DNA of 63,091 nt, filler included, from Platydemus manokwari (lineage: Eukaryota): the NCBI GenBank assembly GCA_037951405.1. It is 6 parts of 6 records of this genome, joined end to end, with 100 filler letters (N's around TTAATTAATTAA, not from the genome) between each part and the next. Parts side by side here need not be neighbours in the genome. Positions count along the whole stretch, not along the records: positions 52,152 to 63,091 come from JBBMOY011034412.1; 5 more parts are not named here. One strand, given 5' to 3'. A program made the position numbers and the translations under genes. Under the pieces are notes generated by a model that was given only the letters and a program-made list of their open reading frames with translations, did not search any database and was not told the origin of the DNA. Below are positions 1 to 63,091 of the stretch, one piece after another (position 1 is the stretch's first letter; every line of letters starts with the position of its first letter).

Positions 1-44
1 TCATTATTATTGTTATTATTATTATTATTATTCTTGATATTATT

Positions 45-223
45 NNNNNNNNNNNNNNNNNNNNNNNNNNNNNNNNNNNNNNNNNNNNNNNNNNNNNNNN
101 NNNNNNNNNNNNNNNNNNNNNNNNNNNNNNNNNNNNNNNNNNNNNNNNNNNNNNNNNNNNNNNNNNNNNNNNNNNNNNNNNNNNNNNNNNNNNNNNNNNN
201 NNNNNNNNNNNNNNNNNNNNNNN
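45..223. other. Assembly gap (N run) flanked by TTA-rich low-complexity sequence
   Basis: 179 consecutive Ns; TTA microsatellite-like sequence on both sides. Confidence 0.98.
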
Positions 224-3200
224 TTATGAAATTATTATTAATAATTTTTATATAAATTATGTTGAACATGTGACTAAATTTAAAGCACCAGACTAGCAAT
301 GAATAAAATAAAAAAATTTAAAAAATTCTCTCTTCAAAATTTTGTAAATCTTATTTCTCAAATATATTTTAGTGAAATACTTAAATTCTGATCAAATGCA
401 AAGTTTTAATATAATAGCCGCAGCTTATTTGGCGATCATGTACAACGAAAGATCAATCCAAAGATCAAATATCGAAGATTTCATTGAAAACTATCGACGA
501 AATTTCGAAATCTTCAGGATTTCCGAACATATATGAAATTAAATGATAATCAATATTTGACAAGAATTTGATTACCGAATTTGAAACATGAAGATAAATT
601 ACGAACGGCTTTTGCATGGAATTTTTGCAGATATTTTTTATAAAGAAAGAACAATTCGTTCAACACACCCGGATGCACAAATATATCAAAAAAAGTATTG
701 ACTGAGTTTTTTTTGGTTAAGAAACTAAATAAAAAAATCAGAGAATGAGACCTCCCTCATTTGTTACAAAACATAATTATCGATTAAAAAGATAATATCA
801 TTAAAATACTTAAATTCTTATTGATTGCAAAATTTTAATGGGACTTCAGTGACTAAAGGTTATCAGCATCTCTTTATTGATATCTAAATCTAATTATCAA
901 TAATAATGTTACTGTTATTTTTATTATCAAGATTGGAATTAATCCGGAATTTCACCATACTCTCTTGATATATAATTTCAAGATCAATATTTTATGGCAA
1001 GGAACTAAATAATTTCATATTTTTATCTGACATTTAGTCTTTTGTTGAATCAGTTAATGTTTTATTGATGAATAATATATTTGAGTCACGACAGTCCGTT
1101 GCTAATGGAAACTGCAATGAGAAAATCTAACAAGATATTTGTAAAATTATCAAATATTCCATGCAATCACGTTTCAAATTTCAAGCAGGCAGTGATAATT
1201 TCATCAGCAAGTTCCAGACAGATGTGAATTTCTACTTTATTGGTAAAGAAAATCTAAATCTCTGATTATCAGTATGGTTTGGAGATGAAACATCATTGTT
1301 GATTTCATTTCAGAATCCAAATCATTATCAATCCAGACATCACACGCTGCTATAAATAAAATCATTCTCTGTTTGTGATTATCATTGATTTTGTAGTTGG
1401 TCTGCCAGCCAGAATTTTGATAACAACTCGATTTTATTTGGTTACGATAATTATACGGTGCAATATCTGAGCTCCGTGTGGTAATATTATTTTGAAATTT
1501 GTTAACATTTATTTCATTCGATTACTGTCTGGAATAAACAACTAGAACTCGAACAAATACTAAATTTACAAAGTTTCTTTATGGAATAAAGCATAAACAT
1601 CGACTTACATGTCGTCATGTTATATGTATTGGAGAAGTGTCATAGCTAATAATTCAGAATTATTTTCAAAAACCTAAACCTTTACACATTAATTTGAATT
1701 CAGTTTCGATTTTATAATGAATTGCAAAATATTTATCGATAATTTTATTTATTAATATCGACCAGATTCAATGATACTAAGTGTTTTATTTGGACTTCAA
1801 CTTCTATATTTTGTAATTGATGATATAAATGAGGAACTTCTTCTCGTCAATGGGGTTGTATTATTGATTATAAATAAAATTTTAAAAAAATTGAAAAATT
1901 TAAATCGAAATTTGCTGGCCAAGATACCCATAGAAGATCATAAAATCGTGTTGTTTCTGGCGTGGTTAAAGACCTCGTAGTTGTCGTACAGTAAAAATTC
2001 TGTAACTGAAAGTACATGTGTCTAGTAAGGGTGATACAAAGTGATTTCAAAATCCGTCATGAAATTATCTGGCAAATGGTTTATAGAGTTATTTTCAATG
2101 AGATATCTTTCAATATGGATGTTAACGTTTTGCCTTATACTGATTACTTTTGATGTCCCTTTGCTTCTACTTTTTGATAAATTCTTTAAATTATATTTGA
2201 TCTCGAAGATTTTCATCTCAATAATAAATGATAGAATTCGAGATCGATATTCTTCTTGTTTGTGATTTTGGTACAATTTTTTATTCAATGATTTTTCTTT
2301 GGCTGGAAGATATTGTGAACTCCAAAGAAACTTGGAAAACTTTAATTTTAAACGTTTATCTCATTTTTTTATTATTCTTTTAAACAATATATAAGTAAAT
2401 TTATACAACATTTTTTATCCAATAGAATTATATTTAAATCAAATAAATTATTTATAAAATTAAGATGAATGATAAATTCGAATCTAGTTTCAAACATATA
2501 TTGTAAATATTCTATTATTCTGCTTTACCCCATTATGTCAGTATTCAATCCATATAAATATTCAACAGAATCACAACAATGAGTCTTCATTCGATAATAT
2601 TATCGATGATGATGATTATGATTATGATTATAGAAATATTACCTATGATAACAATCCATATGTTATGCATGAGAAGATGCTGACAAACGATGATGATTAT
2701 GACGGCACCAATAAATGTGTTCCACAACAACAATGTTATCAAAAATCAAATGAATCAGTTGAGAAATCTAATCACAGCGGTGGCATGACTTAAGATATTC
2801 AGTTTCGAAATACAGATAAAGATGAACATATTATTGAGAAATTTGTCATTGAAACTCAGAAACGATGTCAAGGTCTTCCCAGAAAGAAGTTGATCCGAAT
2901 AGAAACACTCATCAAAAACCATCATAAAGAGATAGGTTGCCATAAAATCATTTCAAAAATCGACTAGGAAAGTGGTTTATGCATATCTGCAGCTTGGTAA
3001 GGCAGGACAAAATAATATTCAAGAAAAGACAGAAACAAAGTCAAAAAAAGTTATGTTAGAAGAAAAGTGAAAGAAGAGAAAAATCATAAAACTACATACG
3101 AAGTTAATAATGAAAATAAAATGAAAGAAGAAGAAAATAAAAGGAATAAGAAAAAAAGGTTTGTAGATATTGATAAATTGGAAGCGTTGAATAAAGTAGA

Positions 3201-3290
3201 TTTTAATATTTGTAACGAATGTATGTAGTGGCTAATGCCATAATTTTATTTAACTTAGTATCATCAGAATTCCATAATCAGTAACATATA

Positions 3291-3860
3291 TAGGGCCGCT
3301 GATAGTCGATGAAATCTCATCAAAATCTTAACAAAATACAATTTAAAACATTTATTTGTGAAAATCGCATAGGCAATTATTTTAAAAGTGTTAGCAAACC
3401 ATAACAGAGCCTAAACATAGCCACCATCAGCCTTAATGACGCTCTGGAGGTGACGTGTAAAATTTTGAAACTCGCTTGTAAGCTTGGCCTCCGATGTTCA
3501 CTCCGAATATTGACGATTCATGAGGTTGGCTTCGGGTAAGTAGGCCATCTGCTTTAATAGAGATACACGATGTTGTTCAAGCGAAAGTCGAATTAATTGT
3601 GCTGTGTGAGTTCTGGCATTGTCATGCTGAATTACTATTTCCCAAGCAGGCAGTCTTGTTTGAAAGTTTAATATCATATTTTGCAGGAATTGTAGATATC
3701 TCTCAGCGTTGATGGAAGAATTTCGAAATACGTTAGTGATTTTGCATAGTTGCTGGTGACAATAATCAAAACTTTGCGATCAGATATTATCTGCCTAGCA
3801 ATAATTGGGCTATTACCAGTGCCATCCATCCAAACACGGTTGCATTCTTTTGGAGGTACG
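3291..3860 (-). mobile_element. Mariner (Tc1/mariner) transposon 3' fragment, decayed
   Basis: Minus-strand translation gives SINAERYLQFLQNMILNFQTRLPAWEIVIQHDNARTH (second catalytic D motif HDNA). DNA is clearly homologous to 45438-45900 (e.g. cgtacctccaaaagaatgcaaccgt, aatatctgatcgcaaagtt). Ends at TA|TAGGG, like the left end of the 44797 copy. Confidence 0.85.
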
Positions 3861-4124
3861 TCTATATGGTGGCTAGTGCTACATTTTTATTTGTATAATT
3901 TTTGGTTATAATCTTTTAAACTTAGTATTATCAGTATTACGTAATGAGTAGTATATACATATAACTTATCAATATTTTGTATTAAAGTATTAATAATAAT
4001 ATATAAGTAAAAATATAATAATAAAGCGTATAATTATCATGGTGCGGCCTAACTCTTGATATTAATTTTATTTTTTTAAATTTTATTAGACAATTTGATT
4101 TTCTTAATCTTAAATTGTTTCTAG

Positions 4125-4490
4125 GTGATCCACCGATTGTACAACACCAATCAAGTTACAGTATCAATCGAAGTTCGAGTATCAATCGTGCCGGTAATAG
4201 ATATCAGATTAATTCTAGTTTAGATATCGTTTCCAGTTCGACACCAAATGATGAGTAGGTGATTTGATTTTTCTATTATCATTATTGTGGATATCATTTC
4301 ATTGATTTGTCTTTATTTTATAAGCTGGTTGCATTGTCGAGTATCGAATGTCGATCAGGGATCTGAAAACAACCCCATTCAGCGATCGGATGTATATCGC
4401 AGTGAAAGTCAAATCGGAACCGATGAATTACCAGAACAGGGAATCACTCGAAATTTGATTGGATTATTCAGATCTATGCAAGCAAAATGA
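4125..4490 (+). CDS. Last two exons (4125-4254, 4325-4490) of an unidentified protein gene; C-terminus resembles invertebrate LIM/Xin-related actin-binding repeat proteins
   Basis: ctag|GT acceptor; 70-bp GT-AG intron with compatible phase; translation ...GSENNPIQRSDVYRSESQIGTDELPEQGITRNLIGLFRSMQAK*. Family call is from recalled motif similarity only. Confidence 0.55.
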
Positions 4491-7400
4491 TAACACGTTA
4501 GAAATATTTTTACCCCGTGTTGATAGAGCAGATAAATTTCTCCAGAGCTCGTAAATTATGAGAAATTTTTATTAGAAAAATTGAAATCAAAGTTTTCATA
4601 AAACTTGTTTCGATTCATCTCTCTTCTCTAATCATTGGAGTATTAGATTTCTTTCAGAGAATTCATTCCAAATGAGATTTTTATCTACATATTTATTTAA
4701 TAATCATTATTTCTGTGAATTTTCACAATTTTTTTATTTTCATTTTATTGAAATCAAATATGGACTAATCGATGATTTCTGTCTGTTAAAGATGTTGTTG
4801 GCATTGTGAAAATTTTATAAATTAATATCAAAAATATTATTTATTTAAATAATTGTAGTTAATTATGTAATTTGATGTCGTGACTTTTCAGTTCATTTCT
4901 AAAGTAGGCTTTATAAAATATGATCAGCTTTAAGTCATGAAAATTCCCCCTCCTCGGCACAATTATTTGGAATAAAAATACTGTGATAAATTTATTCGAG
5001 TCCCAAAAATTCCATGAAGATAAAATAAACAAAATTTTCAAAATCGACATAAAATCAATATATCGTTTGCGCAATGAAACCGCACATGAAAATCTCCCAA
5101 GGATGAAAGAGTACCATAAAGTATAACCAAAATCTGTTAAAATATTTAATGAAAGAAATTAGGATAATTGTTATCAAAGGAAAAAGTTGCGAGGATTCGT
5201 GGATAATCACGGTGTTAAGCACTAATTAGAAAAGACATCATGTGAGATAAGTACTGGCATTGAAAATAAAATTGGATTAATAAAGCAAATCGAAAATTAT
5301 AAAATCAATGAGCCAATCATCGCCTAGATGGCATCATTATCGAAGAGGATGATTTTGTGCCATTGGTAAACTTTGAATCAATATCTTATTCATTATCTCT
5401 GAATTTACTTTCTTTACAAAATCAATTTCATAGTTATTGATCGAGTTCTGTTGTTCTAATATTTGTTTATTAGGCTTCGGAGATATTTATTTATAATAAG
5501 CTTCTATAGAATCATAGGTAAAGTTACTGTTAAATTGGGATAAATAGATGAGGCTCTTGTATTTGGTCACTATTGGCCATAATTTGATGATTGAAATTCG
5601 ACCAGACAAATGAGTTATGGATTTCGTTGCAGGTCTCCGTAAGTCTTGTTGGTTAGAAATGAAATACATTATAAAAAGAATAAAATATGTTCTTGAACTT
5701 GATTTGAAAATATAAAGTGGATTGATTGGTCATTCTAGAGACCAGCAATTTAGAATACAAATGTCATGGGCTGTGTGGAGGAACATTTGACTCGAACAAG
5801 AAAGGACTATCTTATGGGTTGACGAGGAAACGTTGCTGCAAATTATTGATAAAGTTATTCAAAATTAATCCTAGGTTTACGAAAGAGATTGGATTAAAAC
5901 ATTTTAATAATGAGGCAAACTATATAATTCTTGTGTACCTCTCGATGATTCTTGGACATGATCTTCAAATTATAAAGAAATATTCAATGGTTATGTACAG
6001 TAATATATATTAATGAATTTATCAATGAACATAGCAAGGATTTTAAAGCCAATTAATTCTTAATAAATATTTATTTACACTTGGAAACATAGATAATCAA
6101 TAATTTGTTTGAATATATCGACCGAATAGATTTTTGTGTGTTGAAGATCTTAAATCATTATCATTATCATTGTATTTACTGAAATATTTGAAATAGAAGT
6201 GCCTTACAAGTGTTCCTGCTTTGTAAAGTGCGAAATAGTAGATTCATTTTTCTGTCTTCAACAAAATTACAAGTCTTGAGATTTTATATTTGTTTAATGA
6301 ATCAAAAAATTTAATTATTTATTTACTTGAATATATTTGTTTTAAATCGTTAGGTTATTGCTCATTTTCAATTTTTTCATTTGGAATTTTTGTTCTCAAT
6401 CTATCTAGTATTTCCCGGAATAATATTCGAGTCTCAAGGGAAATCAAAAATCCAATTTCATCCCATAACCAATTTCAGACAATTAGGTGTACTGATATAA
6501 AATAATTATCATAATATATTAAATATTAAATCAATAATAAAATTTCGATATTTTTCAGGGCCTACTCGATATTTTTGATGTTCAATCGATATTGCAATAC
6601 AACAACACAAATTCCTTGATCTATTATTACAGAATGTAATGTTGACAATAAATTATAAAATCCAACTTGATTTTGTGTGTTATCTTTGTGTTATTTTGGG
6701 ATTTTTCTAATGTGTTTTTTCGTCATTGATTTATTTTCTAAATCAAAAAAAAATATTATTTGTGAAAACTTTTTCTTCATTTAAGCTTGTCGATCCAGGT
6801 TATTTAAGTGTAAAAGAATTGATTTTGAACTATTATTTAGATTATTCTCACAGAAATTACACCGACAAAGCCTCGGTGTTGAACCCACATTCATTTCACT
6901 AACACTTCGACCATGGGCACCACTTTGTGATTGTATTTTGGTTCACTCAAAAACTGGTTTCAGCAAATTGTGATTTCATAATGTTAGTTGAGTTGAAAAT
7001 ATAAAATAGATGTCGAATAGTCATAGTTTTAATTTTCAATATCCGGGAGTCGAGGTCAATAAACTGATAAAGCATTGTTAGAGATACTCGGAAACGATGT
7101 CAAAAAATTGAAGAAATACCAAATTGTTCGGCATAAAGCTTTTTCATTGTGGATTTTATATCAACACTTGATTTGAATTAGATCGAATGGGGAAATGTTC
7201 TAAAAAGAAAGAAATGTATTCGAATAGATAATTTTTTATTTGGAAGATTTGAGGAAAATTTCTGCATAAAATAAATTATCCGCAACTACATAAATAAATG
7301 CAAAGTTTTCGAAAAATTTAAAGCTAATACAGAAAAGATTCGATATTTTACATTGAATTTGAGGCACAACTTCTTGAATAATCTGATTTTTGCAACGAAA

Positions 7401-9003
7401 ATTTCAAGAAACACTCTAATCATTGATTTACTTTACTGATTGGTACTACGATTGGGAAGATATTTTCAAGCTTCAAAAGTATTTCTATTTTTTTAGAAGT
7501 CTCTTTTTGACTTCGTTCCAAAGAGTTCAAAGGATTTAATTGCTGCGTGTTGGATTTTAGACTTTTCTAATAAATTTTGTTGAAAAATTTTATGAATATT
7601 GAAAATATTATTGGTATTCACATTTATCAGATCATTAGCTAGGTTTGATTATTGTATTGATTTTGGATAAGTGGTACGTTTAGGGGTGCTTGTTGAATTT
7701 TATTGTTGAAATTATCACTAACTCTTTCTACATTTTATCAGTCTCTTTCAAATACTGCAAATCTCATGTAGTATTTAAACTTATAATGATATTCCTTCGC
7801 CTCTGCGTCCAGCAAATTGTATGAAGTTAAGGTACCACAATTAATGTTAATCTTAATAAACACCTCTCTTAATTCTTCAGTCTCTATTATATAGTACAAG
7901 TGGTTGATTCCAAAAAGGTCGTGAAATGACAACGAAAAAGACGGCTTGATCAACACTGATATTATGATAGCCAATAACAGTTGCCAAATCAGTAGCAAAA
8001 CAGTTGCTATTATGAAATGTTTATTTTAAATATAAAATTACTATTGCATGTTAGTGATGCAATGTATACACATAAACCACAAATTTTGGATTGCAATTCT
8101 CAGAAATTTATGATTAGTAAGCCTTTTCGTACTATTGAAGAAAGCCAGATAAAGGATTGAGAAGAATATACGAATGTATGTACTTAAACATTATTTTGCT
8201 CTAATTTCCTAAACTGTCGAGAATTGCATAAACATCAAATTTTTTATAACATTTTCAATATTATTTCACATTTACAAAGCACGCTCCCAAAAAGTCATTT
8301 ATAAATGACTTCTACACTTTAATACACAATAATTGTGTGATTGTTATCTCTAATGCCATTTCAAATCGTTAATAGTCATCGAACCATCACATGTATAAAC
8401 TGTTATGATATGTAGTAATGTCGCTTGGGTATCCGGTACCAATTCTATGAAGGACTTTAATAGTTTATATAAAGATAAGACTAAAAAATTTAAAGTTTTA
8501 AATAAATAACTGCTTTTTGTGAACATGTAAAATTTAATTGCTCATCTGTAAACACAACTAACAATATAATACTCCATTCTCTTCATCCATCATTTCCTCA
8601 ATTACTGCATAACGACCCACATGAGTGGTGAATGAAAGAATGTCGAAGCAAAACCTGAATAAATATATTGTCTGTGTTCTGTTAGAAAAATGCAAATTCT
8701 AAGCAATAACACAAACTATTTCCTGTAGCTCTTGCAAATCTGAAATCGAAGTCAAGCGTTTTCTGAGTTGGTGTGTGTCTTTCATAATTCTGCATCGTTA
8801 TTTATACCATTTTTCAGCCTTTTCACATTAAAATCAATCGATTATTAATTTTTAATTTAACCTATTTTTCTTTTAAAATTTACATAATTTATTCTTTTTA
8901 ATAATCATTTTTTGAATCTTTTCTTTCTTATTCTTTTATTTCTTTTATTACTACACAATCATTTATTTAATTATATTTTAAAGTTAATTTATCATTATCA
9001 TTA

Positions 9004-9103
9004 NNNNNNNNNNNNNNNNNNNNNNNNNNNNNNNNNNNNNNNNNNNNTTAATTAATTAANNNNNNNNNNNNNNNNNNNNNNNNNNNNNNNNNNNNNNNNN
9101 NNN
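9004..9103. other. Artificial contig linker N44-TTAATTAATTAA-N44
   Basis: Identical 100-bp structure occurs five times; the 12-mer puts stop codons in all six frames. Confidence 0.97.
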
Positions 9104-11455
9104 AAAAATTCAATGGAAAATAATCCTTTAATTAATCAGCTTGAAAAATTGAAAATTGAAAATTTTATGAATGAAAAAAATCCTTGTATAAGTTCGTTCT
9201 TTGAAAAACAGTTCATACCCAGTTTACAGAACTTTTGATAATGTTATTCATAATGTCAGTAAAATTTAGAAATTAATTTATGTACATGATAAATAATCAA
9301 GTTAAATAAATAAAATTACGATAGTCGAAAAAGAAAATGATTTTTTACCAACAGGGAAAAAGAAAATAATCAAATTGATTATTCAGAATCCCTTTAAGAA
9401 AATAGTATATAAGAAAAAGGAAAAGTTAGAAAATCTCGTACGTAATTTTTTTCGTAAGCCTAGAACAAGAGAATTTGGAACTTTCAGGAATATCTAACGA
9501 AACCAGACGTGCAAAAAATATTTAATTAAAAACCATGGGATCGTATGGTAAATTAAGACATTAAATTAAATCATGTTATAATCTTTATATCAGAACAATG
9601 TAGGTTCAGTATCTAAACATCACTTGGTTGACCCTCTTTCTAGAGTATCGAATTGATCAAACTTTTGATTTTGTCCCGTGGAGTAGTACATTGCTAGTTT
9701 GAATTTCTTTAATAAGGCGATACAATGTGTATGATAATGTGTTTATATTTATTGACCATTTGTAAGAGTGATATTTTTGTTTTACCAGAGAAATATTATA
9801 TTAATCATTATGTTTTGAGTACAAATCAACAAGCTATATTTCATATTGAATAACCCTGTTGGTTAGACTTTGCGATTCAACCAACAGTTATGAACTCATA
9901 TTAACAACAAATATTAAAGGTATAACTCAAACATAAGTTTACAAACTATGCAATATCTAATACAATATTATGCGGCATATTCAAATTGATAATGTAGTTG
10001 AGCCTATTCTGTAATTACTGAACAATTAATTTCTTAGCTTGTTGTCCCCTCGTATTCAATATCATCTTTTCTGATGATTATTTGTCTCCTTTTTATTTTT
10101 TTCTGAGATTGTCTATAGTTAATCTCTATTTCAGTTATTCCGCTGATTTTGTTGTCCATTTGATTTATTTCTGTTTTTAAATTTGTATCTAATGCCCAGA
10201 TTTCGACAAAGTCTAAATATTGTATTATCATCAATTTCGCTTAGATTTTTGGTTAGAATTTTTTTATTGTATATTTTCCTCATTGAGACATTCTTGTCGA
10301 TTTAATTCATTGACCTTTTTAACTTTAGCAGTTTTTCATTTATATCATCCATTGTCCTTCTGTTTTTAATTTTATTTCACATAATTCTCATGGATCTAAG
10401 ATTCCTTCTCAATGTTTATCTCATTTTCCTTTGTAATATTGATTAACCTTTCGTGTTCCCCGGCAGTCTCTGTTAGTAAATGCCTTAGCAGAATAAGCAG
10501 AACAGTCTCCTCGTACACTTAATGAAGACAGGACAAAGAATAAGAGGCAAAGTAGTGAAAAAGATAAACTACATTAAGAAATTACGGGGAGAAATGGAAT
10601 TAAAGTAAAACCATTCAAATGACCGCAAGGCTTTGAAAATTTTCGACTTCTAACTTAGGTGAATTTAGATTTTCTGTTATGATTAATCTCAAAAGTAAAA
10701 ATCGAGAACAACTTTTATCCCTCGAAATAGAAATGCTGATGTGCACTTTAAAAGACAAATTAAAAGTTGAGTTTCGGTGTTTTCCATCTTAAGAATAAGC
10801 TGAACGGATTAGTATTTCGAGACTAACTGTGTTTGCTAATGGTTACAAATATTGCCTTATATTGTTTTCTGATGTACTTGGAAGAATTCTTTTTCTTTTG
10901 GTAAAAGTTTAACAAAAAATTAAGTAACACAAAAAATTTTTGTCAAAAAAAATAAAAGTACTACCTACAAATGTAGGCAGTGCTTTCAATCTAAACTTGA
11001 ACGATATATATTTGAATACTAATCATTGACTTCTATATAATGTCTCCATTATCATTTTGTCTAAAACAGATTTAACCACATCAACGTAAAATCAAATCGA
11101 TCACCAAATCAAAATTTTTATTTAGTGTATTTGAATAATAAGCATTATTAATTCTAATTTATTAATGATTAAAGTATTTAGTTTTATTAATGAATTTTCA
11201 TAATCGTGTAATTTAAAATTCAAATTATTGAAACATTTTTTCAAATAGTTATAATAAAATTTCACTTGAAGCCTGTTTTATTCATGGACAAAACAATTTT
11301 CAAAAAAATAATAGCGTTATGAAAGTATAAAGCTAATAACTTATTTCAAAACATAGCACTTCCAAAAATTCAGCAAAAAAATTATAAATATAATAATAAA
11401 ATGTATGGTTAGAACCACAACATATGACCTGAAAATGAGTGAATCAAAGCAATAT

Positions 11456-11997
11456 TTAACGTAAATTTTCATCACGTAATTTCATTGGTACAATAACAAC
11501 AGGTATTTTCGCATGATGTAAAACATAATTCGAAACTGAGCCTAACAAAACACTCGATAAAACTCCAAGACCACGAGAACCCATAACCACAAGATCAGCC
11601 CGATATCTATCAACAGCCTTTAGAATACTATTTGCTGGTTGACCCCACTTATTAATCCATTTACATGACAATTTATTCTTCTTGCATTCACTCATAAATA
11701 AATTTTCTAAATTTTCAGCTTCCAATTTCAATCTTCATTATATAAAAATCAATCATAATATTTATGATAAATCAAATATAACTTTTTAAGATCTACTTCA
11801 AAATCCATTATATCGAAATCAAGATCACCATCATCAGTTACTGAAAAATTTATTGGGGGCGACATATTATGAAAGAGTATTATGTTATCACTTTTGATCT
11901 CTGGACTATTTTTAATAAACCAAAAAAATGCGTTTTCAGCATTCTTGCTGCCATCAATACCAACTAAAACGTTTTTAGATGTTGAATTTCCCCCCAT
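11456..11997 (-). CDS. Universal stress protein (UspA family), ATP-binding type; exons 11997-11783 and 11732-11456
   Basis: N-terminal NVLVGIDGSKNAENAFFW and C-terminal ADLVVMGSRGLGVLSSVLLGSVSNYVLHHAKIPVVIVP (G-2X-G-9X-GS). A 50-bp GT...AG intron (11733-11782) joins the two ORFs in frame (DLKK|LKLEAEN). Confidence 0.95.
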
Positions 11998-14900
11998 GCT
12001 AAAATTTATAAAATTAAAACATAAATGATATTAAGGCATAAGTAAAATTAAGTGACATTTAAATCAAATTATAAAGGCATTTTAACCACGATTCTTTTTT
12101 ATAAAACTTAAACACTAACAAAATGACTGAAAATGATATTGATTGATTGTACAAATATTTTCGTACAAGAATAATATAATCCAATAATTCAAAATTTAAA
12201 ATGATTTCTTTACATCTTTATATATCAACTTAAATAAATGGTCGTTATAAATGGAGTTTACAAAATGTATATCTTTTTCGTGTTTAATTAAAATTATAAT
12301 AATAAATTTACCCATGATACTTAATTATAAGACATATTTTTATAGTTCATGTTAGAGGCCCTGAATAACATCACAACAAGTGAGTTTGAGTGATGTTAAA
12401 TTAACTAAACCCAAATTTACCGTTTAGTAAATTAACTAATTGAAATTAAATCTGATAAAGATGAATTGAAAGTACACGAAGACCAGCTATTGGAAATGTA
12501 AATAGTTAGAGCAAAAAAATATTTTATAATAAAAAATAAATGAGTGAGACTTTAATGATAACCAAAGTATTATGGTAAGTTATTTCAAATAGGTTGTATT
12601 AAACAATTGTATAATTATTCAGGAAATCATAAGAAATGCAATGACTATGCTACTGTTAAAGATGTGATATTTTTGGAATCTTTAACTTATCTAGACTCCA
12701 ATAATAAAGGTTGTTGCTGCAATTTAATCTTTATATTATAATATAAATGGATAAGAAAATAATAAAGTAAACGTGGTTAATAAATTTTGAACTCTTAATT
12801 TCTATGGGTGAAATATATGTTCAAAAATTGTGCGTAGAGTGACTAGTGTTCCTCGTTCACACAATGTTTCAATTTATGAGTCATTTCGCTATTTTTAGGA
12901 ACATTCTATTCTTAGTATCATCTAAAGATTTTCGTGTCTATTATGTTTCAGTTGGTATTTTAAATCAACGTACTTATTTTTAGAAACTTTTGTTGTATTT
13001 CCATATTTAAACATGACGTGACTTCTAAATTTAATTTATAGCATCTGTAAAAGTATTATAATTGTTAAAGGGTCATCATCATTTGAATTTTTATTAGTAT
13101 TTGACTTCGAATTTTTTAATTTATATTGTAATTTAAATTTAACCAGTCTGTTGGATTAATATCACGCTTCAACCAACAGAGCGAACTAAAGATGTTTACT
13201 TGTATCAGCATAGCATAACTCCAAAATTGTTCGTTGGTGACAGCTAGATTTATTTTATTTACTCTTTATTTTCTAGAATATTAACAGTTTAAATTTCTAT
13301 TATTTATTTGAATTTATTTCCATGTTTAAATTTAATATTACTTCAAAATTACATTGATTTCACTGAGTGGCATTTTGAGAGTGCCTCATTAGTTATAATT
13401 TTAATTGTTATAATAACTTCATACATCATTCTGTTATTTGTTGAATTTTTGACTTCACAAAATATATCGATTATTTACATATTTGAAAATTACTACTTCA
13501 ATTTAATTCAGATATAATTTGTGCACTTATTACTATGATACATTTTCAATTTTCAATTATGTGTAGTTTATTTATCAAAAGCAGTCTCTGGATCATTGTT
13601 CTTTCCGTCCATCCGTATGGTGAGTCAAACATGAAATAGTATACCATGTAGCCAATGCAACCCACCGGATCTCTTCCATAATGAAAATTTCTGACATCTG
13701 AAAAATTCTACTTGGGGAATCAATATGATCTTAGGTTGTTCGAATCTTCATTATCAAAACTCATAAGGCTAGTTTTGTCCGATATCGGGCTCACCAAATA
13801 ATTATTGCGGTCAAAAAAAATTGAAGATTGCAATTTATATTTCAATGAATAGCACTAATCGCTACTTACCATGCATGACTCTACAACTCAACGAAAACTC
13901 CATAAATCAATAAAAAATTCATAATATTTAACCTCCAACTGGCTGTCTCAACATAAGTCTTTATATTTGAAATTTGTACGTAACTTTTATATCACGATTT
14001 GATCTTTTATTACTCAAATTCCTACTGGAGTTATTGATTTAGGGTACTCGGGATTGATCAATCCTTATGTCTGCGCTACGATGTGGTTGTGTCCATTATT
14101 CAAATTTTTCATTTAAATCAGTTGTGATTGGTTGACTGCTCTATCTGTATGGTTGTGTAGGCATAGAAATACTTAGAGTGTGAGAAAAACGGTTGCAAAA
14201 TTATTTTCTTTTGTGAGATATCATCTCAACAAACGATTACATATGGATAAATTTATGAGAAGAGACGTTTTAATTGGTTATTTAGATATTACCAAATTAC
14301 ATTTATTTTAATTATTAAATATTTATATTCAATAGAGTGAAGATTCTGATGAGTATTATAAATATTACTTTAATAAATATTTTATTATTAATACCACCAT
14401 TTTGTAAGAATTTATGATATTTAATAATGGGCAAATTCAAAATAAAATAATAAATAATTAAAACATTTATATTTCAAATTTTCTATGCATATCATTATAA
14501 ATTGTACATTGCTCGACTGATATTTAAACTAATAACTAAACATCTTGTCCAATTATTTTCAAGTTCGAAGTAAGTTCGAAATAATGGTAAGAGAGATTCT
14601 TAAATGGAAATGTTTTATGACGTACATGTTGATTAGTGATTATGCAATTGTCAGTTGCTACCAAAAAATAAATACCCAAAGAGGGTTTTCCATCATCAGA
14701 AATAAGATGACGTACATTGCAATTGTTATAAATAAACGTTTCTTTATTAGAAATCCGACAAATAAATAACAACATTATTTGACTTTAATCAAAACTCAAC
14801 ACCGAAATATGAAAATTGAATTTAAAAACACTAAAAGAACTTATTGACAAATTTATGTGATTTACAACTGTTTATCGATTTTTCCTTATCATTGAAGCTT

Positions 14901-16071
14901 TTCCAGAAATTTCCTAATGAAATGTATTATAAACTGAGAACAAAAACACGTGAGCTGCATTTCTTATTTTCAATTTTGTGCCTAATCAAGCTCACTGGCA
15001 TACCTAGCTTACTGATTTTGTGTAATTATTTTTCGGAGCATGGTTCTTAGTCGAACTTCCTTTGTCTGGGTTTGTTTACAAATTTAACAGTAATTAATTT
15101 TCTGATCCCTGAGGCTTAACCTTGCATTTCTAAAAATAAAAGCTATCATTGAGAGATACAAAAACATTCCGTTTTCTATGATAAAGTACGTTGTCTCTTG
15201 TCAACTAGCGCTTGGCATCGAACATACCAATTTCCAAAATCTAGCTGCTTCGAAAAAGTAACCAAATTTTAGGGACTTCGCACATAGAAATTATTTCTAA
15301 TCCTATAATCTCGATAAAAATGAAACCATATACATTAAAAAAAAATCACCAATAACAGAAATATAAAGTTAATACAGAGAATTTCTTCACCTTTTATGGG
15401 AAAACATTAAGTTGTCAAGCTTAATGGGGTTAATTATTTTCTAAAATTTTATACATGTTTATATATTTAAGAAAGAAGTTCTGATGACGTAAACGGTTAA
15501 TTTCTAGCAAATACAGGTCACTAAATATCATAACTACTTGTTTCTTCGATGGAAATTATCATTTCCTGTCATATAAATTGCCTAATGTAAATAGTAGAAA
15601 CGGTTGACATTGTAAAATAATCTTTAAAGGAACTCATCGTCTGGCCACCTACAACAGTTTCGCCCGAATAACTACAGTAATTCAAAGTATCGAAAATCCA
15701 ACAGATTAATCAGAGTACTTTTATCAATTTCAAAAACTAGCAAGAAATAAACAATGTCACAAATATTTCATTAATTATCGGACCAATGTAAAATAAATGT
15801 TTTGCAAAAATTCATTTAAAAAAATCGATGAAATCAATACTGTATATATACAAATCATATAAATCATTACAATCAAAAATCAATTATCAATATAACAATC
15901 AAATATATCAAAAATTGATTTTTCGATTAATCAACAATACTGGGCCACAATGTCAAATCAACGTCATAAATTCCTTACAATTGTCATCCAAGAAATCAAT
16001 CAATAAATATTGTAGTTCGGCATAATTTAACGATTTAAATTGTCAATAAAAACAGCAAAAAATTGTCTGAA

Positions 16072-16692
16072 TTAAAACACAAAATACGAAGACAGTGCAA
16101 TTTTTAATTTGGAGGCAGTTGTTAAATGTGATCTAATAATATTTGGAAAAGCTTCGGGATTTCTAAGCCAATCATAAATTATAATTTCATTTTGGGGGAA
16201 AAAATTCAAAAAATGATCTCTGATAACATCATCATCTTCTTTGACAATGTCTTCGGTTTTGATAATAAATATTTTCAAAAATCGAAAACGCCTCAAAACA
16301 TTATAATAATCATCAAGATCGTGATTGATTCTATAATCATCATTCACAATAATCACTACACCATCAATATATGATTTCACGTGACCGAAAAGTTGACAAA
16401 TGGCATCTAATAGTAAATAATCAGTGATATAAAATTCATTTCCTAATTGATTTGTGATTGACAGTCTTTCTTTTTTGATGAAGTCCACTTCATCATTTCT
16501 GTCAGCATATAAAATCAAAATGCCAATTCGACTTCTCGAATTAGATAAACAAATGGCATCATTGAGCTTGAAAAAAAAATGAGCCATCACTCTTGGTTTA
16601 TAATTATCAAAATTGGCGTATCTTCTTAACTCAGGAGCAATTAAGGCATTTCGATAATTTCCGGCTGTCGCACATTGTGAGTCACATCGATT
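16072..16692 (-). CDS. Terminal exon of an unknown protein with a putative divergent TIR/SEFIR-like domain (upstream exons not identified)
   Basis: 206 open codons in very AT-rich DNA; frame stays open upstream of the listed ORF to a ctgataacag acceptor at 16693. Alternating beta/alpha pattern GILILYAD...GVVIIVNDDY...KIFIIK...IIIYDW. Confidence 0.6.
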   Translation of the reverse strand, partial: NRCDSQCATAGNYRNALIAPELRRYANFDNYKPRVMAHFFFKLNDAICLSNSRSRIGILILYADRNDEVDFIKKERLSITNQLGNEFYITDYLLLDAICQLFGHVKSYIDGVVIIVNDDYRINHDLDDYYNVLRRFRFLKIFIIKTEDIVKEDDDVIRDHFLNFFPQNEIIIYDWLRNPEAFPNIIRSHLTTASKLKIALSSYFVF

Positions 16693-18149
16693 CTGTTATC
16701 AGCGAACCAGATTTATAATTAATATCAAATATTATACATTTAATATAATAATAAATATAATGATTTAAAAATATTTCTGTTTGACGTTAATTTGATCGAC
16801 ATTTTATTTCTCCAAAACTGCTAGTGAAGGTTTTGAACAATCTCACAGAGGTAACCAAATCAATGCTAAAATGGGTTATTGTAAACGTGAGGAAAATTCA
16901 ACAATAATTTAATTAAAAGATTTAAATAAATAATTTTAATGATTTAATCATAATTAAAATTTTTTTTTAATTTATATATATATGTGTGTGTGCGCCTGAT
17001 TAAGTTTAGCAATTAAAGCTCTCTGGAAATTTGTTTTAAAAATGATTGATTTGTTACCATTAGTAAATATGTTACGAAAATCGTATAAATGAATTCTTCC
17101 ATTGAATTTTCAATTTTAAGCGAAGTTAGTTATTTTTAATAACAGTAAATACGAAAACAGATCGGTATTAACCGAAAATAGATATCCGCATTCCATCACA
17201 AAATATTCAGATAAATTCATTTACACAATACAATGACAACTCATCATTTCCATTCAATATTATTTATAATTAATAAGTTTTTTCAAAATATCTTATAAAA
17301 ATATTCATTGAAAAAAATAATTGAATCGAAATTTGTTAATATTATTATAGAAATTAATTAGAAATTAAATAGAAATTAATTAAACATAATCAGACCTAAC
17401 ACAAAACTTAAGAGTACTTATTTTTAATGTATCAATATTTCGGGGAATGCATTTATCACAAAATTGGGTTTTGCTTTTATTTGAAAGCAAATATTTATTT
17501 GTTTTGGACCAATTACAAATATGGATTTTATTCTCTTACTGCCTTTAGTTGGTTTCGTGTTCCTCTTTTTGTTGTTTTAACGAAGGCATTGATATCAATG
17601 TTTCTTCTTAAGCTCATTCTTATTTCCTAGTTTTAGAACGTTGTTTTCCAATGCTGTTACATTAATATTAAGCGAGGATTAATTTTTAAATTAACTAACA
17701 ATAATTTTAAATAAAAATTTTTAATTACAATTTAAAATAATTTAATAAATTTTAAAAATTAATATTTTGAAATTTATAATTGGAGTAATTTATATATATC
17801 TGATTAAGATTGATATTGAAAATCACTAGAAATGGAATTATAATTTGTTTAAAAAATTGCATTAAGTGCTGTAATGAAATAAAATGTAAGAAAATCGTAA
17901 TCATGACTTCTTTTGTTGAAACATCAATTGCAAGTGAAGTAGCCGCTATATAAAAGTCGATTGACTTATCACTAATGACAGAACACTGAATTACATCTTT
18001 TCCGATTCTCCATTATCTTTCTTTGGTCAATCAAAAACCACATTCCCAATTTCCTCTGCCCGATAATTATCAGTATTTTTGAATTTTAATATAAAAAATA
18101 AGGTACTATACGGTTATCGCTGTACATATTTTTAATCATTTTTAAATGC

Positions 18150-18151
<2 letters not shown>

Positions 18152-18189
<38 letters not shown>
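18152..18189. repeat. (TA)n microsatellite
   Basis: Direct reading; lies at a contig end. Confidence 0.95.
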
Positions 18190-18192
<3 letters not shown>

Positions 18193-18209
18193 CTTAGGGT
18201 GGAATTAGC

Positions 18210-18309
18210 NNNNNNNNNNNNNNNNNNNNNNNNNNNNNNNNNNNNNNNNNNNNTTAATTAATTAANNNNNNNNNNNNNNNNNNNNNNNNNNNNNNNNNNN
18301 NNNNNNNNN
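18210..18309. other. Artificial contig linker N44-TTAATTAATTAA-N44
   Basis: Same structure as 9004-9103. Confidence 0.97.

Positions 18310-18338
<29 letters not shown>
18310..18338. repeat. (AG)n microsatellite
   Basis: Direct reading; lies at a contig start. Confidence 0.95.
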
Positions 18339-18341
<3 letters not shown>

Positions 18342-19188
18342 GTCCACCGTAATATGTGGACAAAAGCTAAGATGATTTTGAAATGAAGGAAAAAAATAAT
18401 TTGTTAAGCTGAGAATGGGTTGCCACTTGATTATTCTGTCGATTCCGAAAGATTTACCAATAACTAGAGCAGTTGAGGAAATTTAAAGATCCACTCAAAT
18501 TACAATTGAAAATCGATTAATGATCAAAGTTTTTCATGCATTTCTTGCTATATTAAACCCTTAAAAATTTCTAATTCGTTCTGATTATCCGAAATTGAAA
18601 AATATGATTTTCACTGCGTTTATATAATGTTTTTCAACGATTTATCGGCATCGAAATTTATCATTTTTCTTCTATTTCATTAAAACTACATAATAATCAT
18701 AAATCTTTAATCATTAAATTCTCCACGACTTACATCCTGGACAAATGAATAATTAATCGCCATCACCATTGGATAATTTTTGTGAAAATTTGAAATTGAA
18801 TTAAAAATTTTAAAGATTTCATTTTGTATAAATTTTGATTTAATAAAAAATTATATTGATTTGTTTAAATAATTGTATTTGAATACATATTTCGGTGTTG
18901 TGACTTTTCAGTTCGTTTTCAAAGCGTGTTTTATAAAATAGTAACAATTTATTTTCAATCACATTTTGTTTAAATTATTTCATCCATTCATTATTTTAGT
19001 ACAAATTAATTCTAAATGACCTTATAAACTTATAAATTTCACCATTCTAATTAATTAATCATAAAAATAATAATTTTCTAAAAATCAATAAATCTTTTGC
19101 TGACAGTAATTGTTTTAATTCACATCAAATTAAAATTCACAACTTTATAAAAATCACAAATTATATTTGAAAAGGTCATTGGCTAAAT

Positions 19189-20050
19189 CATGGATTTCTG
19201 AAGTACGTGCTACCGCTCCCTGGTGGGCGCTGCAAGGATCCAGAGAGTCGGCGGTGAATACAATCTCATTTGGGGTCGATAATACCGTAAGAATGTAAGA
19301 AAATGATTGTTAAAATTTTTGATGTATCTCGTTTGCTCAAAATGCTTAATTTCCCTTTAAATGCAGCACAATCTCCACAATGGCAAGAAGGATTGATGAA
19401 AACAAGTACCAATGATGAGTTGAAATTTAAATTCAAAAGTGGTTACCAAAACTTCTGGTTACAAAAGGAAATATCTACAGCTTATCCTAAAGTATGAGCT
19501 GTAGTTCAAAAGTTCCTCATTGCATTTCCTTCATTATATCTGGTAGAGCAGGGGTGGCCAACTGGTCGATCTTGAAGTCAATTTTAGTCGATCGCGTAAT
19601 ATGTTATTCAAATGAAAAGTCGATCTTACGTACACAAAACTTGGCCACCTCGGTGGTAGAGCGTGGTTTCAGTGCGGTAGCCAATTTGGTAAACAAAAAC
19701 AGAAACTGCTTGAAGATAGTCAATTGGACTAATTTAAAGTTATTTTTGACGAAAATAGAGCCCACTGTTACAAAATTGAGAGCAACACACCAGGTTCATC
19801 CTTCACATCAACATAATTTCGAGTTTTGTATTAAAATCTATTCGAAGTGCAATAAATATGTTCTTACTTTCAAAATGCATTGTTTGTACCTAATTTATAT
19901 ATGTTTTTAATATATTTAATGAAAAAGATAGTAATATTAAGATTTTACTATAAATTGCTAATAAAAGTTTTTAAAAAATTGGTGTGGGTTAGTTTGGGGG
20001 CGCTAATTAATATTTATTCCGAAACGGGGGTGGTATTTACGAAAAAGATA
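19189..20050 (+). mobile_element. Non-autonomous hAT (Buster/Charlie, SCAND3-like) element retaining the transposase C-terminal dimerization region
   Basis: Translation across one stop and a nested insert: STNDELKFKFKSGYQNFWLQKEISTAYPKV*AVVQKFLIAFPSLYLVE/RGFSAVANLVNKNRNCL...HQVHPSH. GC-rich subterminal motifs (taccgctccctggtgggcgc; gggggcgct...gggggtggta). Ends are approximate. Confidence 0.85.
19549..19653. mobile_element. 105-bp hAT MITE nested inside the hAT element
   Basis: TIRs CAGGGGTGGCCAA / TTGGCCACCTCGG; perfect 8-bp TSD TGGTAGAG at 19541-19548 and 19654-19661. Confidence 0.92.
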
Positions 20051-21239
20051 TTGATTTGAAAATTCTAGAAAAATCAATAAATTATTGTAATTTAAGGAAA
20101 TTTAACAAAGCGAAAAAAATTGTGTAATCACAAAATAATTTTAATTTTTATCCACTTAAAATAATTCATTTTTGAAGAAAATCAAACAAAACACAATTTA
20201 ATGATCGTTTGACATTACAAGGCATGATCATATGTTGGTCATTTCAAGGTTGAATTCACAGTCAAATCAAGATGCCGAACTGTAAGTGTTCGTTTAAAGA
20301 AGAAAGATAGAAAATGATGACGATTGAATAAGTCACAAATATTAAAAACACTAGCACCATTTTATGGTTAAACATTATGTGCTTTTCAATAGTATTGAAA
20401 AATTACCGATAAGAAAGGAGAAAAAAACAATATGTGAACATATCCGGCAATGTTACCATCAGTTATGATAGTTGTATTTTATTAGGTGTTGTGGTCACCT
20501 TTTGTTTGTCTCTTGTTAACAATTATTTTATTTGGCGCTGTAACCACATCAAATGATATTTTATGTAATCTGAAGCAATATAACCAATACAGATGTAGTA
20601 ATTTATGACTTTAGCTAGACAGATTACTATGATTTTTCTGTCATTGACAGTTCTCGAGACGAAAACACTTGAGAGAAGGGGATAACTTGGAAATCACATT
20701 CCGAGCACTGTAGATAGTTATTAAACTTATAATAAGAAAAATAATTAAAATACCTTAATTACAAATTGCTAACGTTTTTGGAGTTAAAATTAAAATGTGG
20801 GAATAATCACCAACTCATTAAAACCAAATTTTGTCATAAATTTTATTGATTGTGCGGTTAGCAGCAATATTATCTATCTTTCTTTTACCAGTTGAGCGAG
20901 TTAGCACTTCTTTGGTTTTGATTTTGATATGGAGTAGGTCAATAACTGTATTACACAAAAGTGTTCTTTTTATTATTTCATCGTGTCTATTATTATTCGT
21001 TCCGTTTATTAATCATCTTTTAATTTATCATAGGGATATTATGATTATCGTTATTTTTTTATTAATATTTCTAATGTCTATTACGGTATTCTTATTCATT
21101 TTCACACCACGAACGCAACTGATCTCTGGAGTCAAATCAATCATTTATCTTCCACACAAATCTAATAATAATCACCAACAAAGTTTTAATAATTTCTTTC
21201 TATTTTTTGCACAATGATAGGCTTAGTATCCAGTCGCAA

Positions 21240-22010
21240 TTGTAACTTCTAACTTTGCAAAAGAGTAATTATCATTTGATTCCAATTCTTCAGAATTCTC
21301 TTTTTATGCTTCTCAAATTAAGAGGATCTTCATAATGCTTTCGTCTAGAAATTGAATATGATGTGATGAATTTAGTAGGAAAAAAATATTTCAATTTTGT
21401 TCATCTAAAAATCTTTTGAGTGAATGGGTTCTTTCTCTATCAATAATAAGATTTTACGTGCTCCAGCATTCATTTTATTGTATAAATTTTTTAAAATAAT
21501 TTTGAAAAATTGTTTGTATCGCCTAAAATTTTCTATTCCAATGATAAGAACATCTAACTTTTCGATGACAGAATATTTGAAACTATGGGATTTCTTTTCC
21601 TTGAGCTATTCGTGTTACTAAAGGCTTTTTTCTCAAAAAATTATTTCCCAAGAGTATAGTCATGCGGCGTTTTAAAAACTACATGTTCTTTTTAATATAG
21701 ATTTCCATAAAAGTTCAGTTTCGTCACAATTATAAACAACTCTATCTTTATATTTTCTAAACTTTTATAACTAGAGACAATCATTTCATCAACAATTTCT
21801 CAAATAATTCTTGTGAACAACTTCATAACCACTGCACAAATGTGATTTTCTTTTCTATTTAATAATCATATTTTATTCCAGAACAGAATCTCCAGATGAG
21901 AGATTTTATTTTGATTAATGAAAGCTTTTATCTTCACCAAATTATTTGAACAACAACTTCATTCTTTAGTTGCTAAATCTTTTCTCTTTATTTTTATATT
22001 TATAATGTTT
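21240..22010 (-). mobile_element. Heavily decayed Tigger/pogo (DDE_1) transposase remnant; boundaries approximate
   Basis: Minus-strand VVYNCDETELLWK (cf. IYNxDETGLFWK) at ~21705-21745, followed by RRMTILLG (cf. RLTVLL); many stops and frameshifts. Confidence 0.45.
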
Positions 22011-25000
22011 CTTGTTCATAATAGAGGGTAAAAATTCTTTAAGATATGCTTGAATTTTAGGAAGCCTAGTGGAACAAACAAGAGGTATCACTATTAAAAT
22101 TTTAACTGCTTTGCAAGCTTTATTAACCTAAGAAATCAACGCTATTTAATACAAGAGATTGTTGACATTGTCGATATCAAAGACAAATTAAATAATATCA
22201 GAAAAATCGATAAAAATAGATAGATAATGTTTCATTTTGTTCTGATTATAAAATGAGTTATGAGCGACCTATTTACTTAAATTCTACATTTGCTTATTCT
22301 CCATATCGAATGACACAAAGTTCAACAATTCGTTTTACAAATTTACAGTGCTTTCAAAATTATTTATTGGCGCTCTACAAACAACTTATAAACAATATAA
22401 TTTATAAAATATATAATTGAACCATTACGAATCAATTTCTGAAGCCCAGCTTTTATGGCATAAGTTGGGAATGAAATCTCGAAAATGCCTTTCTGCATAT
22501 TTGGATTGGAAAAACATTTTAAATTTATTTTGTTTTGAAGTGAAATCATTTATAATTAAATACGATACGGTATTTACGAATACGTCAATCCGTGTCTATT
22601 TGTGTAAACTAATTAGATGTCTGACATTTTTGTCGGTCTGTCTTTATTGTTAAAAGACATCTGAAGATGTAATTCGTTCTGCTAACTTGGATAATCATGG
22701 AGTTATTTTATGTGTGCGTTTAATGCGAATTCAATTATATATAAACACTTCAAAGCTATATAATTTCCTAAAAATTAAATTTCTTAAAGGTTCATTTGAA
22801 GTGATTACAATGATTCTGATTAAAGAAAGAACCAAAAGCAAATTTTTGTAAGTGGAATGTTTGGGTTATAAAAAAAGTCAAGTAAAATTCACAAATGTTT
22901 TGAAAAATAATTATTTTCATCTAATTAAATGTGAGATTTACATGAGGTTATAAAATTAATTTTACTAATTTAATATCTAAAACAAATAACAATGATTGCC
23001 TCGTATGATGAGACTCAGGGAAATATCTCTAAGGCTGACAAATCTAAAAGTACAAGCAATCCAAAAATATAGCCATTTCTAGGTTTTCCTGTTATAAATC
23101 AGAACTTTTATTATTTCTTGATTGAGAGCATTTCAAAGCTTTACTAATTTTAAATAAGTTAAGAAAGCTTGGTAGTGAATTTGCGTTCAACAAACCAATT
23201 ATTAGTATTAGAGTACCAGTCATCATCAAATCCAATACTCAACACTCATATTTAATGTTTTTAATTTGACAGTGTTGCTATTAATGGGTGATCTTGATAA
23301 TTTAAGCTTTTATCACTGTGAATAATCTGCCTATTAACATTCTATGTGCTATTTTTTATGACGATTTTAACGGATAATTTTTGTTGATCATAAATTGTAA
23401 TAGGATTTCATTTCTGTTGCTATTTATTTGTATTTTCATGGGAATTATTTCTATTAATTTTAAAGCCTCAAAGAATTCGATTAATGAAAAAATATTGATA
23501 AAATAGCAAGGCTATGTAAATTTATTGAAAAGATATAAAATGCAAAAATATATTTATGAGCATTTTAAATTGAATTAAAAATTTTAAAGATTTATTTTTT
23601 TATAAAGTTTAATATCATATAAAAAATTTAATATAAACTCAAATTGATTTGTTTAAATAATCGTAATTAAATATAATTTGATGTCATTTACGCTTTATGA
23701 AATAGTAAGCGGCTTACAATATTAATTATGAAAAGATAATTAATCAAATTGTCAAAATGAAAAGATATGGGGCTGATTTTTTTCACGGATAACTTATGTA
23801 AATCAGTCTCTGGATTAGTTCGATTAACCACGATGCAATAAGTCACCTGTATAAATGTTTAATTAATTTTCACCTCGACGCCACACAATAATGTGAAGAT
23901 TATTGGTGCCACGGTAGCAGCTGTTATCAGTCTAAACAAATATTTTTATATTTATTTCAATGATCACTTTGACTTGCACCTTTACATTTTAAAAGTCAAG
24001 TGTTGGATACTTTTATTCTTATCAAAATTAAACTATTTATGTAAGCAACAACAGTACTTCAATAGAGGTAAAGTAGATGAGTGATTATATATATACAACT
24101 GAAGTGTCTATTTACCTGATAAAGATAAAATGTAATAAACACAATGTAGTAACAGAGCTGTACAAATCAATACAATATCGATGTTTACTACAACTTCTAA
24201 GGAAAAGTTATGTTTCGTGAATCCTCTCGTCTCTTTTTGAGTGTGAAATGCTGACTAGGCTTTCAATATATATTAAATATGAGAACTTTTAAATAGGTTT
24301 AAATAACAGAATTTAATTACTTCAACATTCGATTTTATTCTCAAATTCAAAGAGAAATTTGGAATCCTTTTTCGGCAAAAAATTGGCATATAATTCTTCG
24401 TTCACTATAATCTGTTCAACGCTTATGCACTTAATGAATCAACTAGTGGTTTCGTTTAAATATGGCTTCCTTTTTATACATCCTTCGTTAAACAATTTAA
24501 TTCCCTCGATTTTAAACAAACGACTGGAATTAGATTTCATTGGACAGTTTCTGTCATTTATTATCGGTAATATTGGTATTAATTATTTTTATGTAATAAT
24601 TTCGACATATTTATGATTGTGGATTACATTAATGTTTTGGTTGTGGTTTTGATAAATTATATTTTTTTATTTTAGTCTATATTTGGGACTTAATTTAATT
24701 CAATTCCTTCGAAGTTATTTTACATCAAAAAGAGAAATATTATCGATAAATAAATGTCCTTAGAAATATAAATTTACAACAATTCGTAAATTATAACTGA
24801 TATTCACAATATTTTGTAATAGTCTGCGCAAAATCTCAACATAAGTATAACAGAAAATCCGCCGGCTTATTTTGTTATAATATTAATAACTTCTAAGATC
24901 TCGTCGGAACAACCTCATCAAATATCAATGCTTTTTGCCATGTTTTGTTAATTGATTTTTATCATCATTATCATTCTGTAAGATGAGATAAAGCCCCTAT

Positions 25001-26051
25001 TAAATGACACGTTTGTTTAATTGAAGTTCAAATCAATCAAACTAAATATTTCAATGACTAATATTTCCGGTATTCATACTGCTTAGAGAATGGAACACAG
25101 AATATGACCTTTGTAAGGGCTTGGTTATCCTTTAACCGAGTTAAAATTAAAGTTTTAATTCAAACTGAGATTTTGAATTTTGAATAGAAATACGAATATT
25201 CGTTAATGTTTTATTAATGTTCAAGAAGAACATTTTTCAAAATGGTGACTCTGAATAAGCTCAATGTGAAATAGATAAACATTTATTTATTGAATTACTA
25301 TGTCTATATGTCAGTCTACCAGAACAATAATTACAATGAGATTAGTAATTTATGTAAAAGTATTTATTCTCTCTTTATTTAAATACTTTCAGCCTCTTGG
25401 ACTAGAAGGAAATGTGATCTCCAACAATTAATAAAATAGTGGTTAAAATAATTAATAAAATGAAAATAAAGAGCTCAATAGAAATACGAAAAATTGGTAA
25501 AAATAAATATTTAAAAAATTCTTAGTAGCAAAAATAAATTTATAAAGTTGATTAGCAAAAATCATTTCATAAAATAAAATCCAGGCCATTGAAATTAATA
25601 TTTACAAGACCAAACTGTACTTTAAATATTTTCGATTCCGTGTTATGACAGTTGCTGTTCGAACGACATTCATATTTGGTTCGACGTGGTTCATTAATTG
25701 ATCTGATTTTACTTAGGTATCGGATTAGCGACAAGAACAAATAAATTGATTTTATTATGGAAGAAGACTTTCATAAATTATAAGATTTTACTGTTATTAA
25801 ATTCTATATTTTTAAAAATGCTTTATATATAAATGTGTGTATGTGTGTGAGTGAGAGAGAGAGAATTTAAAACAAATCGAGAGTTCGTACAAATTAAGAT
25901 GTTGCACTGAAACTATTATATCATGACAAACTTTATCTTGAAAACCAGGATAAAGCTCATAAGAAATTCTTTAATAAAAAATCTATAAAGATTTTACAAT
26001 AAAATCATCAGTAAAACAAATTCCCTGAAAAGTTTCCAAATCATGGTATTA

Positions 26052-26549
26052 TTGGGTTGGTGCATAAAATCGTGCGGTTTTATTTGTTGCGAATAAATCA
26101 CACCAAATTCTTGTTTTAACTAATTTGAGTTATATTTATTCCGCTGATTTATTTATTTAAATCATTTTATACTAATTTTCACTTTCATTATCCTCGTTAA
26201 AATGAAGTGTCAGCTAGATAAAAATAAACATTTCCGGCATTTACTTCTTTTCTATTTTAATCAATATTTAAACGATGCAGAAGCCACCATGTCGAACCAT
26301 CTTTCTGGTCTCACATTTGAAAATGAAGAAGCAATAACAACGTGGATTGAAGAATTTTTCAACCAAAAATCACAAAGCTTCTTCAAATGAGGGATTGACA
26401 ACTGCCAGAACGGTGGAAGGAAGTGATTGATTGTGGTGGAGATTGATTGATTGAGACTGTTATTTATAATTTTTGGCATGATTTTTATTCTTGATCAGTA
26501 TTGATTTTCATAATTATAACAAACTGCACGAACTTATGCACCAACCCAA
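26052..26549 (+). mobile_element. Internally deleted mariner element (~500 bp) with both TIRs
   Basis: TIRs ttgggttggtgcataaaatcgtgcggttt / aaactgcacgaacttatgcaccaacccaa; TA target duplications at 26050-51 and 26550-51. Transposase N-terminus MKCQLDKNKHFRHLLLFYFN is fused to C-terminus SNHLSGLTFENEEAITTWIEEFFNQKSQSFFK*GIDKLPERWKEVID. Confidence 0.93.
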
Positions 26550-26676
26550 TAGGTTATCCTTTAAGTAATATGATATTCTAATTTACGTTAAGCTTAACAA
26601 ATATTTTAATGGCTTTAATTTATTCTAATTGTTTCTTTCAATGTTAATATTTCAAATATTAATCTATATCATAAAG

Positions 26677-27824
<1,148 letters not shown>

Positions 27825-29323
27825 AAAACAAATGATTCAACCAATGAAATGTTATTCCGAAAATTATTTAGATCAATAGTATTGAATGTGTGTGTGCGTG
27901 TTGTCTCAATTGTGTCATTGAATGGATTCGTTTGAATGAAGTGTGAATGGAGTTTATATAATAGATTTCTTATCATTTATTCTCAAATACATTTTATGAC
28001 TTTTTGCTGTTTGGATGTGGGATGTGAGTTGGTGTGTGTAATGCTGTTGCTTGAATGATGGATTTTTTAGAACATATTGATGTGCCATATTGATACCCGA
28101 TTAGATTGAGTAAAAAAGGATATTTCAGTGCTTAATAATAGTGGTCAATCAAATCAAAATCATTAAACATGCAAATCGTGAAACCCAAAGTCTTAGCCAC
28201 AATGTATTTTGTATTTTATTAATATAGATTTCAAAATATTGTGCGAAGTAAGTATCCAAATTATCTGTGTCTCGCAAACAATTGATTTCCTAAAAGAACT
28301 ATTCTCGGTAACTACATTCCAAATCAAATTGTATTTAATAAATCATAAGTTTATCCCAAAAATTAGTAACATTGGTTTAAAACTGAAGATTTTTGGAACC
28401 AAACAGCACTTTCTTTTTAAGAAATTCGTTATTTAATGTAAATATTAGGCTATGACTAAGTCTCAACTCATGCATAATTACATCGTATTTTTCAAATATC
28501 AATCAGTACATTTTAGCTCTAATATTTCAAATAATGATAATAATTCGAATGTTTTCGATAATCTTGGCTTCAATGGTCTTGGATTTATAAAATCATTAAT
28601 TATCGTTAAATTTAGCTCTGCTTGTCTCTGAAGTGACTTTCATATTTGTACCATTTCTTATAGAGTCAATTTAAAAAGAAATTTCGAAAATCAATTAAGT
28701 TGTCTACCAAAATTTCCAATTTATTAAATTCAGCTGTGATTTAGTAAAATTTGATATTTTTTATATATTCTTTAAAAATTATCGTATTTCAGCTTATTTA
28801 ATTATTTTTATTTAGGATTTTCATTTATTTTTAATATTTTCGTAATTAGCTGCTACGTTTTATTTTACTTAGTGCTTTTACCATAATTAAAATTAAATTT
28901 GAAATTATTTTTAATAAATTTTATATCAATTTAATTATATATGATTTTACCTTTATATATATGGTGATATTGATTTCTGGATCTTAAGGAAATTTTATAG
29001 CTAGTAAGATGACTACACTATTGGAAAAACTAGATATTTAAAGGACCAACTCTGATTAAATTTAATTACAATTTGACTAATTTCATAATTTCTAATTTCA
29101 TTAATTTAAAATTCAATTCATATAACTGTTGGGGTTCTGGCCCAACTATTTACTTAAACAATTAATTTACATTGAAAGAATATTTGTATAAAATTTGCAT
29201 GCCAGTACGTATAAAATGCGTATTAATTTATATTGTATTAATTTTCATTTAATTTTGCATGTATTTTTATGATTTTACTTCTCTTGGATTTTTGAGCAAC
29301 AAATATTCGGAAATATTAATATT

Positions 29324-29423
29324 NNNNNNNNNNNNNNNNNNNNNNNNNNNNNNNNNNNNNNNNNNNNTTAATTAATTAANNNNNNNNNNNNNNNNNNNNN
29401 NNNNNNNNNNNNNNNNNNNNNNN
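29324..29423. other. Artificial contig linker N44-TTAATTAATTAA-N44
   Basis: Same structure as 9004-9103. Confidence 0.97.
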
Positions 29424-30430
29424 AGTTGTAGAATCTGTTGTAGCTCATCGAGATATGCAAGTTTATACCATTGCTTCAAATCCAAAGCATGCTGTTTAGG
29501 ACAGAAGAGAATGAATTTCTTCTGCAGAATCTATAATTTATCAATCCAAATTAATAATATCAACTTAAAAATTTTATATCAAGTATTCCAATCGTTAAAT
29601 CAGCTGAAATTTGAGCTTCATGCTTACTTGTAAACATGCAATTTCATAATTTTGTGATATAATAATTTATATGGAATATATACTAAATTAAACGTGAACA
29701 TAGTTGTACAATAAGCAGAACTTCTAAAAAATCAAACTTGTGATCAATTTTCCAGAAATTATATAATAGAAATGTTAATCATGTAAATATCAGTAAATTT
29801 TAATTGTAAGAATAAACTAATAACAATTAACCTATTAACAGGAAATAAATTCAAACTACTAGGACATTTATCATTTCTAAAACAATATTTTACAATTTTC
29901 CTTATGAAAAAACAAATTAACATATTGGCTTTAACATTTTTCTGTCGTTGATATAATTTCAAAATAATATTTTTATCTAGAAACCTGTAAATCGATTCAA
30001 TAAAATATTAATGAACACAGAAAAACTTTTGATAATTGCCATCATGAATAACAATGACATTTATTTCGTTCTAAAATATTTAACATTAATATAACTTAAC
30101 TTATTCCATTTTAAAAATTACAAGTTTGGTTACTTCAAAAATATCTTCATCTACATGATAAAGCACATACTGAAGATTCTGAATATATGAAAATAAGATC
30201 AACTGAGTTTAAATTATTACTGTATTTTTAAAAGAGATATCAGCCTGATTAATCTCCTCTAATTCTATGCGTAGTTTCCCATTATTCATAATCCATTTAA
30301 CGATCAACCTTAGCATTTTAAAAATTTACTTCAATTAATTTATTAAACTGATTCAATAAAACAAATTATATTTAACAACAATAACAAAGTATTCCAAATA
30401 AATTTATTAAATAATTAATAACAATTTTTC

Positions 30431-33400
30431 TCATTTAGCCTCTTTGTTCACAACATCCACTGATTTAATTGGAAAAAATGAAATCTTATTTCCACCTTTT
30501 TCAAGAAGTTGTTTCGCTTTTTCTTTCTTTTTTCTGTCCTCGTCTAACTTTTCCTAGATTTATATAAATATTAAATAATTAGAAATTTATTTTTAAACTT
30601 TATCCATAACAGCCTTAGCCAACGATGAACTGGTATATTTCTCAATTTTTGGAACATTAAACAACATTGTCTGTTCAGTAACTACACCTTCATTGGGAAA
30701 TGGAGCTGTTTCATTGTTGGTATTTGAGGAAGAAGAGGTAAATTGTGAATTATTTTCCGTTACAATAGGAACCACTGGATCACAATTAATCAAATTCAAT
30801 ATCGCATTGGAAATATGTATTTTCTAAAAAATGATAAAAAAAAATATTGAAAATTATTAAGAAAATAAAAAATTTTCCACAACCTGTGATGGAGTGCAGT
30901 TTTCAATGTATTTACGCATTTCGGTGCGAAATTCTGGAACGGAATTGAAAACTGATTCCAATTTATCAACGGGTAATTGCAGAAGAACAGCGAATGACTG
31001 CTGACCCAATTTAACACAACAACGAATAAATCCATCCCACAGAGACGAATTTTTCCAAACCTGAAAAACGGAGTTTTAAACAATATTCCACCAAATGATT
31101 GATCTTTATACTTGTTTTCTTATTAATCGGAATAAAACATTGACAACATATCCCACCATTCGAGGATACATCGAAAATGACTGCATCAATGTTCTCATAA
31201 ATAGGGTGGGTAACACGGGTAAATCCAATAATTGACCAATGACAATAGAAAGTCTTTCTTGGGTGAAAATTGGCTTTTCTCGGAAACAGAGTTTACTAGC
31301 CTCAATAACGACTTTTAATTCGACATTGACAAACTCCAATTGATGAACAGCAACTAATAACTCTTCTGGTAATATTGGACTCGTTCTGACAATGAAATCA
31401 CCTTTTACTGCATCAAATGCTTAAGATAAAAATAATAATATTGAGAGTTTCGTATTATTTTCAATTCTCAATTACCTGAAACATCTAATAAACGACGAAT
31501 AACTTCGACAACCAGTTTCTCATTTAATACAACCAATTTGGGTAAAATTTCAATGATCTCCGTCTGAATCATTTGAATACAAATAATCAACTAATTAATT
31601 TCATGTCCAAAAGGAATGTTTTTGATAATTAAATGTTATTTACATATTTTAAAGTTCATTTTATAATTATATAATGAAAAATACTATGAAAAAAAAATCA
31701 ATAAAATATGTGAAAAAATAATTATATTCGATTTAGCTAAAACACAAACCATTATTTTGTACATTAAAAATAATATATTTTGGTTATAAGTTATGGTTAA
31801 CAATGAAAGATATGTTTAAATATAATTAAAAATATATATGATAATGTAAATATTTATACCAGATAATAATATTTGGTTATAAAATATCTATAAATTGGTA
31901 TTTCTAAAACTTCTCCAAAATTTCTTTTCCATGAAATCTCATAATAAAAGCAAATTGATATTTCACCACATGTGTTTTATCCTAATGTTTTATCCAAATA
32001 CAAATAACATTTTGAACGATATAATTTGTGAGTAAAAATGAAAATTCTGATTTATGCATACCATTTAGGAAGAAATTTTTGAAAAAGATACAATGTTCCA
32101 AGGGAGTATTAATTTAATCAGAGAAAATTATTTTAATGTGATTATAGTTAAATAAGTAAAAAACAATCGAAGACACAGTTTCACCATCGAATAAATGTTT
32201 CTCTTTATCAGACCAGACCCAAACTTTATTAAACGTTATATATAAACTGACCGATAATTTCGTATAAAATAAAGAGTCAATGTGACTATCAAATGAATAG
32301 TTTTTCAACCTCATTGGACACAGAAGAGAGACATCAACAACATCAATATTGCGTTTATGGGAATATTTTAAGGACCAATACTTAGAAGATTAATAATGGA
32401 TTTTCAGTGCATGACAAATAAATATTAACACGAAAATATAATATTATGTTAAAAATGATATCAGTGATTATCGATTATTAACCAAATAATAATTATATAA
32501 ATTCAAAAAATACATTTCTTACATTTTTTTAAAAGATTTTATAAAATTTATTAATAAATTAAATAAATAAGCATTAAAATTATAATTTAATTACCTTGGT
32601 TAACCCTTTCAAAATAGGAATAATCAAACGAGCATCGGAAAATTTGTTGTGATATATATTCTTCAATCTTTCCACCAGCAATGGTGAAGGCAAAGCTGAA
32701 ATATAATAAAATCAAAACCAATATATCATTGGGCTGAAAATTGATCGAAACATACCCTTATCAGTGAGTATGTGAATAACTCTGATAATGAGAACCACTT
32801 GATTCCCATCACAATTCTCAATTAATCTCAAAATCTCTTCCGATCCCATTCCCATTTCTTTAATCTGTCCAAACAAATCATTATTGTACAATTATCTCTC
32901 AAATCACAACAACAAAATATTACTGGAATATCAATCATTTTTAATATCGTTCTTTTCACTACTTGACATGATTTCACAAATACCTCTGCCAACCTTAATA
33001 ATCAAATAATAATCAAAAAATATTTCCAATAATTTCCTTAAATGATAATCTGATTAAAATTTATCAATTACAATTATAATCAAATGATTCACACAACATT
33101 TTATCAATTTGTTTTGTTAAATATTGATTTCATATCATTTCACTTAGACAAAACTATTTGATAATGAATGGAAAGATCATTTGATGATATATTAAGAAAT
33201 AAATTGACCGAACCATGCCAATAGAGACAATTTATTGTAGACTGTATTGGAGAATATTTGAATAAACTTGGCCAAAAACGATTCATATTAACCGGACTTT
33301 ATTATATATATGGCAAATACATGAAAAATTATATGAATTATAATTATTATGAAAGATAATAATAACAATAATATAATGAATAATATAACACTTACAAATG

Positions 33401-36400
33401 AATCAATGAATGATTAACCGGCATCAAAGCAAGGAACAAATATAAACACGGCCTCACAACCTCCTCCGTCCATTCAGAAGGAATCGAAGTCATATGTTGT
33501 AATGGCTTGATATCATTGGTGGGTTTGGGTTGAATTAAATAGTTGAGATTAGATTTGGCTTTATCCTGCAAAAAACAAACACGAAATCAACAGCAATTGA
33601 ATGCAGAGATAAGCTAAACAATTATTACTAGCACTTCTTCTGAAGATTGTAGAGAAACCATGAGAATCCATTTGGCAGTACTCAATGCCGCTGATCGAAC
33701 TTCAAAACAATCTTCCGAAGAGAATTCCAAAATCATCGATAACAATTCCTTGCGCTGTGCAAGCCGATTATTGAATAGCTCACGTAAAATTTGGAATCCA
33801 TAATCAGCATTCACTTTAGCCGAACAATACGATCGGAGTATACTCAGAGCTCCTGGAGTAATCAATGGTGCTTCGAGAAGCATACGACCAAAATATCTAA
33901 AGTTTCAAACAACAAGAATATCTATTTTTGATTAGAATCATCAAAGCCATACGTTTCCTTGACATCGGATGTGATAAGTTCCTTCAATATTCCAACAAGT
34001 ACTGCATCATAATCTTCAAGTGTTGCTAATCGTGGAGTGATTAGATTTTCTCTGGATTTTCCAGGAGCCAGTTGAAATGCTTTATATTTGATGAATTCTT
34101 GCATCAATAAAAATAACAGAATATCAAATCGGTTTTTGATATCTTTCATGCAATATTTCAAAAGGACTAAATAATATATAATCATTATTAATAATTAATG
34201 GTAATATAACTTTAAAAATAATATAAAAAATAAAAATATATAAATTATAATATTAATTTAATATATAAAATTTATTATATTTGATATAATTACTAAAAGT
34301 TTTGTGTTTATTATAATTAAATAGTGTTAATATAATTATCATAATAATTATTATTACAAATAAATCAAAAATTACACGAATACAATTCCGAACCACCAAA
34401 TAATGCTGACGGTAACGAAGTCAGAATCTTATGTCGACCAAAGTACCATCGAGGCATATTGAGATTATCGACGGAATACAAAGCCAATGAATTGTTAGTA
34501 TTAGATCGACATCTCTTAAGAACGTTATCCAAAAGAGGCATTGCCAAAATCCGTTCATATGATTGACGAACAACTTCTTGCATTGATTCAGGTGACAGTG
34601 GTTTTGTAACGGATCTCAATTCGAACGGTTTCAAGTTGGGCTGATGTGATTTGAGAAGGGTCATCTGATCTGAAATGAATGAAATTTTATGTAAATACAT
34701 AATAAAGAGTCGAATAACAGTACAGTATTAATGTATATGAATGACATTTCCAATATCAGTGAGAACTAAAAAAACGTTTAAACAATTCGACCCAATCATG
34801 ATTGGCAAAACATGAGACAGAGAGAGAGAGAGAATGAAATGGTTAATATTTATAACAAAATGATTCTGAAATGAGTCGTTTTGTTATTTTTTATTATTGT
34901 AATCAATGAAGATATGAAAGATTTCGATCTTGTTGAAATGGAGAAATGGGATTCCTTTATATATAAGCAATATTAATAATATTTGATGTGCTTTTTAAAA
35001 AAGTATTTTCAAGCATTTCAAGAGAATTAGACAACAACATATTGATTTATTACGTAACATCAATAAACCCCTATAAATATCTACTATTGCTATTTACAAA
35101 CCTAAACTCATAATTATTTCACAAACCCTTATACACATATTGATGTTTATTAATAATTTGATCCACCAATTATATGACAATATATCACAAAAACCAAGAC
35201 AATGAAACCAACTTTTAGCGTTTGAATATCCTGGCATGTGGAAATCATCAAGTATCGATTTGCCTGTCGTCGATTCCTGATTGGGAACTTCGCGTTTTTC
35301 CTTCGATTCCAATGAGAAATAACCAGCTGAAACCAATTGGGCGGACAATAATCGTGAGAGATGTGAAATTTGAGACTGTGTTCCAGCAGCAGCAATCGGT
35401 GTATATGCCGATTGAAAGGCCGGAGGCATAGTATCTGGTAACATCATCATGCTCAACAATACAAGATCGGTCACATTGATAACGGTATTCAATTTCGGGA
35501 TCAATTCTTTTGATAATTGTTCCACGTAATTTGGTTTTCGAGATGGTGATTTCTGTTCATAGGATGAGGGTGCGAATTTTTTGATAACACTATCATTGTA
35601 TGACAGATCTGATGAGTCTGATTGGTAATGAGAACTGGATTTCAAACGTTTACTGGTCGTATTATTGTCTTCTTTGTATTTACGTTTCATCGATGATGAT
35701 TCGGTGGGTTTCGGTAATAATCGAGTAATCTTGAAATGATATTATTGAAATAATAATCAAATAATTAATAATTCACATCAGATTGAGAAACACCTAAATC
35801 TATTAAAAGTGTTGTCACTTGACTTAAATATTCTTGACAAGATGGATGTTTAAGTAGAGACAATAAACTGCCCTTTAAAGCTTTTCGAATCGAGTTAACT
35901 TGAATTTCACCAAGTCTGTCGGGCATATTTACTAATTTATATCAATATAAATCGATCATTTACAACAATTACCATGAGTCAATTCAAAGCTTTCAATAAC
36001 TCTCCCCATAAATTGAGGTCGTTGGCGTGCAATGTTCGTTAAAGAAGCAAGAACAGTATGAATGTGTGAAGATGAAAAATGATTGTGATTGAGAGACTTT
36101 ATCAAAATATTAAATAAGATTAAGCCAAATTGTTCCAATTTTTCGATTTGAAGGCAAGGATAAGGTAAATCGTCTGGGATTTTGTCTAAACTGAGATCAT
36201 TTTCTCTGCCCTTTGGTATATCTGAGTCCGGATAACGTTGTGATTGTAATATAACAATAGACTGGAGTTTTGAATTAATTTTAATTTACAATTTATAAAA
36301 ACCACCTCCATTAACTTAATTAACATCAAAACCATGCCACCGTTTTTAGAATCGACTTTTTTAATAAGTTTTTCCACAATATACATACAATATTGAAATG

Positions 36401-36935
36401 CATCAACATTATCTGCACTTGCACACTTGGTTTTTATCGTTTGAGATAGAGTTAAAGGATAAATTGTCATCATTGCAGTTGCTAATTTTTTCAAAACACC
36501 AAAACTTTCATCATCTACTAAGAAACGCAATCTTTCTACTGATTTGGACACTAAATCATTATCACATTTACTGAAATTAAAAATTTAATAAAGATAAAAA
36601 TTATTAGTAATTTAGACCATGCACTTTCTATAAATTCAACGACCGTAACTCTGACATTTGCATTTCTTTCAATTAATAAACCTAAAATATCCTAACAAAA
36701 GCCTAATTAAAATATCAAATTTAAAAGGAAAAAATTATCGGCACCTCATAAAAATTATCTAATAAACTAGGATCTTTAAAAACTATTAATTCTTTAATTT
36801 GATTTATATTAGCTGCTTTTTTATCGGGATCCGAAGTTTCTATAGTAGAATTACATAGGTCAACAACCTAGATTTAAAATTAAAAATAAGGTTCATAAAT
36901 AATATAAGTACTCTATCAAAAGTGGACTGTGGCAT
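30431..36935 (-). CDS. SYMPK: Symplekin (scaffold of pre-mRNA 3'-end processing), multi-exon, apparently complete
   Basis: Spliced N-terminus MPQSTFDR|VVDLCN...IKELIVFKDPSLLDNFYE|DILGL...VVEFIESAC. Internal LTNIARQRPQFMGRVI, VTDLVLLSMMMLPDTMPPAFQSAYTPIAAAGTQSQISHLSRLLSAQL and LLEAPLIT. C-terminal [36 protein letters not shown]. ATG at 36935, TGA at 30433-30431; not every internal junction was verified. Confidence 0.93.
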
Positions 36936-39604
36936 AAACAAATTATTTATAAAATTTAATTTTAATAGATTTAAATAAGAAGGAAAATTTACAAATTAAA
37001 ACAAATATTTGGTAAATTTCAATAAATATAGTAAACGATAATTAACGATACTTCAATTATGATTGAAATATATAAATCTTAGTTTAAACTTTAATTTAAT
37101 TTCCATCTTTTTTTAATTTTTACACTGAATGCCAAATCATGTCTCAAAATATGATTAAAAATTTTGAGTGAAATAAAAAAAATTAAAACAGACAAATTAC
37201 TAATTTGGCCAAATTTGATATTCTTTGTTTCAAACAATTTTGCAATCTGACATTATCTTCCAAGATGTCACAACCAGACGTATAGTATACCACTGATAAT
37301 GAAAATTTTAATTTGAATTAGCTAACTAAGTAAGAAATAAATCAATTTAACTCTCAACGAATTTTAAAACAATACTAATCTTAAACTCAAATAAGATTAT
37401 CTAAAAAGTTTTTTTCGAGTATACTGTTATCTTGACAATTATCACAAACAAGATATTATATACATATAATTATTTATGAACTGAAAGCTTGCGATTTTCT
37501 TGAATTACAAAATTAGAAATTTAAATTGTAGAAAATCTTATTGAAAACAAGAATCCTAATCAAGTGACGCTTCTTATATTGATCCAACTGATAAAATAAT
37601 ATTGCCACAGCTTAATGTAGATTTTTAAAAATGAACAAGTTAATCTGATTTTCGATTCAATAATTGGTATTGATAGATTTCCTCAACTGTTTGAGAATCG
37701 AATGAAACGATATTTATTCTTAATGCAATGAGCCTCAAGGCCAAACCAAGGAATCCCTAAGGGATGTAAATCCATGACAATTCACGTTGTTTGTACTGTA
37801 GATATTGTGAATGGACATTATCCCTATTAAATTAACTCCAGACTCAAAGACTACAAATTTGGATAACCTCTCTGAGAAAGAGTGGTATAAGCAGGATGAA
37901 GTATCACAGAAAGGCCTGAGCACTAACTTTATAAAGGAACGACAACCATAATCGAAATAGATGAATTCTAATCTGAATTTAAGGGGAAATCTACAACATA
38001 AGTCCCACGTTTGCCGATATTTTATCTATAAGACAAAATACACCATCTTTATACAATCCTTTACTTATTTTATTTTTGTATTTTGCCAACGTTCTGTTGT
38101 TAGCGTATATTCTATCAATTCTTATTAAGAATTTAACTGGATGAACTTCATTGTATTGAAATATTGAAATTTTATAAATAAAGTAAGAAAAAATATATGA
38201 AAATAAATCATCTGCATTTTAAATAAATCCTATCCAATTAAACAAAATTCACCATTTTTTTAATATATAGTGTTTGGATTTGGTTGATTTTAAATATTTT
38301 GGTTAGCAGGGGCTTCAGTGACCGGTATGAAGACCAAATTACTGGGAAAATTATGAATTAAGACTGAAGATATGTCGTGCAGAAGAACTGTCGTTGCTCT
38401 GAGTCTGAAACTATAAAAACCGTAAATCTCGAATGAAATCGAGTTGCTTTATAGTAATGTTTATATTGGTAATAGATTTGAAAACTATTTGATTAATTCC
38501 CTTTACTGTAGAAATTGTAATTAGTATTTGCTAGATCGCTATAGTTAAACACAATTGTTAAGACAAGATTGTTTATTAATAATGAAACCGAGATGGAACA
38601 ATTAATATGAAAAATAACAAAAAGATTTTAGTAGAATAACCAGTACCTTTGCTTAAGCAATTAACCGGTGAATCCGTAAGACGGACGAAGCAGATTAATG
38701 AATAAAAAGAAGAATATTATCGACACCGTTATAATTATAGGAATGTAATATGATGATTAATTATAGTTAAAAATTTAGCAATGTTAGTTATGAAATGATA
38801 TGATTAAGTGTTAACAATCTAAAAACCCTTTCTGCAATGAATCCTTAAACAATCCGTGAAATTTAATCAGTAGCTCGAATGTCGATGTAAACAATAACTC
38901 CAATGGAAGAAATTTCTGTCGTCAAATAAATTCCCGAAAGAAATTCGAATTGTGTAAAATTGCTCTAAAGTTGAATATTGTTGAATATTCGGAATCCACT
39001 CATTGAAAAATAGTGTGTCTTAACGGACTATGTCTATTGTATTTATAGGCGCTTGGGTACTTCTACCATCATGTGCCTGTTTTATTTATTTATCTGTTAA
39101 TAAACATTAATTATCTAAATTAACCATATTGTTTATTTATTATTATCCCTCTATTTCCATTATTAGTAATTTTATGCAATAATAATTATTATAGATTTTT
39201 ATGTAATTATTTGTTTATATCATTTATATATTTTTTCCTAATTATGTTCTCCTTATTAATATACATTTTATTGAAATAATTTTTCTGCATATTCTGCTTT
39301 TATTTTTCTTTTATGTTTGTTGGTGTTTTGGCCGAACTAGTTACTTAAAATTTTTATTTAATCAATGTGTATTTTTATGACCTTAGCTTTCTTGAGCAAA
39401 TAACAGTTCGAAATATTGATATTTATAATCATAACTATTTATATTTATGTAAAATAATAATACCAATAAAATTAACAGTATCAAATCCATCGAAAATTCC
39501 CTAAAATAATAAATTAATTTATAAAATATTAAGTTGCAATGAGATATCGCGCATTAACAGCGACAAATCAATTATGATCTGTTTCTGCGCATGAAGATTT
39601 TATA

Positions 39605-39750
39605 GCAGAATAAAATATATCACTTGATTAAATTTAATCGAGAGATATTTTCTCTGCCTAATAAATTTATTCAGAGAGAAATTCTCTCACCAGTGAATAA
39701 ATTCACTGGCATTAAATTTAATCGCAGACAATATCTGCGAGTGATTCACT
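39605..39750. repeat. Array of consecutive short palindromes/hairpins at a contig end
   Basis: gattaaatttaatc within a longer gcaga...tctgc stem; ataaatttat; gagagaaattctctc; ccagtgaataaattcactgg; attaaatttaat; tcgcagacaatatctgcga. Confidence 0.75.
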
Positions 39751-39758
39751 GCCTATAT

Positions 39759-39858
39759 NNNNNNNNNNNNNNNNNNNNNNNNNNNNNNNNNNNNNNNNNN
39801 NNTTAATTAATTAANNNNNNNNNNNNNNNNNNNNNNNNNNNNNNNNNNNNNNNNNNNN
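39759..39858. other. Artificial contig linker N44-TTAATTAATTAA-N44
   Basis: Same structure as 9004-9103. Confidence 0.97.
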
Positions 39859-42800
39859 TGATGCTATAGTTTGCTTTGATTTTGTTGAATTATCGTTTAT
39901 TTCTGAAGAAGTTAATAATTTTAAAATAACAACATCGGTTTCTATTTGGTTGATTATTAAAGATTTGAGAATCAACTCTTTTTGATTTGAGAAAGATTCT
40001 TGCCAGACCATTGGAAATTAAAATATATAGAAATTACTAAAAATATAGTACATGTATTCATTTTGTCATTTTTATCATTTAATTTAAGTTGTGAAGTCCA
40101 AAAATACTTTGAGCCAACAGATTTCAAAATTGTTTGTCTGTCTATTTATTGTCTACATCTATTTATCAACATCTATTTTAATTTTTGTTTTGTGACAGTT
40201 CATTTTGATTGACACACAGAAAATTAGCCATTTCAGATGAACAACAAAATCAATATATTTTCTAATGATAATATTTTGTTCTTTATTTCGTATGAGTTAA
40301 TTTTACTAGTAACTTTCCAACTTAAAAACTTATTTTAAGATCCAATTTTTATCAATATGAGCTCTCCAATGGATTATCAACCGGTTTCTGTTTGTATCAC
40401 AGATTCGATTTTTATTTAGATTTATTTAGATTCATCGAATCAGGTTTTTTGGTTATTTGGCTGTCATGGATTCAGTCTTGGAATTGCGAAGCTGCAGTAG
40501 ATTATTTTATTTATTTTAAAATTTTAAAGATGTTAATATAATTTTAAAATGTTTTATAAAAGTTTTCTTTTTGGTTGAATTTATATTTAGCATTTTCATT
40601 AACAGTCTTGTAACTGAATTTAATTTTGAAAGCAAAATATGTTTCGCCTATAAATTGACAAAAGCAGTTAATTTATTATTTTTAATGCGGTAACCCTTTT
40701 ATTTTTAATTTTAATCAAATTAAATTAACTCTTTTAATTGAAGGAAAACATTTTTCCTTATATGTGCTTAATGTTTCAAATAATGTTACTTTTCCCGCAG
40801 TAATTTTTATAATATGACATTCTATCTCATATAGAAATTGTAAATTCTTTTAAATATATTGCTACGACTTTATATTTTAAACTTCACCAGTTTTGATCAA
40901 TTTTTTGTAAACTTAATTGGTTTCACTAATTATAGATGTATTAAACTAAAAATTACATATGAAAAGCTGGTCAAAATAAAGATTTTACAAAATTAACGAC
41001 CATAAAACTTTTACTAGATTCCTTTTGATACAACAAACGCATAAGAATGAGACTGCCATATCGTTATCAGAAATATTAATCCTCTACTCATGTACCAAAT
41101 AATCACAGGGCTAGTTATAGATCAGTTATAAAATATTGGCTGAACTACTTTGATAAGGTTCGTGTCTTTCTATCATGGATAGGTCTTTACTTCGTTGAGA
41201 GATCAGTAAGATCGAGTTTAACATGATCGATTATCTTAAAAATAAAAATTCCACTCATAAGCTATTGTTGAGGATTGGTGTAAGAAGTGCAGTAACTTAA
41301 TATTTTGCATGAAAGCCGTGTCCACATTTGTGTTGGTTGGGCATCAAAGAGACTTTTTCGGACTTTCTCGATTGGCCAGTTTGGATTACAATTACACGTG
41401 CGATGTAACAGCCATTTAAGCTGATACATTCTATATTTTTAGATGAAAATGAAATTATTGTCAAGGATATGCATCCACATCCACACAACTACTAATAGAT
41501 GTTATAAAGGAGTTGCGGGTTTACGAGATACTTTTCTATTTCGTTCTTTAAGAATTTATATAATAAAACTAATTCTAGGTGAACTGGAATCAGATTAGAA
41601 TGTACTTTGTTCCAATATAGATATGTAATAGTCAATTCAAAGAATGTGAATTTTTTATAAATTATTTTAAAATAAATTATAATCTTACGAAGGTTAATGA
41701 TCAAGGAATCATAACGTGGCAATCAGTAGACAACCTGGTAATGATTGTAGGCAGACACTATGTTTTCTTTTAAAAGTTACTAGTACACTTGGTTACTGAA
41801 GCAAGTGATTCAACTACTTTCTGTCTCTCCGCTTTTAAAACTTTGTTAGAATATTTATATAAGATTATTTTCGAAAGCAATTAATTAGATTGCTTCTAGT
41901 AATTTCGAATAATTTCATTTTGTAAGCTTGAATAGAAGATTGCTTTTAGCAATTTCAAAAATTCCAATTAGTAAGTTGGATGCAATTAATATTCAATAAT
42001 ATTCTTATAATATTCTTATCACTAATATAATAATATTCTTATCTCTGTTATTCTTATTTATATTGGATGACTTTTTTTATTATTTATTATGCTTTTCATT
42101 TTTAGTTATATATTTAATTTTTATTTATACGTGTTCTATATTTTAATTTTTGCTATTGCTATAATTAGATTTTAATCTATATCTTTTCTATTTATAACTT
42201 ATTTGATTTGATTTTTGTATTTTAATTATTATAGTTCTATTTTAGGACGAACTTACAATTCAGAGTGATGCATAAAAAATGTACGTGTTAATTTTTATTA
42301 TTATATTTTTTATAAAATTTTATGTATTAATAGTAATAATTATTATTCATAGGATTGTACCCAACAATAACATTTCGTTCATCCAGATCTTCGATAGTGT
42401 CAAGTGACATACAACTTAAATTCAATGACTCCAAATGTGATTATCGCATAATATGTAGTAAAATTCTCAAAGAATATGGGGCCTTTGATGATGACAGTTT
42501 TTATCTCTAAACAAGATGCCTTTAGCGAACATCAAAAGTGTATACATAATCAATGAACTTCTATGAGGACTCTTATTAAATTGTGAATTCAATCTACCTA
42601 GAAGATCCAAGACTTTCTTGTTCTACAGAGAAGGTGACATAATGAATGACTGGAATGTTTTGGTCGATTCCTTCGTTTAATGGGATTGAATGTGGGTGTC
42701 ATCGTTCAATAAGTTCAATTTTATTTGCAGACCCACCGGGTCTGATCATTCTCAATCAGAAGAACTGTACCATCAATTATGGCCTCAAAGTTTCGTATGA

Positions 42801-44796
42801 TGTCCTTAAAACTAAAGAATAATTAGATAAAATTATCATAATAAATATAAAAATCAGGCTGCTTAAATTTACCGGTAAAATCGACGCAACGGTTATCTAA
42901 ATTTGAATGCTATTGATGTTAATAGTTGTGATTTGTTCTTTATAAAATTCAGAATATCTATTATTAGAATGTACAAAGTACATTTAGCATCAGGAGTGTT
43001 TAGTATTCATATTACTCTTTCAACACAAACTCGTCATGTGGCTTAGCTGCCTTTTTCTATAAATATCGACTCAATTATTATTAATAATTTCTTTATTGGG
43101 AATTTAATCCTGACCATATAGTTCAATGTTCACCTTTGTATTGAACTTATGCACCTGTGTATTTCTGTTTTTTAAAACAAACTTTTTAGAAAATAAATTT
43201 TTGAAAACTAAAATATATTAAATGCACTGAGCATTAGTTAACTTGGTGCTTGAATCATATATGATACACAATTTATACTGCTTGAATCACATGTGATTCC
43301 ATTGTAATTATCGTAATAATATAAGTAAAGAATTTAAATTTCATTTTATTGAAATTACAAATAATTTGTTTTTAATAAAATACTTATTTTTGCTTATATT
43401 GATCATAAGTCTAGTAAAATATTATCTTCGTTTTGCTTCCAATTTGAAATATTTTAGAAAAATTTTATTGATTTTGATTATACATGGTGGTCGATAGAAA
43501 AGCGGAAAATTTGGCAAATTGTTATTTATTTTTACAAAGAATAAGTTTCACAACGTCTTTAAAGGCATATGTTATATTACACTCACCGATACTCAAAATG
43601 TTGTCTGTACACATCACAATGAACTTTGAGTGTCAGATGTGATCATGAATAAAATGCGTGCATATCCATTTCTATTTAGATTTGTTTTAGATTCTATTTG
43701 TTACCCGAATCATGAAAGGAAACAGGAAACAGCTTTCAGACTTTCAAAGGCAAGTGATTATTCTTGTCAAAAGTGAATATTCGACTTGGGGATTGACAAA
43801 ATGTAGAGCTGTGTTACCAACTTTTTTTCATCGATTACAAAGCACCAGTTTAATAATGTTGTTGCAACTTTGAAATGAGAAGGACTTGAAATAATTGGTA
43901 ATAATATAATAATATGCAGCTTTAATGCTAATGAGGAATATTATAAATAAAATGATAATATATAAAAGAAATGTAATACTATCAAGTATTTATACCATTT
44001 CGCAAATATTAGTTAATCTATAAACGATATAAAAGAAATAAAATGAAGAAAAACGTAATTTATTTTTTTTTAATATGTAGATGAAAGTAATTGAACACAA
44101 ACACTTTGTGTTTTGAACTTATATGAATTTTGATCTGCTGAACTTATTTTAGCAAATAATAATATGTCAACTTGTTGAGAATTTCAAGAATATGGTAATA
44201 TCAGAGTTTTGATAAAAATACATAATTGTATCACATAATTATATATTATCATTATATCTATAATTGTATTGTTGGGGGTATTTACGAATATCAAACTCTG
44301 ACTCCTCGACAAATCAATATACAAAATACACTGACAAAATCTCAGCAATCGACATGAGCTCAATAACTTCACCAAATATGCCTTCCAACTGGCAGTTGTA
44401 TATCTTTACATTACTTTTTATACTTGCGATCTGTGTGCATCTTTCTGTGTCATGATGTACTACAATTTGATTTGGTGTTTGCCTGTACTCTTATTGGGTA
44501 TTTAGATTTTTACATGAATGTGATTGGTCAATCCATAGATGTGTTCCGTGTAGTTATGCCTTTTTTTCCCGATTGTAATTTGCTAGTTAGCTTCACTGTA
44601 ATTGACCAATTGACATGCCTGTATGGACGTGCAGGTATGCAAATCTTCAAAGTGCCAAAACAAGTATTCCAAGGTGTAATTTCGTTTTTCTTTTTGCAGA
44701 ACTTCATCTCACTCAACAGTATATTATTATCGTATATAATCAAAATTCAAACAATTTGATATGATTTAATTTCCTAAAATGATTATTAATAATATA

Positions 44797-45960
44797 TAGG
44801 GGCTGGCAAAAAAAATTTCGTTTTTATCAGTAAGAAAATATCTGAAGATCAAAGTTAAAATTTTCTAGGTCATTAACAAGACTGAAAAGTTCTAGATTTA
44901 AATTTAAATAAATCGATTAGATTTGGTTATATGATTTATCCTGAAAGATGAAGATAAAACAATGCGACATAAATTTCTTCGTTGAGACTTTAACACGAAA
45001 CAACTTTTCGGCTGCTGAAATCGATCGTTTTTTGTCGAAGGTTGGGAGCAAAGAATGTCATCAGCCTTTGGAGATTATAGTAGATTATCAAAGAGTTTTC
45101 AAGAGAACAGCGAACACTTTTTGAGAGAAAAGAAGATTCAGAAAGACCACAAACAAACACCGTAAAAAAGAATGTCATTATTGTGGTAAAATGATTGAAG
45201 AACATTGCTACTTAACCTATCTAGCCATTTCAAGAGCCACTGACATTAAATAAACGAGTGTTCACCGCATATTTAAACAAGAACTTGGAAAGAAATTACT
45301 TTGCAGCGAATATATTCCTCACATTATGACGAATAATAAGAAGAAAATCAGAGTCACTTGCTGTTAAGAAATGCTGAATGTTTATTCAGCAAGTAAATTT
45401 CATTGTGATCGATGAAAAATGGATTTACCTTCGACACGTACCTCCAAAAGAATGCAACCGTATTTGGGTGGATGGGACAAGTGATCGAGCTACTATTTCT
45501 AGGAAGACAATATCTGATCGCAAAGTTCTGATTATTGTTGCCAGCAACTGCTCGAAATCACTCACGTATTTCCAAATTCGAACAAGACTACTTGCAATGG
45601 TCATTCAGAATGACAATGCCAGACCTCATTCAGCACAGTTAATTAGACTTTGGCTTGAAGAACATCGCGTGTCTCTATTAAAACAGCCGGGCTACTCACT
45701 CGACACAAACATCGTGGATCACTTTATCTTCAGGAACTACGAGTGCTACCGACTTGGAAAAACTTCAATAATTTAGGAGAGGTGAGCAACGTTTTTCGTC
45801 AATATTTGGAGTCAACATGGGAAGCCAAGCTCACAAGCGAGTTTCAAAATTTTACAGGTCATCCCCAGAGTGTCATTGAACCCGATGGAGACAATGTTTA
45901 GGCTTTTCATAAATAAATGTTGTTTGATTATCAATGAGTTTCGATCTGCTGATAGTGAAA
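44797..45960 (+). mobile_element. Decayed mariner (DD34D) element with transposase pseudogene
   Basis: IVIDEKWIY (D1), QNDNARPH (D2), PGYSLDTNIVDH (D3), with exactly 34 residues between D2 and D3. Frameshifted N-terminal HTH region from ~44962; left end TA|TAGGG; right end approximate. Confidence 0.88.
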
Positions 45961-47257
45961 AATGCTTAACGTGATTTTGTTTGCAAAATTGAGCTCATAA
46001 CAATAATATAGACTAATGTTATTCTTTGATTGAAATACTTTTTGCTTTTGGAAACCGTCGAAAATATGAAATAAATTAAAGTAGTTATTCCATTGAAAAT
46101 AAGGTCACAAATTAATCGATTTCTAATAGTAATCAATATATTTTCATTTATTGTCTTTCCCTTTTGCAGTTAAAAAGGATAGTTATGCAGATTTTATTTA
46201 TATTGATTGGCACGAGAGATTAGAATCGATACAGTATTTTTCATATGTACACCTCCAAGTTTTGAATCAAGCATATGCACATCTATTTTGCTGAAGCTGT
46301 GTTGTGGTAAACATACTTCTAAAACGTGGATATTTTAAATATTTTTCATATATTTTTGGATCAAAGTTCGAAATTAAAATAAGATTTAAATTAATTAAGA
46401 TTTCGCTAATTAGCAAAAATTATAACATGTTTTTTCTTTTTTAGTTTTTAATTTTAATGATATTTGAAATTTGTTATTACTGAATCTTTAATGCTTTTTA
46501 TAATTAATTAAATAGTAATTATTTAATTAAACGTTATTTTTTAACGGAAAAGCTTCAAAATATATGGATTTGTTAAGTCACACATGATATTATTTGTAAG
46601 GAAAATATTCTTGCTTCATTGATTAACGATTCATTAAAATAATAAGGAAGCTGGAGTTCGACTTATTCCGGTCTCATCAATACATAATCATTATGTATAT
46701 TTCACCATACATATCATTAATTAACTAGTTTCAGGATTGTAATCACCACTTTGTGTATAACGAATTTTTTCAAAGTAATTGGTTAACAGCTGATCCAGTA
46801 AAAAAAATTGTTATTGTGACATTAAAGTAAGTTTTTTGTTGCAAAAAAAATAATAAATCTCATCATGTTCATATTACGGATTTTTCATAACACACAATTT
46901 AATAAGGATTGTCATTTGTAAAATATCAGCAATAAATTCCACGGATGGTCTTCTTGTCTTGAGTTGTCCATTGTTGTTTTATTTTCAAAAAATAGTATAG
47001 CCAATATAAAACCATAAAATTTTTAAAATTTGCAGTGGTAATTCTAATAATGATCACAGCTGTTTAGGCAATAGTAGAGACATTGTTCTATTCTCTCAGT
47101 ATTGAAAAAAACATTTAAGATCTTGTAAATACTTGTTTAATATTTTATGGATTCCCATACATAACGTATAATGTGCTATGTCAGAAATGGGAGCCACAAA
47201 GTTTAAGCGAAATTGATATAAGTAAGTCATACCATATTTTTACTGTTAGCACATATA

Positions 47258-48130
47258 TTACAATAAAAGTTCATTTATGGATGGTACTGCTTCATGCATT
47301 GATCTTCTCATAGAAACCACTGACGTATCAGTAGAATATTGTGTACTAGGAGCTGTTATAGATTTCGATAATCTTTGATAATTTATTGAATCTATCACAA
47401 CATCAGTATTTTTGGAATGGCAATTGGTCGAGATTTCCTTTTGCGATTCCATATGTTGTTTATCTTTCTCGATTCTTTTCCATTTATATCGATGATTCTG
47501 AAACCAGATTTTCACCTATAAAAAGCTCGTTGGAATTTTATTTAATGAAAAATACAAACGACAATTACTTGATTCGGTGTGAGATTGATTGCTTTTGCAA
47601 GCTCGTCTCGTTCGGATCCATTGAGATATTTTTGATTCTTGAAACGTATTTCCAGTTCATAGACTTGACGTTGAGTAAATAAAACCCGTCTTTTTCGGCG
47701 TTGGCTAAAAAGGAAAAAATTTGTGAAAGAAAAGCATTCGGATTCCGCGGATGGGTTTGGATTGAGTTTATCAAAATTATAGGCATGATTGTCGTAGTTT
47801 GTGTTTGTCATTGGAATGTTGTCGTTTGGGGGAATCCAAGAATTTGTTAGTAACTGTTCGTGATTGATAATAGCTATAGGAATATTTGATTTATCTCATT
47901 TCCAGTAATCTAATCTCACCCGATTGATTGAATTGGTTTTTTATTTGGAATCCGTTATTAACACTGCTGTCCGTTTGTTGATGATATGGATGATAATTAT
48001 TACCAAGTTCATCGGCCGGTAAGCAGCACAGTAAAGATTCAGTACATAAGCGATTTAACTGGCTCGTCGTAGTTTGTACGTTGCAAGCAGGTTGTTGATA
48101 ACCATAATTCAAATCATCCTTTATTTCCAT
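47258..48130 (-). CDS. nkx2.1: NK2-class homeobox transcription factor (NK2.1-like); exons 48130-47920, 47873-47569, 47515-47258
   Basis: Homeodomain [44 protein letters not shown]|[14 protein letters not shown] with the NK2-specific Tyr54 and NK2.1-type QVYELE. In-phase GT-AG introns of 46 and 53 bp. Exact paralog identity and start codon are uncertain. Confidence 0.88.
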
Positions 48131-49132
48131 TTTAATTGTTTTCAAATGAATTGAGAACTTATAATATTCATAGCGGAGCCAATGAAATCAATGCGCAAAA
48201 AACCCGCCAATTATAAACTCAACCATGTTTTATAGTTATAAAAGTAGTTGATGAATTTTCGCAACAAATCTAGTTGCAACAAATCTTTTGTTAGCAAAAC
48301 ATCTGATTTAAATGAGAAAATATATGCATAATATTGTTCATTAGATTGATATTTTCAATCTAGGCTGGTTGGAAAATTGGATTACGATCACTCAGTACTC
48401 TGTTGTTGTATTGGATTAACCATAATCTGGTTTCGAATCTATTATGAAGAATGCAATTAAATAATTAATTCTATGCTCGGATCAAGTTTAAGTAAACTGA
48501 TGAAACGGTGTTTAGTTTGAATAATGTGAGAGTTTTAAATGGAATTATAATTTTAAAGATTTAATTGGGATTTTCTGTTAAAAAAAAATAATAATTTACT
48601 TAAATATAATTTTATCTGTCCTGATTTTTCAGTTCGTTCTCAATGCGTGATTTATTAAATAAATAAATTCATAATTTGAGTTTTACTTTTAAATCTTTAA
48701 ACTGATAAAGACAATTACAAAAACAAATAAAAACGGAAAATGAATCAAACGATGTATTTATCTTAGAAATTTAATAAAAATACTATTAATAACTTTGGAT
48801 AATAATATCAAAAGATAATTGTTCTCAAATTTACCCCAGAAATTACATGTTTGGTGGACAATGATTTCAAACATGATAGAAAGAAAATGTAATTCTTTAT
48901 AATATAATTTGTAATAATTACTATCTAACTCTATAATTATCACCTGACAATATTTTGAACACTGCGTTGAGTGATGACAATCTAATGATATTTCGTTAAT
49001 CAATCCTGACGATCGTTTGAAAAGTAAGTTGAATTATAATTTCACTTTTCTATACATGGTGCCAAATATTCTTGAATTAAAAGATAAGCTTTTTTGAGAT
49101 TTATTAAATAAATTTTGTTGTCTTTGAAATGC

Positions 49133-49340
49133 TATGCATAATCTTTAAACATAAAAAGAAATCTTTTAAAATATATATATAACGAATAATTCAAGAACTT
49201 CCTGGATATTAAGTAGTTATTAAAAATAATTATATGTATGCATAATCTTAAAACATAAAAAGAAATCTTTTGAAATATATATAACGAATAATTCAAGAAT
49301 TTCCTGGATATTAAGTAGTTATTAAAAATAATTATATGTA
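49133..49340. repeat. Tandem duplication, two ~104-bp near-identical units
   Basis: tatgcataatctt..aaacataaaaagaaatctttt...cctggatattaagtagttattaaaaataattatatg starts at 49133 and again at 49237. Confidence 0.92.
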
Positions 49341-52051
49341 CGAATATTAATTAAATTTAATTTTAATTAGTACTGTTATAATATTAAGTGAAAGTCATTC
49401 TTTTCAATGGATTTCCTATGTTCGATTAAACACTGATAAGCTTAAGGTGAATGACATGCCTGACCAGTTTGGATAGGAAGACCTGTCAATTCTCACCTTA
49501 TCAACACATCATTATAGCGGGCCTTTCCGGGCCGCTTGAGAGAAGCAGCAATGTAGAATCTGTTATCATCAATGATTCTATCAAATCTATTGTTCCAAAA
49601 CATTTTTTCGTAATCCACTAAATGGCGAAGTCCTTTGCAATTTTAATCTTGATATAAAGTTAATGAAAATAATTATCTACTCAAATACTCGTTAAAGTTA
49701 ATTCGTGTAGTTATGGAAATTGAACAACTCATTCGACCGGTTTTTAGCAGAAAATGTATAATACTATACACAATTCTAAGCTCAATGTTGTCCTATAAAA
49801 TTGAATTCAACAGCTTTAATATTAAAAATTTATTAACATTTTTCTGTAATCCAATAAAACGATATATATTATAACAGAAGTTCATTTATAGACGGTACTG
49901 CTTTCATTCATTGATGTCTTAATATTATAAATAAAAATTAAATACTGATCGAGTAAATAGAATTTGTAATATCGAATAAGACACAGGATGTTTCAATTCA
50001 TGCTTAATATGATTTCATAAATCGAGATAAACTCGGAACGAATATATTCACGAGACTCAGCCAATGATACCGATATTGAACTGAACTCAATCGATCAACT
50101 TATAGTTTCTTATCGATATCAACTGGAGACACGATCAATTTACCCATCAACTATTACGATATTCTACTCAAGGTGAATGAAAGTTAGACGAGTCAATTAC
50201 TGTGAAACGAAACATTGCATTGTCATATTTTGTAATTAGCTTTTGGTTTACTGACTCAGGAATTATAATGAAATGGCCATAACTCACGAAGGACATCAAG
50301 TACACAACGGTTGTTTCCCAATTTCGTTGCATTACATTATTTATGGACATTTGCATAACATGTTTATTATTAAATTTATTTGCTATTCTTATTCATTTGA
50401 AAAAAAAAATTTATAACTCGGAAAAGTTAATGTTCTGAAAAATTCAAATAATTTTTGGCGGATTTTAGTTTCATGAAACTATTACTCCATTATAAATTTT
50501 TGCAAGTAGATTTGAAATATATTTTGAGATATTTGCTTGTGACAAATAAACAACATTTATCACATGGTCTCCAAAAATAAAAAATTCTAATTGAGATAAA
50601 ATTTCGCTTAAGTATCACACTCATGATTTTGGAATGAAAAATTACAATATTGTTATACAAGATGTTTATAAATAAACGGAAACAATTTTAAAACAAAATG
50701 AAACAATAATGTTTAATCCATTAAAACAAATATTTTAAAGTACAGAATCTATTTACGAACTTTGGCATCCTAAAACATGAAAATATAATGTAAAATAAAA
50801 TATTTCCAATATACCATCCGATGAATTTAAACAAAAAATTTGTGTAATTTTACATAATATTTTTCAGTTATTTATACTAGATGATAATATGAACTTTACA
50901 TAATAATTATAATTAATTATAATATAATTATTATTTATAATTAATTATCTGATGGAGTCATAACCATCAATCACACTCCTAGGTCAATCTGTAATTCATT
51001 ATGAATTGAATTTCTTTAGGTTTTCTTACTCCAACAGGATTTATCCTGATGGCAATAATGTGTTAAAATTTATTGGCTGGAAACTAGGGAATCTGCTTTA
51101 TTTTGATTTGTATTATTGACACCTTTTTGGCAATATCTGAGTTCCAATGATCCACAGGTAATTATGATCCTAATATTATGATGTTCTTTAATCTCGATCA
51201 ACTCTAACCCACGTATAGAGACGCGCTCTAGGCACTGCTTTATTCATTTTTTATTATCTTTCGAACCTCTTAATCTTAATTAAGTCAATTGCACTTTGTC
51301 AAAAGAAAATGGGATAATTTTGGTTATTATATTACTTCCTGAAATAAGATGAGACCTTATGGCACCTGCCAATTGTAATATTACAAAAAACTTTATGATT
51401 TAAATGCACTTTTATTATTACAACAACAATTACAAATATACACTTAATAAAAATTAAATGAATTAGCTTAAAATTGATCAGAATCAGATGTGTCAAGTTT
51501 GCAACTGAACCAAAGCAAGATAGCTAGAAAAAAACCCTCAAAAACTTTGATACATACAAATGCGATAAGTGCCAGTGCCATAGCCAATCAGATGTTTCCA
51601 AAGTACTAATTTTTAAATAGAATTAGATCAACAATTGAAGCACAACAAAAACCAAGATAAACCTGCTAATAAACTAGTACGTAGACTGTTTCAGTGAAAA
51701 GTTAAGACAACAGGCAAACATACACGACAGATACATAAAAAGAGTCTGATTCGGGAAGTAACTACCAGTCTTTAGTTAAAATTGCTTACTAACTGTAAAT
51801 GTCAAAATTATAATTATCAATCATAATATTGCGAGTTAAACAAATCGCCAAAAAATCAAGACCCAAAATTAAATTAACAAAAACAAAGTCAATAATCAAT
51901 TGAAAACAGGATCAGAATTCAAAAGATAAAACAAAAATAGAAAAACCGACCATAAAAAATGGATAAATAGAGTAATCAAGCAAATGAGCAAGATTTACAG
52001 ACAATAAAGGTAAGTATTTATTTTCCAAATATGAATTCTTTTATGGGTCTG

Positions 52052-52151
52052 NNNNNNNNNNNNNNNNNNNNNNNNNNNNNNNNNNNNNNNNNNNNTTAAT
52101 TAATTAANNNNNNNNNNNNNNNNNNNNNNNNNNNNNNNNNNNNNNNNNNNN
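52052..52151. other. Artificial contig linker N44-TTAATTAATTAA-N44
   Basis: Same structure as 9004-9103. Confidence 0.97.
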
Positions 52152-55100
52152 TTTACCTGTATTTTATGTTTTAGTGTTTCGGGTAGGGTCGGATTCCACA
52201 CGCATCATCCTGCAATATTCAGCCATATAAAAATGCTTTATTAGATACTAAAATAATTACTTCAAATTATAATGACCACATAACAGTTCGTACAAATTCA
52301 ATGGGATCTTAAACGTACTAAAATTAAAAAGCCCAAATCAAAGTTACTCAAATAAACAAAACAACTAGCAGTCACAATAGGATCAGTAACTGAAAAATGA
52401 GATCAATGACAGCAATATGCGATCACAAAAATTGGCAGTTCCCCCGATACATGTTATTTCCGTTGAATTGTTTTAGATTGTAGTTAAACTAGACAACATC
52501 ACATTTTACATTCATTTCCAATAACTTCAAAATATGGCACTTGAGACCACGTACGATAGATAGCATAATTAAGGAGCACTCATAAAGGATATGAACAGTA
52601 TTCCAATTTGAAGAAAGGTGTAATAGCGGATAAAGAAGATTAGTATATATTAATGGTTTCCAGGAAGAATGTTTGTACCAAAATAGGAGAATTTCAACTA
52701 GATTTTCCATAAGCAAAGCAGAGTCAGCAGATAAGTTCTCAGCACAATGGTAAACGAAAACGGTGAAGAGCAGGTAGAGGCACTGAACAAGAATTGGAAA
52801 TTTATTGGTCGTACAATTTAAGATCGTCAAATATATTTCCGGCAGCAAAAATGAAAAAATGGCCAAATATAACATTTATGAGTCTAAATCGAAGTGAGGT
52901 GGTTAAATGGCAAGACGGATTTATCAAAATTGTGATTCACACTAGTTTTTGATGATGATATAGGCGATACTCTAAACTATGACAGATTTTAGAATTATAA
53001 CTTTGATGAAATGTACTGTTGTTAAATCTTCTAACAAAATGAGGTTCAATTCTATTGTCCTCATCTCACAAGACTATAATGTCGAGCTTCGTTAATATGA
53101 AGTAACATTTGGTATGATTCAAAATACCTATTATGGTTCAATTCATAAAAGTTGTGAATAGATAGTGCCACCTTGACAAATGAGACAAGGGATAACTTTG
53201 GCTATGTAGAACTACTCAACTGTGCCAGTTTTCATTAAATTAATTGCACAGCATGGGAAGATACTTAAAAGACGAAGAAACGAATTTCAAAAACCTTATT
53301 CTACGGAAAAATTGAAGAGGAAAATATTATAGAGTAAAAGAGCCAAATCCACTAAGTCTTTTCAGTTCATTAAATTGAGTTTAATAACACAAAATCGTGG
53401 AATAATGATGAACGAAAGAGATTAAGAGGGCCTACTTCAAGATTATGCCGCATATTTTCAAATCAGGTACTGCATAAAAACTACAATAAAGAAATATCAG
53501 TGATATTAAAAATGTTAACACGCTTGCATCATGAATTTTGAGAACGGCACTAGACTGAATGAAAAAAAAATTTAAAGAGTGCATATTGAGATACTGTGTT
53601 CTTTTCTAAATATACAAGTTTAATACATCGAATACATTGTTCTTTTTTTTGAAATATTGATTGAAAATAAGCTGTAATCTTTGCGTTGATTTCCGTTTCC
53701 TTTAATTCCATATACATTTATTTTAAAATTATTATGCTTCTAAAATGTTTTAATCTCATCTTAAGGTGTTGAAAATGTTATTCCTTCAAGAATTAATTTA
53801 TCAAAATGCATTATATGATGATAAGGTCTATTTGGGTGTTTTTTCCCAGCAATTGGATATAAATGGGCTAATACAAGAAACATTTGTTGTCACAATTTTC
53901 TACATTTATTATATTATTAGAGACAAAAGGTAAATGCACACAATTACTCCCATATAATTACGGCAATTTATCTTTGACATGTTTATTTTTATAGTACTTA
54001 ATTCAAGTATATTCCTACAACTACCTTTTATTTTTAATCAATCATCATCTAATTTCTGAAGATAAACTTTAGTTACTTCTAATTATTGATCTTCATTAAA
54101 TTAATCAATCCCAATTTTTAATGTTTGATCTCAACTTAATGCTATTATAATATAATCTTTTTCATTTTTATCGTGATTAATATTTTTTAATAGTATTTCA
54201 ACACTTCGTTTAACACAACCTCTCTTTTATTATATTTCGCAATATGATTTTTTAATTTTACATGTACATTTTAACCTCGAATCGTTTTAAATGCTATATC
54301 ACAAAATCATTTTTAAGATTATATTTTACACAGGGTTTTTAATTATTGATTTAAAATGTTTTTTATTCAATATAATATATAAGTAGTTATATGTGTCAGT
54401 CTTTTGACGTTGTTAGCGAGTGAGTATTTGAGGATTACCCTGCCATTTACTGACATAAATAACTACTGACTCAGACGAGTTTGACTATTTTATTAGGATG
54501 GACTTCCTTGAACAATTAAAAATAAAGTATTGGAATTTCGAAGGGGAAATCCAGTAGAATAAGACAAGCAAAATAATACATAAATTAAATGAAGTATTTC
54601 TAAATAACTTTCTTTCTTTCCCACCATTAACAGAATTCGTATTTTACTCGGATACGCTTGAAAACACACTGGATAATAACTGTTTGAGTGCAGCTAACAA
54701 TTTATGCTCAAATGCAAAATATCTGTATGTCATCGATTAGTTAAAGCTGAAGATACACAAAAATCAATCAGATTAGCAAACTTTTAAAACAAATCGATAA
54801 TTTTCGATTCAGATACAAGATTAGGACACCCAAAATTTAGGACAATACGTATTAGATGTGTATTATTGCTTATTATTTTTTATGACTTGACAATTATTTC
54901 TTGGAACGCTTTAGTGAAAGAAAATAAAATTTTGTATATTTATTATCATTATAATTCATAAATATTTAAAATTATAATACCTGAAAACCTCATAAAAATA
55001 CATTAAATTCCCTAAATAATAAATTAATTCATAAAATAACAACTAGAACATTTTTTATCATCTACCTCTTATTATCGAGTTTAATTCAAATATTTTGAAT

Positions 55101-55958
55101 GGATCTGATTTTGCTGCTAAAGCACAGAGTTCTTAATCTAGGAAGTGTTAAGGTTCGTTACGATTTGACGTACAGTGTAGAATTATAATGAACTTGTAAT
55201 TTTTATTTTATTTAGTTGTCGACTTGTGTCGTAGTTGTTTAGTAATAAAAATTTGTATGAGCAAGTCTTAGCTATTGATTAAATAGGATTATAAATCATA
55301 GTTCCTTATCATTGATGTCCGCATATTTTGGTATTAAAATAAGGTATATCAGAAAATAATGGGTCTAAAATTAAATTTGTATATATTGTTATATTATCTA
55401 ATATTTATATCTATATTATATTTATATCTATTTATATTTATATTTATATCTAATATTTATATTCGAAATCAAAATATTCAAACATCAATATATTTACAAA
55501 AACAGTGGAAATAATCTATAAAATTTCTAAAAATATTTTTAAGTAGATCAAAACTTATTTTCAAATTATATTAAGAACCCTATTGCTAACATTGGAAGCC
55601 ACGGGACTTTTCTCGTTGTAAGCAGAATCTAAAATTTAAAATATTATGGAAATATAAATAATTTAACTAACTTAAAATAAAGAAAAGGATTCATCCAAGG
55701 AAATTTATACAAATACAAATAGGACATCGCACCTGTTTTGGTTTAAATATGAAAAATTATTATCAAAGATTTTTGGTTTAATAAATTGCCAAAATATGAA
55801 GACAAATTACCATTAAATGATCTTTAGCTCTGACGAACTAATTAAAAAGTTTAACATTTGAAAATATGACTGCATATATAAAATTTTTATAAGATATCTT
55901 TAATGGAAAAAAATGTTCGAGTGACTTTATGGGTTCAAAATTTTTATTATTTATAGCG

Positions 55959-58423
55959 ATGAATAAATCATTTTTAGCTGGGATTTATGTAAATAATTAT
56001 TAAAATTGGAAAAAAATATGCTGTGTTTGTTTAAGTGAAATAATTTTCCAATATTGAGGTCAAATTAATTCTTGGAATTTGGGAACAAGTTTGCACTATG
56101 ATCTCATTTATCCACGCGGTAAACAATGTTGCTGAATCTTAGAAAGCAAAATCATCTCTGGATGATGTCAGGCTGTATGAATTGAAACTCGACGAATGGA
56201 TGAACGCTGTCAAGCGACACAACATTTATCATTATTTCAATAATTCGTTATTTGGGTATTGGTTTGATTTGTTAAAATTATTAAGAATTTTCTTAGCGCA
56301 TGTTACGTCTTGAGAAAGTATCAGAAGCAAATTAATATATTCAATGCAACATTGAAAATTGTCGATCAGAAACCTGAAGTAAAATCAATGTTGCAATCGG
56401 TATGAATTTTTTTACAATTGTTTTAATAGAATTTTCGGATTTGTGAAAAAAATTGAAATTCGAAAATCAATAAATATGATCAAAGAAATAGTAAGGCGAA
56501 TGGTATAATCAATAATTATATTTACATATCAATAAATGTAAATCAAAACTATTTTCGACAAATTTTATTGATTATTTAAATAAAAATCAATTAGAATCGA
56601 ATTTAAGATTTATTTATAATAATTTTTAATTTATTTAGAGCCAATCAATCGTCAGTTTTGGTTGTGGGCCTGGACCAGAAATTGTTGCATACATCAATTA
56701 TGTACGCAACGTGTTAAATTGCCGTTATTTACGATTAGACTTCGTAGCTGTGGACAGATTGGGATATTGGGGGAAATATATTTCCAGACTCAATGAAGTT
56801 GCTGAATATAACACGAAAATTCGATTTAAAGTAATTTATATTACTCGATTAATAAATATTGGTTTGTCAGTAATATAGAGGTAATGATTTAATTTGTTTG
56901 ATGATTAAGTTGACAGGCCAATAACTTCGTAAACTACGATATTTTTATGATTAATTCAAAATTATTGATAAAAACTATTTCTGAAATATGTTAACACGTT
57001 TAGCGATTTTCCGAAATTTTTCTTCAAACAATGATGTATGGAATAAATGTGAGATGATAATTTATAACGGTAATCAAGTACCAGTAATTACGTAACATTT
57101 TATCTATTCGTGGGATTTGTATACCAACGATAAGGCAAATGTAAGTTTAGCGTTCCAAGTCCATAATGAAGATTGTTAAACCTGTCCAAATCAATAATTA
57201 GCTTGGACAATAGAGTTTGTAATCTTTCAATCTTCTTCATAAACAATTCAGATCATCCGGACACATAGAAACCACTTATTTATCAATTCTCATCACCAAG
57301 ATAAGTCGTTTAGAAATTGCGAGACTTGTTTTATTGTTCATCCAAAACTGGATTCATCCGGTAATTAATCGAAGGAAACTAATCTTCTTGAACAACAATT
57401 TAAATGATCTTGGCGCATAGAGAACTCTTATTTATCAAAACTCATTACCAATTTAAAGCGATCTTGTTTTATATAAACAAGAAAAAATCTCGCACAAAAT
57501 TGATTTAATGGTTCAGACAAGATTGCTGGTTCTAATAATATTATATCGAAACTTGTACGACAATTATTTTGTATTATAGATTAATCGCAATATAAACAAC
57601 CATTAGTCATGGTACACACAATCTGCCCTAAATAATATTTTATTGGATATCATAATAGCTTACTTTATTGTTGTCATGGTGAAATTGAATATTTTGACTT
57701 TCATTCTGTAATGTTTTTTGATTGTTTTTCGAAAGGAGCTTGTGAGTTGGGTGTTGCTAATATTATCAATTGATTTACAAATATTGATTTTAATATTCTG
57801 ATTAGGAAGGCGATCTATCCAAAGGGATTCTGGCATATATGGATACAAGTTATGATGTCTGTATAATGCTGTTTCCCCATTCGATGAATTTTGCTGATGT
57901 CTGGGATGAGTTGAAAAGGCGATTTAAATTGATAATTCTTGTTGATAATTTGAGTGGACGGGTACCGCAGAAGATGATTAACCATGGTTTTGTAAAAGAT
58001 GATCTTGATGGTATCGGGATCTATACCTATATTAAGATTAAATTCGAAATTCCGAAAACTGTTGAACGTCCGATATCTATTAATCGTCCGATTATTAGAA
58101 ACATTGACATCAATAACAGGAATTTTATCAGTGTGCCATCTTATTCTTATACCAATATCGAACAGCCGAGAGCAGTAACTAATTATAATATCAAACCTAC
58201 AATCAATAACTCTCGTGATTTGAAAAATCTTGTGCGTCCAAGTCCACCGACGAGGGATATCGAAAACCAGAGTCCCGTGAAGAACAGATCTCCTGGTTTG
58301 TCCAATATCGAAAGATCCACATGTTCTTGTCGCTCATGTGTTTTCAAAATTATAGCATTTATCATTATCATATTTATTGCCGTAATGATTTTCATTTTTA
58401 TCAAGATTTTTCGTTATTCTTGA
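55959..58423 (+). CDS. Putative class I SAM-dependent methyltransferase with C-terminal transmembrane anchor (~361 aa); exons 55959-55988, 56059-56088, 56143-56255, 56297-56399, 56639-56830, 57806-58423
   Basis: Motif I SIVSFGCGPGPE, motif II FVAVD, motif III IRFK|EGDL (formed across a phase-0 intron), motif IV YDVCIMLF. All introns are GT-AG and phase-compatible. Terminal hydrophobic stretch IIAFIIIIFIAVMIFIFI; AATAAA ~50 bp after the stop. The first two micro-exons are less certain. Confidence 0.8.
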
Positions 58424-59629
58424 TAAATTGATCGTTGTGAATCTCATCAAGTCAGTATTGATTTCCTAAAATAAATTTCATGAATGTGTGTCGATATAAT
58501 GTGTCGAGGTATTATTGTGATTTATGATGAATTTATTCTTCCACTTAATTTATTTAATCAATATTTTGTAATTATTTATTTTCTTGTAATTTATTTTACA
58601 TTAAATATTTTATCTAAAGTAATTTCGTAATTAATTTTCGTTTAGTGGTGAAGAAATCTTGCAAAAAGAAAACGAATTTTCATCTTGGAATCATTGTTTT
58701 CGATACAACGTCAATGAAAAGGGGTATGTGAGGGGTACGTTTTTTATGAAATAGTAGGGACTGAGCTAGAAATACAGCTTACCACCTTCGGTTGTATGCT
58801 GTCAGCAATTATTTGGTTATTCGCAATCCAGACCCAACACTTTGCTTATTGAAACCAGTTACTGTGGAATACTAATAATTGAAAAATAAATCGTTATAAA
58901 ATAAGGGGTTCGTCACAAGATTCACAAATAAATTCATTATAAATGGTTTTTGATTTCTCAATCAAGTTATTTCTACATTTAACTTACAAAGTAACAAAAA
59001 AAAGCTTTTCTGAAACTATTTGCTCAATTGTTTCCAAGATAACACCAGTTTGTTTAAATCAAATGATAATTTAAGTTGCCAAGTAATAACAATTACAAAA
59101 TAATTTTTTAATACTTATGTGATTTCAGGATTAGTTTGCGTTATCTTGACTGACAATCATTTCTTCTTCATCTGTTCTTAGGTTTTGAATTCTGTTGCAG
59201 AATCCCATGATCGACATGATCGGTTTTATACCAATGATATTATATGAGTGATAACTAGACAGTACTTGTGCTTATAGAATAAATAAATCGAAAAAATAGA
59301 ATTTATAAATCAAAGCGAAACATTCACTCCTATCAATCAGACCAGACTTACTTGAAGAATGTGAACTTTACCTATATTTTTCTCATGATATTAACGTCAC
59401 CTTTTTATAATGATCAAGGCTTAGTAAATATTCTTAATTGCCTTGCCGGCTCCACTTTGATAGACAAGTTCCTATTGTGTGGAAACAATAAGTTACGTCT
59501 GGCCGCCTGCAGGTCTTCTGGCGAATTATTTAATGATATAAAATCTATTATGCATTTTAATTTAGTCAGTTCTAATTTCTCCGGATGTTTAACGATGCTT
59601 ATTTGACAGTACAATCGATAGATCAAATT

Positions 59630-59984
59630 GATTGAAAGAACAGAGGGTGAACGAGGATATGATCTACTGGTTGAACTAATTATATTGTTGAGATGGAAAA
59701 ATGAAGATAGCAGAAGTAGTTTTGAGAATAATAATGACGAGATCATTAAAAAATTGAAATACTGGAGAAATTCTTTATAAAATTCTATGACGTGTTTTGA
59801 GGACATTTCGAGAATAGTCTCAAAGCACAGTATAAAATTTTCCAATTTTTCTCCAATACTTCAATTTTTTAATGATCTCGTCATTATCATTCTCACACTT
59901 CCGCTGCCTTGATTTTTCCATCTCAACAATTTATTTAGTTCGATAAGTAGATTATACCATTGTTCACTCTTTATTCTTTCAATC
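59630..59984. repeat. Long imperfect inverted repeat, arms 59630-59770 and 59848-59984, ~77-bp spacer
   Basis: Arms share perfect blocks taatgacgagatcattaaaaaattgaa (27 bp), ttgttgagatggaaaaat (18 bp) and gattgaaagaa in opposite orientation. Confidence 0.9.
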
Positions 59985-62900
59985 CATCAATCTAACTTGT
60001 CTTTCATCATCAATATTTCTGATTTCGTTTTCATTTGGATTGTGTCCGATTGATTCAGGACAGAACGTATTGAAAGCTTGTTTACATATTGGGAAAAGAT
60101 TGGTGGGATCTGTCAGTGTTTAGTGATTAAGATCTGGTGGAATGTCTGAAATTATCACAGTAGAAGCATTTCATAAAGTATTGAGTCTCGGTGCGGTGAT
60201 TTAGAAAAGATTCTTGTTTTGCAGTTCCTAACTATTTAACCAAATCTACCGCACGTGAAGTTATATCTATTGTCCCAAACTGATGAATCTTTTCGTTTGG
60301 AAATTGGAGATGTGAAATTGTTTTGTGATTCGTCAATAGAATTTATGGTTGATGGTTTATCGTTTTTGCTCATTTCTGTTACTATGGCATTCGTGATTTG
60401 CAAAAATGAATGTGGAATTCATTTCCACTCTTATAGTTTTTTTTATAAGCTCATCGTAGTTGGCGTAATCGGCGAGACTGAGTGCTGTACTAATGGACTC
60501 CTTTTAAAAATTGATCCTGATACCAAAACTATCAGACTTTTTCACACGCTTTCTGAGATCTTGCAAAAGTCATACAAATAAGAAATAATCATATTTAAAC
60601 TAAAAATAGTAATAAAAAATGCTAAAACACAAAATAAGGATGTCAAAATTAAGAAAATAAACTAGTATAAATACAAGGGATGGCAAACCTTTGAAAACTC
60701 AGAATTTATGTTAAACACTCACAAGACTGTTCTCTGTGTCATAATTTATGTTGAAAAAATATTTTTTTTCAATCAAACAACTTTTCCAAATAACATTTAA
60801 GGAAATTATATGCAGAAAAAACTGATGGAAGAGATCGATCAAGTTTTATCTGCCCATATAAATATTAACGATTTGTTCGGAAATACTACAAAGTCATCGA
60901 CAAAAACAACCATTATAAATTTCTCATTTACAATTTGTCAAAACAAAAATTAATTCTCCAGCACCTGGGCAATTTTCAGCGAAATTTCATCATTTTGAAA
61001 AGATATTTCATTTCAGTTCAAGTCCAGTGAAAATAAACAAGCTTAAAATAAATAAAACTGAATGCAAATACTTGGTCACTGGAGCCTTAGTCTTAACTAC
61101 TTTCATATCTCTAGTGACTTCCTCGTCTCTTATTGGGTTCGAAACTGCGATCAAGACTTCAAAGTATTATTAAATATGAAAATTTTAGGTACATTTTTAA
61201 TGCAAATGTAAATTCCTTGGGCTTAATTATCGACTTGTCCTTGGTTAGCTGCACAAAAATGAAATTCTTTTTAATAACAAATCTTCCACCTTTTAATGGG
61301 TATATAATTATTTCCACTTCGAAATATGTTCATTGCTTGGCTATTTAATTGTCGATAATAACCCACTTCATTTGCAGCTGGTGTTTTCGATTCATAAATG
61401 GACGAATTCGGTAGATATAGACCGTTCTTTGACTGCTTATTTTCGATTCATTCTAATATTCAATTTTTTCATAATTTTGGATTTACTGGGTTTATTGATT
61501 TGTTATAACTTGAATCAAAATAAGTTGAAAATTATATAAGAATTAAATAAGTATTAGAAACCAATAAGAAGATAAGTTGAGTTCTGTTTTATTGTTTATT
61601 AATAATATTTATTAATAATAAAATGTTTATTATTAATAAAACCTGAGTTCAAAATTTGTATATAAATTGTGAAGTCGTTATAATAATATTTTATAATTAA
61701 TTTATTGATCTGAATAAAATATAATTGATATTACAATGAATACAAATCGATAAATGATGGTAAAATTCTAATAAAAATAAAGTACAGTTAACGAAAATAA
61801 ACAGGATTTTAAGCAAATAACCAGGTGTTGGAGTTCTATTTTAGTTTTTCAATTATTGCTGGGTTCTATTATGATAGAACTTCCCGATTTTATAAGACTC
61901 TTATTTTATCGGTGGTTAAGCCTAATACCTCCGTAACCACTACTATAATATCGTTTTTTATTTTGTGATTTTGGTTTTTTAATTAGGTACTAGATGAATG
62001 AGATTCAAAAATGAAAGAAATGTAAAAATTGGTTAAAAAATAATTAAAATTACTTGGTAGATGAATTTAAAATAATGACAATTACGCACTAAGAATAATA
62101 CAACACAATGGTGCTTGGATCAAAATTAAATAAATTAATTTGTATTGTGCATAAACAAGTTCTTCACGAGACAGTGAGAAGATCCCTCACCTCGACTTTA
62201 TATTTGTAAGTTGAAATTGCTTGCAGATTTATGCCTTTTCATGGTCTCGACATGCTGGAGATTCAGCTAAATTGATTGTTCTTCTTATTGAAATATTTTT
62301 TATTTGAAATTTTTATTTTACTGCACTTCAAAGATTCAGATTGGTTAGTATTGTCATGGTATATGGTATTTCATCGTCAATGATAGTGTTGTACAAGTTG
62401 AGGGTTCAAAGGTCATCAGATTTACATTGTATATGGTCAGGTAGTGAGTTTGATGTGTATTGGAGGAGTAATCGTCAATATGAGAGTGATCCAAGTGCCT
62501 GTCGACATTGGTCTTGAATTCGAGTCAGAACGATAAGTCACAGATAATGACAAAATAGTTTGTCAGATTTTATGACTTCAATAAAATTTGTCCAAATTTC
62601 CTCCGCAGGTAAAATGACAGAATAGTTCGTTGAATTTGTAGTAATCAACATTTAACGAATTCGATAATTTGTAATAATCATTTCGCTATATATACTACAC
62701 TTTAGTTATTTGTTTTATATTTTATTCTACTATGAAAATTTATTATTGTCATTTTTACTAATTTATTTTCATTGTTCGTATTTTTAGTAATTAGTTCATT
62801 TATTTTTGTTTTTATTTTATTTTATTTTGGATTTTATTTAGTTTTCAATTTCAAAGCTCGAGTAGTCATATAGGAGTGTTGTGATTAAAATACGAATCTG

Positions 62901-63091
62901 GTTCGAAAATTGTGAAATATCCTAAACTGGATTATACGAATAAATTAAACATAGCAATTATATATAAAATTAAGTTTTAAAATTAATTATTAACCTCTTT
63001 TCTTATCTGAACCCTAGACACTATAATTATTTTAAACTTCATAAATATTTGTTAAAATAAATATGAATGTTAAATTATAGTGAAATTATTC

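Follow-up and report, generated by a model that had tools for sequence, protein, structure and literature searches.

A previously hidden multi-exon gene lies on the + strand of the analysed window, a stretch of 63,091 nucleotides joined from six parts of the genome of Platydemus manokwari (GenBank assembly GCA_037951405.1). The gene is positioned in the part from record JBBMOY011034412.1 (positions 52,152–63,091). Its exons (56143 or 56200–56255, 56297–56399, 56639–56830, and 57806–58423) join into one frame of 1026 nt, and the predicted product has 322 amino acids counted from the first in-exon ATG at 56200. The locus has the following features:

55959–55988, + strand: candidate first mini-exon, ATG and nine codons, GTAAAT donor, phase-0 join to 56143; read from sequence
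56143–56255, + strand: exon 1, frame open after TAG at 56140, first in-frame ATG at 56200 (MNAVKRHNIYHYFNNSLF), donor GT at 56256
56256–56296, + strand: intron 1, 41 nt, GT..AG, phase 2, 19.5% GC
56297–56399, + strand: exon 2, (G)ACYVLRKY...SMLQS, helical segment ahead of β1
56400–56638, + strand: intron 2, 239 nt, GT..AG, phase 0, 16.7% GC
56639–56830, + strand: exon 3, β1, motif I FGCGPGPE, αA, β2 ending in D (FVAVD), αB, β3 KIRFK
56831–57805, + strand: intron 3, 975 nt, GT..AG, phase 0, holds a 76-nt direct repeat
57806–58045, + strand: exon 4, core part, EGDL (β3 end/motif III), β4 YDVCIML, αD, β5 FKLIILV, β6-β7 hairpin FVKDD...IGIYTYIKIKF
58046–58321, + strand: exon 4, linker, 92 amino acids, low complexity, N/I/P/R/S-rich
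58322–58339, + strand: CSCRSC cysteine cluster adjoining the membrane helix
58340–58402, + strand: predicted transmembrane helix VFKIIAFIIIIFIAVMIFIFI (Kyte-Doolittle)
58403–58423, + strand: tail KIFRYS, six residues, and TGA stop; read from sequence
58470–58475, + strand: AATAAA, candidate polyadenylation signal 47 nt past the stop; read from sequence

The mechanical list of open reading frames contains nothing of the gene except 57839–58423 (194 amino acids), as the first-pass annotation of this DNA had remarked. The sequence features listed in that annotation are present at the positions given above, and the motifs GACYVLRKY, FGCGPGPE, FVAVD, KIRFK/EGDL, and YDVCIML all occur in the spliced frame. 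The KIRFK/EGDL segment straddles the last junction (56830/57806). The frame of the last exon opens at 57806, right behind a TAG that doubles as the acceptor AG. Stop codons in this piece occur at 0.073 per codon; of 20,652 windows with a length of 205 codons, all but the last-exon frame of this gene contain a stop. The GC content is 33–38% in the exons versus 17–28% in the introns. Exon 2 has no in-frame upstream ATG, and an upstream exon is therefore required. The candidate start codons are at 55959, 56098, and 56200. The first of these was favored previously, and its ATG mini-exon and GTAAAT donor do exist; however, neither comparative nor paralogue support was found for it, and the paralogue depth at 55959–55988 is that of a single copy.

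Other explanations of the open frames were considered and rejected. An alternative genetic code (TGA-only stop, ciliate-like) gives long frames everywhere and still needs the 41-nt intron. The antisense frame 57818–58333 (172 codons) is Arg/Ile-rich, has no early start, and was taken as a by-product of the sense frame. Pfam matches of the neighbouring open reading frames are all sub-threshold, scans for tRNAs and Rfam families gave no match, and a scan for bacterial promoters and terminators stayed at background level.

Exon 3, compared with 1.84 billion proteins, returned one relative, the protein fragment P0001 (E 1.4e-8), and a word search with the exon-3 alignment returned P0001 and nothing else. 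The fragment is encoded by a 713-bp metagenome contig, L001, which carries exons 2 and 3 and stops short of exon 4. The three intron positions and their phases are the same as in the window gene. The acceptor of intron 1 is at the homologous position, one split-codon base ahead of A-I-Y-V, and the phase-2 junction is common to both genes. Intron 2 of L001 is 48 nt long and is positioned six residues ahead of FGCG, as in the window, and the GT donor of intron 3 follows the same F-K codon pair. Exon 2 has 24% amino acid identity to positions 51–158 of L001, with A, Y, V, Y, F, L, K, and V invariant, and exon 3 has 48% identity to positions 207–392, with G, C, G, G, P, E, A, V, D, and W invariant. 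Fifteen of the 30 residues identical between exon 3 and L001 are encoded by different codons. We consider it probable that the gene is genuine, eukaryotic, and conserved at the protein level, with four or five exons and a product of about 322–350 amino acids composed of a core, a stalk, and an anchor.

The last exon behaves differently in searches: a word search gave 73 candidates, none of them significant, and an Atlas feature search with the whole exon or its residues 1–95 gave no usable match. An exact look-up of the 194-amino-acid frame found no record in the protein collection, which means that proteins of the source genome are absent from that collection. The 880-amino-acid protein P0002, which came up in the exon-3 search, was rejected as a relative, since it is a repeat protein and its match spans 22 residues only.

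The copy number in the source genome was estimated from short Logan contigs (4.3 million, 543 million letters in total) of one DNA run, which is probably from the source sample. Searches for sequencing runs returned this DNA run and no RNA run. The summed contig depth, which a mixed sample would inflate, is 137–296 on the core exons versus 12–40 elsewhere, and 75–296 on the core part of exon 4 versus 12–40 in its flanks, and the 10–20-fold pile-up is confined to the core exons. Of the 104 contigs placed on the locus, 67 are only 90–99% alike. The paralogue depth changes abruptly where exons begin and end, and loose contig ends are found at 56633/56634, at the end of intron 2. Core variants seen in multiple contigs are mostly synonymous and include no indels and no stops; the only indel variants among the placed contigs are at 57354 and 57358, both in intron 3. 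The linker has single-copy depth and is therefore not at least 90% conserved among the paralogues, and the tail region is likewise less than 90% alike. Because the excess depth is restricted to the core exons, the data suggest a multicopy family, with about 10–20 copies of the core exons in the source genome and diverged introns, stalks, and anchors, which the first-pass annotation had missed. Public data contain hardly any recognizable relative of the gene, and yet it appears to have many copies in its own genome.

Exons 1–3 and the start of exon 4 point to a Rossmann-type core resembling class I SAM methyltransferases, which from its sequence may bind SAM and be catalytic. The assignment to this class is based on the GxGxG motif, the acidic end of β2, and the βαβαβ shape. 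The GxGxG of motif I (FGCGPGPE) is located directly behind the predicted strand β1, and L001 has the same G, C, G, G, P, and E. The acidic end of β2 (FVAVD / FIAVD) closes the predicted strand E33–37 and is invariant between the window gene and L001. Class I SAM methyltransferases bind the ribose hydroxyls with the acidic residue that closes β2. The AF2 model of exon 3 has a βαβαβ topology with a pLDDT of 70.5. As in the Pfam and database queries, single exons were used for AF2 and Foldseek, and SAM methyltransferases make up most of the top Foldseek rows, with E above 0.1. The top shape match in the Atlas is annotated as "Class I SAM-dependent methyltransferase" (TM 0.72), and all named feature neighbours are methyltransferase families, each scoring below 0.9; Rsm22 is among the sub-threshold neighbours of exon 3 (0.82).

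The best curated family is PF11312 (Methyltransf_34), with 13.3 bits and an E-value of 0.048 for exon 3, below the cut-off of 26 bits. Residues 3–58 of exon 3 align to positions 89–144 of the 304 in this profile, which comprise motifs I–II, and no other Pfam model aligns. Scans of the remaining exons and of L001 with PF11312 gave no match, nor did any exon match PF09243 (Rsm22/METTL17) at E up to 10. Single-exon sequence and profile searches of the PDB were empty or returned a chance 22-residue peptide, and literature searches found PF11312 in one unrelated paper and the sample accession of L001 in none. The Rossmann methyltransferase-like core proposed in the first-pass annotation is supported by its motifs and fold shape, but not by any family profile at threshold. 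The likeness to class I SAM methyltransferases extends to the "gD"-type β3 (KIRFKEGDL), the hydrophobic β4, the alternating β/α elements, and the position of β1 beside β4. In contrast to these enzymes, the window protein has a very compact core (about 210 amino acids) that scores below the curated family thresholds; the acidic residue usual ahead of motif I is missing, and the core continues into a stalk and a membrane helix at the C-terminus.

When the products of exons 2, 3, and 4 were supplied to ESMFold2 as separate chains, they reached ipSAE values of 0.90, 0.86, and 0.90, compared to 0.02 for the best of three controls. The ipSAE mark, which is reached by 51 of 78 solved complexes and by 2 of 108 mismatched pairs, is only a rough guide here, as a small molecule was included in the job. 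The partner pLDDT is at least 74, and the contacts agree between runs to at least 96%. In the predicted fold, residues 3–7 of exon 3 (β1) pair with residues 17–21 of exon 4 (β4) and are also close to residue 40; β1 is beside β4 with β5 next, and the exon 2 product packs on β4, β5, and β7 of the exon 4 product. The class I sheet has the strand order 3-2-1-4-5-7-6, and its antiparallel β7 separates methyltransferases from NAD-binding folds. The predictions show that the three exon products assemble into a single α/β sheet, that is, one domain encoded across the 975-nt intron. The splice junctions 56255/56297, 56399/56639, and 56830/57806, proposed in the first-pass annotation, are supported by the GT..AG borders and the single frame, by the intron positions kept in L001, by the depth steps at the exon edges, and by the split-exon fold.

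The core is followed by a linker of 92–94 residues, the composition of which is dominated by Asn (14), Ile (13), Pro (11), Arg (10), and Ser (10). Its frame is open throughout, with a codon-position bias like that of the core. The hydrophobic helix comprises 21 amino acids (residues 296–316 of 322) and is followed by a tail of six residues. Its Kyte-Doolittle mean over 19 residues reaches 3.26, and it is the sole segment of the protein above 1.6; counted from the candidate start, no further 19-residue window exceeds this value, as would be expected of a signal peptide or a second membrane segment. The single C-terminal helix, lying in the last 30 or so residues, gives the protein the predicted architecture of a tail-anchored protein. 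The linker of about 90 residues, the CSCRSC cluster, the hydrophobic helix, and the KIFRYS tail are all found as the first-pass annotation had described them. The cysteine cluster may be S-acylated (palmitoylated). To our knowledge, few class I methyltransferases are carried on a C-terminal tail anchor. TgElp3 and TgRlmN of Toxoplasma gondii are described in PMC5749711 as tail-anchored SAM enzymes, and provide a precedent for a SAM-using enzyme tethered through a C-terminal transmembrane helix. However, they are mitochondrial radical-SAM enzymes with well-known soluble orthologues, whereas the window protein is of the class I type and has no identifiable orthologue.

The protein is probably organized in three parts. 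Exons 1–3 and the first 80 codons of exon 4 would form a minimal seven-β-strand SAM-methyltransferase-like domain of about 210 residues. It would be connected by a disordered, Asn/Ile/Pro/Arg/Ser-rich stalk of about 92 residues to the cysteine cluster, one very hydrophobic C-terminal helix, and the six-residue tail. The helix would be inserted post-translationally as a tail anchor, most probably into the endoplasmic reticulum or a related endomembrane, because of its hydrophobicity. The catalytic domain would then hang in the cytosol on its flexible stalk, bind SAM through GCGPG and the β2 Asp, and methylate a substrate at or near the anchoring membrane. The gene is probably a member of a lineage-restricted family with a conserved core. 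We tentatively propose, as a possibility rather than an expectation, that this family comprises about 10–20 genes for minimal class I methyltransferases that are tail-anchored to endomembranes on fast-evolving disordered stalks, with strongly conserved cores and no sequence-detectable relatives in annotated proteomes.

If this proposal is correct, the family would constitute a membrane-surface methylation system of an undescribed kind, and the expansion in copies suggests diversified targets or locations. Many copies with a conserved core and variable stalks would suggest that substrates near membranes, for example lipids, membrane proteins, or small molecules, are methylated in a lineage-specific way. 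Confirmation would also mean that exon-only tracks of open reading frames and profile libraries can overlook a whole enzyme family; this one became visible only through intron positions conserved in a relative, the depth of the paralogues, and a fold predicted from the split exons. The fold class itself is ordinary, and the find is a solid annotation lead more than a surprise for specialists.

It is unlikely that the C-terminal part has no tail-anchor function, being a fast-evolving extension driven by composition, or that the mRNA ends otherwise and the enzyme is soluble. The single-copy depth of the tail and the variants listed just past the core, four of four of which are non-synonymous, agree with such an extension. 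The hydrophobic tail is I/F-rich, T-rich DNA readily yields I/F-rich peptides, and the + strand is T-rich here (AT skew −0.127). However, 125 further codons are open past the core, with a chance of about 8e-5 at 0.073 stops per codon, and the codon-position bias is kept. The 21 hydrophobic residues are unbroken between K and R flanks six residues before the stop, and the AATAAA follows 47 nt downstream. Quite unlikely is a core with another Rossmann-like nucleotide-binding fold, for instance one for NAD(P) or FAD or one of glycosyltransferase type, or a methyltransferase-like scaffold without catalytic activity. The residue two positions ahead of the first Gly of motif I is usually acidic, and here it is Ser; the methyltransferase profiles are all under threshold, and the look-alike bacterial family described below is structurally closest to Rsm22/METTL17. 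Against these, the glycine spacing is GxGxG rather than GxGxxG, the named feature neighbours and the best shape neighbours are methyltransferases, the domain closes with a short β-hairpin (FVKDD...IGIYTYIKI) in class I style, and neither motif I nor the β2 Asp varies, with overall identity at 48%. A decaying or unexpressed family member, or a core that is multicopy as part of a mobile element, is very improbable. The sequence is multicopy, and a 360-nt palindrome and other repeats are nearby, but the frame is intact over four exons with all splice sites canonical, the changes between copies are mostly synonymous, and exons that are kept while introns diverge are the opposite of recent transposon copies.

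The first-pass annotation had suggested an old horizontal transfer from bacteria with later gain of introns, which we regard as highly improbable. No relative turned up in 185,579 prokaryotic species genomes or in viral contigs. One bacterial family alone, A3, shares the layout AYxxxY...FGCGPGPE...D...W; it consists of the open reading frame 1122–2036 of contig L002 and 29 relatives (P0003–P0031), is without a Pfam family, and was found by searching with the motif I pattern itself. Its likeness to the window protein includes the AYLLRY-like helix about 36–40 residues upstream of a near letter-identical FGCGPGPE[IV], D-x5/6-W after β2 (D-x5-W in the matching layout), a hydrophobic β4, and the class I fold. 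The hhalign comparison of A3 with the window family gives 95% probability, and a permissive alignment is collinear over 174 columns; however, the confident columns are only the 21–24 around motif I, the search pattern, and column confidence is near zero outside it. The same pattern also fetched an alanine racemase with a chance FGCGPGPEI (L003) and a high-GC Chloroflexi stretch with no matching open reading frame (L004), both rejected as relatives. No bacterial protein for exon 3 is found among the 1.84e9 proteins, and the window gene has three introns at positions common to its 48%-identical relative. A3 differs further in a QNCxNE motif after β4 and a longer C-terminal half, and it has no linker, hydrophobic helix, or introns.

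The best solved match of A3 is Rsm22/METTL17 (8d8j_0, E 5e-8, TMq 0.58), a mitoribosome small-subunit assembly factor. This family (PF09243) resembles the window protein in its aromatic "AY...Y" helix ahead of a G-x-G-P-G motif I, but it is a soluble mitochondrial protein of 400–490 residues in solved chains, and the link to the window protein would run via A3, a putative relative. Rsm22/METTL17 is not known to have a C-terminal anchor. In L002, the A3 gene adjoins a gene for an AlkB-like oxygenase.

The gene lies in an AT-rich piece (52152-63091, 22-34% GC, free of N), and the list of open reading frames shows only its end, 57839-58423 (194 aa). The frame of exon 4 is open from 57806, directly 3' of a TAG whose AG can act as an acceptor. 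The three splice junctions proposed in the first-pass annotation are all canonical and join the exons into one 1026-nt frame, which yields a product of 322 aa from the first ATG of exon 1 (56200); every motif quoted in that annotation is present in the sequence.

Introns of the gene
56255/56297 junction, plus strand: intron 1, 41 nt, canonical GT..AG, phase 2
56399/56639 junction, plus strand: intron 2, 239 nt, canonical GT..AG, phase 0
56830/57806 junction, plus strand: intron 3, 975 nt, canonical GT..AG, phase 0

The piece has 0.073 stops per codon, and of its 20,652 windows of 205 codons a single one, the exon-4 frame, is open; an open frame of this length is therefore very unlikely to have arisen by chance. 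The GC content of the exons is 33-38%, compared to 17-28% in the introns. Run searches with this stretch returned a single DNA run, X1, and no RNA run. The gene is real, and its model is supported by the introns of a homologous metagenome contig, the depth of X1 contigs, and the fold of the separated exons.

With exon 3 as the query, HMMER was run exhaustively against 1.84 billion cluster representatives and gave two matches. One, a repeat protein aligned over 22 residues only, was rejected. The other is a 99-aa fragment (P0001, E 1.4e-8) called on L001, a 713-bp ENA metagenome contig. L001 contains an acceptor, next to it a single base belonging to a split codon, and then A-I-Y-V..., which corresponds to G|ACYV in the window. 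A GT donor is located 36 codons past this acceptor and is followed by a 48-nt intron. The next exon begins six residues ahead of FGCG and ends with ...IEFK|GT, the equivalent of ...IRFK|GT in the window. The contig stops at the acceptor-like TTTATTTAG, and exon 4 is thus outside it. The amino acid identity of the two sequences is 24% in exon 2 and 48% in exon 3. Since 15 of the 30 identical exon-3 residues use a different codon, the constraint acts on the protein.

Logan contigs of X1 were placed on 55900-58700, and the depths are sums over short unitigs.

Summed depth of X1 contigs
Bins over exon 3: 137-213
57780-58061 (exon 4, core): 75-296
Introns and flanking sequence: 12-46, rising to 90 in the bin that directly follows exon 3
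Linker and helix: 14-27

Depth changes stepwise at the exon boundaries, which locates the acceptors of exons 3 and 4 independently, and loose contig ends occur at 56633/56634, just 5' of the exon-3 acceptor. Among the 104 placed contigs, 37 have an identity of at least 99%, 24 of 95-99%, and 43 of 90-95%. The simplest reading is that there are many paralogous copies, on the order of 10-20, with core exons of at least 90% nucleotide identity and diverged introns and C-terminal parts, in a run that is probably the source sample and possibly mixed. The variants listed fit many paralogous copies, because five of the nine in the core alter a third codon position without changing the amino acid, among them most of the variants present in several contigs, and no core variant creates a stop or an indel; indels are confined to intron 3. 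The same intron contains a 76-nt direct repeat (57229-57304 and 57381-57456, 76% identity, 152-nt spacing), around which X1 contigs skip or vary (joints 56935/57483 and 57515/57609; indels at 57354 and 57358).

ESMFold2 was run with the peptides encoded by exon 2, by exon 3, and by exon 4 (its residues 1-100) as separate chains, together with SAM. The ipSAE values were 0.90, 0.86, and 0.90, compared to 0.02 for the best of three controls; 51 of 78 solved complexes and 2 of 108 mismatched pairs attain this ipSAE mark, counts that are only approximate when a ligand is included. The partners had pLDDT values of 74 or more, and contact agreement between runs was at least 96%. The tightest predicted contacts are between exon-3 residues 3-7 (SIVSF, β1) and exon-4 residues 17-21 (DVCIM, β4). 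Furthermore, exon-3 residue 5 contacts exon-4 residue 40 (β5), and the exon-2 helix packs on β4, β5, and β7. In this model, the pieces flanking the 975-nt intron would complete one α/β sheet, in support of the splice as well as the fold class.

The product probably has a methyltransferase-like fold. The glycines of motif I have GxGxG spacing, and the entire motif, as well as the aspartate closing β2, is invariant between the window protein and its L001 homologue. Exon 3 alone is predicted by AF2 to form β-α-β-α-β (pLDDT 70.5). By shape, the closest Atlas neighbour is a cluster named "Class I SAM-dependent methyltransferase" (TM 0.72). The named Atlas feature neighbours are all methyltransferase families (Methyltransf_28, DOT1, Rsm22, and Methyltransf_25/31/33), each below the score of 0.9 that carries weight. 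Foldseek places mostly SAM methyltransferases at the top, with non-significant E values of at least 0.17. The sole Pfam model that aligns, PF11312, is a SAM methyltransferase family (E 0.048); no family match reaches a curated threshold, and sequence searches of the PDB gave no match. Judged from the architecture, the chances that the protein is catalytically active are about even. The orphan family is new and apparently expanded, within a known fold class.

The first-pass annotation had considered an old horizontal transfer from bacteria. Word searches with the last exon and the exon-3 alignment returned nothing besides P0001, which is partly accounted for by a collection in which the proteins of the source genome are absent. 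Scanning JGI metagenome contigs with a pattern gave two loci. One, an alanine racemase in which FGCGPGPEI occurs by chance, is not a relative. The other, L002, carries a 305-aa bacterial ORF without a Pfam family, located 4 nt downstream of a gene for an AlkB-like 2OG-Fe(II) oxygenase (PF13532, E 4.7e-36); the two, together at 486-2036 of L002, may constitute an uncharacterised bacterial methyltransferase/demethylase gene pair. The small family defined from this ORF, A3, has 29 matches, mostly ENA, JGI, and Tara metagenome records, and a predicted class I methyltransferase fold (pLDDT 92.7), with Rsm22/METTL17 as the best solved neighbours. Its succession of AYLLRYFPFY, FGCGPGPE, and D-x5-W is the layout that the annotation had in mind. 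The hhalign comparison of the window protein with A3 gave 95% probability over 21-24 motif-I columns only, and motif I is the search pattern itself; in a permissive collinear alignment the confidence is near zero outside it. No true relative emerged from 185,579 prokaryotic species genomes or from viral contigs, which were also scanned. Because the match to A3 is limited to motif I and these scans found no relative, the bacterial transfer is unsupported. A kinship with Rsm22-like methyltransferases is suggested, as a lead only.

The proposed tail anchor agrees with the sequence definition of a tail-anchored protein. IKIKF is followed by a 92-aa linker rich in N, I, P, R, and S and without a hydrophobic window, then by CSCRSC, a 21-residue helix, and the terminal KIFRYS. 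The helix has a Kyte-Doolittle mean of 3.26 and is the sole segment of the protein above 1.6. The codon-position bias of the linker resembles that of the core, and the frame remains open for 125 codons past the core. Membrane insertion, the topology, the target membrane, and S-acylation are inferred from this sequence, and so hydrophobic a helix would favour the ER. Such an architecture is uncommon. A stop-free frame of 172 codons antisense to exon 4 (57818-58333, minus strand), which is Arg/Ile-rich and has no early start codon, is taken for a by-product of sense codon usage.

Exon 1 is needed because exon 2 lacks an upstream in-frame ATG. There are three candidate starts.

Candidate starts
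ATG 56200, plus strand: inside exon 1
55959-55988, plus strand: 30-nt mini-exon of the first-pass annotation, GTAAAT donor, in phase with 56143
ATG 56098, plus strand: would require a 24-nt intron

ATG 56098 opens MISFIHA, followed by GTAAAC...CTTAG (region 56098-56142); this GT..AG segment of 24 nt shares the frame of exon 1 and contains one TAG. As an intron it seems too short, and the region could be an upstream mini-ORF or contain an unusually short intron. An AT-only microsatellite-like array (55389-55494; periods 6, 22, 27, and 33), within a stretch of 14% GC, is positioned about 460 nt upstream of the 55959 start.

Elsewhere in the piece, tRNA and Rfam searches and the neighbouring ORFs were uninformative. 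Open frames at 52492-52875 (minus strand, 128 codons) and 60240-60578 (plus strand, 113 codons) have exon-like GC contents of 34-35% and no significant Pfam family, and may be exons of neighbouring genes. A large imperfect palindrome at 59627-59987, with 91-nt arms (59627-59717 / 59897-59987, 81%) and 48-nt inner arms (59723-59770 / 59848-59895, 94%), is overlapped by open frames 59417-59860 (minus) and 59622-59777 (plus) and could represent a foldback or MITE-like element.
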